Positions 1 to 64,000 of a stretch of 64,000 bases of DNA are shown piece after piece (position 1 is the first letter of the stretch; each line of letters starts with the position of its first letter). Source of the stretch: Tagaea sp. (lineage in GTDB: Bacteria; Pseudomonadota; Alphaproteobacteria; CACIAM-22H2). Made by a program: the position numbers and the translations under genes. A model generated the notes under the pieces. It made no database searches and was not told the origin of the DNA. It was given only the letters and a program-made list of their open reading frames with translations. The stretch is from assembly GCA_965279525.1 (NCBI GenBank), contig CBDIIB010000005.1, forward strand, positions 608,001 through 672,000, written 5' to 3'.

Positions 1-2
1 AC

Positions 3-3000
3 ACGCTTGCGCGTCTCACGTCCGGCCAGCACGAGATGGACGTGCCGTTCACCAACCGCAAGGACGAGATCGGCCGGCTCGCCAGCGGCATGGTCGCGTT
101 CCGCGAAGCGCTGATCGAGACCGACCGCCTCACCGAGCGGCTGCGGGAAGGCGAAGCGCGTCTCGTCTCGCTCCTCGACAGCGGGCCGGCGGGCGCCATC
201 GTCGCCAAGCTCGACGGAAAATCCGTGATGTTCGCGAGCGAGCGCGCGGCCACGCTGCTCGGACGCGCGAAGCGGGATCTTGTCGGCGGCGCGCTGGCAC
301 TCAAGCTTGCCGACGGCGATGCCGACGCCGTCGAGCAGATATTCCAGAAGCTCCGCCGCCAGTCTGTCGTCCCCGCGACGGAATTCCGCGTCGATATCGG
401 CGACGGGACGGTACCGATCTTCCAGGTTTCCGCCGAACGCATCGAGTTCCACGACGAAGCCTGCGCGCTGCTCTGGATCCTCGACGTGACCGAGCAGCGC
501 GCCTCGGAAGAAGCCGCACGGCACGAACGCGAGCGGACGGAGGCTTTGCTCGACAGCACGCCCGACGCGGTGCTGATCGTCGACAGGACCGGCCATATCC
601 GGTTCGTCAACCGGCAGGGCGAAGCGCTGTTCGCCTACCGGCGCGAGGAGCTGGTCGGCAAGCCGATCGAGACGCTGATCCCGGCGAAATTCCACGGCAA
701 GCATGTCGGCCTGCGCAGCGGCTATTCCGCGAATCCGAGCGCGCGCGAAATGGGATCGGGGCGCGAACTGCTCGCCGTCGACGCCAAGGGCCGCGAATTT
801 CCGGTCGAGATCAGCCTCAACCCGATTCCCGGCGGCGAGCTCGTTTCCGCCGCCATCCGCGACGTGACCGAGCGCAAGAAGGCGGAGACCGAGCTGCGCC
901 GCGTCCACTACGCGCTCGAGCACGCGGCCGACGGCATCATCTGGATCGGCCGCGACGGCACCGTGGTCGAGGCCAACGTCGCAGCCGGCACGCTGATCGG
1001 CCTGCCGCATGGCGAACTGCCGGGCAGGCAGGTCCGCGATCTCGTGCAGGGAATCGACGCGCGCGTCTGGGAAATCGTCTGGAACAAGGTCTCGACCCGG
1101 CCGACAGACGAGCCGGGCGAGCAGGTGCTGCTGCGCGCCGACGGATCGACGCTCGACGTCGAGACACTGTCCAAGTTCATCGATTTCGGCGGCAAGCAGT
1201 ACCTCCTGGTCTTCATGCGCGACATCACCGCGCGCAAGGCCGCGGAAGCGGCACTCGCCGAGGAACGCAAGCGCCTGCAGTCGGTACTCGACAAGGGGCC
1301 GATCTGCGTTTCGATCACCTCAATGGAAGGAATAGCGCTGTTCGCCAATCCGATCGCGACCAAACTGTTCGGCCTCGCCATCGGCCAGAAGGTGCAGTCG
1401 GCCTATGTCGATCCGGCCCGGCGCGACGAGCTTCTTGCCCGCCTCAAGGCCGAAGGAACGGTGCGCGACTTCGAGGTCGAGGTCTACGACACCGACCGCC
1501 AGCGCCGCACGATGATGATGACGGCGATCCTCGTCGACTACGCCGGCCAGAAGGCCCTGATGGTCTGGCAGGTCGACATCACCGAAAGGCGCAAGAACGA
1601 AGAGCAGATCAAGCGTGCGAATTTCCTCACCGACATCGCGCTGGAACTGACCGGCAGCGGCCACTGGTACGTCGACTACAGCGATCCGGACTACTACTAC
1701 CAGTCCGAGCGGGCGGCCACGATCCTGGGCGAACCCCTGAAATCCGACGGCCGCTATCACCTCATGGACGAATGGTACGCCCGCCTGGTCGAAGCCGACC
1801 CTGAGAAGGCCAAGGAGGCGAGCGCCCACTATCAAGGCGCCATCGACGGCAAGTATTCGCAGTACGACATGATCTATCCGTATCGGCGTCCGATCGACGG
1901 GAAGATCGTCTGGATCCATGCCGCCGGCAAGCTCGTGCGCGACGAAGCGACCGGAAAACCCCTGTTCATGTACGGTGCCTATCAGGACATCACCGCGCAG
2001 AAGGCCGTGGAAGTCGAGATCCTCGCAGCCAAGGCGACCGCAGAAGAGGCCCGGCGGCAGGCCGAGATGTCGGCCCAGTGGCTCGAACAGTCGAACAAGG
2101 ACCTCGACGAGGCCCGCCTGCTCGCCGAAGACGCGACGAAGGCGAAGTCGAGCTTCCTTGCGACGATGAGCCACGAAATCCGCACGCCGATGAACGGCGT
2201 CATGTCGATGGCCGAGATGCTCGACCAGACCGAGCTCAGCGCCGACCAGCGCGAGATGTCGAAGGTGATCCGCACGTCGGCCGAAGCGCTGATGACGATC
2301 CTCAACGACATCCTCGACTTCTCGAAGATCGAGGCGGGCCGGATCGAGTTCGAACGCCTGCCGCTCGACATCGGCGACGTGGTCGAGGAAGCGGCCGAAC
2401 TCGTCGCGAGCCGGGCCGACGAGAAGGGGCTCGATTTCGTCGTCGAGATCGATCCGAAGCTTCCCGGCGCGCGTGCTCGGCGACCCGACGCGCATCCGGC
2501 AGATCGTGCTCAACTATCTGTCGAACGCGCTGAAATTCACCGAGACCGGAAGCGTCGTGGCCAGCGTGCGCCTGGAAGCCGAGCCGCTCGGCGACATGCC
2601 CGAGCGCGTGCTCATCGAGGTGCGTGACACCGGCATCGGCATGACGCCCGAACAGACGGCCAAGATGTTCCGGGCCTTCACGCAAGCCGACTCCTCCACG
2701 TCGCGCAAGTTCGGCGGTTCGGGCCTCGGCCTTTCCATCAGCCAGCGCCTGGCCGAGCTGATGGGCGGCACGGTCGGCGTCGAATCCGAACCGGGACGCG
2801 GCTCGACCTTCTGGCTGCGGCTGCCGGCGGAGATCGTCGAGCGGGCACCGCCCACACCCGCCGTCGACATTTCCGACGCGGCGGTCGCCGCCCTCGGGTT
2901 CGACGGGCCGACGCGTGGTGCTCTGGTCTCGATCCTCGGGACGGCGGGCATCCGGCCGCTGTTCCTGGGTGAAGCGGATCTTGCCGACATGCCGAAGGGC

Positions 3001-4077
3001 TCGGTGCCGATCGCGATGCTGCGCGGCACGTCGAGTGCCGCCATCGCGGCCTCCAAGCGCATCATCGAGGCCCATCCGGCCGCCCGCGCGATCCTCGCCG
3101 CCCCGCGCTCGCTCGCCTCGACCCTCAAATCCGCGTCCGATGCCGGCGCCTTCGACGCGATCACGATGCCGCTGCGCCGGCAGCGCGTCTGGCTGGCGGT
3201 CGCCGCCGCCCTCGACCGTGCCTCGCTGTCGGATGCGCAGAAGCCTTCCGGCGGCGCCAGCGAGCGGTTCGTGGCCCCCGATCTCGCCGTCGCGCGCGCG
3301 GCGAACGCCGCCGTCCTCGTCGCGGAGGACAACAAGACGAACCAATACGTCATCAAGCGCGTGCTCGACCGCGTCGGGTTCGCCTCGCGCTTCGTGTTCA
3401 ACGGCGTCGAAGCGCTGGCCGCCCTCGCCGAGGAGCCGGGCTACGGCATCCTTTTGACCGACTACCACATGCCGGAAATGGACGGGATCGAGCTTGCGAC
3501 GGCGATCCGCGCAAGCGAGGCCGGGGGCAAGAAGCCGCGGCTTCCCATCGTCGTGCTGACGGCCGACGCGCTGCCGGAAACCGGCCGGCTCGTGGCACAG
3601 GTCGGTGCGGACGGGTACCTGACCAAGCCGATGCGCTACGAGGTCGTGAAGGCGGAGCTCGAGCGCTGGCTGCCGCAGGGCGTCAAGCTGCGCCGGTCCG
3701 CCAGCGCACCGGCACCGGTACCGGAACCGGTCCCCGTCGACGACAAGCCGCCGATCGACCGGTCCGTGCTCGAGGACCAGATCGGCACCAACAGCGACGA
3801 CGACATCCGCGCGGCGCTGCAGTTCTTCTGGGAAACCTCGGCGAGCGGGCCGGACGAACTCGACGCCGCAGTGGCGACGGGCAAGGCCACCGCCGTGCGC
3901 GAGGTGGCGCACGCGCTCAAAGGGGCGACCGCCTCGGTCGGCGCCGGCTGGCTGGCCGACCTGTGCAAGCAAGTGGAGATCGCGGCAAGCAAGGGCGATC
4001 TGGCACCGGCGCAGGCGCTGGCCGGGCAAATCCGCGAGGGCTACACCCGGCTCGGCGCCTACATCGCGAAATTCTGA
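3..4077 (+). CDS. Hybrid sensor histidine kinase (HAMP, multiple PAS, HisKA, HATPase, REC, Hpt); 5' end outside window, frameshifted at ~2463-2467
   Basis: Frame open from base 3. ORF 36..2627 has PAS repeats and H-box [18 protein letters not shown] 2473..4077 continues with [20 protein letters not shown], a REC domain (EDN..D..MP..KP) and Hpt (AHALKG). Removing one base at CCCGG restores [14 protein letters not shown]. Confidence 0.9.
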
Positions 4078-4093
4078 CGAGGAAGGCGAAACC

Positions 4094-4912
4094 ATGGCTC
4101 CCCCCAACGACCGACCCTTTTCGGGCCTGAAAGTGCTGGTCGTCGACGACCAGAAATTTATCCGCGGCCTGGTGACGCAAGGCCTCAAGGCGAGCGGCGC
4201 GCAGGTTACCGAAGCGGCGGACGGGTTCGAGGCGCTGTCGATCCTGGGCATCGGCGACCAGCTCGAGGGCGGCTCGGTTGAAGCGCTCAAGCGCGAACGC
4301 CCGGACATGTTCCAGGGCATCGTGCACACGCGCAAGGACATCGACGTCATCGTCAGCGACATCCGCATGCTGCCGATGAACGGTCTCGAGATGCTGAAGG
4401 CGGTCCGCTCGGGCCTGACGTCCGCCCACCGGGGCCTGCCCGTCGTCATCATGTCGGCCCATTCGGACGAAGCGCTGATCGGTGCGGCGATCGCGCTCGA
4501 CGCGCACGGCTTCGTCGCCAAGCCGGTGAGCCAGAAGGCGATCGGCGACCGGATCCATCGCGCGCTGTCGATGAAGATCGCCACCAAGCCGGCCGAAGTC
4601 TACCGGATGCTGATCATCCCCGAGCTCGATTCCGCGACGCTGGAAACCGATGTCGGCCGGGCGGCCGAGAGCCTTGTCGCCGTGATCCGGGCCGGCGACG
4701 TCGCCATCGCGTCGGGCCAGCGCGCGATCAATGTCAGATGGCAGGAGATCGTGCTGGGCGACGTGCTCAACGAGAATTTCACGACCAAGACCGGAAAGCT
4801 GGTGGCCCCCGCCGGCACGCGCGTGACCGAGGTGCTGATGGCGGCCGTGCAGGACCTTTCGACCGTCACCGACCTGTCGGACATGGTCTCGATCCGCCGG
4901 AAAGTCATCTAG
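4094..4912 (+). CDS. Response regulator (REC domain with insertion plus C-terminal extension)
   Basis: VLVVDD...SDIRMLPMNGLE...SA...AKP receiver motifs; directly downstream of the kinase. Confidence 0.85.
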   Translation: MAPPNDRPFSGLKVLVVDDQKFIRGLVTQGLKASGAQVTEAADGFEALSILGIGDQLEGGSVEALKRERPDMFQGIVHTRKDIDVIVSDIRMLPMNGLEMLKAVRSGLTSAHRGLPVVIMSAHSDEALIGAAIALDAHGFVAKPVSQKAIGDRIHRALSMKIATKPAEVYRMLIIPELDSATLETDVGRAAESLVAVIRAGDVAIASGQRAINVRWQEIVLGDVLNENFTTKTGKLVAPAGTRVTEVLMAAVQDLSTVTDLSDMVSIRRKVI

Positions 4913-5017
4913 GCCGGGTTCCCGGCCCCGGAACCGCCCGGTAACGCCGAACGCCTTGCAATCGGCGTGAAATTCCCTACATGAAGGGCGCCCAAACGGA
5001 CGGGGGACCGGCACGAC

Positions 5018-5968
5018 ATGTCGTCAATGATCGAAATCAGGGGCCTCAAGAAGCATTTCGGCCCGATCCGCGCGGTCGAGGACGTGTCGTTCAACGTCAT
5101 GCGCGGCGAGGTCCTCGGCTTCCTCGGGCCCAACGGGGCCGGCAAGTCGACGACCATGAAGATGATCACCGGCTTCCTCGCCCCCACGGCCGGGTCCGCC
5201 TCGGTGTGCGGCTTCGATGTCGAACGCGACCCGATCGAGGCCAAGCGCCGGATCGGCTACCTGCCCGAGGGGGCCCCTGCCTATCCCGACATGACGGCCG
5301 CCGCCTTCCTCGATTTCGTCGGCGCCATCCGCGGCTTCGACGGCGCTTCGCGCGCCAAGCGCGTGGCGCTGGCGGTCGAGCGCACGCAGCTCGAAGGCAT
5401 TCTCAACCAGCCGATCGACACGCTTTCCAAGGGCTTCAAGCGCCGCGTGGGCCTTGCCCAGGCGCTGCTGCACGACCCCGAGGTGCTGATCCTCGACGAG
5501 CCGACCGACGGGCTCGATCCCAACCAGAAGCACGAGGTACGCGGCCTGATCCGCTCGATGGCGGCCGACAAGGCCATCGTCATCTCGACCCACATCCTCG
5601 AGGAAGTCGACGCGATCTGCTCGCGCGCGGTCGTCATCGCGCGCGGCCGCCTGCTGGCCGACGGCACGCCCGAATCGCTCGAGAAGCGCTCGCGCTGGCA
5701 CCATGCGGTATCGCTCGTGGCGTCGGCCGGCGACATCGAGCGGCTGCGCGCGGCGATCGCCGCGCACGACGGCGTGGGCGGCTTCGAGCGCGTCGACGGC
5801 GAGGACGGCCTTGCGATGCTCACTGCCTTCCCGAAGGCCGGCAAGCCGATGCTGGCCGAGATCGGCGCGCTGGCGCGCGCGACGGGCATCCGGATCGACG
5901 AGATCCGCGAGGAACGCGGCCGCCTCGACGAGGTGTTCCGCGACATCACGACCGGCACGAAAGCCTGA
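5018..5968 (+). CDS. ABC transporter ATP-binding protein (GldA-like)
   Basis: GPNGAGKST Walker A, LSKG signature, ILDEPT. Confidence 0.92.
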   Translation: MSSMIEIRGLKKHFGPIRAVEDVSFNVMRGEVLGFLGPNGAGKSTTMKMITGFLAPTAGSASVCGFDVERDPIEAKRRIGYLPEGAPAYPDMTAAAFLDFVGAIRGFDGASRAKRVALAVERTQLEGILNQPIDTLSKGFKRRVGLAQALLHDPEVLILDEPTDGLDPNQKHEVRGLIRSMAADKAIVISTHILEEVDAICSRAVVIARGRLLADGTPESLEKRSRWHHAVSLVASAGDIERLRAAIAAHDGVGGFERVDGEDGLAMLTAFPKAGKPMLAEIGALARATGIRIDEIREERGRLDEVFRDITTGTKA

Positions 5969-5980
5969 GGAACGGGGAAC

Positions 5981-6715
5981 ATGCGCAACGTCCGCTACAT
6001 CTTCAAGCGCGAGCTCGGCGGCTATTTCGCCACCCCCGTCGCCTACGTGTTCCTCGTCATCTTCCTGGTGCTCGCGAGCACGTTCACCTTCTACCTCGGC
6101 AACTTCTTCGAGCGCGGGCAGGCCGACCTGCAGGCCTTCTTCTCGTTCCACCCGTGGCTCTACCTGTTCCTGATCCCGGCCATCTCGATGCGCCTGTGGT
6201 CGGAAGAGCGCCGCGCGGGCACGATCGAGCTGTTCTTGACGCTGCCGATCACGATCGGCGAGGCGGTGCTCGGCAAGTTCCTTGCCGCGTGGGCGTTCGT
6301 GGGCATCGCCCTTGCGCTGACATTCCCGATCTGGATCACCGTCAACATGCTGGGCGATCCCGACAACGGCATCATCGTGGCGGGCTATGCCGGTTCGCTG
6401 ATGATGAGTGCGGGCTACCTCGCCATCGGCAGCTGCGTATCGGCCATGACCAAGAGCCAGGTCATCGCGTTCGTCGTCGCGGCCGCCGCGTGCTTCGTCT
6501 TCACGGTCTCCGGCACGCCGCTGGTCATCGCATTCTTCTCGGGCTGGGCGCCAACGGCGGTCGTCGAAGCGGTCGCGGGCCTGAGCTTCCTCACCCACTA
6601 CAACGCGATCATGCGCGGGGTCATCGACATCCGCGACCTCATCTATTTCGTCAGTCTCGTGGCGGCGTTCCTGTTCGCGAACGCGGCCATCGTGGAAATG
6701 AAGAAGGCGGGCTGA
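5981..6715 (+). CDS. ABC-2 permease (GldF-like)
   Basis: Multi-TM protein with EERRAGTIELFLTLP motif. Confidence 0.9.
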   Translation: MRNVRYIFKRELGGYFATPVAYVFLVIFLVLASTFTFYLGNFFERGQADLQAFFSFHPWLYLFLIPAISMRLWSEERRAGTIELFLTLPITIGEAVLGKFLAAWAFVGIALALTFPIWITVNMLGDPDNGIIVAGYAGSLMMSAGYLAIGSCVSAMTKSQVIAFVVAAAACFVFTVSGTPLVIAFFSGWAPTAVVEAVAGLSFLTHYNAIMRGVIDIRDLIYFVSLVAAFLFANAAIVEMKKAG

Positions 6716-6718
6716 TCC

Positions 6719-8638
6719 ATGGCGAGCAAGGCGACCACGCGCTCCGCACTCACCGGCCTCGGCATCCTGTTCGCGGCCATCCTGTTCGTCGCGGTCAACG
6801 TGCTGGCGGGCACGCTCTTCCAGGGCACGCGGCTCGATCTTACGGCCGACCGGCTCTTCACGCTGAGCCAGGGCACGCGCGCGATCCTGGCGAAGATCGA
6901 CGAACCGATCGTGCTGCGCTTCTATTATTCCGAACGGCTGGGCCGCGAGATCCCGAGCTATGGCGTCTACGCCCAGCGCGTGCGCGAGATGCTCGAGGAA
7001 TACCGCGACGCCGCGCGCGGCAAGCTGCGCCTCGAGCGCATCGACCCGCCCGCCTTCTCCGACGAGGAGGACCGCGCGGTCGCCTTCGGCCTGCAGGCGG
7101 TCCCGCTCAACCAGCAGGGCGAGACGGTCTATTTCGGGCTTGCCGGCACCAACGGCGCCGACCGCGAGGAAGTCATCGCGTTCTTCCAGCCCGAGCGCGA
7201 GCGCTTCCTCGAATACGACCTCACCAAGATCGTCTACAACCTGTCGGTCACGAAGAAGCCGCAGGTCGGCCTGCTGTCGTCGCTGCCGATGGAAGGCGAG
7301 TTCCGCGGCCGCGGGCAGCCCACGCCGCCGTGGGCCGTCTATTCCCAGCTCGGCCAGTTCTTCGATATCCGCCCGGTGGCGCGCGACGCGGCCGAGATCC
7401 CGGCCGAGATCGGCGTGCTGATGGTCGTGCACCCCAAGAACCTCTCCGACACGACGCTCTATGCGATCGACCAGTTCGTGCTGCGCGGCGGGCGCGCACT
7501 CGTGTTCGTCGATCCGCATGCCGAGGGCGAGCTTGCGCGCGGCGGCCAGGCGGCGATGGGCATGCCGACGGATTCGAACCTGACGAAGCTGTTCGACGCG
7601 TGGGGCCTCTCCATGGCCGACGACAAGCTCGCCGGCGACCGGGTTGCCGCACGGCGCGTCAATGCCGGCGGCCAGGGCCGCGTGCAGGCGGTCGACTACG
7701 TGCTGTGGCTCAGCTTGCGCGACGTCAATTTCGACCGGTCGGACGTGCTGCTGACCGAAGCCAACGTCATCCAGCTTGCGTCCGCCGGCATCCTCAAGCC
7801 CAAGGACGGGGCGACGACGAAGTTCGTGCCGCTGATCCGCACGTCCGAGCAGTCGCAGGAGATCGTCGCCGACGAGGTGCGCCTGCAGCCCGATCCCGCC
7901 AAGCTGCTGGCCGACTTCAAGCCCTCGGGCGAGCGGCTGACGCTGGCCGCGCGCATCAGCGGGCCGGTCAAGTCGGCGTTCGAGAAAGCACCCGAGCCCG
8001 AAAAGCCCGCCGAAGGCCAGCCGGCCCCGCCGGCGCTGCCCGCCGTGCCGCACCGCGCGCAGTCCGAAGGCCCCATCAACGTCATCGTCGTCGCCGACAC
8101 CGACATGCTGGAGGACCGCTTCTGGGTCCAGATGCAGGAATTCTTCGGCCAGCGCGTGGCGACACCCGGGGCCTATAACGGCGACTTCGTCGTCAACGCG
8201 GTCGACAACCTGCTGGGATCAAGCGACCTGATCAGCTTGCGCGGCCGTGGCCTGTCGCAGCGCCCGTTCACGCTGCTGGCCGACATCCAGCGCGAGGCCG
8301 AGCTCAAGTTCCGCGCCAAGGAACGCGAGCTGACCGAAACGCTGAAGGAAGCCGAGAAGCGCCTGTCGGAACTCCAGGGCCGCGGCGGGGCGGCCGCCGA
8401 CGCGAACCGCTCGATCCTGTCGGGCGAGCAGCAGGCCGAGATCGAGAAGTTCCGCGCCGAGATGCTGGTCGTGCGCCGCGCGCTACGCGACGTGCAGCTC
8501 GAACTTCGCCGCGACATCGAAGGCGTGCAGACGCGCGCGCGCATCGCCAACATCGGTGCCGTCCCGGCCATCGTCGCGATCGTCGCCTTCGTGCTGGGCT
8601 GGCTGCGCGTGCGCAGCCGCCGGCCGGCCGGGCGCTGA
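6719..8638 (+). CDS. GldG-family ABC auxiliary membrane/periplasmic protein
   Basis: RLDLTADRLFTLS and IDQFVLRGG motifs; N- and C-terminal TM helices. Confidence 0.88.
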   Translation: MASKATTRSALTGLGILFAAILFVAVNVLAGTLFQGTRLDLTADRLFTLSQGTRAILAKIDEPIVLRFYYSERLGREIPSYGVYAQRVREMLEEYRDAARGKLRLERIDPPAFSDEEDRAVAFGLQAVPLNQQGETVYFGLAGTNGADREEVIAFFQPERERFLEYDLTKIVYNLSVTKKPQVGLLSSLPMEGEFRGRGQPTPPWAVYSQLGQFFDIRPVARDAAEIPAEIGVLMVVHPKNLSDTTLYAIDQFVLRGGRALVFVDPHAEGELARGGQAAMGMPTDSNLTKLFDAWGLSMADDKLAGDRVAARRVNAGGQGRVQAVDYVLWLSLRDVNFDRSDVLLTEANVIQLASAGILKPKDGATTKFVPLIRTSEQSQEIVADEVRLQPDPAKLLADFKPSGERLTLAARISGPVKSAFEKAPEPEKPAEGQPAPPALPAVPHRAQSEGPINVIVVADTDMLEDRFWVQMQEFFGQRVATPGAYNGDFVVNAVDNLLGSSDLISLRGRGLSQRPFTLLADIQREAELKFRAKERELTETLKEAEKRLSELQGRGGAAADANRSILSGEQQAEIEKFRAEMLVVRRALRDVQLELRRDIEGVQTRARIANIGAVPAIVAIVAFVLGWLRVRSRRPAGR

Positions 8639-8653
8639 ACGGAGACCGGAGCC

Positions 8654-9721
8654 ATGCAGAGCCGCACCCTCGCCATCCTCGCCTTGTCGGCCGCCATCGT
8701 CGGCGGGGCCGCCGTGATCGCCACCGGCGGGCGCAACGACGCGTCCGACGCCGATCCCGCGGGCAAGCTCGTGTTCCCCAACCTGCCCGCGCGCATCGAC
8801 GGCGTGGCGCGCATCGAGATCGAGCGCGGCGGCGAGAAGTTCGAGCTGGTGCGCGACGCCGCCGGCCACTGGACGATGCCGGCCAAAGCGGGCTATCCGG
8901 CCGATTTCCAGCTTGTCCGCCGGCTGGCGCTCGACATGGCGAACATGCGCATCCTCGAGGCGCGCACCGCGAGCAAGGCGCTGCATGCCGACATCGATCT
9001 CGACGGTTCGGGCAAGGACCAGAAGGCCGTGCGCGTGGCGCTGTCCGGCGCGCAGACCGAGCAGTTCGCCAGCGTGCTCGTGGGGCGCACGCGCTTCGGC
9101 CGGCAGGGCAATGCCGGCGACGGCACGTTCGTGCGCCGCGAGGGCGAGGACCAGGTTTGGTTCGTCCAGGGACGTGTGGGCGTGGAACGCGAACAGACCA
9201 AATGGCTTGAAAAGCGCATCGTCGACGTGGTGCGCGAGCGCGTGGCCAAGGCCGTCGTCGTGACGGCCGACGGGGCACGCCTCGAAATATCGCGCGCCAA
9301 GCACGACCAGCAGGATTTCGATCTGGCGGCGGTCCCCGCCGACAAGAAGATCAAGACGGCGTTCGACGTGAACCTCATTGCATCCGCCATCGAAGCCCTC
9401 GACCTCGAGGACGTGCGCAAGGCCGACGGCCTCGCCTTCCTCGGCCAGCGCGACTTCGCCGAATTCACGACGTTCGACGGCCTTGCCGTGCGCGTCGAAT
9501 TCGCCAAGGACGGCGCCGACATCTGGGCGCGCTTCACCGCACGCCACGCGGCTCCGGCCACGCCGGTCGAAGGCGACAAGCTGAAGAAGCCCGACGAGGT
9601 TGCCGCCGAAGCCGCACAGATCGCCAAGCGCACCCACGGCTGGGCCTACCGCGTGCCGGCCTACAAGGCCGAGCAGATGAGCCGGAAGATCGCCGACCTC
9701 GTCGAGGACAAGGGCGCCTGA
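8654..9721 (+). CDS. DUF4340-like exported protein
   Basis: N-terminal anchor; usual fourth gene of Gld-like ABC operons. Confidence 0.75.
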   Translation: MQSRTLAILALSAAIVGGAAVIATGGRNDASDADPAGKLVFPNLPARIDGVARIEIERGGEKFELVRDAAGHWTMPAKAGYPADFQLVRRLALDMANMRILEARTASKALHADIDLDGSGKDQKAVRVALSGAQTEQFASVLVGRTRFGRQGNAGDGTFVRREGEDQVWFVQGRVGVEREQTKWLEKRIVDVVRERVAKAVVVTADGARLEISRAKHDQQDFDLAAVPADKKIKTAFDVNLIASAIEALDLEDVRKADGLAFLGQRDFAEFTTFDGLAVRVEFAKDGADIWARFTARHAAPATPVEGDKLKKPDEVAAEAAQIAKRTHGWAYRVPAYKAEQMSRKIADLVEDKGA

Positions 9722-9751
9722 ACGAGGTCAGGCTCCAGCTCGAATCCCTTA

Positions 9752-9764
9752 CAATACATTGATT
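9752..9764 (-). promoter_or_regulatory. IHF-binding-site match
   Basis: Minus strand AATCAATGTATTG matches WATCAANNNNTTR exactly. Confidence 0.5.
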
Positions 9765-9939
9765 TAGTTTATATTTTTACGCTCGCCGGCATATCAAGTG
9801 AGCCGCGCGCCACCCCCATTCGTGGTATTCCAATTTTGAGATAGCCCCTACCCATTGTGGTGCGCTAGCGTGTTAGGTATATGGCCGAATTGCAATTTTT
9901 GATTCGCAATCGCTGTGCAGGTCAGATTAGAATGTTGGA

Positions 9940-10446
9940 ATGCACTGCGAGACCCTCGCCAAAAACGCGCCTTCGGGCGCGATCCCGGTTGCTATCGAAG
10001 AGCTCTTCGAGAAGCTGCGCCTTGCGCGTGTCAATCGGGAAAAGGCCGAAGCGACGGTCGAAGAAGAACAGGCCAATGCCATCCAGCTCGAGCGTCTGAT
10101 CGCTGGACTGGTCGCTCTTCTCCCGGCGGCCGATCAATCCAAATACCGCGCTAGGCTGAGTCCGGCGGCACCGTCGAAGGGCGGCATTGTCTTCGACAAC
10201 GTCGTCAGCCTTTTCCGCGATGCTCCGAATCAACAGTGGACGCCGACGAGCGTTCAGGCGGCGCTTGAAAAAAAGGGCGTCAGTGCCGACACAAAAGCAA
10301 TCGCAAATATCCTCGCCTATTTGGCGCGGTCCGGAAAACTGGTGCGAGCTGCTCGCGGACATTACGTCTCGCAAGGCTGGATGATCGTCACGAGCGACGA
10401 AATCGAAGCCGATGAGATGAGCCGCGAAAAGTTCGCCGAACTGTAA
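9940..10446 (+). CDS. Hypothetical protein, N-terminal coiled coil plus C-terminal winged-helix-like domain
   Basis: 168-aa ORF; ILAYLARSGKLVRAARGHY resembles a wHTH recognition helix and wing; TAGAAT at 9928-9933 would give a leaderless transcript. Confidence 0.65.
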   Translation: MHCETLAKNAPSGAIPVAIEELFEKLRLARVNREKAEATVEEEQANAIQLERLIAGLVALLPAADQSKYRARLSPAAPSKGGIVFDNVVSLFRDAPNQQWTPTSVQAALEKKGVSADTKAIANILAYLARSGKLVRAARGHYVSQGWMIVTSDEIEADEMSREKFAEL

Positions 10447-10450
10447 GGAG

Positions 10451-10484
10451 GAAAAGAAAACGCCGCCGGTTGGATCGGCGGCGT
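10451..10484 (-). terminator. GC hairpin with A-tract upstream (minus-strand terminator-like)
   Basis: AAAAGAAA followed by ACGCCGCCG-GTTGGAT-CGGCGGCGT. Confidence 0.5.
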
Positions 10485-10491
10485 CAGGAAA

Positions 10492-10577
10492 ACCAGGGTG
10501 GCGAAAATGGTAGACGCAACAGAGTTGGATTCTGTGGGTCCGTGGTGGCCGTGTGGGTTCGAGTCCCGCCCCTGGTA
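10492..10577 (+). tRNA. Non-canonical tRNA: class II Leu-type body with TGG (Pro) anticodon
   Basis: Acceptor ACCAGGG/CCCTGGT + A73; D arm GCG-AAAATGGTAGA-CGC; anticodon arm ACAGA-GTTGGAT-TCTGT; long V arm GGTC/GGCC; T arm GTGGG-TTCGAGT-CCCGC; CCA not encoded. Confidence 0.8.
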
Positions 10578-19500: not shown

Positions 19501-20319
19501 ATGAGCGACCTCGCCACCCTGCGCTGGCTGATCGAGGCCGGGGCGGACGAGGCGGTCCTCGACACCCCCCTCGACCGGTTTTCCGCCCCGCCGCCCGTCG
19601 CCGTTCCGGCGACCGTCCGGCCGGCGCCGCGAATCGTGCCCGACATTCCCGCCGTCCCGGCCCCGACCCTCGCCGCCCCCCAGCCGGCGGCGCAGGCGGT
19701 CGTCTCGGCCCGCACCGCCGCCGCCGCCGCCCGCACTCTCGACGAGCTCAAGGCCGCCCTCGTCGCCTTCGAGGGCTGCGCCCTCAAGGCCACCGCGACC
19801 AACCTCGTCTTCGCCGACGGCAATCCCGCCGCCAAGATCATGCTGGTCGGCGAGGCCCCCGGGGCGGACGAGGACCGGCAGGGCAAACCTTTCGTCGGCG
19901 TCTCCGGCCAGCTCCTCGACCGGATGCTGGCGGCGATCGGCCTCGACCGGACAAGCGTCTACATCACCAACGTGGTCCCCTGGCGCCCGCCGGCCAACCG
20001 CACGCCAAGCGCCACGGAGCTGGCGATGTGCCTGCCCTTCGTGCAGCGGCACATCGCGCTGGTGAACCCGCAAGTTCTTGTTCTGGTAGGTGGAATTTCG
20101 GCAAAGGCCCTGCTCGACACGACCGAGGGGATCATGCGGCTGCGCGGCCGCTGGCGGACCTACCGCACCCCCGATATGGCGGCGGACATACCCGTGTTGC
20201 CGACATATCACCCTGCCTATTTGTTGCGCCAGCCCTCCCAAAAAAGGGATTCGTGGCGCGATTTATTGTCGATCAAACAAAAGATCACCAACAATATAAA
20301 TAACCCGGCAAGTAATTAG
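19501..20319 (+). CDS. Uracil-DNA glycosylase family 4
   Basis: [25 protein letters not shown]. Confidence 0.92.
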
Positions 20320-20407
20320 TGCCATCTATACTTTGAGCTAAGCTTGTGGAAAACTTGATATTTCTGCTTGCCTTGACCGGATATATTCGACTACCACTTC
20401 GCCAACC

Positions 20408-22444
20408 ATGAACAAATCGTTAATCTATATTTCCCGGTTGGCATATTTTTTCGGCACGGGCCTCTTCGGCCTGTCGCTGACCCTCTCCGCATCCGCAAAT
20501 GCCCAGACACGCGTCGAGACGGCGGCCCTGCCGCGCTTCGACGTCCAGCTCGACCGGACGGCCGAGCTGCCGCAGCCGCTGACCGCCGCCGATGTGCAGG
20601 CCTACCGGCAGGCATTCCAGCTCCAGCTCCGGGGCGCCTATGCCGATGCCGACATGGTCCTGCGGGGGGTCAAGAACCGCATGCTCGTCGGCCATGTGCT
20701 GGCCGAGCGCTATCTGAGCTCCCGCTACCGGTCCAGTGTGGAAGAACTGTCGAACTGGCTGCGGGACTACGCCGACCAGCCCGACGCGCGCGCCCTCTAT
20801 TCGCTGGCCGTCCGACGCCAGGGTGGCAAGGCCGCCAACCTGACCCGGCCGCGTGGCGAAGCTTCGTTCGCCGAACGCGCCTCGGCCGACGATCTGGGCC
20901 CGTCGCTCAACCGGCCGATCCCGCCGGGCAAGGGCGCGCCCGGGGCACCGGCGCTGCGCAACCGGCTCAAGGACCTGCTCGGCGACGGCAAGTTCGATGC
21001 GGCCGAGCGCATTCTGGTCGCCCGGGAAACAACTCACACGCTGTCGGCCGGCGAGATCGACCATTTCAAGGCGATGCTGGCCGCCGGCTGGTTCGCCCGC
21101 GGCGACGACGCCCAGGCGATCGAGTTCGCCGGCGCGGCCGCCGCACGCTCGGGCGCGCTGGTGCCGCGCGCCCACTGGATCGCCGGCCTCGCCCGCTTCC
21201 GCCAGGGCGACTACAACCGCGCGGTCGGACATTTCGAGACGCTCGCCCGCCTGCCGCAGGGCCAGCCCTGGGACATCGCGGCCGGCGCGTTCTGGGCAGC
21301 GCGCACGCATCTGCATGCCCGCCGGCCCGACGTCTACAATTCCTGGCTTGCCCTGGCGGCCGAGCATCCGCGCACGTTCTACGGCCTGCTCGCCGCGCGC
21401 ACGCTGGGCATCGATCCGGGCCTCAACTGGAACCCGCCCGCGCTCAGCCAGTCGGAGATCGACCAGCTCCAGCGCTATCCCGGCGCGCAACGCGTGTTCG
21501 CCCTGCTGCAGGTCGGACAGGACCGCCGCGCCGAGGCCGAGCTGCGCCGCGTCTACGCGCAGAGCGGCTCGGGCATCGTGCGCGCGATCCTTGCCGTCGC
21601 CATGCGCGCCAACATGCCCGGCCTCGCGATGCGCCTGGCGCGCGAGATCGCCGATCTCGACGGACGGCGCTTCGACGGCGCCTTCTACCCGATCCCGAAC
21701 TGGCAGCCGATCGGCGGCTACGACATCGACCCGGCCCTCGTCTTCGCGTTCATGCGCGTCGAATCCGCGTTCAATCCGGCGGCCCTCAGCCCGGCGGGTG
21801 CCCGCGGCCTCATGCAGCTGATGCCGGCGACGGCGGCGGCGATGGACGGCCGCTCGTTCCGCGGGCGGCTCGAACTGCTGCTCGAGCCCGAGGTCAATGT
21901 CACGCTCGGCCAGCGCTATATCCGCCATCTGCTCGACGAGCCGCTGGTGGGCGGCGAGATGGTCCGTCTCGCCGCGGCGTATAACGGCGGCATCGGCAAT
22001 CTCTCGCGCTGGAAGCGCCTGCAGGACAATCGCGGCGAGAAGCGCGAGGACGCGCTGCTGTTCATCGAAAGCCTGCCTGCGGCCGAGACGCGCCAGTTCA
22101 TCGCGCGCCTGCTCTATTCCTACTGGATGTACGCCGAACGGCTTGGCCAGGCCACGCCGTCGCTCGACCAGGTGGCGCAGGGCGAATGGCCGATCTACGT
22201 CGCGTCCGCCCCCGTCGCGACTCGGCCCGTCGCACCGGTCGCGCGCGATTCGGTCCAGCCGCCGCCGCCGCCGCCCGTGCTCGCCCCGCGCGACCAGACG
22301 ACGCTCGCGGCCCTCGCTGCCCCCGTGTTGCCGGCACCCGTTGCACCGGCACCCGTTGCAAGACCGGCCCCGGCTCCGGCAGTCTCGGTCCTGCCGCTGC
22401 CGCCCAGCCCCGCTCCCCGTCGCGAGGCCCGCGCGCGGCGCTAG
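20408..22444 (+). CDS. Soluble lytic transglycosylase (SLT domain) with Pro-rich tail
   Basis: RVESAF, GARGLMQLMP, AAYNGG, ETRQF. Confidence 0.9.
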   Translation: MNKSLIYISRLAYFFGTGLFGLSLTLSASANAQTRVETAALPRFDVQLDRTAELPQPLTAADVQAYRQAFQLQLRGAYADADMVLRGVKNRMLVGHVLAERYLSSRYRSSVEELSNWLRDYADQPDARALYSLAVRRQGGKAANLTRPRGEASFAERASADDLGPSLNRPIPPGKGAPGAPALRNRLKDLLGDGKFDAAERILVARETTHTLSAGEIDHFKAMLAAGWFARGDDAQAIEFAGAAAARSGALVPRAHWIAGLARFRQGDYNRAVGHFETLARLPQGQPWDIAAGAFWAARTHLHARRPDVYNSWLALAAEHPRTFYGLLAARTLGIDPGLNWNPPALSQSEIDQLQRYPGAQRVFALLQVGQDRRAEAELRRVYAQSGSGIVRAILAVAMRANMPGLAMRLAREIADLDGRRFDGAFYPIPNWQPIGGYDIDPALVFAFMRVESAFNPAALSPAGARGLMQLMPATAAAMDGRSFRGRLELLLEPEVNVTLGQRYIRHLLDEPLVGGEMVRLAAAYNGGIGNLSRWKRLQDNRGEKREDALLFIESLPAAETRQFIARLLYSYWMYAERLGQATPSLDQVAQGEWPIYVASAPVATRPVAPVARDSVQPPPPPPVLAPRDQTTLAALAAPVLPAPVAPAPVARPAPAPAVSVLPLPPSPAPRREARARR

Positions 22445-22465
22445 CCCCGGAAGGTGCCGCGCCCG

Positions 22466-23023
22466 ATGCCCAAGCTCGACGAATCCCGCCCCTTCCTTGC
22501 CTGCAACATCGCGGTCCTGACCGTTTCGGACACGCGCGATCCGGCGTCCGACCGCTCGGGCAACGCGCTTGGCGAGATGATCGCGCGCGACGGACACCGC
22601 GTGGCCGCACGCGCGATCGTGCGCGACGAGATCGCGCTCATCCAGGCGCAGCTCAAGGCCTGGATCGCCGATCCGGCGATCGACGTGGTGATCTCCACGG
22701 GCGGTACCGGCGTCACCGGGCGCGACGTGACGCCCGAGGCGTTCGAGCCGCTCTACGAGAAGAAGATCGACGGCTTCGGCGAGATGTTCAGGATGATCAG
22801 CTTCGGCAAGGTCGGCACGTCGGCGCTGCAGAGCCGTGCGACAGGCGGCGTTGCCGGCGGGACCTACCTGTTCGCGTTGCCGGGCTCGCCCTCGGCGTGT
22901 CGCGACGGCTGGGACGAGATCCTGAAATGGCAGCTCGACAATCGCCATCGCCCCTGCAACCTCGTGGAGCTGATGCCGCGCCTGCAGGAGCATCTGGCGG
23001 TCAAGCCGAAGGCGACGGTCTGA
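22466..23023 (+). CDS. moaB: Molybdenum cofactor biosynthesis protein B
   Basis: LTVSDTR, TGGTG.TGRDVTPEA, ALQSRA, LPGSP. Confidence 0.93.
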   Translation: MPKLDESRPFLACNIAVLTVSDTRDPASDRSGNALGEMIARDGHRVAARAIVRDEIALIQAQLKAWIADPAIDVVISTGGTGVTGRDVTPEAFEPLYEKKIDGFGEMFRMISFGKVGTSALQSRATGGVAGGTYLFALPGSPSACRDGWDEILKWQLDNRHRPCNLVELMPRLQEHLAVKPKATV

Positions 23024-23027
23024 CGCC

Positions 23028-23819
23028 TCACGCGATTTCGAACAGATGCGCGTCGATCCGGTGGACGATGTCGAATTCCGGCGGGGCGATGCGTGCGAGC
23101 AACTCGGCGTGCGCCGCGTCGAACGCGGCGACGGCCGCGTCATCCAGCGTGGCTCCCACGCCGCGGCATGCGCGCATGCGCCCGCGCCAGCTTTCGGCCG
23201 TGAAGCGGACAGGCGCGTCGAACCAGAACATCGCGCGCAGGTTCAGTCCGCGTCTGGCTGCCCAGTCCGGGACCGGCGGGACCGTCCCCACCCAGTCGCC
23301 GCCGCGCCAGGCGGGGTTGAACTCGAGCACCAGCGCCTCGCTCGCCTGCGCGATCGGATTGAGGCGCGGCAGCCAGGTGAAATGGCTCGTCGACAGCGTG
23401 CCGCCGGGAACGAGCACGCGGCGCAACTCGGCAAGCGTGCGATCGGGATCGAAATAGAGCCAGCACTGGTTGGCGGTCGCCACGTCGAACGAACGGGCCT
23501 CGAACGGCGTGGTTTCGGCCGGCGCCACCTCGAAACGGCCGGCAAGCCCTTCGTCGGCCGCAAGCCGGCGCGCGGCCTCGATCTGGCCGGCGGCGATGTC
23601 GATCCCGGCGACGACGCTGCCCTGGCGCGCGAACTGGCGGGCCAGCAGCCCGGTCCCGGTCGCAAGGTCGAGGACGCGCTGGCCGGGCAGGCCGATGCCG
23701 AGGGCGGCCAGTCGCCGGAAAAATTCTTCCGGCGGCCCCGGCCGATGGCGGGCATAGTCGGCGCTCGTCCGGCTCCAGTCGATGGCGCGGCCCGGATCGA
23801 TGTTGGAAATCCCGTGCAT
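23028..23819 (-). CDS. Class I SAM-dependent methyltransferase
   Basis: VLDLATGTG motif I. Confidence 0.88.
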   Translation of the reverse strand: MHGISNIDPGRAIDWSRTSADYARHRPGPPEEFFRRLAALGIGLPGQRVLDLATGTGLLARQFARQGSVVAGIDIAAGQIEAARRLAADEGLAGRFEVAPAETTPFEARSFDVATANQCWLYFDPDRTLAELRRVLVPGGTLSTSHFTWLPRLNPIAQASEALVLEFNPAWRGGDWVGTVPPVPDWAARRGLNLRAMFWFDAPVRFTAESWRGRMRACRGVGATLDDAAVAAFDAAHAELLARIAPPEFDIVHRIDAHLFEIA

Positions 23820-23888
23820 GGGCCCAAGCATGGCCCGGCTTCAAGCCAATCGCCAAGTGCTACAAAAACATTGTAGAAACGCCGGACC

Positions 23889-24899
23889 ATGACGATGCCC
23901 GCTTCCACCGCCGTTTTCGCCGCCCTGCGCGCCCTACCGCGATTCGCCGAGCTGCCGGAAAATTCGCTTGTCCCGCTCGAACGCAAGGGACTGGCGCACG
24001 CCCATTTGCGCGTCACCGGCGGAAGGGCACTCGTGCGCATCCCGCTTGCGGCGTTCGGCGGTCTCGACGCGCCGTCGAGCCTCGCGCGCGAAGCCGAGTG
24101 TTTCGCGCGCGCGCAGCTTTCCGACGCCACGCCGCGCCTGCTTGGCGTGCTGCCGGTTTCGGGCGACCTGCCGTTCGGCGCCCTCGTCGTCGACGACATT
24201 CCGGGCGGTGCCCCGCGCCTGCCGGGCGAGCTGCCGGCGATCGCCAGCGCGCTTGCCGCGATCCACAAGCTGAAGCTGCCCGACGCCGCCGCGCGTGCCC
24301 CCATCGATTCGCCCGCCGATCCGATCGGCGACATCGTCGCCGGCATCGACGCGAACCTGAAGCTCGTCGACAAGGCCGGCCTCGACCCCAAGGTCAAGCT
24401 GGCGTTCGGCCACGAGATCGTCTGGGCGAAGGACTTCGCGGCGACCAACGCCAAGCGCTTCGCCACGCTGACGCGGGCTCTGTGCCTGGTCGATACGCAT
24501 CCGGGCAATTTCGTCGCGGCCCCCGGGGCCCGCGCCTATGCGGTCGATCTGGAAAAATGCATCTACGGCCTGCCGGGGCTGGACGTCGTCCACGCGATCA
24601 TCCTGCCATCGACGAGCTGGGATCCGGACTGTGCCGCAACGCTCGATTCCGGCCAGATCGACGGATTCCTGCGCGCGTGGGCGAACAAGGTCGGCGATCC
24701 GATCGCGCGCGAAACAGTCTCGCTGCTGCGCCCGTTCCGCCGGCTCGTGTGGCTGCGCACCACATCGGTGTTCCTGCGCTTCAAGGTCGAAGGCACGCAC
24801 AAGGCGCTCGACCCGCGTCCCGCCGAACACGCCCAGCGCGCGATCGACGCGGCCCTCGATCCCGCGACCGTCGCCAGCCAGCGCAAGGCGTGGAGCTGA
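23889..24899 (+). CDS. APH/choline-kinase-like phosphotransferase
   Basis: DTHPGN and DLE kinase-like motifs. Confidence 0.7.
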   Translation: MTMPASTAVFAALRALPRFAELPENSLVPLERKGLAHAHLRVTGGRALVRIPLAAFGGLDAPSSLAREAECFARAQLSDATPRLLGVLPVSGDLPFGALVVDDIPGGAPRLPGELPAIASALAAIHKLKLPDAAARAPIDSPADPIGDIVAGIDANLKLVDKAGLDPKVKLAFGHEIVWAKDFAATNAKRFATLTRALCLVDTHPGNFVAAPGARAYAVDLEKCIYGLPGLDVVHAIILPSTSWDPDCAATLDSGQIDGFLRAWANKVGDPIARETVSLLRPFRRLVWLRTTSVFLRFKVEGTHKALDPRPAEHAQRAIDAALDPATVASQRKAWS

Positions 24900-24903
24900 A
24901 CGC

Positions 24904-25173
24904 CTAGGCCCGAAGGCCGAGGCGCACGCCGTCATGGAAGATGTCGGCCTTGGTCACGTCGACCGGCCGCGGATCCTCGATCCATTCCTCAGTCACGATC
25001 CGCGTTTCATCGGCGAACGCGATGGTCCAGGTGCGGGACCCGTCTTCCGAAAATTCGATCGACATGATCGAGATCGCGCGGCGGTTGAGCAGCGCGTGGC
25101 GCTCGATCGCGGCGGCGACCTTTGAGGCTTCGTAGCGGGGCGCCGCATGCAGCTTCAAGGCGGGTGCACTCAT
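24904..25173 (-). CDS. Small hypothetical protein
   Basis: 89-aa ORF filling the intergenic gap. Confidence 0.45.
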   Translation of the reverse strand: MSAPALKLHAAPRYEASKVAAAIERHALLNRRAISIMSIEFSEDGSRTWTIAFADETRIVTEEWIEDPRPVDVTKADIFHDGVRLGLRA

Positions 25174-25266
25174 CTGGAACGGGAACTCCAAGGGGTCGGG
25201 TGTGTATGGCGTCGTCAGTTAAGCCCGGCCGGGTTTCGAATTTCCTAAGGTGGTCAGAACCCTTAA

Positions 25267-25281
25267 GTTCTTGAAATGTTC
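25267..25281 (+). promoter_or_regulatory. LexA (SOS) box
   Basis: GTTC-TTGAAAT-GTTC, exact alphaproteobacterial GTTC-N7-GTTC, 26 nt before the radical SAM start. Confidence 0.8.
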
Positions 25282-25307
25282 TCATTGGCGATATAGGCTC
25301 TCCCCCG

Positions 25308-26390
25308 ATGGTCGATATCCTTCCAGATCGTGCGCACAAGGGCCGCGGGGCGGTTTCAAACCAGGTCGGCCGCTTCGAGGCCCAGGCCCGCGTGGCCGTC
25401 GATGACGGCTGGGAACCGGACCCCGAGGACGAACTGCCGACCTTGCGCACGCATGTCGCGCGCGACGCCACGCGCACGATCATCAGCCGCAACGAATCGC
25501 CCGACATCCCGTTCACCCAGTCGATCAATCCCTATCGCGGCTGCGAGCATGGCTGCGTGTATTGCTACGCTCGGCCCACGCACGCCTATCTCGGCCTGTC
25601 GCCGGGCCTCGATTTCGAGACGAAGCTGTTCGCCAAGCCGGAAGCCGCGATGCTGCTGGCGGCCGAGCTGCGCAAGCCCGGCTACAAGCCGATGGCCATC
25701 GCGATGGGCACCAACACCGATCCCTACCAGCCGGTCGAGCGCGAGCACCGGATCACCCGCCAGATCCTCGAGACGCTGCGCGATTTCGGCCATCCGTTCT
25801 CGATCGTCACCAAGTCCGCACTTGTCCTTCGCGATCTCGACATCATCGGGCCGATGGCCGCGCGCAACCTCGCGCACGTGTTCGTGTCGGTCACCACGCT
25901 CGACCGCGAGCTCGCGCGCACGATGGAGCCGCGCGCGTCCACGCCCGGCCGGCGGCTCGACGCGATCCGCGGGCTGGCGGCGGCCGGCGTCAAGGTCGGC
26001 GTGATGGCCGCTCCGATGATCCCCGCGCTCAACGACATGGAATTGGAAGCCATCCTCGAAGCCGCGCGCGATGCCGGTGCCACCAGTGCGGGCTACACGC
26101 TGCTGCGCCTGCCGCTGGAGCTGAAGGAACTGTTCGACGAATGGCTGGAGACACACGTCCCGCTCAAGCGCAGCCACGTTCTGTCGCTGGTGCGCGACAT
26201 GCGCGGCGGCGCGCTCAACAGCGCCCAGTTCGGCAAGCGCTTCACGGGCGAAGGGGCCTATGCCGAAATGGTCTCGAAGCGCTTCCGCGCGGCGCGGGCA
26301 CGCCTCGGTCTCGACCGCAACGACTGGACCTACGACCTCGCGCAGTTCCGCCCCCCGCCGCAGGCCGGCGACCAGATGGCGCTGTTCTAG
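25308..26390 (+). CDS. Radical SAM protein, PA0069/SplB-like putative DNA-repair family
   Basis: NPYRGCEHGCVYCYAR, TDPYQP. Confidence 0.92.
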   Translation: MVDILPDRAHKGRGAVSNQVGRFEAQARVAVDDGWEPDPEDELPTLRTHVARDATRTIISRNESPDIPFTQSINPYRGCEHGCVYCYARPTHAYLGLSPGLDFETKLFAKPEAAMLLAAELRKPGYKPMAIAMGTNTDPYQPVEREHRITRQILETLRDFGHPFSIVTKSALVLRDLDIIGPMAARNLAHVFVSVTTLDRELARTMEPRASTPGRRLDAIRGLAAAGVKVGVMAAPMIPALNDMELEAILEAARDAGATSAGYTLLRLPLELKELFDEWLETHVPLKRSHVLSLVRDMRGGALNSAQFGKRFTGEGAYAEMVSKRFRAARARLGLDRNDWTYDLAQFRPPPQAGDQMALF

Positions 26391-27247
26391 CCCCGGTCCT
26401 TGAACCGGTACGGGTGTGCCGGATAGACGCCGATGATCTTGACCATGTCGGAGAAGAACGCGAGTTCCTCCAGCGCCAATTCGAGCGACCGGTCGGCGGG
26501 ATGGCCCTCGACGTCGGCATAGAACTGCGTGGCGGTGAAGCGCCCGCCCATCATGTAGCTCTCGAGCTTCGTCATGTTGACGCCGTTCGTCGCGAAGCCG
26601 CCCATCGCCTTGTAGAGCGCTGCCGGGCGGTTCTTGACGCGGAACACGAACGTGGTGACTGCGGTGCCCTTGCCCGGATCGGCGATCTGCGACTTCTTCG
26701 ACAGGATCACGAAGCGCGTCGTGTTGTGGTCTTCGTCCTCGACATCCTTGCGCAGCGACCTGAGGCCGTAGATCTCGCCAGCAAGGGACGACGCGATCGC
26801 CGCGCGCGTGGGATCGTTCGCGCGCGCGATCTCGGCGGCGGAACCCGCCGTGTCGGCGCCCACGACGCGCTTCAGGCCCAGCTTCTTCATCGATCCGCGG
26901 CACTGGTCGAGCGCCTGGACGTGGCTCTGCACCGTGCGGATCGTCTCGAGCGTGGCGCCGCGCGGGGCGAGCAGATGGTGGTTCACGCGCTGGAAATGTT
27001 CGCCCACGATGTGCAGGCCCGCTTCCGGGATCAGGTGGTGGATTTCCGCCACGCGACCGGCCAGCGAATTCTCGATCGGGATCATCGCGAGGGCCGCACG
27101 GCCCCGGCGTACCGCCTCGAACGCGTCCTCGAAGCTCGGGCACGGCAGCGGCTCGAACGCCGGCCGGGCCGCCTTGCAGGCGAGGTGCGAATAGGCGCCC
27201 GGAACGCCCTGGAAGGCGATCCGTGCGGGCGGTTTGCGTTGGGGCAT
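26387..27247 (-). CDS. pheA: Prephenate dehydratase
   Basis: FQGVPGAYS, IENS, NTTRF, ACT domain TKLESY. Confidence 0.93.
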   Translation of the reverse strand: MPQRKPPARIAFQGVPGAYSHLACKAARPAFEPLPCPSFEDAFEAVRRGRAALAMIPIENSLAGRVAEIHHLIPEAGLHIVGEHFQRVNHHLLAPRGATLETIRTVQSHVQALDQCRGSMKKLGLKRVVGADTAGSAAEIARANDPTRAAIASSLAGEIYGLRSLRKDVEDEDHNTTRFVILSKKSQIADPGKGTAVTTFVFRVKNRPAALYKAMGGFATNGVNMTKLESYMMGGRFTATQFYADVEGHPADRSLELALEELAFFSDMVKIIGVYPAHPYRFKDRG

Positions 27248-27457
27248 GCGCGTTTACCTTGTCGGGGCCAAGTGACGGGGCGCGGAGTATCGGGGCCGCG
27301 CCCCACGCGCGTCAACAGCCCCCCTGCGGCAGGACGCCGCAGGCGGGGCCAAGCCGCGTGAGGGTTGCACGGGCCGCCGGTCGCCTCTAGATTGCCGCAA
27401 TTCGAGCCGGGTCAGACCCTTGGGCCCGGGGACGCATTTCGACACGAGAGCGGGATC

Positions 27458-27997
27458 ATGAACGCTTACGAACTCAACAAGATCTTCGGCGCGGTCGTTT
27501 CGTCGATCCTCGCGGTGACGGTGATCGGCTTCCTCGCCAACATGCTCGTGCATCCCCGCCTGCTCGAGAAGAGCGTCATCGACATCAAGGTCGCCGATGA
27601 GCCGGCCGCCGGCGGTGCCGCTGCCGCTGCCCCGGTCGCCCTCGACCCGATCGCACCCTTGCTGGCCAAGGCCGACGCCGACGCCGGCAAGGCCGTCACC
27701 AAGAACTGCACGTCGTGCCACTCGTTCGACAAGGGCGGGAAGAACGGCGTGGGCCCCAATCTGTGGGACGTCGTCGGGAACAAGCAGGCGCACATTTCCG
27801 GCTTCGGCTATTCGCCGGCCCTCCAGGGCGCGGGTGGCACCTGGGACTACGAAAAGATCAACGCGTTCCTCGCCAACCCGAAGGCAGCCGTGCCGGGCAC
27901 GCGCATGGCGTTCGCGGGCCTGCGCCGCGCCGACGACCGGGCCAACCTGATCGCCTACATGCGCAGCCTGTCGGACAGCCCCAAGCCGCTTCCGTAG
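27458..27997 (+). CDS. Membrane-anchored cytochrome c (CycM/cy-type)
   Basis: N-terminal TM, CTSCH heme motif, GPNL, PGTRMAF. Confidence 0.92.
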   Translation: MNAYELNKIFGAVVSSILAVTVIGFLANMLVHPRLLEKSVIDIKVADEPAAGGAAAAAPVALDPIAPLLAKADADAGKAVTKNCTSCHSFDKGGKNGVGPNLWDVVGNKQAHISGFGYSPALQGAGGTWDYEKINAFLANPKAAVPGTRMAFAGLRRADDRANLIAYMRSLSDSPKPLP

Positions 27998-28051
27998 CGT
28001 AGACTCCGTCGGCGGATTTCCGCCGACCTTCGCGACAAGAACGAGACGGCA

Positions 28052-28321
28052 ATGGCCGAGCAGACATTCAACGTTTCCGTCGTGCCGATCGGCGGCGTGC
28101 AGATCGCCATCGTGCATGTCGACGCCGCCTCGTGCTCGACGCCCGAGATGCAGTCGCGCTCGATGAAATTCTTCCAGGCGCGCCTCCAGGGCAAGCAGGT
28201 CGTGCTGATGTATGTCGACCTGACGCGCAAGCCCGTGTTCATCGGCCCCGCCCATCTCGCCACGGCCCTGCGCGGCAAGGGCCTGTCGGAGTTCCAGTGG
28301 CAGAAGGCGGTCTTCCGCTGA
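28052..28321 (+). CDS. Small hypothetical protein
   Basis: 89-aa ORF with host-like codons, ending 1 nt before the creatininase start. Confidence 0.6.
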   Translation: MAEQTFNVSVVPIGGVQIAIVHVDAASCSTPEMQSRSMKFFQARLQGKQVVLMYVDLTRKPVFIGPAHLATALRGKGLSEFQWQKAVFR

Positions 28322-28322
28322 C

Positions 28323-29129
28323 ATGAGCCGGCTCCCGAAGCGCTACTGGCAGGACATGACGTGGCCGGAGTTCGACGCGCTCGACAAGGAGCGCGTCATC
28401 GCCGTGCTGCCGGTGGCCGCGATCGAGCAGCACGGGCCGCATCTGCCGGTCTATGTCGACACCTGCATCAATGCCGGCATCGTCGCGCGCACGGTCGAAT
28501 TGCTGCCCGACGACCTGCCGGTGACGTTCCTGCCGGCGATGCCGGTGGGCAAGTCGAACGAGCACATCTCGTTCCCGGGCACGCTGACGCTGTCGGCCGA
28601 GACGCTGACGCGCCTGTGGACCGAGATCGGCGACTCGGTCGCGCGCGCGGGCATCCGCAAGTTCGTCATCTTCAACAGCCATGGCGGCCAGCCGCAGGTC
28701 GCCGAGATCGTCTGCCGGGACCTGCGCGTGCGTCACAAGATGTTCGCGGCCACGATCAACACCTACGGCCTCGGCAAGCCGCCGGGCATCTTCCCGGCCG
28801 ACGAGCTGCGCTTCGGCATCCATGCCGGCTCGAGCGAGACGTCGGTGATGATGCATCTACGCGGCGACCTGGTTAAGGAATCCGAATGCCGGAACTTCGA
28901 GCCGCTGACCGCGAAGCTTTCCAAGGAGAGTCCGATCCTGGCCGGCGAGGGGCGCATCCTCTTCGGCTGGGAAGTGCAGGACCTCAACCCTGCCGGTGCG
29001 TGCGGTAACGCGCTCGACGCCGACGCCGAGCGCGGCCGGCAGGTCGTCGATCATGCGGCCCGGCGGTTCGTCCAGGCGCTTGGCGAGATCGACAGGTATC
29101 CGCTGACGAACATCGTCGTGCGGAAATAG
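28323..29129 (+). CDS. Creatininase-family amidohydrolase
   Basis: EQHGPHLP..D, S.EH..FPGT, NSHGG, HAG..ETS. Confidence 0.92.
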   Translation: MSRLPKRYWQDMTWPEFDALDKERVIAVLPVAAIEQHGPHLPVYVDTCINAGIVARTVELLPDDLPVTFLPAMPVGKSNEHISFPGTLTLSAETLTRLWTEIGDSVARAGIRKFVIFNSHGGQPQVAEIVCRDLRVRHKMFAATINTYGLGKPPGIFPADELRFGIHAGSSETSVMMHLRGDLVKESECRNFEPLTAKLSKESPILAGEGRILFGWEVQDLNPAGACGNALDADAERGRQVVDHAARRFVQALGEIDRYPLTNIVVRK

Positions 29130-29291
29130 CCCACAAGGGCAATTGGCAGGTTGCCGTTTTTTCGGGCAGCCTTATATTCGGTTTCCCAAGCAGCGCGCGG
29201 TTTTCGTGCCGGCGACCATGGTACGGGAATTGCTGTTCGAGCCTACGCGCAACGCCCCCTTGAGTATCCCTGCCCGACAAGGAGCAAACCC

Positions 29292-30305
29292 ATGAGCGGA
29301 AACCGCATTTCGCGTCGCCAGTCCCTCGGCCTGTTCGGTGCCGCAGCGGCCGCAGCGACGCTTCCGGCGCCGGCCTTGCGCGCCCAGACACTCGACAAGT
29401 TCTCCTACCAGACCAACTGGCGCGCCCAGGCCGAGCATGGCGGCTTCTATCAGGCCGTCGCGACGGGCATCTACCGCAAGTACGGCATCGATGCCGACAT
29501 CAAGATGGGCGGTCCGCAACAGGATCCCAACCAGCTTCTCGTCGGCGGGCGCGTCGACGCGATCATGTCGAACTCGTTCGCCGGCTTCAATTACGCGCGC
29601 GAGAACCTGCCCTTCGTCGTGGTCGCCGCGGTGATGCAGAAGGACCCGCAGGTGCTGATCTCGCACCCGGGCATGGGCAACGACACGCTGCCCGCTCTCA
29701 AGGGCAAGCCGGTGCTGATCGGCGCCGGCGGCCGCTCGTCGTACTGGCCTTGGCTCAAGTCCAAGTTCGGCTTCAACGACGAGCAGATCCGCCCCTACAC
29801 CTTCAACATGGCGCCGTTCCTCGCGGACAAGACGCTCTCGCAGCAGGGCTTCCTGTCGAGCGAGCCGTTCGCCATCGAACAGGCCGGCGTCAAGCCGGTC
29901 GTGCACCTGCTCGCCGACTACGGCTTCGACAACTACCAGACGACCATCAACTCGTCGTGGAAGCTGGTCAACGAGAAGCCCGATCTCGTTCAGCGCTTCG
30001 TCAGCGCCTCGATCGAGGGCTGGGTCTCCTACCTCAAGGGCGATCCGGCACCGGCCAACGCGCTCATCAAGCGCGACAACCCCGACATGGACGACGTCAA
30101 GATCGCCTACGCGCACAAGGCGATGAACGACAAGGGCATCGTCGACTCGGGCGACTCCAAGACGCTCGGCGTGGGTTGCATGACCGACGCGCGCTGGAAG
30201 GGCTTCTACGAGGCGATGGTTGCCGCCGGCGCGCAGCCGGCCGGCCTCGACCTCGCGAAGGCCTATACGCTGCGCTTCGTGAACAAGCGCGTCGGGATGG
30301 GATGA
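29292..30305 (+). CDS. ABC substrate-binding protein, NMT1/THI5-like
   Basis: Tat-like SRRQSL leader; NWRAQAEHGGFYQA. Confidence 0.9.
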   Translation: MSGNRISRRQSLGLFGAAAAAATLPAPALRAQTLDKFSYQTNWRAQAEHGGFYQAVATGIYRKYGIDADIKMGGPQQDPNQLLVGGRVDAIMSNSFAGFNYARENLPFVVVAAVMQKDPQVLISHPGMGNDTLPALKGKPVLIGAGGRSSYWPWLKSKFGFNDEQIRPYTFNMAPFLADKTLSQQGFLSSEPFAIEQAGVKPVVHLLADYGFDNYQTTINSSWKLVNEKPDLVQRFVSASIEGWVSYLKGDPAPANALIKRDNPDMDDVKIAYAHKAMNDKGIVDSGDSKTLGVGCMTDARWKGFYEAMVAAGAQPAGLDLAKAYTLRFVNKRVGMG

Positions 30306-31138
30306 GCGCTGAGGGCCTGACGATCGAAGCCGCCGGACAGCCGGCCGGGCGCGCCGCCCGGCCGGTCGTCAGCTGCCGGGGTGTGGCCAAGCTGTTCTCG
30401 AACGGCACGCTGGCGCTCCAGAACGTCGATCTCGACATCGGCCGGCACCAGTTCGTCTCGCTGCTCGGGCCGTCGGGCTGCGGCAAGTCGACATTGCTGC
30501 GCCTGATCGCAGGGCTTGGCGAGGCGTCCGCCGGCACGATCGACTGGCCGGAGGCCGAGCACGATTCGACCGGTGCGGCCCTGCCGAGCCTCTCCTTCGT
30601 CTTCCAGGAGCCCACGCTGATGCCGTGGGCCAACGCGATCAAGAACGTGATGCTGCCGCTGAAGCTTGCCGGCGTGAAGCCGGACGAACAGCGTGCGCGC
30701 GCGGCCGAAGCGCTGCGCATGGTCGGCCTCGCCTCGTTCGAGAACGCCTATCCGCGCGAGCTGTCGGGCGGCATGAAGATGCGCGTGTCGATCGCGCGCG
30801 CGATGGTCACGCGCCCGCAGGTCCTGCTGATGGACGAGCCGTTCGCGGCACTGGACGAGATCACGCGCTTCAAGCTCAACAACGACCTGCTGGAGCTCTG
30901 GCACGCGTCGAACTTCACCGTCGTGTTCGTCACCCACTCGGTCTTCGAAAGCGTGTTCCTGTCCCAGCGCATCGTGACGATGGCCGCCCGGCCGGGGCGC
31001 GTCATCGCCGACATGGACGTGACCGCCCCCTATCCGCGGGCATCCGACTACCGGACCTCGCCGCTCTACAACGCCCATTGCAAGCGCGCGTCGGAAGCGC
31101 TCGAGCGCGCGATGGGCCATGCGATCGGGGCGCACTGA
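30302..31138 (+). CDS. ABC ATP-binding protein (TauB/SsuB-like)
   Basis: GPSGCGKST, LSGGM, MDEPF. Confidence 0.92.
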   Translation: MSAEGLTIEAAGQPAGRAARPVVSCRGVAKLFSNGTLALQNVDLDIGRHQFVSLLGPSGCGKSTLLRLIAGLGEASAGTIDWPEAEHDSTGAALPSLSFVFQEPTLMPWANAIKNVMLPLKLAGVKPDEQRARAAEALRMVGLASFENAYPRELSGGMKMRVSIARAMVTRPQVLLMDEPFAALDEITRFKLNNDLLELWHASNFTVVFVTHSVFESVFLSQRIVTMAARPGRVIADMDVTAPYPRASDYRTSPLYNAHCKRASEALERAMGHAIGAH

Positions 31139-31139
31139 C

Positions 31140-32012
31140 ATGCCGGATACGGCCCCCGCCCCCGTCATCACGATCGGCGACGATGCCCCGCCGGTGGTCC
31201 TTCGCGAACGCCGGATCCTTGGCGTGCCGGCCTCGACCTGGCCCAAGGTGCTGATGCCCTTGCTCGTCGGCGTGCTGGCGGTCGCGGTCTGGGAAATCCT
31301 CGTGCGCGTCAACGAGATCCCCGCCTATATCCTGCCCGGCCCCTTCCTGATCGCCCAGACGATGGTGACCGACTGGGGAACACTGTCGGGCTCGCTGTGG
31401 ATCACGCTGTCGATCAGCCTTGCAGCATTGTGCGTGGCCGTCCTGCTGGGCGTATCGCTGTCGGTGCTGTTCGCGCAGTCGAAATGGGTCGAGCTGTCGT
31501 TCTTTCCCTACGCCGTGATCCTGCAGGTGACGCCCATCGTGGCGATCGCACCGCTGATCATCATCTGGGTCAACGACGTGAAGCTCTCGCTGCTGATCTG
31601 CGCGTGGATCGTCGCGTTCTTCCCGATCCTTTCCAACACCACGCTCGGCCTCAACTCGGCCGACCACAACCTGCTCAACCTCTTCCAGCTCTACAAGGCG
31701 ACGCGCTTCCAGACGCTGCTGCACCTGCGCCTGCCGTCGGCCCTCCCCTACTTCCTCGGCGGCCTCAAGATCTCGGGCGGCCTCTCGCTGATCGGCGCCG
31801 TCGTCGCCGAGTTCGTCGCCGGGACCGGCGGCAGCCAGTCGGGCCTCGCCTACCGGATCCTGGAATCCGGATATCAGCTGCGCATCCCCCGCATGTTCGC
31901 CGCCCTGTTCATGATCTCGATCTCCGGGATCGTGATCTTCCTGTGCCTGTCCACGCTGTCGCACATGGTGCTGCGGCGCTGGCACGAAAGCGCGCTCAAG
32001 CGGGAAAACTGA
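31140..32012 (+). CDS. ABC permease (TauC/SsuC-like)
   Basis: TM segments; LRLPSALPY, GAVVAEF. Confidence 0.9.
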   Translation: MPDTAPAPVITIGDDAPPVVLRERRILGVPASTWPKVLMPLLVGVLAVAVWEILVRVNEIPAYILPGPFLIAQTMVTDWGTLSGSLWITLSISLAALCVAVLLGVSLSVLFAQSKWVELSFFPYAVILQVTPIVAIAPLIIIWVNDVKLSLLICAWIVAFFPILSNTTLGLNSADHNLLNLFQLYKATRFQTLLHLRLPSALPYFLGGLKISGGLSLIGAVVAEFVAGTGGSQSGLAYRILESGYQLRIPRMFAALFMISISGIVIFLCLSTLSHMVLRRWHESALKREN

Positions 32013-32013
32013 G

Positions 32014-33348
32014 ATGGCCGCAGGTTTCTTCGAACCGCCGCGCGCGGCGGCCTATGCCTTGCGCCACGTGCGCGTCCCGGCCCCGCTTGCGGCCGCGGCG
32101 GCACCGGCCAGCGCCGACGGCCATCTGCTTGTCGACATCGCGGTCGCGGACGGGCGCATCGCCGACATCGTGCCCGCCGGCACGATCGATCCGTCGCGCG
32201 GGCCCGACATGGCGCAGGCCAGCGTCTGGCCGACCTTCGCCGACATCCACACGCATCTCGACAAAGGCCATATCTGGCCGCGCGCGGCAAATCCCGACGG
32301 CACGTTCTATGGCGCGCTGACCACCGTGATGGCCGACCGCCAGAAGAACTGGACCGCCGCCGACATCGAGGCGCGCTTCGATTTCGCACTCCGCTGCGCC
32401 TACGCGCACGGCGTCAGCGCCGTGCGCACGCATCTCGACAGCTTCCCGCCGCAGGCCGAGACCTCATGGCCGGTGTTCGCAAAGCTGCGCGACAAGTGGG
32501 CCGGGCGGATCGCCTTGCAGGCGTCGTCGATCGTCGCAATGGACCATTTCGGCACGGACGATGGAGCGAAGCTCGCCGATCTGGTGAAGCGCCACGGCGG
32601 CCAGCTTGGCTGCGTGACGCGCATCTCGGGCGAGGACCATGTCGGCATCCCGCCCAATTTCGATGTCTACATGACGCGCGTGTTCGAGCTTGCCGAAGAA
32701 CGCGGTCTCGATCTCGACCTGCATGTCGACGAATCGGGCGATCCGGAAGCGCGCACGCTGGTGCGCATCGCGAAGATGGCGACGGCACGCAAGTTCAAGG
32801 GCGCCATCCTGATGGGCCATTGCTGCTCGCTTGCCGTCCAGCCCGACGAGGCGATCGACGAGGCGCTCGCCGCCTGCGTGGACGCGCGCGTCGACGTCGT
32901 CAGCCTGCCGATGTGCAACATGTACCTGCAGGGCCGCGAAAAGGGCCGCACGCCGCGCTGGCGCGGCGTCACGCTGCTGCACGAAATGAAGGCCCGCGGG
33001 ATGCGCGTGGCGGTCGCCGGCGACAACGTGCGCGACCCGTTCTACGCCTACGGTGACCACGACATGCTCGAGACCTTCGTGCAGGCCGTGCGAATCGTGC
33101 AGCTCGACCATCCGTTCGGCGACTGGGCGAAGGCAGCGACGACCACGCCGGCCGACATCATGAAGCTTCCCGCGACGGGCCGGCTCGCGCGCGGCCTGCC
33201 GGCCGATCTCGTCGTGTTGCGCGCGCGCAGCTATTCCGAGCTCTTGTCGCGCCGGCAGGCCGACCGCGTCGTGATCCGCGACGGCAAGGCCATCGACACG
33301 ACGCTGCCCGACTATCGCGAACTGGACGCCGTCGCGGGCTCGCCATGA
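32014..33348 (+). CDS. Cytosine-deaminase-family amidohydrolase (pterin deaminase-like)
   Basis: HTHLDK, RTHLD, HVDE, GHCCS, DNVRDPFY. Confidence 0.88.
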   Translation: MAAGFFEPPRAAAYALRHVRVPAPLAAAAAPASADGHLLVDIAVADGRIADIVPAGTIDPSRGPDMAQASVWPTFADIHTHLDKGHIWPRAANPDGTFYGALTTVMADRQKNWTAADIEARFDFALRCAYAHGVSAVRTHLDSFPPQAETSWPVFAKLRDKWAGRIALQASSIVAMDHFGTDDGAKLADLVKRHGGQLGCVTRISGEDHVGIPPNFDVYMTRVFELAEERGLDLDLHVDESGDPEARTLVRIAKMATARKFKGAILMGHCCSLAVQPDEAIDEALAACVDARVDVVSLPMCNMYLQGREKGRTPRWRGVTLLHEMKARGMRVAVAGDNVRDPFYAYGDHDMLETFVQAVRIVQLDHPFGDWAKAATTTPADIMKLPATGRLARGLPADLVVLRARSYSELLSRRQADRVVIRDGKAIDTTLPDYRELDAVAGSP

Positions 33349-34706
33349 CGGATACGTTGGCCGCGTACGACCTTGGCGGTTTCCGCAAGGCACTGCCGGG
33401 AGTCGAGATCATCGACGACCCGCAGCTCGTGCGCCTCAAAAGCCGCGACTTCTTCTGGTACAGCCCGATCCTGAAGGCGGAGCTCAACCGCAAGTCGGCC
33501 GATCTCGTCGCGGTCCCGAAGGACCAGGACGAGGCACTTCGCGTCATCGGTGCGTGCGCGCAGTTCCGCATCCCGCTTGTCGTGCGCGGCGGCGGCACCG
33601 GCAACTACGGCCAGCTCGTGCCGCTCAGGGGCGGGGTGATCCTCGATACTGCACGCCTCGACCGCACGGTCTTCGTGAAGCCCGGCGCCGGCCGATTCGA
33701 AGCCGGCGCCAATCTCGTCGAGATCGACCGGCAGGCGCGCGCGATCGGCTGGGAGATGCGCATGCATCCCTCGACCAAGCGCATGTCCGCCATCGGCGGT
33801 TTCGTCGCGGGCGGGGCTGCGGGCGTGGGATCGATCACGCTGGGCCAGCTGCGCGACTGGGGCAGCATCCCGGGCATCCGGGTCGCCACCTGCGAGCCCG
33901 TCCCCCGCATTTTCGATTTCCGCGGCCGCGACGTGGCGAACGCCACGCACGCCTACGGCACCACCGGCGTGATCCTCGAAGTCGAGATCACGCTCGCCCC
34001 GGTCTATCCGTGGTTCGACGCGGTCGTCGCCTTCGACGATTTCATGGATGCGGCCCGCTTCGGCCAGGCGCTGGGCGAGGCCGACGGCATCATGAAGAAG
34101 GAGGTCGCCGTCGTCGCCTGGCCGATCCCGGCCTGGTTCAAGGCGCTGAAGGCCGAATGTCCGGAAGGCAAGCACGTCGCGTTCTGCATGCTGGCCGGGT
34201 CCGAGAAGGCCGCATTCGAAAAGCTGGCGGCGACGCATGGCGGGCAGCTCACCGCATGGCGCCCCACACCCGACGAGACCGTGCAGGGCGAGACGCCGAT
34301 CTACGAATATTGCTGGAACCACACGACGCTGCAGGCCCTGAAGGTGGACCGGACGGTCACGTACCTGCAGACCGTGTTTCCGCTCGGCCGCAATCTCGAA
34401 GTCGTCGAGGCGATGTACCGCCATTATGGCGACGAGGTCATGCTGCATCTGGAGTTCCAGCGCCGCTTCGGGCGCGTCAACTGCTCGGCCCTGCAGGTCG
34501 TGCGCTGGACGACCAAGGAGCGGCTCTACGAGATCATCCGCCACCACGAGGCGGCCGGCTGCATCATCCCCAACCCGCACAGCTACATCCTGGAAGACAA
34601 GGGCCCAAAGGTCATCGCCGGCGACCGCCAGCTCGAATTCAAGCGCGTGTCGGATCCCTACGGGCTGCTCAATCCCGGCAAGATGACGCGCTGGAGCCCG
34701 CAATGA
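33345..34706 (+). CDS. FAD-binding oxidoreductase (GlcD/VAO fold), copy 1
   Basis: RGGGTGNYGQ, HAYGT, WNHTT, LNPGK. Confidence 0.88.
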   Translation: MTDTLAAYDLGGFRKALPGVEIIDDPQLVRLKSRDFFWYSPILKAELNRKSADLVAVPKDQDEALRVIGACAQFRIPLVVRGGGTGNYGQLVPLRGGVILDTARLDRTVFVKPGAGRFEAGANLVEIDRQARAIGWEMRMHPSTKRMSAIGGFVAGGAAGVGSITLGQLRDWGSIPGIRVATCEPVPRIFDFRGRDVANATHAYGTTGVILEVEITLAPVYPWFDAVVAFDDFMDAARFGQALGEADGIMKKEVAVVAWPIPAWFKALKAECPEGKHVAFCMLAGSEKAAFEKLAATHGGQLTAWRPTPDETVQGETPIYEYCWNHTTLQALKVDRTVTYLQTVFPLGRNLEVVEAMYRHYGDEVMLHLEFQRRFGRVNCSALQVVRWTTKERLYEIIRHHEAAGCIIPNPHSYILEDKGPKVIAGDRQLEFKRVSDPYGLLNPGKMTRWSPQ

Positions 34707-36115
34707 GCCTGTGGCCCGAACCGCCGCCGCCGGCCCCGCACGACACCGACTGGGCCGCCTTCAAGGCCGAGATCGCCCCGGTCGAGACGATCGACGAACA
34801 GGCACTCGTGCGCCAGAAATCGCGCGATTTCTACTGGTACTCGCCGATCCTGAAACGCCAGCTCGGCAAGCATTTCGGCGACCTGATCGCGATCCCGAAG
34901 GACGAGGCGGAAGTCGTCAAGGTGGCCGCCGCGTGTGCCAGGCGCCGCATCCCGCTGACCGTGCGCGGGGCCGGGACCGGCAACTACGGCCAGGCGATGC
35001 CGCTGGCCGGCGGCGTCATTCTCGACATGACGGCGATGGACAAGATCGTGTCGCTCGAAGCCGGTGCCCTCAAGGTGCAGCCGGGCATCAAGCTGATCGA
35101 CCTCGAGGCGCAGACGGTGCCGCAGGGCTGGGAACTGCGCTTCCATCCCTCGACACGGCGCACGGCGACCATCGGCGGCTTCATCGCCGGCGGCTCCAGC
35201 GGGATCGGCTCGATCAATTTCGGCGTGCTGCGCGATCGCGGCACCGTGCGTTCGCTTCGTGTCGTCACGGTCGAGGAGAGCCCCCGCATCGTCACGCTGG
35301 AAGGCGACGACGTGCAGAAGGTCGTGCACGCCTACGGCACCAACGGCATCGTAACGGAGCTGGACATCGCGCTGGCGCGCGCCTGGCCATGGGCCGAATG
35401 CATCGCGAGCTTCAAGGATTTCATGGGCGCCGTGCGCTTCTCCCAGGCGCTCTGCGAGGCCGACGCGATCGTCAAGAAGGAGGTGGCACCCATCGACTGG
35501 GGTGCCGCGAAACATTTCAAGCCGCTGCTCGGGCATCTTCGCGAGGGCGAAGCCATCGTCATCCTGACGCTCGCCGAGGCGAGCCTGGAGCCGTTCAAGG
35601 ACCTGCTCGCCGAGCATGGCGGCACATGCGTGTTCGAGCGGCCGATGACGGACGGCGCCGCCGAGATCCCGCCGCTCTACGAGTTCACGTGGAACCACAC
35701 GACATTGCAGGTGCTGAAGACCGACAAGACAATCACCTACCTGCAGACGCTGTTCCCGCCGCCCGACCATGTGGCGCTGGTCGAGAAGATGTGGAAGCAC
35801 TTCGGCGACGAAGTCGTGATGCATCTGGAATTCGTGCGTCTGCAAGGCAAGGTCGGGTGCTTCGGGCTGCAGGTCGTGCGTTACACCGCGCCCGAGCGGC
35901 TCAAGGAGATCATCGATTTCCACAACGCGAACGGCTGCCCGATCTTCGATCCGCACACGTTCCTGCTGGAAGACGGCGGCATGCGCGTGGTCGACGAGGC
36001 GCAGTACGAATTCAAGCGCGCGGCGGATCCGCATGGCCTGCTCAATCCGGGGAAGATGCGCGCCTGGGCCGAGCGCACGCCGACGACCGGCAAGTGGGCG
36101 GACGTGAAGCTCTAG
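34703..36115 (+). CDS. FAD-binding oxidoreductase, copy 2 (paralog)
   Basis: Same motifs (RGAGTGNYGQ, WNHTTL, LNPGK); start at MSLWPEP. Confidence 0.88.
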   Translation: MSLWPEPPPPAPHDTDWAAFKAEIAPVETIDEQALVRQKSRDFYWYSPILKRQLGKHFGDLIAIPKDEAEVVKVAAACARRRIPLTVRGAGTGNYGQAMPLAGGVILDMTAMDKIVSLEAGALKVQPGIKLIDLEAQTVPQGWELRFHPSTRRTATIGGFIAGGSSGIGSINFGVLRDRGTVRSLRVVTVEESPRIVTLEGDDVQKVVHAYGTNGIVTELDIALARAWPWAECIASFKDFMGAVRFSQALCEADAIVKKEVAPIDWGAAKHFKPLLGHLREGEAIVILTLAEASLEPFKDLLAEHGGTCVFERPMTDGAAEIPPLYEFTWNHTTLQVLKTDKTITYLQTLFPPPDHVALVEKMWKHFGDEVVMHLEFVRLQGKVGCFGLQVVRYTAPERLKEIIDFHNANGCPIFDPHTFLLEDGGMRVVDEAQYEFKRAADPHGLLNPGKMRAWAERTPTTGKWADVKL

Positions 36116-36693
36116 AAGGCTTCGAATGTCCGCCTGATCTTCGCGAGGAACACCGCCCGGCTTTCGGGCGTCGAGCCGTCCATCCGGTCGTGTGCGCGCC
36201 ACGTGAAACGGCAGCCCGGCGCGCAGATCGCGCGCACGCCGCGCGACAGGAACATCCGGCCCGGATGGCCCATGTACCAGGCGAACCACCAGGGAGCGCC
36301 CATCGTCGTCACGGCCACGACATGGCGCACGTTGGTCAGCAGCGGCCGGATCACGCCGCCATTGATGTCGAACACGATGCCGGGCGCCCACACACGGTCG
36401 AACCAGCCCTTCAGCATCGCCGGCAGGCCGTACCACCAGGTCGGATAGACGAAGACGATCGTCTCCGCCCATTTGAGACGCGCGATATGGGCCTCGATGC
36501 CCTGCGTGTTGGCGCCCGTATCGTGGTAGCGGCCGCGCTCGTCGGCATCCATCGCCGGCTCGAATCCCTCGGCGTAGAGATCGAGGAGGTCGACCGCATG
36601 GCCGCGTGCCGCAAGCGTCTTGCACGTGGCGTGGCACAAGGCGGCGGCATATGAATCCGCGCGCGGATGGCAATAGACGACGAGGATGTTCAT
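36112..36693 (-). CDS. Flavodoxin-fold NAD(P)H-dependent oxidoreductase
   Basis: HP...S, YPTWWYGLPAMLKGWFDRV. Confidence 0.88.
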   Translation of the reverse strand: MNILVVYCHPRADSYAAALCHATCKTLAARGHAVDLLDLYAEGFEPAMDADERGRYHDTGANTQGIEAHIARLKWAETIVFVYPTWWYGLPAMLKGWFDRVWAPGIVFDINGGVIRPLLTNVRHVVAVTTMGAPWWFAWYMGHPGRMFLSRGVRAICAPGCRFTWRAHDRMDGSTPESRAVFLAKIRRTFEAF

Positions 36694-37280
36694 GCGAGCG
36701 TGGCCAGCGTGCGCGCGACTTTGGCGAGGAACGCGGTGCGCGAGGTGTGGGTCGAGCGGTTCATGTCGTAATGCGCGATGAAGCGCACCCGGGCCTGCCC
36801 GCCCGTGACGAGGCGGAAATAGCGCACGATGTTCTTGCGCGGCGGATTCCCCATCAGGAAAGTCGCGACCCACCAGGGCCGGCCATAGGTCGAGATGCCG
36901 ACGACGCGCTTCAGATGCTGCAGGTTGGGTCGCGCGATGCCGTCCTCGCCCAGCCGGAACGACACGCCGGGCAGCATCACGCGGTCGAACCAGCCCTTCA
37001 GCATCGCCGGCAGGCCGTAGGTCCAGGTCGGGTAGACGAAGACAAGGGCTTCGGCCCACTGGAGCTGTGCCACGTACGTCTCGACGCCCGCGCGGTTCTT
37101 CGACAGGTCGTGATAGTCGAGCCGCTCGGCGCGCGACAGGACCGGATTGAACCCCTCGGCGTACAGGTCGAGATCGGCGACCTCGTGGCCGGCCTGCTTC
37201 AGCGCATCGACCGCCACGCGATGGATTTCGGCGTTGTAGCTGGTCTCGACCGGATGGCAGAAGACGACGAGGACTTTCAT
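36690..37280 (-). CDS. Flavodoxin-fold NAD(P)H-dependent oxidoreductase (paralog)
   Basis: YPTWTYGLPAMLKGWFDRV. Confidence 0.88.
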   Translation of the reverse strand: MKVLVVFCHPVETSYNAEIHRVAVDALKQAGHEVADLDLYAEGFNPVLSRAERLDYHDLSKNRAGVETYVAQLQWAEALVFVYPTWTYGLPAMLKGWFDRVMLPGVSFRLGEDGIARPNLQHLKRVVGISTYGRPWWVATFLMGNPPRKNIVRYFRLVTGGQARVRFIAHYDMNRSTHTSRTAFLAKVARTLATLA

Positions 37281-37395
37281 TCGGGGCACGTCATGGCGGA
37301 AAGATGAAAGCACGGGACATGCCAATTCTCTTGCCCGTTTGGCCGCCGCTTTGCAACGATCCGGCACGCTGCCTCCCGCCGGAAAGGTTCCGCCG

Positions 37396-38412
<1,017 letters not shown>

Positions 38413-38535
38413 CTGGAAGTTATTGATCCGGGACCAGATGGTCGTTGTCCACGGGAGAAGTTGCTGCCAACTTTCCTGACGGCTGGAAATCCAGCCTCGA
38501 AAATCGGGCGAAACAGCCCGAACAGGGAGGATCGC

Positions 38536-39528
38536 ATGACCCCGACGCGACGGAACTTTCTCTCGACGTCCGCAGGTTTCGGACTGGCCGCGGCCATGGA
38601 TGTCCGGATCGCCCTCGGGCAGGCGCTGACGAAGGTCCGGCTCACGGCCGGCGCCAATATCGGCTACTCGCACCAGTATGTCGGCGAAGCCACGGGCATC
38701 TTCCGCAAGCACGGCATCGACGCGAGCGTGATCCTGTTCGACGTGGGCTTCCTCGGGACCGAGGCGGTCATCGCGGGCCAGGCCGAGACGTCGGGCACGG
38801 TCGAGTTCCCGCTGATGAACCTCCTGTCGAAGGGGGCCGATCTCGTCGTGCCGGCGGTCATTATCACCGCGGACGACCTCAAGATCGTGGCCTTGACGTC
38901 GATCGCCAAGCCGGAGGACTTCGTCGGCAGGAAGGTCGGCTACATCTTCGGCTCGTCGGCCCATTTCGCCTTCGACCGCTATCTCTCGCATTTCGGCATT
39001 CCGCGCGAGCGCGTGACGCACATCAACGTGCCCGCGGCCGAGCAGCCCGCCTTGATGGCGCGCGGCGACATCGACGCGTTCGTCTGGCTCGAGCCGATGG
39101 TCAAGCGCGGGCTCGACATCATGCGCGGGCGCGCCCACGTGATGAAGCCGGGCATCGAAGTCGCCTACAAGACCCGCACGTACCTGCAGATGTCGCGTGC
39201 CTGGGTCGAGAAGAACCAGGAAGCGACCGTCGGCCTGCTGCGGGGCTTCGTCGAGTGCGATGCCTTCATCCGCGCCGAGCCGCGCAAGACCGCCGAGATC
39301 GCCGGCAAGAAACTGAACATCCCGGCCGACCAGGCGCAGGAACTGCTCCAGCAGGTCGGCTTCGATTTCAGCCTCTATCTCGACAAGGACCTGACCAAGG
39401 TGTTCGACGGCGTGGCCGACTGGATGCGCGGTCAGAACCGCCTCACGGGCCCGGCCCCGGACATGAGCAAGGTGTTCGTGCCGCAGTATCTCCGGCAGGT
39501 GAACCCGGCACTCGTGAAGGGCTTCTGA
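38536..39528 (+). CDS. ABC substrate-binding protein (SsuA/THI5-like)
   Basis: TRRNFL Tat leader; GDIDAFVWLEP. Confidence 0.85.
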   Translation: MTPTRRNFLSTSAGFGLAAAMDVRIALGQALTKVRLTAGANIGYSHQYVGEATGIFRKHGIDASVILFDVGFLGTEAVIAGQAETSGTVEFPLMNLLSKGADLVVPAVIITADDLKIVALTSIAKPEDFVGRKVGYIFGSSAHFAFDRYLSHFGIPRERVTHINVPAAEQPALMARGDIDAFVWLEPMVKRGLDIMRGRAHVMKPGIEVAYKTRTYLQMSRAWVEKNQEATVGLLRGFVECDAFIRAEPRKTAEIAGKKLNIPADQAQELLQQVGFDFSLYLDKDLTKVFDGVADWMRGQNRLTGPAPDMSKVFVPQYLRQVNPALVKGF

Positions 39529-39533
39529 GGGCC

Positions 39534-40316
39534 GTGACGTCGATCGAGCTTCGGTCGGTCTCGAAGTCGTTCGACGGCGACGGGCGTGCCGGCGGCGCTT
39601 ACACGGCGCTCGACGGTCTCGATCTTGCGGTCCGGGAGGGCGAGTTCTTCTGCCTGCTCGGCCCCACCGGCTGCGGCAAGTCGACGGTCCTGCATTTGAT
39701 CGCGGGCTTCGACCAGCCGACGGCCGGCAGCATCGCGGTGCGCGGCCGGCCGGTGACCGGTCCGGGGGCGGATCGCGGCGTGGTGTTCCAGACCGAGTTG
39801 GCGCTGTTCCCGTGGCTGACGGTCGAGGAGAACGTCGCGTTCGGCCTGAAGATGCGCGGAGCGCCGGCCGCCGAACGCGCGGCGGTTCTTGACCGCAATC
39901 TCGATCTGGTCGGCCTTTCCAAGCACCGGCGGAAGTTCCCGCGCGAACTTTCCGGCGGCATGAAGCAGCGCGTCCAGATCGCCCGGGCACTTGCCAACGA
40001 TCCGGACATCCTGCTGATGGACGAGCCGTTCGGCGCACTCGACGCGCAGACGCGCAGGCGCATGCAGGAAGAAGTCGTCCGGATCTGGACGCAGGCGCGC
40101 AAGACGGTCGTGTTCATCACGCACGACATCGGCGAGGCGATCTGGCTTGCCGACCGGATCGGCGTGATGACCCGCGGACCCGCCGCCCGGGTCAAGGAAG
40201 TCGTCGAGGTCGCATTGCCTCGGCCGCGCAAGACGATGACGCCCGAGTTCGTCGAGATCTACAACGCGCTGAGCGCCTCGATCCAGGCCGAGGCGGAGGC
40301 GATGCTCAATGAATAG
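39534..40316 (+). CDS. ABC ATP-binding protein
   Basis: GPTGCGKST, LSGGM, MDEPF; GTG start. Confidence 0.9.
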   Translation: MTSIELRSVSKSFDGDGRAGGAYTALDGLDLAVREGEFFCLLGPTGCGKSTVLHLIAGFDQPTAGSIAVRGRPVTGPGADRGVVFQTELALFPWLTVEENVAFGLKMRGAPAAERAAVLDRNLDLVGLSKHRRKFPRELSGGMKQRVQIARALANDPDILLMDEPFGALDAQTRRRMQEEVVRIWTQARKTVVFITHDIGEAIWLADRIGVMTRGPAARVKEVVEVALPRPRKTMTPEFVEIYNALSASIQAEAEAMLNE

Positions 40317-41070
40317 GTTCTTCGCCGACCGGCGCGTCTTCTATGCGATCCTCGCCGTCGGTACATGGGCCGTGTGGGAAGCGATCGCGGCGGCGTCGAT
40401 GCCGATCTTCTTTCCGCCGCCCGAGGAAGTCGCACTGGCCTTCTGGACGAGCCTCACGAACGGCACGCTCGTCGAGCATGTGCTGATGAGCTATTTCCGC
40501 ATCCTCGTCGGCTGGGTGATCGGCTGCGCGCTCGCCATCCCGCTGGGGCTGCTGGCCGGGCGCTCGCGCTTCGTGCGCGCGGTGCTCGAGCCCTATATCG
40601 AATTCTTCCGCTTCATCCCGCCGATCGCGTTCATCACGCTGTTCCTGATCTGGTTCGGGCTCGGCGAGGTCTCGAAGATCCTGCTGATCGTCTACACGTC
40701 GCTGTTCGTCGCGTTCATCAACACGCTGGCCGGAGCCATGGCCGTCGACGTCGAGAAGATCCGGGCCGCCCAGTGCATGGGTGCTTCGGCACGCCAGACA
40801 TTCATCCACGTGGTCGTGCCCGCGACCGTTCCGCACATCGTCACCGGCATCCGGCTCGCACTCGGCAATGCGTTCATGACGGTGGTCGCGGCCGAGCTCG
40901 TCGCCGCCCAGAGCGGCGTTGGACACCTGATCTGGAACTCGCGCCTGTTTGCCCAGACGGATTTCGTGTTCGTCGGCATCATCACCCTGGGGCTGATGGG
41001 CTTTGCCGCGAACTGGGCGCTGCGCCAGCTCACCATGCGCGTCGCCTACCGCTACAACATCAAGAGCTGA
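40309..41070 (+). CDS. ABC permease
   Basis: TM segments; VVAAELV. Confidence 0.9.
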   Translation: MNRFFADRRVFYAILAVGTWAVWEAIAAASMPIFFPPPEEVALAFWTSLTNGTLVEHVLMSYFRILVGWVIGCALAIPLGLLAGRSRFVRAVLEPYIEFFRFIPPIAFITLFLIWFGLGEVSKILLIVYTSLFVAFINTLAGAMAVDVEKIRAAQCMGASARQTFIHVVVPATVPHIVTGIRLALGNAFMTVVAAELVAAQSGVGHLIWNSRLFAQTDFVFVGIITLGLMGFAANWALRQLTMRVAYRYNIKS

Positions 41071-41074
41071 GCCG

Positions 41075-41926
41075 ATGGCGATCGACGCGCACATCCATCT
41101 CTGGCGCCGGGCCGACGGGGACGACATCTGGCTTCCCGGTAAGATCGGCGGCCTCGCGCGCGATTTTACCGAAGCCGACTGGCGCGCGCATGCCGACGCA
41201 AGCGGCATCGACGGCGTCGTGCTCGTGCAGGCGGCGCACGAGACGGCCGAGTCGCTGCGCTGGCTGGCGGCGGCCGAGAAGCTGCCGCGCATGCTCGGCG
41301 TCGTCGCGTGGGCCGATCTCCATTCGCCAAAGCTGCGCGACGACATCGTCCGCTACAAGACGTTCGGCAAGTTCGTTGGCATCCGGCCGCTGCCGCACGG
41401 CACGTTCGGCGGCGACTGGCTGACCGATCCGCGGACCCGGACGGGGCTTGCCACGCTGCGCGACGAAAACGTCGTCACCGACATTCTGGTCAAGTGGCCG
41501 TCGCTTCGGGCGGCGACGGCACTGGTCGCGGACTTCCCCGACCTGCGGGTGGTCCTCGATCATTGCGGCCGGCCGGACACGATGACGGGCCAGATCGAGC
41601 CCTGGGCCAGCGACCTTCGCGCGTTCGCGCGCACGACGAAGGCAGTCGTCAAATGCTCGGGCCTGATCGAGCGGGCCGGCATCGAGTGGAGCAAGGCGGC
41701 CTTGCGCCCTTATGTCGAGACGGTCATCGACGCGTTCGGCCCCGCGCGCGTCATGTTCGCGACGAACTGGCCGGTCCTGGAGATCGGCGGGACCTACGAA
41801 GGCTGGGTCCGGACCTTCCGCGAGATCTGCGACGACATGGGCCTGTCGGCAGCCGACCGGCTGGAGATGTTCGAGGGGACCGCGCGGCGTGCGTATGGCC
41901 TTCAGGGGTCGGCAGGCGGGGCGTAA
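41075..41926 (+). CDS. Amidohydrolase_2 family protein (lactonase-like)
   Basis: IDAHIHLW, LDHCGRP, RVMFATNWP. Confidence 0.85.
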   Translation: MAIDAHIHLWRRADGDDIWLPGKIGGLARDFTEADWRAHADASGIDGVVLVQAAHETAESLRWLAAAEKLPRMLGVVAWADLHSPKLRDDIVRYKTFGKFVGIRPLPHGTFGGDWLTDPRTRTGLATLRDENVVTDILVKWPSLRAATALVADFPDLRVVLDHCGRPDTMTGQIEPWASDLRAFARTTKAVVKCSGLIERAGIEWSKAALRPYVETVIDAFGPARVMFATNWPVLEIGGTYEGWVRTFREICDDMGLSAADRLEMFEGTARRAYGLQGSAGGA

Positions 41927-41948
41927 CCTTCCGGCATCGCCGTCCGAA
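41923..41948 (+). promoter_or_regulatory. SigF/ECF16-type promoter
   Basis: GTAACC-N16-CGAA upstream of the small ORF and the sigma/NrsF pair. Confidence 0.7.
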
Positions 41949-42006
41949 CGGACCATACCGGACCCTAGAAATTTTGGGCCGGCCCTCGAATGCCGGAGAA
42001 TCCGTC

Positions 42007-42213
42007 ATGGCCTTGGAAATCGTAAACGGGGTTCCGTGCTTCAACTGCACGGACGTCGAAAATGCGAAAAAATCACCGCCGCAGGACTCGTCGACCCTAT
42101 TTGTGGCCCTTGCCGCAGACAGCGGTCGCGCACCGGGTCCGCAGCCGTTCCAGACTCCCAATGATCCGCTCGCCCTCGGCGACCGTGGCCGGATCTACAA
42201 TTTCGGAGCCTGA
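42007..42213 (+). CDS. Small CxxC protein (68 aa)
   Basis: GGAG RBS; MALEIVNGVPCFNCTDV. Confidence 0.65.
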   Translation: MALEIVNGVPCFNCTDVENAKKSPPQDSSTLFVALAADSGRAPGPQPFQTPNDPLALGDRGRIYNFGA

Positions 42214-42288
42214 GTGACAGCCATACCGGCCGTCGGCTGGCGCGGAATCCGCTTTTCCGACGCGGGGTTTGTGCAATGCTCCCGCGCG

Positions 42289-42846
42289 ATGGATAGCGAT
42301 TCGTGGCCCACCCTGATGGCGCGCGCCCAGCAAGGCGATGCGGCCGCCTACCGGCGGTTCCTGTCGGAATCGGCGGGCTTCCTGCGCATCATCGTGGCGC
42401 GTACTGGGATACCGAGCGACCAGGTCGAGGATGTCGTGCAGGAGACGCTGATCAGCGTCCACGCCATCCGCCATACCTACGACCCGGCCCGGCCGATCAA
42501 GCCGTGGCTTGCGGCCATTGCCCGGCGCCGGGCGATCGACTGGCGCCGCCGGCGCAACTCGGCCCGGGCACACGAAATCGCCCTCGACGAGGTCGGGCAC
42601 GAAACCTTTGCCGACCCGAACGCGAACAGGGACAAGGACAAGGCCGAAGCTTCGGCGGCGGTCCGCCGGTGGCTTGCCGAACTTCCCGCGGGCCAGCGCC
42701 AGGCGGTCGAGCTGCTGAAACTGCGGGAGATGAGCCTCAACGAAGCGGCCGCGGCCTCCGGCCAGTCGGTCGGGGCGCTGAAGGTGGCGACACATCGGGC
42801 AATGATCACGCTGCGCAAACTCTGGAAACGCGACGAACCGGCATGA
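42289..42846 (+). CDS. ECF sigma factor (SigF-like)
   Basis: EDVVQETL, HTYDP.RP..PWL.AIAR, region 4 HTH. Confidence 0.9.
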   Translation: MDSDSWPTLMARAQQGDAAAYRRFLSESAGFLRIIVARTGIPSDQVEDVVQETLISVHAIRHTYDPARPIKPWLAAIARRRAIDWRRRRNSARAHEIALDEVGHETFADPNANRDKDKAEASAAVRRWLAELPAGQRQAVELLKLREMSLNEAAAASGQSVGALKVATHRAMITLRKLWKRDEPA

Positions 42847-43493
42847 ACAAGCGAACGGACAATCTGATCGGCGCGCTGAGCGAAGGGGTCGCCCCCGTCG
42901 CCGCGTTGCCCGCACCCGCGGCCCGCGCGGGGCGCTGGCTTGCTTTTGCCACCGTGCTGATCGGCGTTCTCGTGCTGTGGCACAGCCCGCGCGACGACCT
43001 TGCCGCACGCTTTGCCGAGATTTCGTTCTACGTGCCGTGGGCCGCCTCGGTCGCCGTCGCGATCGCCGCGGCCGTCGCCGCTTTCCACATGACAGTACCT
43101 GGCAGCCCGCGCTGGATCGTGGCCCTGCCCGCCCTGCCGCTGGCGGTGTGGCTGGGCATGCTGGGTACGGGCTGCGTGCGCGAGCTGGCCGACCAGGGGA
43201 CCTCCGTGCTCGGCACCAGCTATGGCTGCCTCCAGTTCATCGGGCTGACGAGCGTGCCGCTGGGAGCGGTCCTCGTTTGGATGCTGCGCCGGGCAGCGCC
43301 GCTGATGCCGGCAGGTACGCTCGCGATGGGCGCCCTTGCCGCCGCGTCGGCGGGCTCGGCCGGGCTCGAGCTTTTCCACCATCTCCAGACGTCGACCATG
43401 GTGCTGATCTGGCATCTCGGCACGGTCATGGCCGTCGCCCTGATCGGCCTTGCGACAGGCCGGCGTGCACTCGCCCTGCCGTCGGTCAACTGA
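42843..43493 (+). CDS. NrsF-family (DUF1109) anti-sigma factor
   Basis: About 6 TM segments with Cys residues and WH motif; ATGA-coupled to the sigma gene. Confidence 0.85.
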   Translation: MNKRTDNLIGALSEGVAPVAALPAPAARAGRWLAFATVLIGVLVLWHSPRDDLAARFAEISFYVPWAASVAVAIAAAVAAFHMTVPGSPRWIVALPALPLAVWLGMLGTGCVRELADQGTSVLGTSYGCLQFIGLTSVPLGAVLVWMLRRAAPLMPAGTLAMGALAAASAGSAGLELFHHLQTSTMVLIWHLGTVMAVALIGLATGRRALALPSVN

Positions 43494-43497
43494 CGGA

Positions 43498-44445
43498 TCA
43501 GCCGTCGGCCAACGCCCGCTTCAGATGTGACGCCGCGTCGGCCAGTGCCGAGCGGGCGACTTTCGCCGTCGCCGACAGATGGCAGAAGCCGTGATTGGCG
43601 CGCGGATATTCCGAATAGACCGTGTCGACGCCGGCGGCGAGCAGCACGTCGCGCATGCGCCGGCTGTCGTCGCGTAGCGGATCGAGGCCCGCCGCCAGCA
43701 GGAACGGCCTGCGCAAGGTCTTGAGATTGGCTTCCGGTGCGCGCGCCGGCGCCACCGAGAAGCTGGCCCGCTGGTTGACGTCCGGGCAGTAGAGATCCCA
43801 GTACATCCCCATGTTGGCGCGCGACAGGCCGAAACGACCGTCGCCGCGCATCAGATACGAGACCGTGTCGAGATTGGCGTCGAGCACGCCATAGAGCGAG
43901 GCGACCGCTTCGGGCACCGGCTTGCCGGCCGACGCGAGCGTCATCGCGGCCGCGACCGCGAGATTGGCACCGGCCGAATCGCCCGCGATCGCGAAACGTC
44001 GGGCGCCGAGCGATGCGGCGTTCGCCTGCAGCCAGTCCCACGCGTCGAGCGTGTCTTCCAGTGCCGCCGGATACGGATGCTCGGGCGCCTTGCGATAGGC
44101 GATACCGAGAACCCGCGCGCCCGACAGGTGGGCGAGCATGCGCGTCAGCCGGTCGTGCGTGGCAAGGCTGCCGATGACCCAGCCGCCGCCGTGCAGGAAC
44201 AGCACGAGACCGTCGCCGGCACCTTCGGGTACATAGAGGCGTGCGGCGAGCTTGCGCGCACCGAACGCGAGTTCAAGCTCGCGTGTCTCGGCCATGACCG
44301 GGCCGCCTTCGTTCCACGGGGCCCGCCGGCGCTCCTGTTCGGCGCGTGCGGCCGCCGGATTTCCGGGAAGATGGCTGGGGGCCGGCCCGAAGCGGCCGAG
44401 GTCGAGTGCTGCCGCCGCCGTGATTTCAGGATCGAGTTCGAGCAT
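43498..44445 (-). CDS. HSL-family alpha/beta hydrolase (esterase)
   Basis: HGGGW, GDSAG, DPL, HGF. Confidence 0.9.
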   Translation of the reverse strand: MLELDPEITAAAALDLGRFGPAPSHLPGNPAAARAEQERRRAPWNEGGPVMAETRELELAFGARKLAARLYVPEGAGDGLVLFLHGGGWVIGSLATHDRLTRMLAHLSGARVLGIAYRKAPEHPYPAALEDTLDAWDWLQANAASLGARRFAIAGDSAGANLAVAAAMTLASAGKPVPEAVASLYGVLDANLDTVSYLMRGDGRFGLSRANMGMYWDLYCPDVNQRASFSVAPARAPEANLKTLRRPFLLAAGLDPLRDDSRRMRDVLLAAGVDTVYSEYPRANHGFCHLSATAKVARSALADAASHLKRALADG

Positions 44446-44451
44446 CTTCGT

Positions 44452-45705
44452 CTACTCCGCTGCCTTGCGTGCCCGGCCTTCCGCCGCGCGATAGAGTTTG
44501 AGCGCTGCCGGCACGCCTTGGTTGGACGCGACCTTCGCACCATTGGCGAGCAGCGCGGATTCGAGGGCCGCCAGCGTGGTCAGCACGCAGTCCTTGCGCG
44601 CGTTGTAACCCATCGTGCCGATGCGCCAGATCTTTCCGTGCAGCGGGCCGAAGCTGGTGCCGATCTCGATACCGAAATCCTGCAGCAGGCCCATGCGCAC
44701 CGCATCGCCTGGCACGCCCTCGGGGATATGCACGCCCACGACGTTCGCCATCTTGTTTTTCCGGTCGCCGAAAAGCCTGAGGCCCATCGCGACAAGACCG
44801 TCGGCCAGCGCCTCACCAGCCAGCCGGTGGCGCGCGATCGCCGCATCGAGGCCCTCGTCGACCAGAATGCGCGCGCATTCGCGCGCCCCGTAGAGCATCG
44901 TCGTCGCCTCGGTGTGGTGGTTGAGACGCTTCTCGCTCCAGTAATCCATGATCATCGCGAGATCGAAATAGTTCGACCGGATGCGCGCGCCCGGCCCGCT
45001 CACGTCGGACGGCGAGGCGATCCCATGCTCGACATGGCGACGTCGGAAGATCGCCGCTTCGGCGCGTGGGCCGATCGTGATGGGGGCCGAACCCGACGGC
45101 CCGGCAAGGCACTTCTGCAGGCCCGACGTGACGATATCGAGCTGCCAGTCGTCGGTGCGCAGGTCGTTGCCGCCCAGCGAGGCCGTCGTGTCGACATAGA
45201 CCAGGGCGTCGTACTTTCGCGCGATCGGGCCGATCTCGGACAGCGGCTGCAGCATCGTCGTCGACGTGTCGCCCTGGCACAGTGCAACCAGTTTCGGCCG
45301 GTGCTGCCGGATCGCCGCCTCGACCTGGGCGGGATCGAAGACGGTCCCCCATTCGGTCTGGATCTCGACGACCTTGGCCTCGCAGCGGCGCGCGATCTCG
45401 GCCAGCAGATGTCCGAACCGGCCGAAGACCGGGACGAGCACCGTATCGCCCGGCTCGATCAGCGAGACGAGTGCCGCCTCGATGCCGCCGCGCGCGGTCG
45501 CGTCGACCAGCAGCGACCAGCGGTTCTTGGTCCGGAAGACCTGCCGGTAGAGCTCCATGGTCTCGCCCATCAGAGCGGTCATCGACGGGTCGAATTGCCC
45601 GACCAGCGGGGTCGACATGGCGCGCAGCACGCGCGGATCGGCGTTGATCGGGCCGGGCCCCATCAGCAGGCGGGCGGGCGGATTTAGGTCGGCGGTCGCA
45701 GGCAT
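44452..45705 (-). CDS. pucG: Class V aminotransferase (ureidoglycine-glyoxylate/PucG-like)
   Basis: RLLMGPGP, GLQKC, SNYFDL, RLNHHTEAT. Confidence 0.85.
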   Translation of the reverse strand: MPATADLNPPARLLMGPGPINADPRVLRAMSTPLVGQFDPSMTALMGETMELYRQVFRTKNRWSLLVDATARGGIEAALVSLIEPGDTVLVPVFGRFGHLLAEIARRCEAKVVEIQTEWGTVFDPAQVEAAIRQHRPKLVALCQGDTSTTMLQPLSEIGPIARKYDALVYVDTTASLGGNDLRTDDWQLDIVTSGLQKCLAGPSGSAPITIGPRAEAAIFRRRHVEHGIASPSDVSGPGARIRSNYFDLAMIMDYWSEKRLNHHTEATTMLYGARECARILVDEGLDAAIARHRLAGEALADGLVAMGLRLFGDRKNKMANVVGVHIPEGVPGDAVRMGLLQDFGIEIGTSFGPLHGKIWRIGTMGYNARKDCVLTTLAALESALLANGAKVASNQGVPAALKLYRAAEGRARKAAE

Positions 45706-45841
45706 CGTCGGCACCCGGGCACGTAAGTTGGATTTCCGAGGGTTTTCCCGCGAAAAAGGCGGCCGCGCAAGGGCCGAGGCCTTTTGCCTGCCGCCGCCGC
45801 CCATGCTAACTGTCGGCCACGCCAACTCGAACGGGAACAGC

Positions 45842-47116
45842 ATGCTCGACCGCAATTTCGTCCTCGCCAATGCCGACGCCGTCGCCGCCAACTGCCGCAA
45901 TCGCGGCGTGGAGGTGGACGTCGCCCGGTTCGTCGAACTGGAGACCGAGCGTCGCCGGACCGACCAGGCCCTGCAGGATGCCCAGCGCGATTCGAACGCC
46001 CTGGCGTCGGCCAAGGACCTGTCGGTCGAGCAGAAGCGCGAGAAGGGCCGCGAGCTGCGCGAACGGCGCGAGAAGCTGAAGGCCGAACTCGACAAGGTGC
46101 AGGAAGAGGCCGACACCCTGCTGCTGCGCCTGCCCAACATGACGCACCCGGAGTCCCCGATCGGGCGCGACGACAAGGACAACAAGGAAATCGACCGCAA
46201 CGGCGTGCCGCATCCGAAGTTCGGGTTCGCCGCGCGCGACCACGTGGCGATCGGCGACCATCTCGGCATCATCGACACCGAGGGCGGCAGCAAGGTCGCC
46301 GGCCCCGGTTTCTATTTCCTGAAGGGCGATGGGGCGCGGCTCGAGTTCGCGTTGCAGAACTTCGTGGTCGAGTTCCTCGCCAGGCGCGGCTACGTGCCGC
46401 ACGTCACGCCCGATCTCGCGCGCGATTCGATCATGCAGGGAACGGGCTTCACGCCGCGCGGCAACGAGACGAACACCTACCGGATCGAGGGCGAGGACCT
46501 GTCGCTGATCGCGACCTCCGAGATCACGCTGTGCGGCCTCTACCAGGACACGATCCTCGACGAGGCCGAGCTGCCGATCCGCATCGCCGGCATCTCCCAC
46601 TGCTTCCGCACAGAGCGCGCGGCCGGCCGCGCCACGCGCGGACTCTACCGCGTGCACCAGTTCACGAAGGTCGAGATGGTCGTCATCGCCACGCCCGAAC
46701 ACTCCGAGGCGATGCACAAGGAGCTTCTCGCCAACGAGCGCGCGATCTTCGATGCGCTCGAGCTGCCCTACCGCGTGCTCGATATCTGCACGGGCGATCT
46801 GGGCGGGGCGGCCTACCGCAAGTACGACCTGGAAGCCTGGATGCCGGGCCGTGGCGATGGCGGCGAGTTCGGCGAGGTGACAAGCACCTCGAACTGCACC
46901 GAGTTCCAGGCGCGCCGGCTCAACATCCGCTTCCGCAAGGGGCCGAAGGAGAAGCCGCTCTACGTCCATACGCTCAACGGCACGGGCATCGCACTCGGCC
47001 GCGCGATGGTCGCCATCCTCGAGAACAACCAGCTCGAAGACGGTAGCGTGCGCCTGCCCAAGGTCCTGCAGCCCTTCATGGGCCAGGACCGCATCGTGCC
47101 GCGCGCGAAGAGCTGA
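45842..47116 (+). CDS. serS: Serine--tRNA ligase (atypical)
   Basis: N-terminal coiled coil, TSE, FR.E..G..TRGLYRVHQF.KVE, EVTSTSNC, HTLNGT. Confidence 0.9.
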   Translation: MLDRNFVLANADAVAANCRNRGVEVDVARFVELETERRRTDQALQDAQRDSNALASAKDLSVEQKREKGRELRERREKLKAELDKVQEEADTLLLRLPNMTHPESPIGRDDKDNKEIDRNGVPHPKFGFAARDHVAIGDHLGIIDTEGGSKVAGPGFYFLKGDGARLEFALQNFVVEFLARRGYVPHVTPDLARDSIMQGTGFTPRGNETNTYRIEGEDLSLIATSEITLCGLYQDTILDEAELPIRIAGISHCFRTERAAGRATRGLYRVHQFTKVEMVVIATPEHSEAMHKELLANERAIFDALELPYRVLDICTGDLGGAAYRKYDLEAWMPGRGDGGEFGEVTSTSNCTEFQARRLNIRFRKGPKEKPLYVHTLNGTGIALGRAMVAILENNQLEDGSVRLPKVLQPFMGQDRIVPRAKS

Positions 47117-47184
47117 CCGGCAGGGACAATTTGCCGCTGCCCGCATTGTCCGGAGATGCCGGCCGGAAGTGCTAGGCTTGGAGC

Positions 47185-48954
47185 ATGGAAGTTCCGATAG
47201 AACCGGGCGTTCTTCAGAACGCCACGCGCCACCTCTTTTTTACCGGCAAGGGCGGGGTCGGAAAGACCGCGCTGTCCTGCGCCTGCGCGATCGCGCTTGC
47301 CGACCGAGGGCGCCGCGTGCTGCTCGTCTCGACCGACCCCGCGTCCAACCTCTCGGAGATGCTCGAGACGGCGCTCGACGATACGCCCCGTGCGGTTCCC
47401 GGCGTGACGGGGCTTTCGGCGATGAACATCGATCCCGAGGCGGCGGCCGAGGACTATCGCCGACGCGTTCTTGCGCCCTATGAAGGACGCGCCAGCGCCG
47501 ACGAGATCGCGCGGATGCGCGAAGAACTGTCCGGCTCCTGCACTGTCGAGATCGCGGCCTTCGATGCGTTCGCGGGCCTGATCGGCGATGCGGACGAGTA
47601 TGCCGAGTTCGACCATATCGTGTTCGACACGGCGCCGACCGGCCACACGCTGCGCCTGCTGAGCTTGCCGCGCAGCTGGTCGGGTTTCCTCGAGCACAAC
47701 GATCGGGGCGCATCGTGTCTCGGACCGCATTCGGGCCTGAAGCTGCGGCAGTCACGATTCGAAGCCGCACTCGCCGGCCTCAGCGACGCTCGCGCGACGA
47801 CCATCGTGCTGGTCGCCCGCCCGGAAGTCTCGGCGCTGCGCGAAGCGGCACGCAGCGCCGACGAGCTGCGCGCACTGGGGCTTGGCAATCAGCGCCTCGT
47901 CGTCAACGCCCGGTTCCGTGCGTCGGTCGCCGGCGATGCGGTCGCAGACGCGCTGGAGAAGAGATCTGACGCGGCCCTAGCCGGAATGCCTGCGGGGATC
48001 GCGAGCTGCCCGCGCGACGAAATCCCGTTGCGTGCGTTCAACATGGTCGGCCTTGCCGCGCTCCGCGGCCTGTTCGACCCGTCCAAGGGACCGGCACCCG
48101 AGCCTGCCGCGAGCGCGCCCGCGAATGCCCTGCCGCGGCTCGCCGAGCTGATCGACAGACTTGCCGAACCGGGCAAGGGCCTTGTCATGGTGATGGGCAA
48201 GGGTGGCGTGGGCAAGACGACAATCGCGGCAGCCATAGCTCTCGCACTCGCCGAACGCGGCCACAAAGTCCATCTCAGTACGACCGATCCCGCAGCCCAT
48301 GTCGCCGATGCGATCGGGAGCGGCGTGGCAGGCCTCTCGGTCGGTCGGATCGATCCAAAGGCGGAGACCGAACGCTATGTCGAGAAGGTCCTGGCAACAC
48401 GCGGCCGCGATCTCGATGCCGACGGACGTGCCCTGCTTCGCGAGGACCTCCGCTCGCCCTGCACCGAGGAAGTTGCCGTCTTCCACGCCTTTTCGCGAGT
48501 CGTCGCGGAGGCCCGCGACGAGTTCGTCGTCCTCGATACGGCGCCTACCGGCCACACGCTTCTCCTGATGGACGCGACTGGCGCCTATCACCGGCAGATG
48601 GTGCAGGGGACTGCCGGTTCGGCCGGCAAGCTGACCACCCCTTTGATGCGCCTGCAGGATGCCGGATACACGCGGGTCCTCCTCGTCACCCTGCCGGAAA
48701 CGACGCCGGTCTCGGAAGCCGCCGGGCTGCAGGAAGACCTGCGACGCGCGCACATCGAGCCGTTCGCTTGGATCGTCAACAACTGCCTTGCCGCGACGGG
48801 AAGCGCCGATCCGCTGCTGCGTGCGCGGATCGACCGGGAACTCGCGCAGATCGCCCGCGTGGCCGACGGACTCGCCACGCGAATGGCGATCGTTCCATGG
48901 GCGGTCGAGCCGCCCGTCGGCCCCGAAAGATTGCGCGTGCTGGCCGAGAGTTGA
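47185..48954 (+). CDS. arsA: Arsenite-activated ATPase
   Basis: Two GKGGVGKT and two DTAPTGHT motifs; Cys motifs CTVE, SCLGP, CTEE. Confidence 0.93.
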   Translation: MEVPIEPGVLQNATRHLFFTGKGGVGKTALSCACAIALADRGRRVLLVSTDPASNLSEMLETALDDTPRAVPGVTGLSAMNIDPEAAAEDYRRRVLAPYEGRASADEIARMREELSGSCTVEIAAFDAFAGLIGDADEYAEFDHIVFDTAPTGHTLRLLSLPRSWSGFLEHNDRGASCLGPHSGLKLRQSRFEAALAGLSDARATTIVLVARPEVSALREAARSADELRALGLGNQRLVVNARFRASVAGDAVADALEKRSDAALAGMPAGIASCPRDEIPLRAFNMVGLAALRGLFDPSKGPAPEPAASAPANALPRLAELIDRLAEPGKGLVMVMGKGGVGKTTIAAAIALALAERGHKVHLSTTDPAAHVADAIGSGVAGLSVGRIDPKAETERYVEKVLATRGRDLDADGRALLREDLRSPCTEEVAVFHAFSRVVAEARDEFVVLDTAPTGHTLLLMDATGAYHRQMVQGTAGSAGKLTTPLMRLQDAGYTRVLLVTLPETTPVSEAAGLQEDLRRAHIEPFAWIVNNCLAATGSADPLLRARIDRELAQIARVADGLATRMAIVPWAVEPPVGPERLRVLAES

Positions 48955-49017
48955 TCGAACTTGGCCTTGCGTCTGCCGGCGGACGGACGACAATGGTGCA
49001 GGATTGAGGGAGTCGGC

Positions 49018-49638
49018 ATGACAGGTTCCGTCAGGAATATCGGACGCCTGCGCGAATTCGTGGTCGCGGTGACCGCCGCGATAGGGCCGCACGGAATCGA
49101 CGAGACGGCGGCGCACGCGAAGCTGGGCCCGCTGCTGCGCGATCTCGTGGCACACGACGACTGGCTGCCGGCCGAATTCGCCGAACCGCATCCGGAGCAT
49201 TACCGGCAATACCTCCTCCACTGCGACCCGGCGGAGCGCTTTTCGGTCGTCAGCTTCGTTTGGGGACCGGGCCAGGCGACGCCGATCCACGACCATACCG
49301 TCTGGGGGCTGATCGGCATCCTGCGCGGTGCCGAACGCTGCCGGTTCTTCGAGCGCGCCGGGGACGGCCATCTCGAGCCGCTGGGCGAGGAACGGCTTGA
49401 AGCCGGACAGATCAGCACGCTCGGGCCGCTGGGCGGCGACATTCACGAAGTCGCCAACGCGCATGCGAATCGCGTTTCGGTCGCGATCCATGTCTATGGC
49501 GGCAATATCGGGGCGGTCGCCCGGCACGTCTACGATCCGGCGACGGGTGCGGCGAAGGACTTCGTGTCCGGCTACGCCTCGCCGCTCGTGCCCAATCTGT
49601 GGGACCGGTCGATGGAAGTCCGCGCCGGCCTCGGCTGA
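49018..49638 (+). CDS. Cysteine/thiol dioxygenase family cupin
   Basis: YRQYLLH, WGPGQ.TPIHDH, IHVYG. Confidence 0.88.
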   Translation: MTGSVRNIGRLREFVVAVTAAIGPHGIDETAAHAKLGPLLRDLVAHDDWLPAEFAEPHPEHYRQYLLHCDPAERFSVVSFVWGPGQATPIHDHTVWGLIGILRGAERCRFFERAGDGHLEPLGEERLEAGQISTLGPLGGDIHEVANAHANRVSVAIHVYGGNIGAVARHVYDPATGAAKDFVSGYASPLVPNLWDRSMEVRAGLG

Positions 49639-49877
49639 GCGCGGCTCGCGGAAAGATGCGAAAGCCCGACGGCGCTCGGCAGGATGCGGACCTTGCCGTC
49701 CGGGCCGACGCGCCTTGCGACAAAGCCGCGCTCGACGGACTCCTCCCACACCGGTAGCCGCGGGCACGAAGTACGCCATGCGGCCATCGTCCCGGCATAG
49801 TCGCGCGGGGCTTCGGCCAGCCACTCGATGAAATCGAGGATCAGCGCCTCGACGGGGTCGGACTGCGTCCCGCTCAC
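49572..49877 (-). CDS. Small hypothetical protein
   Basis: WRTSCPRLPVWE motif; coupled to the TauE gene. Confidence 0.6.
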   Translation of the reverse strand: MSGTQSDPVEALILDFIEWLAEAPRDYAGTMAAWRTSCPRLPVWEESVERGFVARRVGPDGKVRILPSAVGLSHLSASRAQPRPARTSIDRSHRLGTSGEA

Positions 49878-50620
49878 GATCCGAACACCATCAGACGCAG
49901 GCCGTTGAGCACATAGAAGGCGGCGATGGTGTTGATGATGCGGTACGACCAGCGCCGGTAGAACGCGTCGCCCATCCGCTCAAGTGGTCCGCGGGCAAGC
50001 AGGGTGCCGAGTGCGGCGGCCGCGACCGCGCCGACGGCGGTGTACGGGTCGAGTGTGCCGGTCACGTCGACGATGGCCCCGAAATAGAGCAACTTCACGC
50101 CGTGGCTGAAGGTCTGGCAGATCGCCTTGGTGGCGACGATCTTGCGTCGGTCGAGGCCGCCACCGAGGAAGAACGTATCGAGGAACGGGCCGGAGACACC
50201 GGTCGTCAGCATCAGCGCCATGCAGATGGCACCGACCGCCACCGTGTCCTTCCGTCGCGACGGATCGGGCCGCAGGCTCTCGGGAATGAGCTTCAGCGAA
50301 AACGGGATGAGGCCGAGCATCAGCATCGCGAGGGCCGGCGGCGGAACCCAGCGCCAGATCGACCACACGCCGAGGATCGCGAACGCGCCGATCATGTAGA
50401 CGCTGGCGATCCTGAAATCGGCATGGCGGATCCACAAGGCGCCGCGCCAGCCGTTCGAGGCTATCTGCGTGACCGCGTGCAGCGCCATCGCCGCCGGGAC
50501 GGGCAGCATCGACAGCAGCACGCCGATCAGGATCATGCCACCCGCCATGCCGAACAGGCCCGACAGGAACGACGTGGCGACGATCACGGCGCAAACAAAC
50601 GCTATTTCCAGGCCGCTCAT
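49874..50620 (-). CDS. TauE/SafE family transporter
   Basis: SGLFGMAGG; about 8 TM segments. Confidence 0.85.
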   Translation of the reverse strand: MSGLEIAFVCAVIVATSFLSGLFGMAGGMILIGVLLSMLPVPAAMALHAVTQIASNGWRGALWIRHADFRIASVYMIGAFAILGVWSIWRWVPPPALAMLMLGLIPFSLKLIPESLRPDPSRRKDTVAVGAICMALMLTTGVSGPFLDTFFLGGGLDRRKIVATKAICQTFSHGVKLLYFGAIVDVTGTLDPYTAVGAVAAAALGTLLARGPLERMGDAFYRRWSYRIINTIAAFYVLNGLRLMVFGS

Positions 50621-50729
50621 CGTTTCGCCTTCGCTTCCGGCAATTCCCGTCCGTCAATTCTTGCGCCGGTTGCGCGCCGACCGCAAACCGAGATAGCTTT
50701 GCCTTACCGATAGATTAACTGAGGGTACG

Positions 50730-51638
50730 ATGCGCCGGCTCCCCTTCCTCAACGGCGTGCGCGCGTTCGAGGCGGCCGCCCGTCTGGGCGGCTTCGCGGC
50801 AGCGGCGACCGAACTGGGCGTCACGGCAGCGGCCGTCAGCCGGCTCGTGCGGCTTCTCGAACTGCGCATGGGCGTGACGCTGTTCGAACGCTCGGCAAAC
50901 CGGCTGGCGCTGTCGTCGGCCGGGCGCACCTATCGCGACGGGCTTGGTCCGATCCTCGACCGCCTTGCCGATCTGACCGCACAGGTCGCGGCACGCGGCG
51001 ACACGCGCACGCTGACCGTCGGCGTCGGCTCGACATTCGCGATCCGCTGGCTGATCCCGCGGCTTGCGAACTTCCGCAAGATCGCGCCGGACATCGAGGT
51101 GCGGCTGGCGACCGGCGGCTTCACGGTGCCGTACCGCGACGACTGGACCTGCGGCATCAGCCTTGGAACGGGCGAGCGCACCGGCTTCGTCGCCGAGAAG
51201 CTGTTCGACGCGGACCTGCTGCCGGTCTGCGCGAAGAGCTTCTCGCCGCGACCGCGCACGCCCGCCGATCTTTCGCCCAAGACCCTGCTGCGCATCGCGC
51301 AGGCGCCCGAGGACTGGCCGCACTGGCTGGAAGCGGCCGGCGCACCGCGCGTGCGCGCCACCGGGCCGATGTTCGACAATTACGGGCTGGCGATCCAGGC
51401 GGCGTGCGACGGCGTGGGCATCGCAGTCGGCATCCGGCCTTATGTGGACGACGAGATCCGGGCCGGGCGGCTGGTCGCTCCGTTCCCGCTGACCGTGCCG
51501 ATGGGGCGCAGCTGGTATCTCTATTATCCGCCGGGGCGCGAGCGAGAGGCGTCGTTCGCGACGTTCGCCCAGTGGCTGATCGAGGCGGCCAAGGGATCGG
51601 CCGGACAGCACCGGCACAAACGCCGTACGCGGCGCTAG
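50730..51638 (+). CDS. LysR-family regulator (GcvA-like)
   Basis: [22 protein letters not shown]; WLIPRL. Confidence 0.92.
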
Positions 51639-52405
51639 CGGGCGAGATAGGCCCTCGCCCACCCGAGCCCGGCCGACGTGTCGCCGCGTGGCCGGTATTC
51701 GCACCCGATCCAGCCCGCATAGCCGAGCCGGTCGAGCAGGTCGAACAGATAGGGATAGTTGAGTTCGCCCTCGTCCGGCTCATGCCGGTCGGGAACGCCC
51801 GCGATCTGCATGTGCGACACGCCCGGCAGGAAGTTCTCGATCTTGCGCGCGACGTCGCCTTCGACGATCTGGCAATGGTAGAGATCCATCTGCACGCCGA
51901 GATTGACCGCCCCTACGGCTTTGCAGATCGAGTGTGCTTCGTCCTGCCGGTTGAGGAAGTAGCCCGGGATGTCCCGCGTGTTGATCGGCTCGATCGTCAG
52001 CGCCCGGCGGCGATCGGAAGCGAGGACGGCTGCTTTGCGCAGATTGGCCATGTAGGTGGCGAAGTCGGCTCCGTCCCCGACCCGGCCGGCCATCGCATGG
52101 ACACGCGGACAGTCTAGGATCTCGGCATAGTCGAGGGCCCGCGCGAGAGCGGTCTCGAAATCCTTCTCGCGCCCGGCAAGGGCGGCAAGCCCCCGTTCGC
52201 CGCGCGCCCAGTCGCCCGGCGGCAGGTTGAACAGCACGATACGCACGCCGGCCTTTCGCGCGGCGACGGCCACTGTTTCGGCGGCGAACTCGTAGGGAAA
52301 GAGGAATTCCACACCGTGGAAGCCGTCGGCCGCGGCGGCGGCGAACCGGTCGAGGAACGGCCGGTCCTGGTAGAGGAACGAGAGGTTTGCGGCGAATTTC
52401 GGCAT
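51635..52405 (-). CDS. Hydroxypyruvate/2-oxo-tetronate isomerase family
   Basis: FAANLS, EPIN, DLYH, RHEP, GCEY. Confidence 0.88.
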
Positions 52406-52414
52406 CGCCGATTT

Positions 52415-53635
52415 CTAGCCGTTGCGGGCCGGCTTCACGAGCAGGAAATTGAGGCCGCAGCCGACGACCGCCAGCACGAAGATCGTGGCGCACATCGGCA
52501 CGGGCGTGCCGTCTGCAAGGGCGGCCACCAGCAGGCCGGCGACGGCGCCGACCGCGAACTGCGTGAATCCCGCAAGCGCCGAGGCGGCACCCGCGATCTG
52601 CGGATGGTCGGCGAGTGCGCCCGCCATCGCGTTGGCCGCGATGAGCCCCATGCAGGCAAGGAACAGGAACAGCGGCACGACGATACCGGCAAGCCCGAAG
52701 GCGCCGGTGATGCCGGCGGCAAGCAGCACGGCCGCGAAGCCGACCGAGGCCACCAATCCGATGCGCATCGCCCGGTCGCTGCCATAGCGCAGCGCCAGCC
52801 GGCTGTTGAGATAGCTCGCCGCCATCATGCCCGCGACGTTGAGACCGAACAGGAAGCTGAACATGTCCGGCCCGACACCGAATATCTCGATATAGACGAA
52901 GGGCGTGCCCGATATATACGCGAACATGGCACCCAGCATCCCGGCCCCGCCCGCGACGTACCCCAGATAGCGCCCGTCGCGCATCAGCCGGAGATACGCG
53001 CCCGCAACCGAAGCGGCTCCGGCCGACCGCCGGCGCGCGGCCGGCAGCGTCTCGGGCTGGCGCCACAACGGAAGAAGCGGCAGGAGGCCGAGCAGGCCGA
53101 GAACCACGAAGATCGCGCGCCAGTCGGCGACCTTCAGGATCTGGCTGCCGACGACGGGTGCGAGCATCGGTGCCGCCCCCATCACCAGCATCATCAGCGA
53201 CAGCACGCTGGCACTCCGGTCCTTGTCGAAAACGTCGCGCACCATCGCGCGGGCAAGAACGGTCGCAGCCGCGGCACCCAGCGCCTGCACGACACGCCAC
53301 CCGGCAAGCGCCAGTGCATCACCGGCAAGCCAGCAGCCGACACTGCCCGCGACGAACAGCAGGAGACCGATCAGGCTCGGGCCGCGTCGGCCATACCGGT
53401 CGCCGATCGGACCCCAGATGAGCTGGCCCACCGCGAAGGCGAGGAAGAACCCCGACAGCGAAAGCTGGACTTGGTCCTGATCCGCGGCAAGTGCGCGCCC
53501 GATCGTCGGGAGAGCGGGCAGATACATGTCGACGGCCATCGGCGTGATGGCGAGCAGCATGCCGAGCGTGCCGACGAACGTCGCGTCGCTGCGCCAGCCT
53601 TCCGGTCTCGGTCCGCCCTTCAGGCTGTCGAACAT
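52415..53635 (-). CDS. Bcr/CflA family MFS efflux transporter
   Basis: DMYLPALP, GDRYGRR. Confidence 0.9.
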   Translation of the reverse strand: MFDSLKGGPRPEGWRSDATFVGTLGMLLAITPMAVDMYLPALPTIGRALAADQDQVQLSLSGFFLAFAVGQLIWGPIGDRYGRRGPSLIGLLLFVAGSVGCWLAGDALALAGWRVVQALGAAAATVLARAMVRDVFDKDRSASVLSLMMLVMGAAPMLAPVVGSQILKVADWRAIFVVLGLLGLLPLLPLWRQPETLPAARRRSAGAASVAGAYLRLMRDGRYLGYVAGGAGMLGAMFAYISGTPFVYIEIFGVGPDMFSFLFGLNVAGMMAASYLNSRLALRYGSDRAMRIGLVASVGFAAVLLAAGITGAFGLAGIVVPLFLFLACMGLIAANAMAGALADHPQIAGAASALAGFTQFAVGAVAGLLVAALADGTPVPMCATIFVLAVVGCGLNFLLVKPARNG

Positions 53636-53831
53636 CGTGCGGGGTCTACCTGTCGGTCGGGGCGAGGTCGGATCGCGACTACACTAGAGATCCCGGCTAC
53701 AGAGGCAACCGATGCGGGAGGATGGCCAGCCATGCGCGCATCGCGCGCCTGTTACAGCCCTCGTCGCGCCTGTAACACTGTGGTTCCGTCACGCGCTTGA
53801 ACCGATACCCCGCCGGATCGACAATGGTGCC

Positions 53832-55256
53832 ATGACGACCGATGAAGATACACGCGCCCTGCGGCGCTCGACGCGCATCGTTCCGCTGATCGCCGCAACG
53901 GCGCTGTTCGTCGAAAACCTGAACTCGACCGTCCTGTCGACGGCACTCGTCACGGTCGCGAAGGATTTCGGCGCAGACCCGGTCGTGCTGAAACTTGCAC
54001 TCACGTCGTACCTCGTCTCGCTCGCGGTTTTCGTTCCCGCATCGGGCTGGATCGCCGACCGGTTCGGAACGCGGACCGTTTTCTGCTGGGCGATGGGTGT
54101 ATTCGCCGTCGGCTCCGCCGGCTGCGCAATGTCGGAAGACCTGTGGACGCTGATCGCCGCGCGCGTCGTGCAAGGTGCGGGTGGCGCCATGATGATCCCG
54201 GTCGCGCGCCTCGTCGTGCTGCGCAGCGTGCCCAAGGCGGAACTGGTCGGCGCGCTCGCGATCCTGTCGATGCCCTCGCTGCTGGGGCCGATCGTCGGTC
54301 CACCGGTCGGCGGGTTCTTTGCGACCTATGTCTCGTGGCAGTGGATATTCTGGATCAACCTGCCGCTGACCGCAGCCGGAGTCCTGCTCGCGCGCCGCCT
54401 GCTGCCGCAGATCCGCGCGGAGACGGGATCGGCGTTCGACTTGCGCGGCTTCCTTTTGATCGGCCCGGGTCTGGCCCTGACGCTTACCGGTGTGACGATC
54501 TTCGGTCTCGACCGTATTCCGGCATGGATGGCGGGTGCTTCGTGCGCCGTGGGCCTTCTCCTGGTCGCCGTCTATTGCCGGCACGCACTGGCGATCGACA
54601 ACCCGGTCATCGACCTCCGGCTGCTGCGCATGACGACATTCCGCGTCGGGGTCATCGGCGGCTTCTTGTTCCGCGTCGGAGCGGGCGCCACGCCGTTCCT
54701 GCTGCCGCTGCTGCTGCAGGTCGGCTTCGGGATGAGCGCCTTCGCAAGCGGCACGCTGACATTCGCGACGGGCGTTGGCGCCTTTTCGATGAAACTCGTC
54801 GCGCCGCGCATCCTGCGCGCCGTCGGCTTCCGCCGCGTTCTCGTCTTCAACGGCGTGCTTGCCGCCGCCTTCGTGGCCCTTCCGGCGCTGTTCTGGGCCG
54901 GGATGCCGACGGCGGCGATACTTGTCCTCCTGCTTGCCGGAGGTTTCTCGCGCTCGCTGCAGTTCACGAGTTCCAACGTCGTGCTGTTCGCCGACATAGC
55001 GCCGGGCGACATGGCCCGCGCGACGACGTTCGTGGCGGTGCTGCAGGAACTCTCCGGATCGATCGGCATCGCGCTGGCGGCCCTTGTGCTCGACTGGGCC
55101 ACGCACCGCTCGGCATCCGGCATACTGACCGCTACCGAGTTCGGCTACGCCTTCTGGGTGGCCGGCGGGATCGCGAGCCTCGCAAGCATCGCCTTCCTCG
55201 CGATGCCGGCAAGTGCCGGGGCGTCCCTCGTCGGGCGCGCCAAATCGGGCGGTTGA
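53832..55256 (+). CDS. DHA2-family MFS transporter
   Basis: GWIADRFG, RVVQGAGGA; many TM segments. Confidence 0.9.
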   Translation: MTTDEDTRALRRSTRIVPLIAATALFVENLNSTVLSTALVTVAKDFGADPVVLKLALTSYLVSLAVFVPASGWIADRFGTRTVFCWAMGVFAVGSAGCAMSEDLWTLIAARVVQGAGGAMMIPVARLVVLRSVPKAELVGALAILSMPSLLGPIVGPPVGGFFATYVSWQWIFWINLPLTAAGVLLARRLLPQIRAETGSAFDLRGFLLIGPGLALTLTGVTIFGLDRIPAWMAGASCAVGLLLVAVYCRHALAIDNPVIDLRLLRMTTFRVGVIGGFLFRVGAGATPFLLPLLLQVGFGMSAFASGTLTFATGVGAFSMKLVAPRILRAVGFRRVLVFNGVLAAAFVALPALFWAGMPTAAILVLLLAGGFSRSLQFTSSNVVLFADIAPGDMARATTFVAVLQELSGSIGIALAALVLDWATHRSASGILTATEFGYAFWVAGGIASLASIAFLAMPASAGASLVGRAKSGG

Positions 55257-55271
55257 CTGCCCGCATCCCCT

Positions 55272-57782
55272 TCAGGCCGCTTCTTCGTTGACGATCTCCG
55301 TCGGCAGATCGATGGTCACGGAAGTTCCGTGCCCCAGCTCGGTCTCGATCCCGAACCAGCCACCCTGCCCCTCGACCAGCTGGCGCGTGATCGCCAGCCC
55401 GAGACCCGTGCCTTCGCTGCTCGCGACATCTGGCCGCGTGGCGCGCACGAACGGCCGCCCGATATTCTCCAGCACGTCCGACGCGATGCCGGGCCCCTTG
55501 TCGGTGATGACGAACCGGGCTCGACGGGATTCGCCGCGGACCGAGACCGAGACGGACTGTCCGGCCGGCGAGAACTTGACCGCGTTCGACAGGAGATTGA
55601 GCAGGCATTGCTGCATGGCGCGACGGTCGCACAGGACACGCGTCGCGCATGCGATGTCGTGCGACAGGGATATCCGGCGGTTCGCCGCGATCGGCTGGAT
55701 GAGATCGAGCGCCTGCTCGATCATTTCCGCAGCGGCATGCGGCTCGATCTGGAACCGGAACGCGCCATTCTCGATTTTCGCGAGATCGAGTATGTCGTTG
55801 ACCAGATCCAGAAGATGCATCCCGCTCCGGCGGATGTCGGATATGTAGGCTTCCGTCTTGCCGTTGCCGACTTTTCCGACGCCGAGATTCAAGATGAGCT
55901 CGGAAAAGCCGATGATCGCGTTGAGAGGCGTGCGCAGTTCGTGGCTCATGTTCGCGAGAAACCGCGTTTTCGCCTCGCTCGCCTCCTGCGCGATCCTGAG
56001 CTGTTCGGAAAGCCGGTTCGTCAGCTGCGTCAACTTCTCGTTGGCGAAGTTTATTTCGCTCATGTCCTGTGCGATCGCCGCCACCTCCGGACGTCCCCGA
56101 TATTCGTAGCGCGACAGCGAGATCCGCGCGGGGAAGGCGGAGCCGTCACGCCGCCGCACCTGGATGTTGCCGGCGGGCGCAGCCCTCTCCGCGCGCGAAT
56201 CAGGATCTGAGAAGCAGCTCTCGACGAACACGCGGTCGCTCGGAGAAGCGTCGTCCGGGATCAGTATCTCGATCGGACGGCCGAGTATCTCGGCCCGTGA
56301 CCAGCCGAACAGCCTTTCAGCGGCAGCATTGAACATCGCTATGCGCCGATCGGCGTCGACCGTAAAGATCGCGTCTGGAGCCGAAGCAAGGATCGCGCGA
56401 AGCTGGTCGCGCGTTTCCAGAACCGCCAGGCTCGCTTCGACATGCTCCGTGATGTCCTGCTGTATTCCGATGAAATGCGTGACATGACCCTGGTCGTTGC
56501 GGATCGGTGAGATCCGCAGCCGGTTCCAGAACAGGCTGCCATCCTTTCGCCGATTGCGGATCGTGACTTCGCAGGACATACCGGCAGCAAGCTTGCTCCG
56601 GACTTCGCCGGACGCCGCCTGCGGCTCGATATCCCTGTTCAGGAACCGGCAGTTGCGCCCGATGACCTCGTCTCGCCGATAGCCCGTCAGTTCGTGGAAG
56701 TGGCTGTTGGCATAGACGATCGGGTGGTCGCCGGCCGCCTCGGCGACGACGATACCGCACGTCGCCGAATCCACCGCCAGGCTCTTCAGGGCCAGCTCGG
56801 CGCGCAGCTTCTCCTCATCCGTCACGTCGATCGTCACGCCGACCGCATGCTCGGGCTGGCCGGATCCGCCGACGATGAAGTCGGCGAAGGTCGTGACGTT
56901 GCGGACCTCGCCGGACGGCCGGCGGATCCGATAACCGATCTTGAGCGAAGCCGGTGCGTCGTGCGCCCGCTTGAAGGCATCGCCGACCCGCCCGACATCG
57001 TCTTCGTGGACAAGTTCTCGATAGGTATCGAAGGTGACCTCGAATTTCGCCGGATCCGTCCCCATGATCTGATGTTCGATCGCATCCCAGTCGAGGCGCC
57101 CGGCGCGGAAGTCGTAGTTCCAGACGCCGATCGACGCGATCTGGCGGGCGAGCGTCGAGGTCTGGTCGGCGATCTTCCGGCGGTCGCGCTCGTCGACGAC
57201 GGCCAGCATCTGCTCGAGAAGACAGCCGAGAAGCACGATGCCGATCAGGTTGCCCAAGGCAAGGACGTGCCAGAACCGCCCGAGAATGCTGATCCCGCGC
57301 TCGATTGATTGGCCGATGAAGAAGGCCGGCAGCACCGCGACCGTCGCAAGAGCGGCAAGCGCCGCGAATCGTAAAAGCCCGATCTCGCCGGTCCTGCGAT
57401 GCCGGATCGCATGGGCAAAGGCGATTCCCGCAGCGGCATAGAACAGGAAGCTCGCCGCGCCGCCGATCGCCGCGGGACCGCCCACATTGTAACGCGCCAC
57501 GGCGCCGAGGCCGGCTGCGAGCAGGCTGCCGAGCGGCCCCGCGAACACGCCGGCCAGCACGATCGGCGCGGCGCGCGTGTCGAAAGTGGCACCCAGAGGC
57601 CCCGGAACCGGAACCTGCACGACGACGATCGAGATGGCGCCGAGAACCAGTCCGAACGCGAGCTTCTGGACCTGGCTGCGCGGCCGGAGTCCGAAGTTGG
57701 TCACGATGATGAATATCAGGGATGCCGCGAGAGCGAGCAGCCCGATATTCGCCGTCAGGGCCATGAGTGTCGCGGCCTGCAT
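55272..57782 (-). CDS. Sensor histidine kinase: 5TM-LytS-like, PAS, LOV, PAS, HisKA, HATPase
   Basis: GRNCRFLN LOV motif; MSHELRTPLN; GTGLGL. Confidence 0.9.
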   Translation of the reverse strand: MQAATLMALTANIGLLALAASLIFIIVTNFGLRPRSQVQKLAFGLVLGAISIVVVQVPVPGPLGATFDTRAAPIVLAGVFAGPLGSLLAAGLGAVARYNVGGPAAIGGAASFLFYAAAGIAFAHAIRHRRTGEIGLLRFAALAALATVAVLPAFFIGQSIERGISILGRFWHVLALGNLIGIVLLGCLLEQMLAVVDERDRRKIADQTSTLARQIASIGVWNYDFRAGRLDWDAIEHQIMGTDPAKFEVTFDTYRELVHEDDVGRVGDAFKRAHDAPASLKIGYRIRRPSGEVRNVTTFADFIVGGSGQPEHAVGVTIDVTDEEKLRAELALKSLAVDSATCGIVVAEAAGDHPIVYANSHFHELTGYRRDEVIGRNCRFLNRDIEPQAASGEVRSKLAAGMSCEVTIRNRRKDGSLFWNRLRISPIRNDQGHVTHFIGIQQDITEHVEASLAVLETRDQLRAILASAPDAIFTVDADRRIAMFNAAAERLFGWSRAEILGRPIEILIPDDASPSDRVFVESCFSDPDSRAERAAPAGNIQVRRRDGSAFPARISLSRYEYRGRPEVAAIAQDMSEINFANEKLTQLTNRLSEQLRIAQEASEAKTRFLANMSHELRTPLNAIIGFSELILNLGVGKVGNGKTEAYISDIRRSGMHLLDLVNDILDLAKIENGAFRFQIEPHAAAEMIEQALDLIQPIAANRRISLSHDIACATRVLCDRRAMQQCLLNLLSNAVKFSPAGQSVSVSVRGESRRARFVITDKGPGIASDVLENIGRPFVRATRPDVASSEGTGLGLAITRQLVEGQGGWFGIETELGHGTSVTIDLPTEIVNEEAA

Positions 57783-57861
57783 TGCATGCTGCTCCTGCGG
57801 CAAGCCTTGGTTCTCCGTTCCACCGGTAAATCCAGCGGACGGCCCTATCGTGCGCGGCGCG

Positions 57862-59355
57862 TCAGGCGGCGAGTGCCGCCGACGCTTCGCGCGCTTCCTT
57901 CGTCGAGCGGTCGGCAGAGCCGGTCGCCTGCGCGATCGCCTTGACGCTGTTGGTGATGTTTTCAACGGCGACAGCCGCCGTCTGCATGTTCTGCGACATG
58001 TCGCGGGTAACCGCGCTCTGCTCCTCCACCGCACTCGCCGTCGAACCGACATACTCGCGGACCGATTCGATAGACTGGCGGATGTTCGCCAGTCCTTCGA
58101 CGACCTCCTTCGCGATCACCTGGAGTCCGCCGATTTCCGTCCCGATCTTCTCGGTGGCTTCGGCTGCCTGGCGCGCGAGATTCTTCACCTCCGAGGCGAC
58201 CACCGCAAAGCCCTTTCCGGCATCGCCCGCACGCGCCGATTCGATCGTCGCGTTCAGTGCCAGGAGGTTGATCTGGCCCGCGATGTTCTGGATCAGCGAT
58301 ACGATGCCGGTCATGGCTTGTGCGGCGGCAGTCATGCGCTGGGTCGATGCGTCCGCCTCGCCGGCACGCCGGAAGGCATGATCGGCTTCGGTCCGCGACT
58401 TGCTCATGCTCTGCGATATCTCGAGGACGGAGGCGTTGAGCTGCTCGGCGCCCGCCGCCACCGCCTGCACGTTTGCGGTCGTCTGCGTCGAAGCCGACGC
58501 GGCCGATGTCGCCTGCGCGCTGGCATCCGAAACGGCGGTGTCGATCACGGTCAGGCTTTCGTCGATCATCTTGCGCGCCTTCTCGTTCTTCTGGCGGGCA
58601 ATGACGAGCGCCGTCACGTCGGTCGCGAACTTGACGACCTTGAAGGGCTTGCCGTTCATGTCGAGGATCGGATTGTACGAGGCCTGGATCCAGATCTCGC
58701 GTCCGCCCTTGCCGATGCGCTTGAACTCGTCGGACTTGTACTCGCCGCGGCGGAGTCCCTCCCAGAACTGGGCGTACTCCCTGCCGCGCTTGTACTCCGG
58801 TTCGACGAACATGCTGTGATGCTGGCCGCGGATCTCCTCGATCGTGTAGCCCACGGCGCCGAGAAAATTCTGGTTGGCGTCGATGATCTTGCCGTCGAGA
58901 TCGAACTGAATGACGGCCGACGAGCGGCCGATCGCCGCGATCTGGCCTTCGAAGTCGGCACTGCGCAGCTTGTCCTTTGTCACGTCCGAGGCGAATTTCA
59001 CGACCCGTACCGGCTTGCCGGAACCGTCGAGGATCGGATTGTACGAGGCACGGATCCAGATTTCCCTGCCGTCCTTTCCAAGGCGCCGGTACTCGGCCGC
59101 CTGGAACTCGCCGCGATTGAGACGCGCCCAGAATTCGGCGTAGGCCGGGCTGCTACGCTCGGCGGGATCGACGAACATGCTGTGGTGCTTGCCGGCGATC
59201 TCCGCGAGCGTATAGCCGAGCGTGTCGAGGAAATTCTTGTTGGCAGTGACGATGGTGCCGTCGAGCTTGAATTCGATGATGGCCTGCGAACGGTCGAGCG
59301 CCGCAAGCTTGCCTTGGAGGTCTGACTTGTCGGCGCTGCTGGCGAATCCGAACAT
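57862..59355 (-). CDS. Soluble PAS-PAS methyl-accepting chemotaxis protein
   Basis: Two PAS/PAC repeats (WI.ASYNP); NLLALNATIESARAG. Confidence 0.92.
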   Translation of the reverse strand: MFGFASSADKSDLQGKLAALDRSQAIIEFKLDGTIVTANKNFLDTLGYTLAEIAGKHHSMFVDPAERSSPAYAEFWARLNRGEFQAAEYRRLGKDGREIWIRASYNPILDGSGKPVRVVKFASDVTKDKLRSADFEGQIAAIGRSSAVIQFDLDGKIIDANQNFLGAVGYTIEEIRGQHHSMFVEPEYKRGREYAQFWEGLRRGEYKSDEFKRIGKGGREIWIQASYNPILDMNGKPFKVVKFATDVTALVIARQKNEKARKMIDESLTVIDTAVSDASAQATSAASASTQTTANVQAVAAGAEQLNASVLEISQSMSKSRTEADHAFRRAGEADASTQRMTAAAQAMTGIVSLIQNIAGQINLLALNATIESARAGDAGKGFAVVASEVKNLARQAAEATEKIGTEIGGLQVIAKEVVEGLANIRQSIESVREYVGSTASAVEEQSAVTRDMSQNMQTAAVAVENITNSVKAIAQATGSADRSTKEAREASAALAA

Positions 59356-59525
59356 GAGCGTCTCCTCCTGAGATTTCTTCTCTCCTCCAGTTAGAGACAC
59401 TATTTGTGTATTAATGATTAACGGATCAGACAGGCGCAATGACGACGGGAACGCGCCCGACATGCACGAGCCGGCGATGTCCGCTCGCGGCGAAGCTCCG
59501 GCGATATGTCCGATGCGTCAGTTCG

Positions 59526-61007
59526 TTAGGTCTGGAGGCGGCGGCCGTAGATACGCATCGCCAAGGGCGCCATCACCGCGATCAATGCGCACGCGAGCAG
59601 CGTCGCGGAGATCGGCCGCGTGAAGAATATCTCGATGCTTCCATGCGACAGCGTCATCGACTGGCGCAACGAATTCTCGAAGATCGTCCCCAGCACGAGC
59701 CCAAGGATCATGGGTGCGGCCGGCCAGTCGTACCGCATCATGGCCCAGCCGAGCGCGCCGAAGCCGACGAGCATCCATACGTCCTCGATCGAGTTCGCCT
59801 GCGAATAGACGCCCGCCACGCACAGCGCCAGGATCGGCGGATAGAGCCACGAATACGGCACGCGCAGCAGCTGCGCGAACAGCCCGGCCAGCGGCAGGTT
59901 CATGACCAGCAGGATCGCGTTGCCGATATACATGCTGGCGATGACGGTCCACACCAGTTCGGCGTTCTTGTCGAACAGCTCCGGCCCTGGGCGGATGCCG
60001 AACATGATGAGGGCGCCGAGGATGATCGCCGTCGTGCCCGAACCCGGGACGCCGAGGGCCAGCATCGGCACCATTGCACCCGCTGCCGCGGCGTTGTTCG
60101 AGGATTCCGGGCCGGCGACGCCTTCGATGGCGCCCTTGCCGAAGCGCGACGGATCCTTGGCGACCTTCTTTTCGACGATATACGAGATGAAAGAGGCGAT
60201 GGTGGCGCCTGTCGCGGGCAGAACGCCGACGACGAAACCGATGATGCTCCCCCGCAGGATCGGCATGCGGCTTTGCTTCCATTCGGCGCGCGAGGGCAGC
60301 AGGTTCTTGATGGTCGTGATCGGTCTCGGCGTGGTCATGCCGGCACTCGAAAGCACTTCGCCGACGCCGAACAGGGCGACCGTCAGCACGATGAATCCCA
60401 CCCCGTCGAGCAGCCAGATCCTGTCGAAGGCGAAACGCGCGACACCCGTCTGCTGGTCGATGCCGATCGTGCTGATGAGCAGGCCTGCCATGCCGGTCGT
60501 CAGGCCCTTCAGCACCGATCCGCCGACCGCGGCTAGTGCGGTGAGGCCGAGAACGACAAGCGCGAAATACTCCGGCGGGCCGAAGGCAAGTGCCGCCTTG
60601 GCCAAGGGCGGGGCCAGCAGCATGAGCCCGATCGTCGAAATGGTTCCGGCAATGAACGAGCCGATCGCGGCGATCCCCAGTGCCGCACCGGCACGGCCTT
60701 GCAGGGCCATCTGATAGCCGTCGATGCTGGTCATCACGCTTGAAGGCTCGCCCGGAACGCTGATGAGCACCGACGTGAGCGTCCCGCCATACTGCGCGCC
60801 GTAATAGATGCCCGCGAACAGGATGATCGCCGACGTCGGGTCCGAGCCGAACGTCAGCGGCAGCAGGAGGGCGATCGCCGACGACGGGCCGATCCCCGGA
60901 AGGGCACCGACGAGCTGGCCGGCGAAGACGCCGGCAAAGCACATCAGCAGGTTCCAGGGGGTCAGCGCGCCGGCAAAGCCGGCCGCAAGATCGTAGAGGA
61001 CCGACAT
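59526..61007 (-). CDS. tctA: Tripartite tricarboxylate transporter large permease
   Basis: GALPGIG, YYGAQYGG, GPESSNN, LGVPG. Confidence 0.92.
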   Translation of the reverse strand: MSVLYDLAAGFAGALTPWNLLMCFAGVFAGQLVGALPGIGPSSAIALLLPLTFGSDPTSAIILFAGIYYGAQYGGTLTSVLISVPGEPSSVMTSIDGYQMALQGRAGAALGIAAIGSFIAGTISTIGLMLLAPPLAKAALAFGPPEYFALVVLGLTALAAVGGSVLKGLTTGMAGLLISTIGIDQQTGVARFAFDRIWLLDGVGFIVLTVALFGVGEVLSSAGMTTPRPITTIKNLLPSRAEWKQSRMPILRGSIIGFVVGVLPATGATIASFISYIVEKKVAKDPSRFGKGAIEGVAGPESSNNAAAAGAMVPMLALGVPGSGTTAIILGALIMFGIRPGPELFDKNAELVWTVIASMYIGNAILLVMNLPLAGLFAQLLRVPYSWLYPPILALCVAGVYSQANSIEDVWMLVGFGALGWAMMRYDWPAAPMILGLVLGTIFENSLRQSMTLSHGSIEIFFTRPISATLLACALIAVMAPLAMRIYGRRLQT

Positions 61008-61010
61008 CTC

Positions 61011-61466
61011 TCAGAACCCCCAGGGCCCGACGGGCAACGGCACGCCGAGCCAGGTCCGGAACACGAGCGTGAGGACGAGTGAAGATCCCGCCGCCACGCC
61101 TGCCGACGTGACCAGCGGCAACCGCTCGGCGACGCGGAACAGGAACAGCATCGAGAGGAACATGGAGGCGAAGAATCCGGCGGACTCGATCCCCGCCACA
61201 CCCGCGGCGAGCGCCAGGACGATCATCAGCGGCCGGCCTGGCGGGCTCTTCGCTTCGCCATCGCCGTCCGCCGACAGCACATCGACGGCGGTGGCGGCGA
61301 TGCCGAGCACGGCCAGAAGCACGCCGTAGACGAGTGGCAGGAATCCTGTCGCGGGCGCGAAGCCTTCCCATAACGGAAGACCCGACGCGCCCGCGACCCA
61401 GAAAGCACCCGTCGCGATGAAGACCGTGCAGAGGGCAAGCTCGCCCCCCATGGCGCGAAGCCGCAT
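61011..61466 (-). CDS. tctB: Tripartite tricarboxylate transporter small subunit
   Basis: 4 TM segments, C-terminal LGVPLP; lies between tctC and tctA. Confidence 0.85.
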   Translation of the reverse strand: MRLRAMGGELALCTVFIATGAFWVAGASGLPLWEGFAPATGFLPLVYGVLLAVLGIAATAVDVLSADGDGEAKSPPGRPLMIVLALAAGVAGIESAGFFASMFLSMLFLFRVAERLPLVTSAGVAAGSSLVLTLVFRTWLGVPLPVGPWGF

Positions 61467-61469
61467 CGC

Positions 61470-62441
61470 TCAGGCCGGCTTGCCGAGAAGGTCCCGGTAG
61501 AGCTTTTCCTGGTCTTCAAGGAACTTCGCGAAGGCAGCACCCGGGATCGGGGCTTCCGAGGCGATGTTTTCGGCGATATAGGCCTTGAACGTCGGCGAAG
61601 CGACGACTTTGGCAAACACGCCTTCCCAATAGCGCGCGGCATCGTCCGGTGCGCCCTTGGGCACGGCCATCCCGCGCCACATCTGGAAATTCGGCGCGTT
61701 GAACCCCTGCTCCTTCATCGTCGGCACGTCCGGCAGCGCCGTGAACCGCGTGTCGCGGAACACGCCGAGTGCCCTCACTGCCTTCGACTGCAGATGGCCC
61801 ATGAACTCGAGCGGATTTCCCATGCAAGCCTGCACGTGGCCGCCGAGCAGCTGGGTGAGTGCTTCGCCGCCGCTGTTGAAGTTCAGCATGTTGTATTCGG
61901 CACCGGTCGTCTTGGCGAAGATCGTTACCGCCATCACGTCGGTGGTGCCGCCGGTCGCGAAGGCCAGGGATTTCGGCGGGCGGGACCTGGCGGTCGCGAC
62001 GAAGTCCTTCGAGTCCTTCCAGGGCGCATCGCCCTTCACGAACAGCAGGAAATCGTCGAGCATGACGTTCATCACCGGCCGGACCTCCGACAGCGTCTTG
62101 GCCGCGGGGTTGAGGATCGGCGTGATCTGCGTCGTGCCGTTGACCAAGATGATCGTGTGCGGATCGGCCGCCTTGCGCGAGGTGACGTAGCCCAGACCCG
62201 TCGCGCCGCCGCCACCCGGACGGTTGTTGAGCGCGATGGAGACAGGTACGAGCTTCTCCTCGACGATGATCTTGTGGATCACGCGCGCGAGCAGGTCGGC
62301 ACCGCCGCCGGTCGCGAACGGCACAACGAACTCGACCTCGCGCGTCGGGACCCAGGCACCCTGGGCCGAAGCGCGCGTCGAGGCACCGATAATCGGAGCG
62401 GCCGCGGCCGCCAGCAGGAGCGAACGTCGGGTAATCATCAT
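61470..62441 (-). CDS. tctC: Tripartite tricarboxylate substrate-binding protein (Bug/TctC)
   Basis: VPFATGGGAD, NRPGGGG, LPDVPTM. Confidence 0.9.
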   Translation of the reverse strand: MMITRRSLLLAAAAAPIIGASTRASAQGAWVPTREVEFVVPFATGGGADLLARVIHKIIVEEKLVPVSIALNNRPGGGGATGLGYVTSRKAADPHTIILVNGTTQITPILNPAAKTLSEVRPVMNVMLDDFLLFVKGDAPWKDSKDFVATARSRPPKSLAFATGGTTDVMAVTIFAKTTGAEYNMLNFNSGGEALTQLLGGHVQACMGNPLEFMGHLQSKAVRALGVFRDTRFTALPDVPTMKEQGFNAPNFQMWRGMAVPKGAPDDAARYWEGVFAKVVASPTFKAYIAENIASEAPIPGAAFAKFLEDQEKLYRDLLGKPA

Positions 62442-62506
62442 CGGATCCTCCCTTGTGTTTTGTTGTTTTATGTTCGTTTTACAGACTAGGACGGGTGCTG
62501 CCGTTG

Positions 62507-63793
62507 TCAACTTCGCGGCATGCCGGCGGGTATCGCATCGAGGCCGTAGGTCTCGTTGCCGACGCCGGTAACAGTCGCGACGATCTTCCCGCTTTCGAGA
62601 TCGAGCAGCCAGACGAGGCTGCTGCGCGGCCCGGACTTCGCGCCGCCGACGACGCAGGCATAGCGTCCGCCGGCGATCGTGATGCCGCGCGGACGCGGCA
62701 GGGCGCCGTTCGGCGTCTGGGGATGGATGCGCAGCGCTTCCGCAGGACGGCCCGCGATCGCGTCGGCCACGTCGACCAGCGAAATCGTGTTCGAGCGGAA
62801 GCACGAAGCGACGACCCGCCGTCCGTCCGGGGTGAAGGCGACGGCAAAGGGCCTTGTCTGTTCGTTCGGATCGTCGCTGCCGACGCGCACGCGCGCGACT
62901 TCGGCATCCTTGCCGCCGGTGGCGGCGCGCGCGACGTCGATGATCGAGATCGTCCGGCCTTCGTAGGGGACCGACATGCTTTCGCGTGCGGCGACCGCGA
63001 CGAGCTTGCCGTCGGGGCTGGTCGCCAGACCGAACGGGCCCGTCTCGACGGGCACGCGGCAGATCTCGGCACCCGGATCGCCGGCCATCGCCGCCTTGAG
63101 ATCGACCACCGAAACGTCGCTGAGGCCGCCGTTGCCGACGAACGCGTATCCGCCGCCAAGCGGCGAAATGGCGATGCCCGTCGGATTCGGATAGCGGCCG
63201 AAGCTGGGATGCGGGCTGTCGTGCCGGCTCGGTCCCGGTGCCGGATGTCCCGGCGTCTCGCGCAGCGGGATGCGCCGCACGGGCTTTCGCGTCGCCACGT
63301 CGATCGCCGTGATCTCGTCGCCGCCGTCCTCGCTGCCATCCGCTTCGCCGCAATTGACGAGAAGCGTGCGGCCGTCCGGAACCAGGGCGCAGCCGACGGG
63401 GCCAGTCCGTCCGGTGGACACGAAGGCGGCCACCGCACCGAGCGTCCCGTCGTTGGCGGGATCGCGGGCCTTGGCGAGATCGACGACCGTGATCAGGCCC
63501 GGATGGCCGTGCTGGTAGCCGGCCGCCCCCTTCGGTGTCGCGGCACCCGAATGGTTGACGACGTAGGCGAAGCGTCCTTCACGGTCGACCACGATCGAGA
63601 CCGGCTGGCCGCTTGCCTTGGCGTCGGGCACGCCGTCGCCGTCCGTATCGACGTCAGGCGTCACGCGCGGACGCGATATCACGGCATTGTCCGTCCGGTC
63701 ATTCCCGGGCAGCAGCGCCTTGTCGACGTCGACGATCGCGACGTTGTCGTCCCAGCGGCCGCTGACAATCAGATGGCCCATGCGGTCGCTCAT
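62507..63793 (-). CDS. YncE-like beta-propeller protein
   Basis: Repeated P.G.A.SPDG blades; no signal peptide. Confidence 0.75.
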   Translation of the reverse strand: MSDRMGHLIVSGRWDDNVAIVDVDKALLPGNDRTDNAVISRPRVTPDVDTDGDGVPDAKASGQPVSIVVDREGRFAYVVNHSGAATPKGAAGYQHGHPGLITVVDLAKARDPANDGTLGAVAAFVSTGRTGPVGCALVPDGRTLLVNCGEADGSEDGGDEITAIDVATRKPVRRIPLRETPGHPAPGPSRHDSPHPSFGRYPNPTGIAISPLGGGYAFVGNGGLSDVSVVDLKAAMAGDPGAEICRVPVETGPFGLATSPDGKLVAVAARESMSVPYEGRTISIIDVARAATGGKDAEVARVRVGSDDPNEQTRPFAVAFTPDGRRVVASCFRSNTISLVDVADAIAGRPAEALRIHPQTPNGALPRPRGITIAGGRYACVVGGAKSGPRSSLVWLLDLESGKIVATVTGVGNETYGLDAIPAGMPRS

Positions 63794-63905
63794 CGACGAC
63801 GATCCTCGAATTGTCTTTTGCGGAAGCCTATTGGGTCGCTCCGGATGGCGCAACAGCACATCGGCCGTTACACGTCGACCAATCGCGCGATTGGGCAGAC
63901 GCGCG

Positions 63906-64000
63906 TCACGTACCCAGCAGCTTCAGCCCGAGTACGCCGGCCAAGATCAAGCCGACGCACAGGATGCGCAGGACGTCGCTCGATTCGCCAAACAGCACGA
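63906..64000 (-). CDS. SMR (SugE/Gdx-like) transporter, 3' end only
   Basis: Reverse strand reads VLFGESSDVLRILCVGLILAGVLGLKLLGT-stop. Confidence 0.75.
   Translation of the reverse strand, partial: VLFGESSDVLRILCVGLILAGVLGLKLLGT

What the first reader, a model, noticed from the sequence alone, without database searches (positions are those of the whole stretch)
10492..10577. tRNA with leucine identity elements but a proline (UGG) anticodon
Seen: cloverleaf with a long variable arm, a Leu-type D loop (AAAATGGTAGA), A15/U48, discriminator A73, A1-U72, and anticodon loop GT-TGG-AT in a perfect 5-bp stem. Known: bacterial LeuRS largely ignores the anticodon and reads A73 plus the class II elbow; tRNA-Pro is class I with C1-G72 and G37. 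Inference: it would be charged with Leu and decode Pro codons (Pro-to-Leu mistranslation). G32 and A37 are also atypical. A weaker alternative register (one G-G mismatch, U37) would give a GGA anticodon.
Basis: partly seen in the sequence, partly recalled or inferred. Interest (0 to 1): 0.85.

Follow-up and report, generated by a model that had tools for sequence, protein, structure and literature searches.

The report
Mobile leucine-type tRNA with proline anticodon
A real, intact tRNA gene shaped like a leucine tRNA but carrying a proline anticodon lies on a small foreign insertion, and it belongs to a widespread, apparently undescribed family of such tRNAs that travels with one kind of jumping gene.

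Summary
Window 10492-10577 (+) is an intact class II tRNA gene with a Leu-type D-arm, A73 and anticodon UGG.

It is not a mutated host gene. It is 58-65% identical to the genome's five tRNA-Leu genes. It lies in a 1.1-kb insertion missing from same-genus relatives and flanked by a 17-bp att-like duplication.

It has many relatives. 47 of 53 pattern hits among 185,579 species are class II tRNA(UGG) genes. 25 of those 53 loci carry an IS1595-family transposase. Two more were found through the transposase, with no constraint on the anticodon, and both read UGG.

In the window's subfamily:
- an upstream hairpin has a 7-nt loop identical to the anticodon loop
- a second, non-decoding tRNA-like gene usually follows
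- antisense promoter and terminator signals overlap the tRNAs
- all helices covary

Charging with Leu and Pro-to-Leu decoding fit the identity elements but are untested. Charging by ProRS or a regulatory role remain open. My searches found no published description.

The parts
9707..9723 (.). Left copy of the duplicated target (attL-like), GACAAGGGCGCCTGAAC. It overlaps the stop codon of the DUF4340 gene.
   Evidence: The empty site in relatives G019, G011 and G017 reads GACAAGGGCGCCTGAGC. The left copy differs from it at position 16 only.
9724..10859 (.). Strain-specific insertion of about 1.13 kb. The 1-kb stretch 10001-11000 that holds most of it has GC 0.586.
   Evidence: It is missing from the five same-genus relatives whose flanks were aligned and matched on both sides: G019, G011, G017, G014 and G010. 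In the three whose junctions were read (G019, G011, G017) the flanks abut. It is single-copy in G000. Contigs of X2 and X3 also show the empty junction.
9748..9775 (+). Promoter-like site (CTTACA-16-TATATT) at the left end of the insertion, upstream of the ORF.
   Evidence: Consensus scan only, 9 of 12 matches.
9940..10446 (+). Orphan ORF P0001 (168 aa). It occupies the position where relatives have a small winged-helix protein.
   Evidence: No Pfam or NCBIfam family. Only itself found among 5.8 billion proteins. The model shows N-terminal helices followed by a helix-helix-helix-hairpin C-terminus, pLDDT 72.8. Homology to the relatives' protein is not shown (hhalign E 0.33).
10461..10483 (+). 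Hairpin with an 8-bp stem (CGCCGCCG/CGGCGGCG) and the 7-nt loop GTTGGAT, identical to the tRNA's anticodon loop. Read on the minus strand it is an intrinsic terminator.
   Evidence: The loop is the same in all 14 aligned relatives, though 10 of the 13 relatives came from a search that required it. 5 of 8 stem pairs show compensatory changes, with no G-U pairs. A minus-strand terminator is called at 10485-10459 with tail TTCTTTTCCT. Folding energy is -20 kcal/mol, z -3.8.
10492..10577 (+). Class II, Leu-type tRNA gene with anticodon UGG. This is the finding.
   Evidence: ARAGORN. Rfam 47 bits. Covariation in every helix across 14 relatives.
10603..10705 (+). Second tRNA-like gene, 103 nt. It has a Leu-like D-arm and a canonical T arm and acceptor stem. 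Its 'anticodon' arm is a 7-bp helix with a 4-nt loop, and its variable arm is about 30 nt. It cannot decode in the standard way.
   Evidence: Rfam RF00005 33.8 bits. Not called by ARAGORN. Cloverleaf fold at -50.3 kcal/mol, z -3.3. Homologous partners are in L038 (26.7 bits) and L021 (53.4 bits) and appear in most metagenome copies.
10691..10719 (-). Antisense promoter-like site. The -35 TTGACT is the complement of AGTCAA at 10714-10719. After a 17-nt spacer, the -10 CAGGAT lies inside the T arm of the second tRNA-like gene, at 10691-10696.
   Evidence: The same arrangement, TTGACT or TTGACA, then 17 or 18 nt, then TAGGAT, scores at least 9 of 12 in 9 of 15 distinct subfamily members. The window's copy scores 8 of 12. 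Consensus matches only.
10860..10876 (.). Right copy of the duplicated target (attR-like), GACAAGGGCGCGTGAGC.
   Evidence: It differs from the empty site at position 12 only. This is the pattern expected from a crossover between two similar 17-bp sites.

Best explanation
The gene is a functional, horizontally acquired hybrid-identity tRNA with a Leu-type class II body and the proline anticodon UGG.

It is the hallmark RNA of a mobile module. The full form of that module holds:
- a small winged-helix protein gene
- a hairpin that copies the anticodon loop
- the tRNA
- often a second, non-decoding tRNA-like RNA
- an IS1595-family transposase

The window holds a transposase-less copy. It entered between two convergent housekeeping genes by recombination at a 17-bp site.

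Most likely course (inferred):
1. The tRNA is transcribed with the upstream ORF.
2. It is cut out by RNase P and given its CCA end.
3. LeuRS, which does not read the anticodon, charges it with leucine.
4. It then reads CCA and CCG (possibly all CCN) codons, in competition with the three genuine tRNA-Pro genes, putting some Leu at Pro codons.
5. Its dose is held down by convergent or antisense transcription that ends at the hairpin.

Shown: sequence, fold, covariation, foreign origin, family and linkage. Inferred: expression, charging, decoding and dose control.
For: - The tRNA is real and intact.
- It is under selection as an RNA on the plus strand. Across 14 relatives 98.6% of cells are paired, against 40-50% with slid partners. 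19 of 32 pairs change on both sides, and 0 of 500 shuffles reach the observed values. G-U pairs are frequent in the tRNA helices, which only the plus strand tolerates.
- Features of aminoacylated tRNAs are kept. A73 occurs in 57 of 60 distinct members, and CCA is encoded in 12 of 60.
- Leu-type traits are present, namely the D-arm, A14 and the class II arm. The nearest annotated genes in the phage collection are tRNA-Leu, in 5 of 10 records.
- E. coli Leu identity rests on A73 and A14, and the anticodon arm is dispensable for charging (PMC9976931, passages).
- UGG is kept where the search did not demand it, in L100 and L153, 2 of 2. The identical hairpin loop argues the same way.
- The gene is foreign: 58-65% identity to the genome's own Leu genes but 79% to L049.
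- Linkage to the transposase: 25 of 53 genome loci carry one. On the transposase tree, tRNA-linked and tRNA-less proteins separate with a single change (SH-aLRT 98).
- Engineered tRNA-Leu(UGG) is strongly harmful in yeast (PMC11028032, abstract and passages). That fits a need for dose control.
Against: - No expression, charging or decoding data exist. No RNA run was available.
- The tRNA also has ProRS determinants: G35, G36 and A73, and A37 as printed in the review. 4 of 60 family members even have the tRNA-Pro pair C1:G72.
- G32 with U38, and U33 with A37, can close the loop to three bases in the thermodynamic fold. That could cripple decoding.
- The exact copy of the loop in an upstream hairpin, and the antisense signals, are not needed for a plain decoder.
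- The transposase shows no Pro-for-Leu recoding, 0 of 216 cells. No gene of the element is therefore known to need the tRNA.
- A harmful mistranslator is an odd thing for a mobile element to keep.
- The window's copy lacks the transposase, and its antisense -10 is weak at 3 of 6.
- The 53-locus family was found with a pattern that fixed TTGG and part of the D-arm.
Confidence: 0.4

Rival explanations
1. It is a regulatory or structural RNA of the mobile module, not a working adaptor. It keeps a tRNA shape for stability and processing. Through its anticodon loop it would act in one of two ways. It could pair with the complementary loop of antisense or transposase 3'-end transcripts. Or it could compete with the look-alike hairpin for a loop-binding factor such as the small winged-helix protein.
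For: - The hairpin loop GTTGGAT is identical to the anticodon loop in 14 of 14 relatives, while its stem covaries.
- A minus-strand terminator lies at the hairpin, and an antisense promoter sits in the last T arm.
- 17 of 60 distinct tRNAs have a minus-terminator-like hairpin upstream. None of the 60 has a plus-strand one.
- In many loci the transposase gene converges on the tRNA within about 150 nt.
- The partner tRNA-like gene cannot decode.
Against: - A73 in 57 of 60 and encoded CCA in 12 of 60, the canonical T and D loops, and a strict 5-bp stem with a 7-nt loop are what charging and decoding require.
- A mere antisense partner would not need a conserved UGG and a Leu-type body across nine phyla.
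- The promoter and terminator calls are consensus matches only.
Confidence: 0.25
2. It is charged by ProRS and serves as an extra, oddly shaped tRNA-Pro. In that case there is no mistranslation.
For: - G35, G36 and A73 are strong ProRS determinants in E. coli, and A37 is printed in the same list (PMC9976931, passages).
- UGG is conserved throughout the family.
- 4 of 60 members carry C1:G72 and 12 of 60 carry G37.
- This would make the cargo harmless.
Against: - The window's tRNA has A1-U72, not C1:G72.
- It has A15:U48, not G15:C48.
- It has a long variable arm.
- 42 of 60 members have G1:C72.
- There is no reason to keep a Leu-type body for tens of lineages if proline were the load.
Confidence: 0.15
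3. In this genome the copy is an inert relic. It would be a leftover of a larger element that lost its transposase, and is silent or too weakly expressed to matter.
For: - G000 has no IS1595 transposase of this type.
- Only window 10442-10741 is homologous to other copies.
- The ORF beside it is an orphan.
- The antisense -10 is degraded to CAGGAT.
- A strain without the insertion coexists in the same samples.
Against: - Every helix of the tRNA, the hairpin and the second tRNA-like gene is intact.
- A promoter-like site and an open 168-codon frame lie upstream.
- Decay would be expected to break pairs first.
Confidence: 0.15
4. It is an assembly error, or a recent A35-to-G point mutation in a host tRNA-Leu(UAG).
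For: UAG and UGG differ by one base. Over 185,579 genomes a few pattern hits could arise this way (my estimate).
Against: - The genome keeps its own tRNA-Leu(UAG), which is only 65% identical to this gene.
- Independent contigs agree at the anticodon.
- The hairpin repeats the same loop.
- Relatives with covarying stems keep UGG.
- The gene lies on a foreign insertion.
Confidence: 0.02

Closest known systems
tRNA-ProX (ProA, ProN, ProT) with ProRSx of Streptomyces and Kitasatospora
   Same: These are natural bacterial tRNAs whose body identity and anticodon disagree, and they can mistranslate (review PMC11415595, section 17 passages and section 18).
   Different: They pair a Pro-type body with Ala, Asn or Thr anticodons and come with a dedicated synthetase. 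Here a Leu-type body carries a Pro anticodon, and no synthetase gene lies in the 1.1-kb insertion or among the conserved neighbours. Here the linkage is to IS1595 transposases.
Nematode nev-tRNAs
   Same: They are class II, long-variable-arm tRNAs with anticodons that belong to neither Leu nor Ser. The paper is titled as decoding an alternative code for leucine (PMC3333845, search listing and abstract).
   Different: They are eukaryotic and nuclear, with other anticodons (Gly and Ile, recalled). They are not borne on a mobile element and have no hairpin mimic.
allo-tRNAs and irregular tRNA polycistrons (Mukai et al. 2017)
   Same: They are rare bacterial tRNAs with long variable arms and mismatched anticodons. 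They occur in tandem with other irregular tRNAs, near toxin-antitoxin or transposon-related genes, and possibly have non-translational roles (PMC5389517, passages).
   Different: allo-tRNAs have 8/4 or 9/3 acceptor/T stems, Ser or Ala identity and many different anticodons. This family has the canonical 7/5 form, Leu-type traits and UGG only. The paper's main text has no 'transposase', 'UGG' or 'tRNALeu'. Its supplements were not seen.
Engineered tRNA-Leu(UGG) and tRNA-Ser(UGG) mistranslators
   Same: The design is the same: an anticodon-blind synthetase charges a tRNA that reads Pro codons. In yeast the Leu version sharply reduces growth (PMC11028032, abstract and passages).
   Different: Those are laboratory constructs in eukaryotes. 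This one is natural, bacterial and conserved.
Anticodon-arm mimics in mRNA leaders (thrS operator) and antisense control of transposases (IS10 RNA-OUT). Both are recalled, not checked.
   Same: In one, a hairpin copies a tRNA's anticodon loop. In the other, a small RNA overlaps a mobile element's transcript on the opposite strand.
   Different: Here the mimic lies in the tRNA's own leader, about 8 nt before its 5' end, not in a synthetase mRNA. The overlap is with the tRNA genes themselves. No binding partner is known.

Membership tests
tRNA (Rfam RF00005) | Cloverleaf with a 7-bp acceptor stem, a D arm, a 5-bp anticodon stem with a 7-nt loop and U33, and a T arm with GTTCRA | tested here: met
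   47 bits against a gathering score of 29. ARAGORN call. All helices covary in 14 relatives.
Bacterial tRNA-Leu | A73, A14, a Leu-type D loop and a class II variable arm | tested here: met
   Read from the sequence. The D-arm matches the genome's own tRNA-Leu genes. Identity rules are from PMC9976931 passages.
Bacterial tRNA-Leu | Anticodon for a Leu codon (NAG or NAA) | tested here: not met
   The anticodon is UGG, and it is kept in relatives.
Bacterial tRNA-Leu | Aminoacylation by LeuRS | not testable with these tools
   Needs an in vitro or in vivo charging assay.
Bacterial tRNA-Pro | Anticodon G35 and G36, and A73 | tested here: met
   UGG and A73. Determinants as listed in PMC9976931.
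Bacterial tRNA-Pro | C1:G72 (G72), Levitt pair G15:C48 and a short class I variable loop | tested here: not met
   A1-U72, A15:U48 and a 17-nt variable region. The genome's own tRNA-Pro genes are class I with C1:G72.
allo-tRNA | 8/4 or 9/3 acceptor/T-stem arrangement | tested here: not met
   7-bp acceptor stem and 5-bp T stem.
tRNA-ProX / ProRSx system | Pro-type body, a non-Pro anticodon and a linked ProRSx gene | tested here: not met
   The body is Leu-type and the anticodon is a Pro anticodon. No synthetase domain was found in the ORFs scanned around it.
IS1595-family insertion sequence | DDE transposase with an N-terminal zinc ribbon (PF12762 with PF12760, NF033547) | tested here: not met
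   For the window's copy, no such gene exists anywhere in G000. In relatives it is present: 25 of 53 genome loci, with Pfam and NCBIfam matches and invariant D, D, E and four Cys.
IS1595-family insertion sequence | Terminal inverted repeats and a short target duplication enclosing the tRNA | tested here: inconclusive
   No clear terminal repeats were found. L052 and L065 share a 1.27-kb unit holding both the tRNA and the transposase. In L049 and L070, however, the transposase lies in different places relative to the tRNA.

The most novel reading that the evidence does not exclude
The module is a self-contained 'toxic tRNA' system carried by mobile DNA. A leucine-charged tRNA misreads proline codons, and its level is set by an antisense RNA made from a promoter inside the neighbouring tRNA-like gene and ended at the anticodon-loop-mimic hairpin. 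The pair would then work like a type I toxin-antitoxin or addiction device, or as a switch for stress-induced proteome diversification. It would spread with IS1595-type transposases across at least nine bacterial phyla.
Probability: 0.15. Interest if true: 0.95.

Novelty: new variant of a known kind. Interest (0 to 1): 0.8.

Why it matters
Natural tRNAs whose body and anticodon disagree are rare, and they show how flexible the genetic code is in living cells. The bacterial cases in the reviews I read are Pro-type, Sec/Cys-type or allo-tRNAs.

A conserved Leu-type tRNA with a proline anticodon, found in at least nine phyla and tied to one lineage of transposases, would be the first natural bacterial candidate for Pro-to-Leu mistranslation. 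It would also be the first tRNA known as a regular companion of an insertion sequence.

It is directly testable with a charging assay, a reporter and strand-specific RNA-seq. The hairpin that copies the anticodon loop hints at a control mechanism not seen before.

It also matters for annotation. Such genes are labelled tRNA-Pro by anticodon alone.

Tried and rejected
**Searches that found nothing or too little**
- RNA evidence: no RNA holder was listed for the insertion. Only DNA contigs could be laid.
- The plasmid collection holds nothing like the insertion.
- P0001 has no homologue in 5.8 billion proteins and only a weak PHROG match at E 0.042.
- hhalign of P0001 against the relatives' upstream protein gave E 0.33 and probability 0.18%. 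Homology is therefore not claimed, only the same position and a similar predicted layout. The Atlas neighbours are leads only.
- Foldseek with the upstream-protein model found no PDB match at E 0.001 or better. The best matches were winged-helix domains at E 0.036 and above.
- The upstream-protein family has 79 members at E 1e-5 or better. None has a Pfam family, and almost every source name is 'hypothetical protein' (one row reads FliH).

**Recoding idea, rejected**
- At 8 columns where tRNA-less transposases have conserved Leu, the tRNA-linked ones have Pro in 0 of 216 cells.
- The two invariant Pro columns of the upstream protein use mixed codons.

**Ends of the mobile unit, inconclusive**
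- Searches for inverted repeats and comparisons of ends gave no clear result.

**Other readings rejected**
- The alternative GGA register.
- A point mutation of the host tRNA-Leu(UAG).
- Rfam's only other hit near the hairpin is a weak minus-strand match to suhB/mmgR at 18.9 bits against a gathering score of 41. I read it as terminator likeness.

**Limits of the family searches**
- The pattern used fixed TTGG and GGTAGACRC, so it cannot show that UGG is the only non-Leu anticodon on Leu-type bodies.
- The pattern used fixed GGTTGGATC in the hairpin and GTTGGAT in the anticodon loop. Loop identity in L070-L086 therefore follows partly from the search. L021, L038 and L049 came from the pattern, which did not demand the hairpin.
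- Of the 53 hits, 6 were not called as this tRNA: L017 (cut by the end of the locus), L023, L024, L033, L047 and L053.
- A few hits without a transposase may be errors or recent mutants (my estimate).

**Literature**
- Six searches, together with passages of PMC11415595, PMC7609411 and PMC5389517, gave no report of a bacterial Leu-type tRNA with a Pro anticodon or of a tRNA linked to IS1595.
The supplements of PMC5389517, which list many irregular tRNAs, may hold such sequences.

**Not used**
- Complex prediction and the search of protein representatives.

Full report
**1. The observation**

The window holds one ARAGORN tRNA, tRNA-Pro(tgg) at 10492-10578. Rfam's tRNA model scores it 47 bits at 10492-10577. 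Read from the sequence, it has these features:
- a seven-pair acceptor stem (A1-U72) and A73, with no encoded CCA
- a 3-bp D stem with a Leu-type D loop
- a perfect five-pair anticodon stem and the loop G-U-U-G-G-A-U
- a 17-nt variable region with a 4-bp stem
- a canonical T arm

The genome (4.35 Mb, 5 contigs) already has tRNA-Pro CGG, GGG and UGG. It also has tRNA-Leu UAG, UAA, GAG, CAA and CAG. Contigs from public runs cover the region with no differences and list no variant at the anticodon. They come from one study and at most two samples, and may be the assembly's own source. The alternative GGA register is not supported.

**2. It is foreign**

The gene is 58-65% identical to the genome's five tRNA-Leu genes and 55-57% identical to its tRNA-Pro genes. 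A 321-bp probe found no homologue in 40 relatives. The 3 weak matches (E 2e-5 to 1.5e-4, about 75% identity) covered only the tRNA's 5' half.

A 4-kb probe found both flanks in several same-genus genomes. Five of these were aligned and matched on both sides: G019, G011, G017, G014 and G010. None has window 9724-10859. In the three whose junctions were read (G019, G011, G017) the flanks abut.

The empty site reads GACAAGGGCGCCTGAGC. The insertion is flanked by two copies of this site, and each differs from it at a different single position. That is the pattern left by a crossover between two similar 17-bp sites. I infer site-specific or short-homology recombination, not a classic 8-bp transposon duplication.

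The insertion lies between the DUF4340 gene at the end of an ABC-transporter operon and a convergent DUF4440 gene, upstream of a class II ribonucleotide reductase. Contigs from two runs also show the empty junction, so a strain without the insertion lives alongside.

**3. It has a family**

A pattern fixing part of the Leu-type D-arm, TTGGR in the anticodon loop and the T loop found 53 loci among 185,579 species genomes. ARAGORN of them class II tRNAs with anticodon tgg. The pattern also found 9 viral contigs.

By record titles and tree labels the hosts span at least nine phyla: Pseudomonadota, Acidobacteriota, Chloroflexota, Gemmatimonadota, Planctomycetota, Bacteroidota, Myxococcota, Krumholzibacteriota and Binatota.

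| Feature, over 60 distinct well-paired sequences | Count |
|---|---|
| A73 | 57 |
| 1:72 is G-C | 42 |
| 1:72 is G-U | 8 |
| 1:72 is C-G | 4 |
| A37 | 48 |
| G37 | 12 |
| CCA encoded | 12 |

The pattern forces UGG, so these counts alone cannot show that UGG is special.

**4. Linkage to IS1595 transposases**

A protein of about 305 aa lies near the tRNA. It matches PF12762 with PF12760 and NF033547, at 191-220 bits.
- It occurs in 25 of the 53 genome loci, in 14 of the 15 metagenome loci listed, and in 2 of the 9 viral loci.
- In a dozen loci from several phyla the gene converges on the tRNA and stops within about 150 nt of it.
- In Alphaproteobacteria, 80 of 401 genomes hold a homologue at E 1e-30 or better, about 180 matches in all. 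By my rough estimate, a random 8-kb stretch would hold one about once in a thousand.
- I examined 70 transposase stretches from that search, chosen without regard to tRNAs. Only two have a linked class II tRNA, L100 and L153, and both read UGG. Five of the 70 are from the unpublished genome G264.
- On a tree of 55 transposases, the 28 without a tRNA form one group (SH-aLRT 98) and the 27 with a tRNA lie on the other side, a single change.
- The catalytic D, D, E and the four zinc-ribbon Cys are invariant in all 55.
- L052 and L065 share a 1.27-kb unit at 92.6% identity, with unrelated flanks. It holds a tiny ORF, a hairpin, the tRNA, the transposase and the transposase's promoter.
- The transposase sits in different places in L049 and L070, and I could not define terminal repeats. 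I therefore call the tRNA a constant companion of this transposase lineage, not proven internal cargo.
- G000 has no such transposase.

**5. The window's subfamily**

Three genome loci (L021, L038, L049) and 17 metagenome contigs share the window's arrangement. Ten of the 13 relatives used for the alignment below came from a pattern that required the hairpin-loop and anticodon-loop sequences. L021, L038 and L049 did not.

- **Hairpin.** A hairpin lies just upstream of the tRNA, at 10461-10483 in the window. Its 8-bp stem covaries in 5 of 8 pairs and has no G-U pairs. Its 7-nt loop, GTTGGAT, is the same in all 14 aligned relatives and is identical to the anticodon loop.
- **Covariation.** Over 14 distinct sequences, 98.6% of 442 cells are paired, against 40-50% with slid partners. 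19 of 32 pairs change on both sides, and no shuffle in 500 reaches the observed values. The tRNA helices hold many G-U pairs, which would be A-C mismatches on the other strand. The tRNA is therefore selected on the plus strand.
- **Minus-strand terminator.** The hairpin follows an A-rich tract. On the minus strand this makes it a textbook intrinsic terminator. Over the whole family, 17 of 60 tRNAs have such a minus-oriented hairpin upstream, and none has a plus-oriented one.
- **Second tRNA-like gene.** It follows in most copies, at 10603-10705 in the window (33.8 bits). Its acceptor stem, D arm and T arm are tRNA-like. Its middle varies from copy to copy. In the window it is a 7-bp helix with a 4-nt loop plus a 30-nt variable arm.
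- **Antisense promoter.** About 10 nt past the last tRNA lies the conserved motif AAGTCAA. On the minus strand this is a -35 TTGACT, placed 17 nt from a -10 TAGGAT inside the T arm. 9 of 15 distinct members score at least 9 of 12. The window scores 8 of 12, with CAGGAT.
- **Small upstream protein.** In relatives a protein of 105-187 aa ends at the hairpin. Its model is a long helix followed by a winged helix, and its family has no Pfam family or informative name. The window has the orphan P0001 in that place.

**6. What it most likely does**

The conserved cloverleaf, A73, the occasional encoded CCA and the strict anticodon arm are what a charged, decoding tRNA needs.

By the rules quoted in a recent review, E. 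coli Leu identity rests on A73 and A14, and the anticodon arm is dispensable for charging. Pro identity rests on G72, G35, G36, A73 (A37 is also printed there) and G15:C48. The window's tRNA meets the Leu set. It meets only the anticodon-and-A73 half of the Pro set.

A Leu-type body kept together with UGG over long evolutionary distances suggests that the mismatch itself is the point. I therefore favour leucylation and some Leu insertion at Pro codons.

The engineered equivalent is very harmful in yeast. The antisense unit, the convergent transposase transcription and the odd G32-U38 loop may all serve to keep the activity low.

None of this is tested. The loop-mimic hairpin is not explained by decoding at all. 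I could find no gene of the element that needs Pro read as Leu.

**7. Comparison and novelty**

The closest known cases are:
- tRNA-ProX with ProRSx
- nematode nev-tRNAs
- allo-tRNAs
- laboratory tRNA-Leu(UGG) and tRNA-Ser(UGG)

It works most like a nev-tRNA or an engineered tRNA-Leu(UGG). It is not a member of the allo-tRNA or ProX families, because their defining features fail here.

The searches and passages I read gave no report of this family or of its tie to IS1595. Supplements were not available.

I rate it a new variant of a known kind, the hybrid-identity tRNA. Its mobile-element setting, its anticodon-loop mimic and its antisense signals are new.

**8. Verdict**
- Observation: confirmed.
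- Interest: 0.8.

Noticed in passing
window 10603-10705 (+): A second tRNA-like gene lies 25 nt after the first. It has a Leu-like D arm and a normal T arm and acceptor stem. Its 'anticodon' arm is a 7-bp helix with a GCUA loop, and its variable arm is about 30 nt. Rfam scores it 33.8 bits, and ARAGORN misses it. Its partners in other loci differ widely in the middle part.
   Followed up: partly
window 11333-11427: A palindromic repeat of about 95 bp, just upstream of the ribonucleotide reductase gene. It has many copies in G000 and in several same-genus genomes, at 75-88% identity and on both strands. It looks like a REP- or MITE-type element.
   Followed up: no
G000 contig C5:749716-749811 (-), outside the window (locus L166 2217-2312): ARAGORN calls a 96-nt 'tRNA-Ile(tat)' with a long extra arm. 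Rfam finds no tRNA there at its gathering score. It may be an irregular allo-tRNA-like sequence or a false call.
   Followed up: partly
L045 1962-2048; L063 6935-7009; L066 6328-6402; L037 1130-1203; L086 975-1061: Other odd tRNAs lie beside the UGG tRNA in other genomes. They include a Leu-type class II tRNA with anticodon UGA, one with a four-base anticodon loop call (tccc), and class I tRNAs with GCU or ACU anticodons.
   Followed up: no
L100 292-375 (-): A transposase-linked Leu-type tRNA(UGG) whose anticodon loop reads UCUGGGA, with C33 in place of the near-universal U33.
   Followed up: no
L030, L042, L067, L029, L048, L059: the 60-80 nt upstream of the tRNA: In another subfamily the tRNA is preceded by a longer conserved GC-rich structured stretch, beginning GGGTCGGGCCGGAT..., instead of the loop-mimic hairpin. 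Rfam named nothing there in L042.
   Followed up: no
window 9717-9721, runs X2 and X3: Contigs from the same samples carry the uninterrupted (empty) site. Strains with and without the insertion therefore coexist.
   Followed up: partly
L075, L079/L082, L080/L084, L086: between the tRNA and the transposase, minus strand: A small conserved helix-turn-helix-like protein of 75-100 aa lies between the tRNA cassette and a co-directional transposase gene. It has no family match beyond a marginal sigma-factor region hit.
   Followed up: partly
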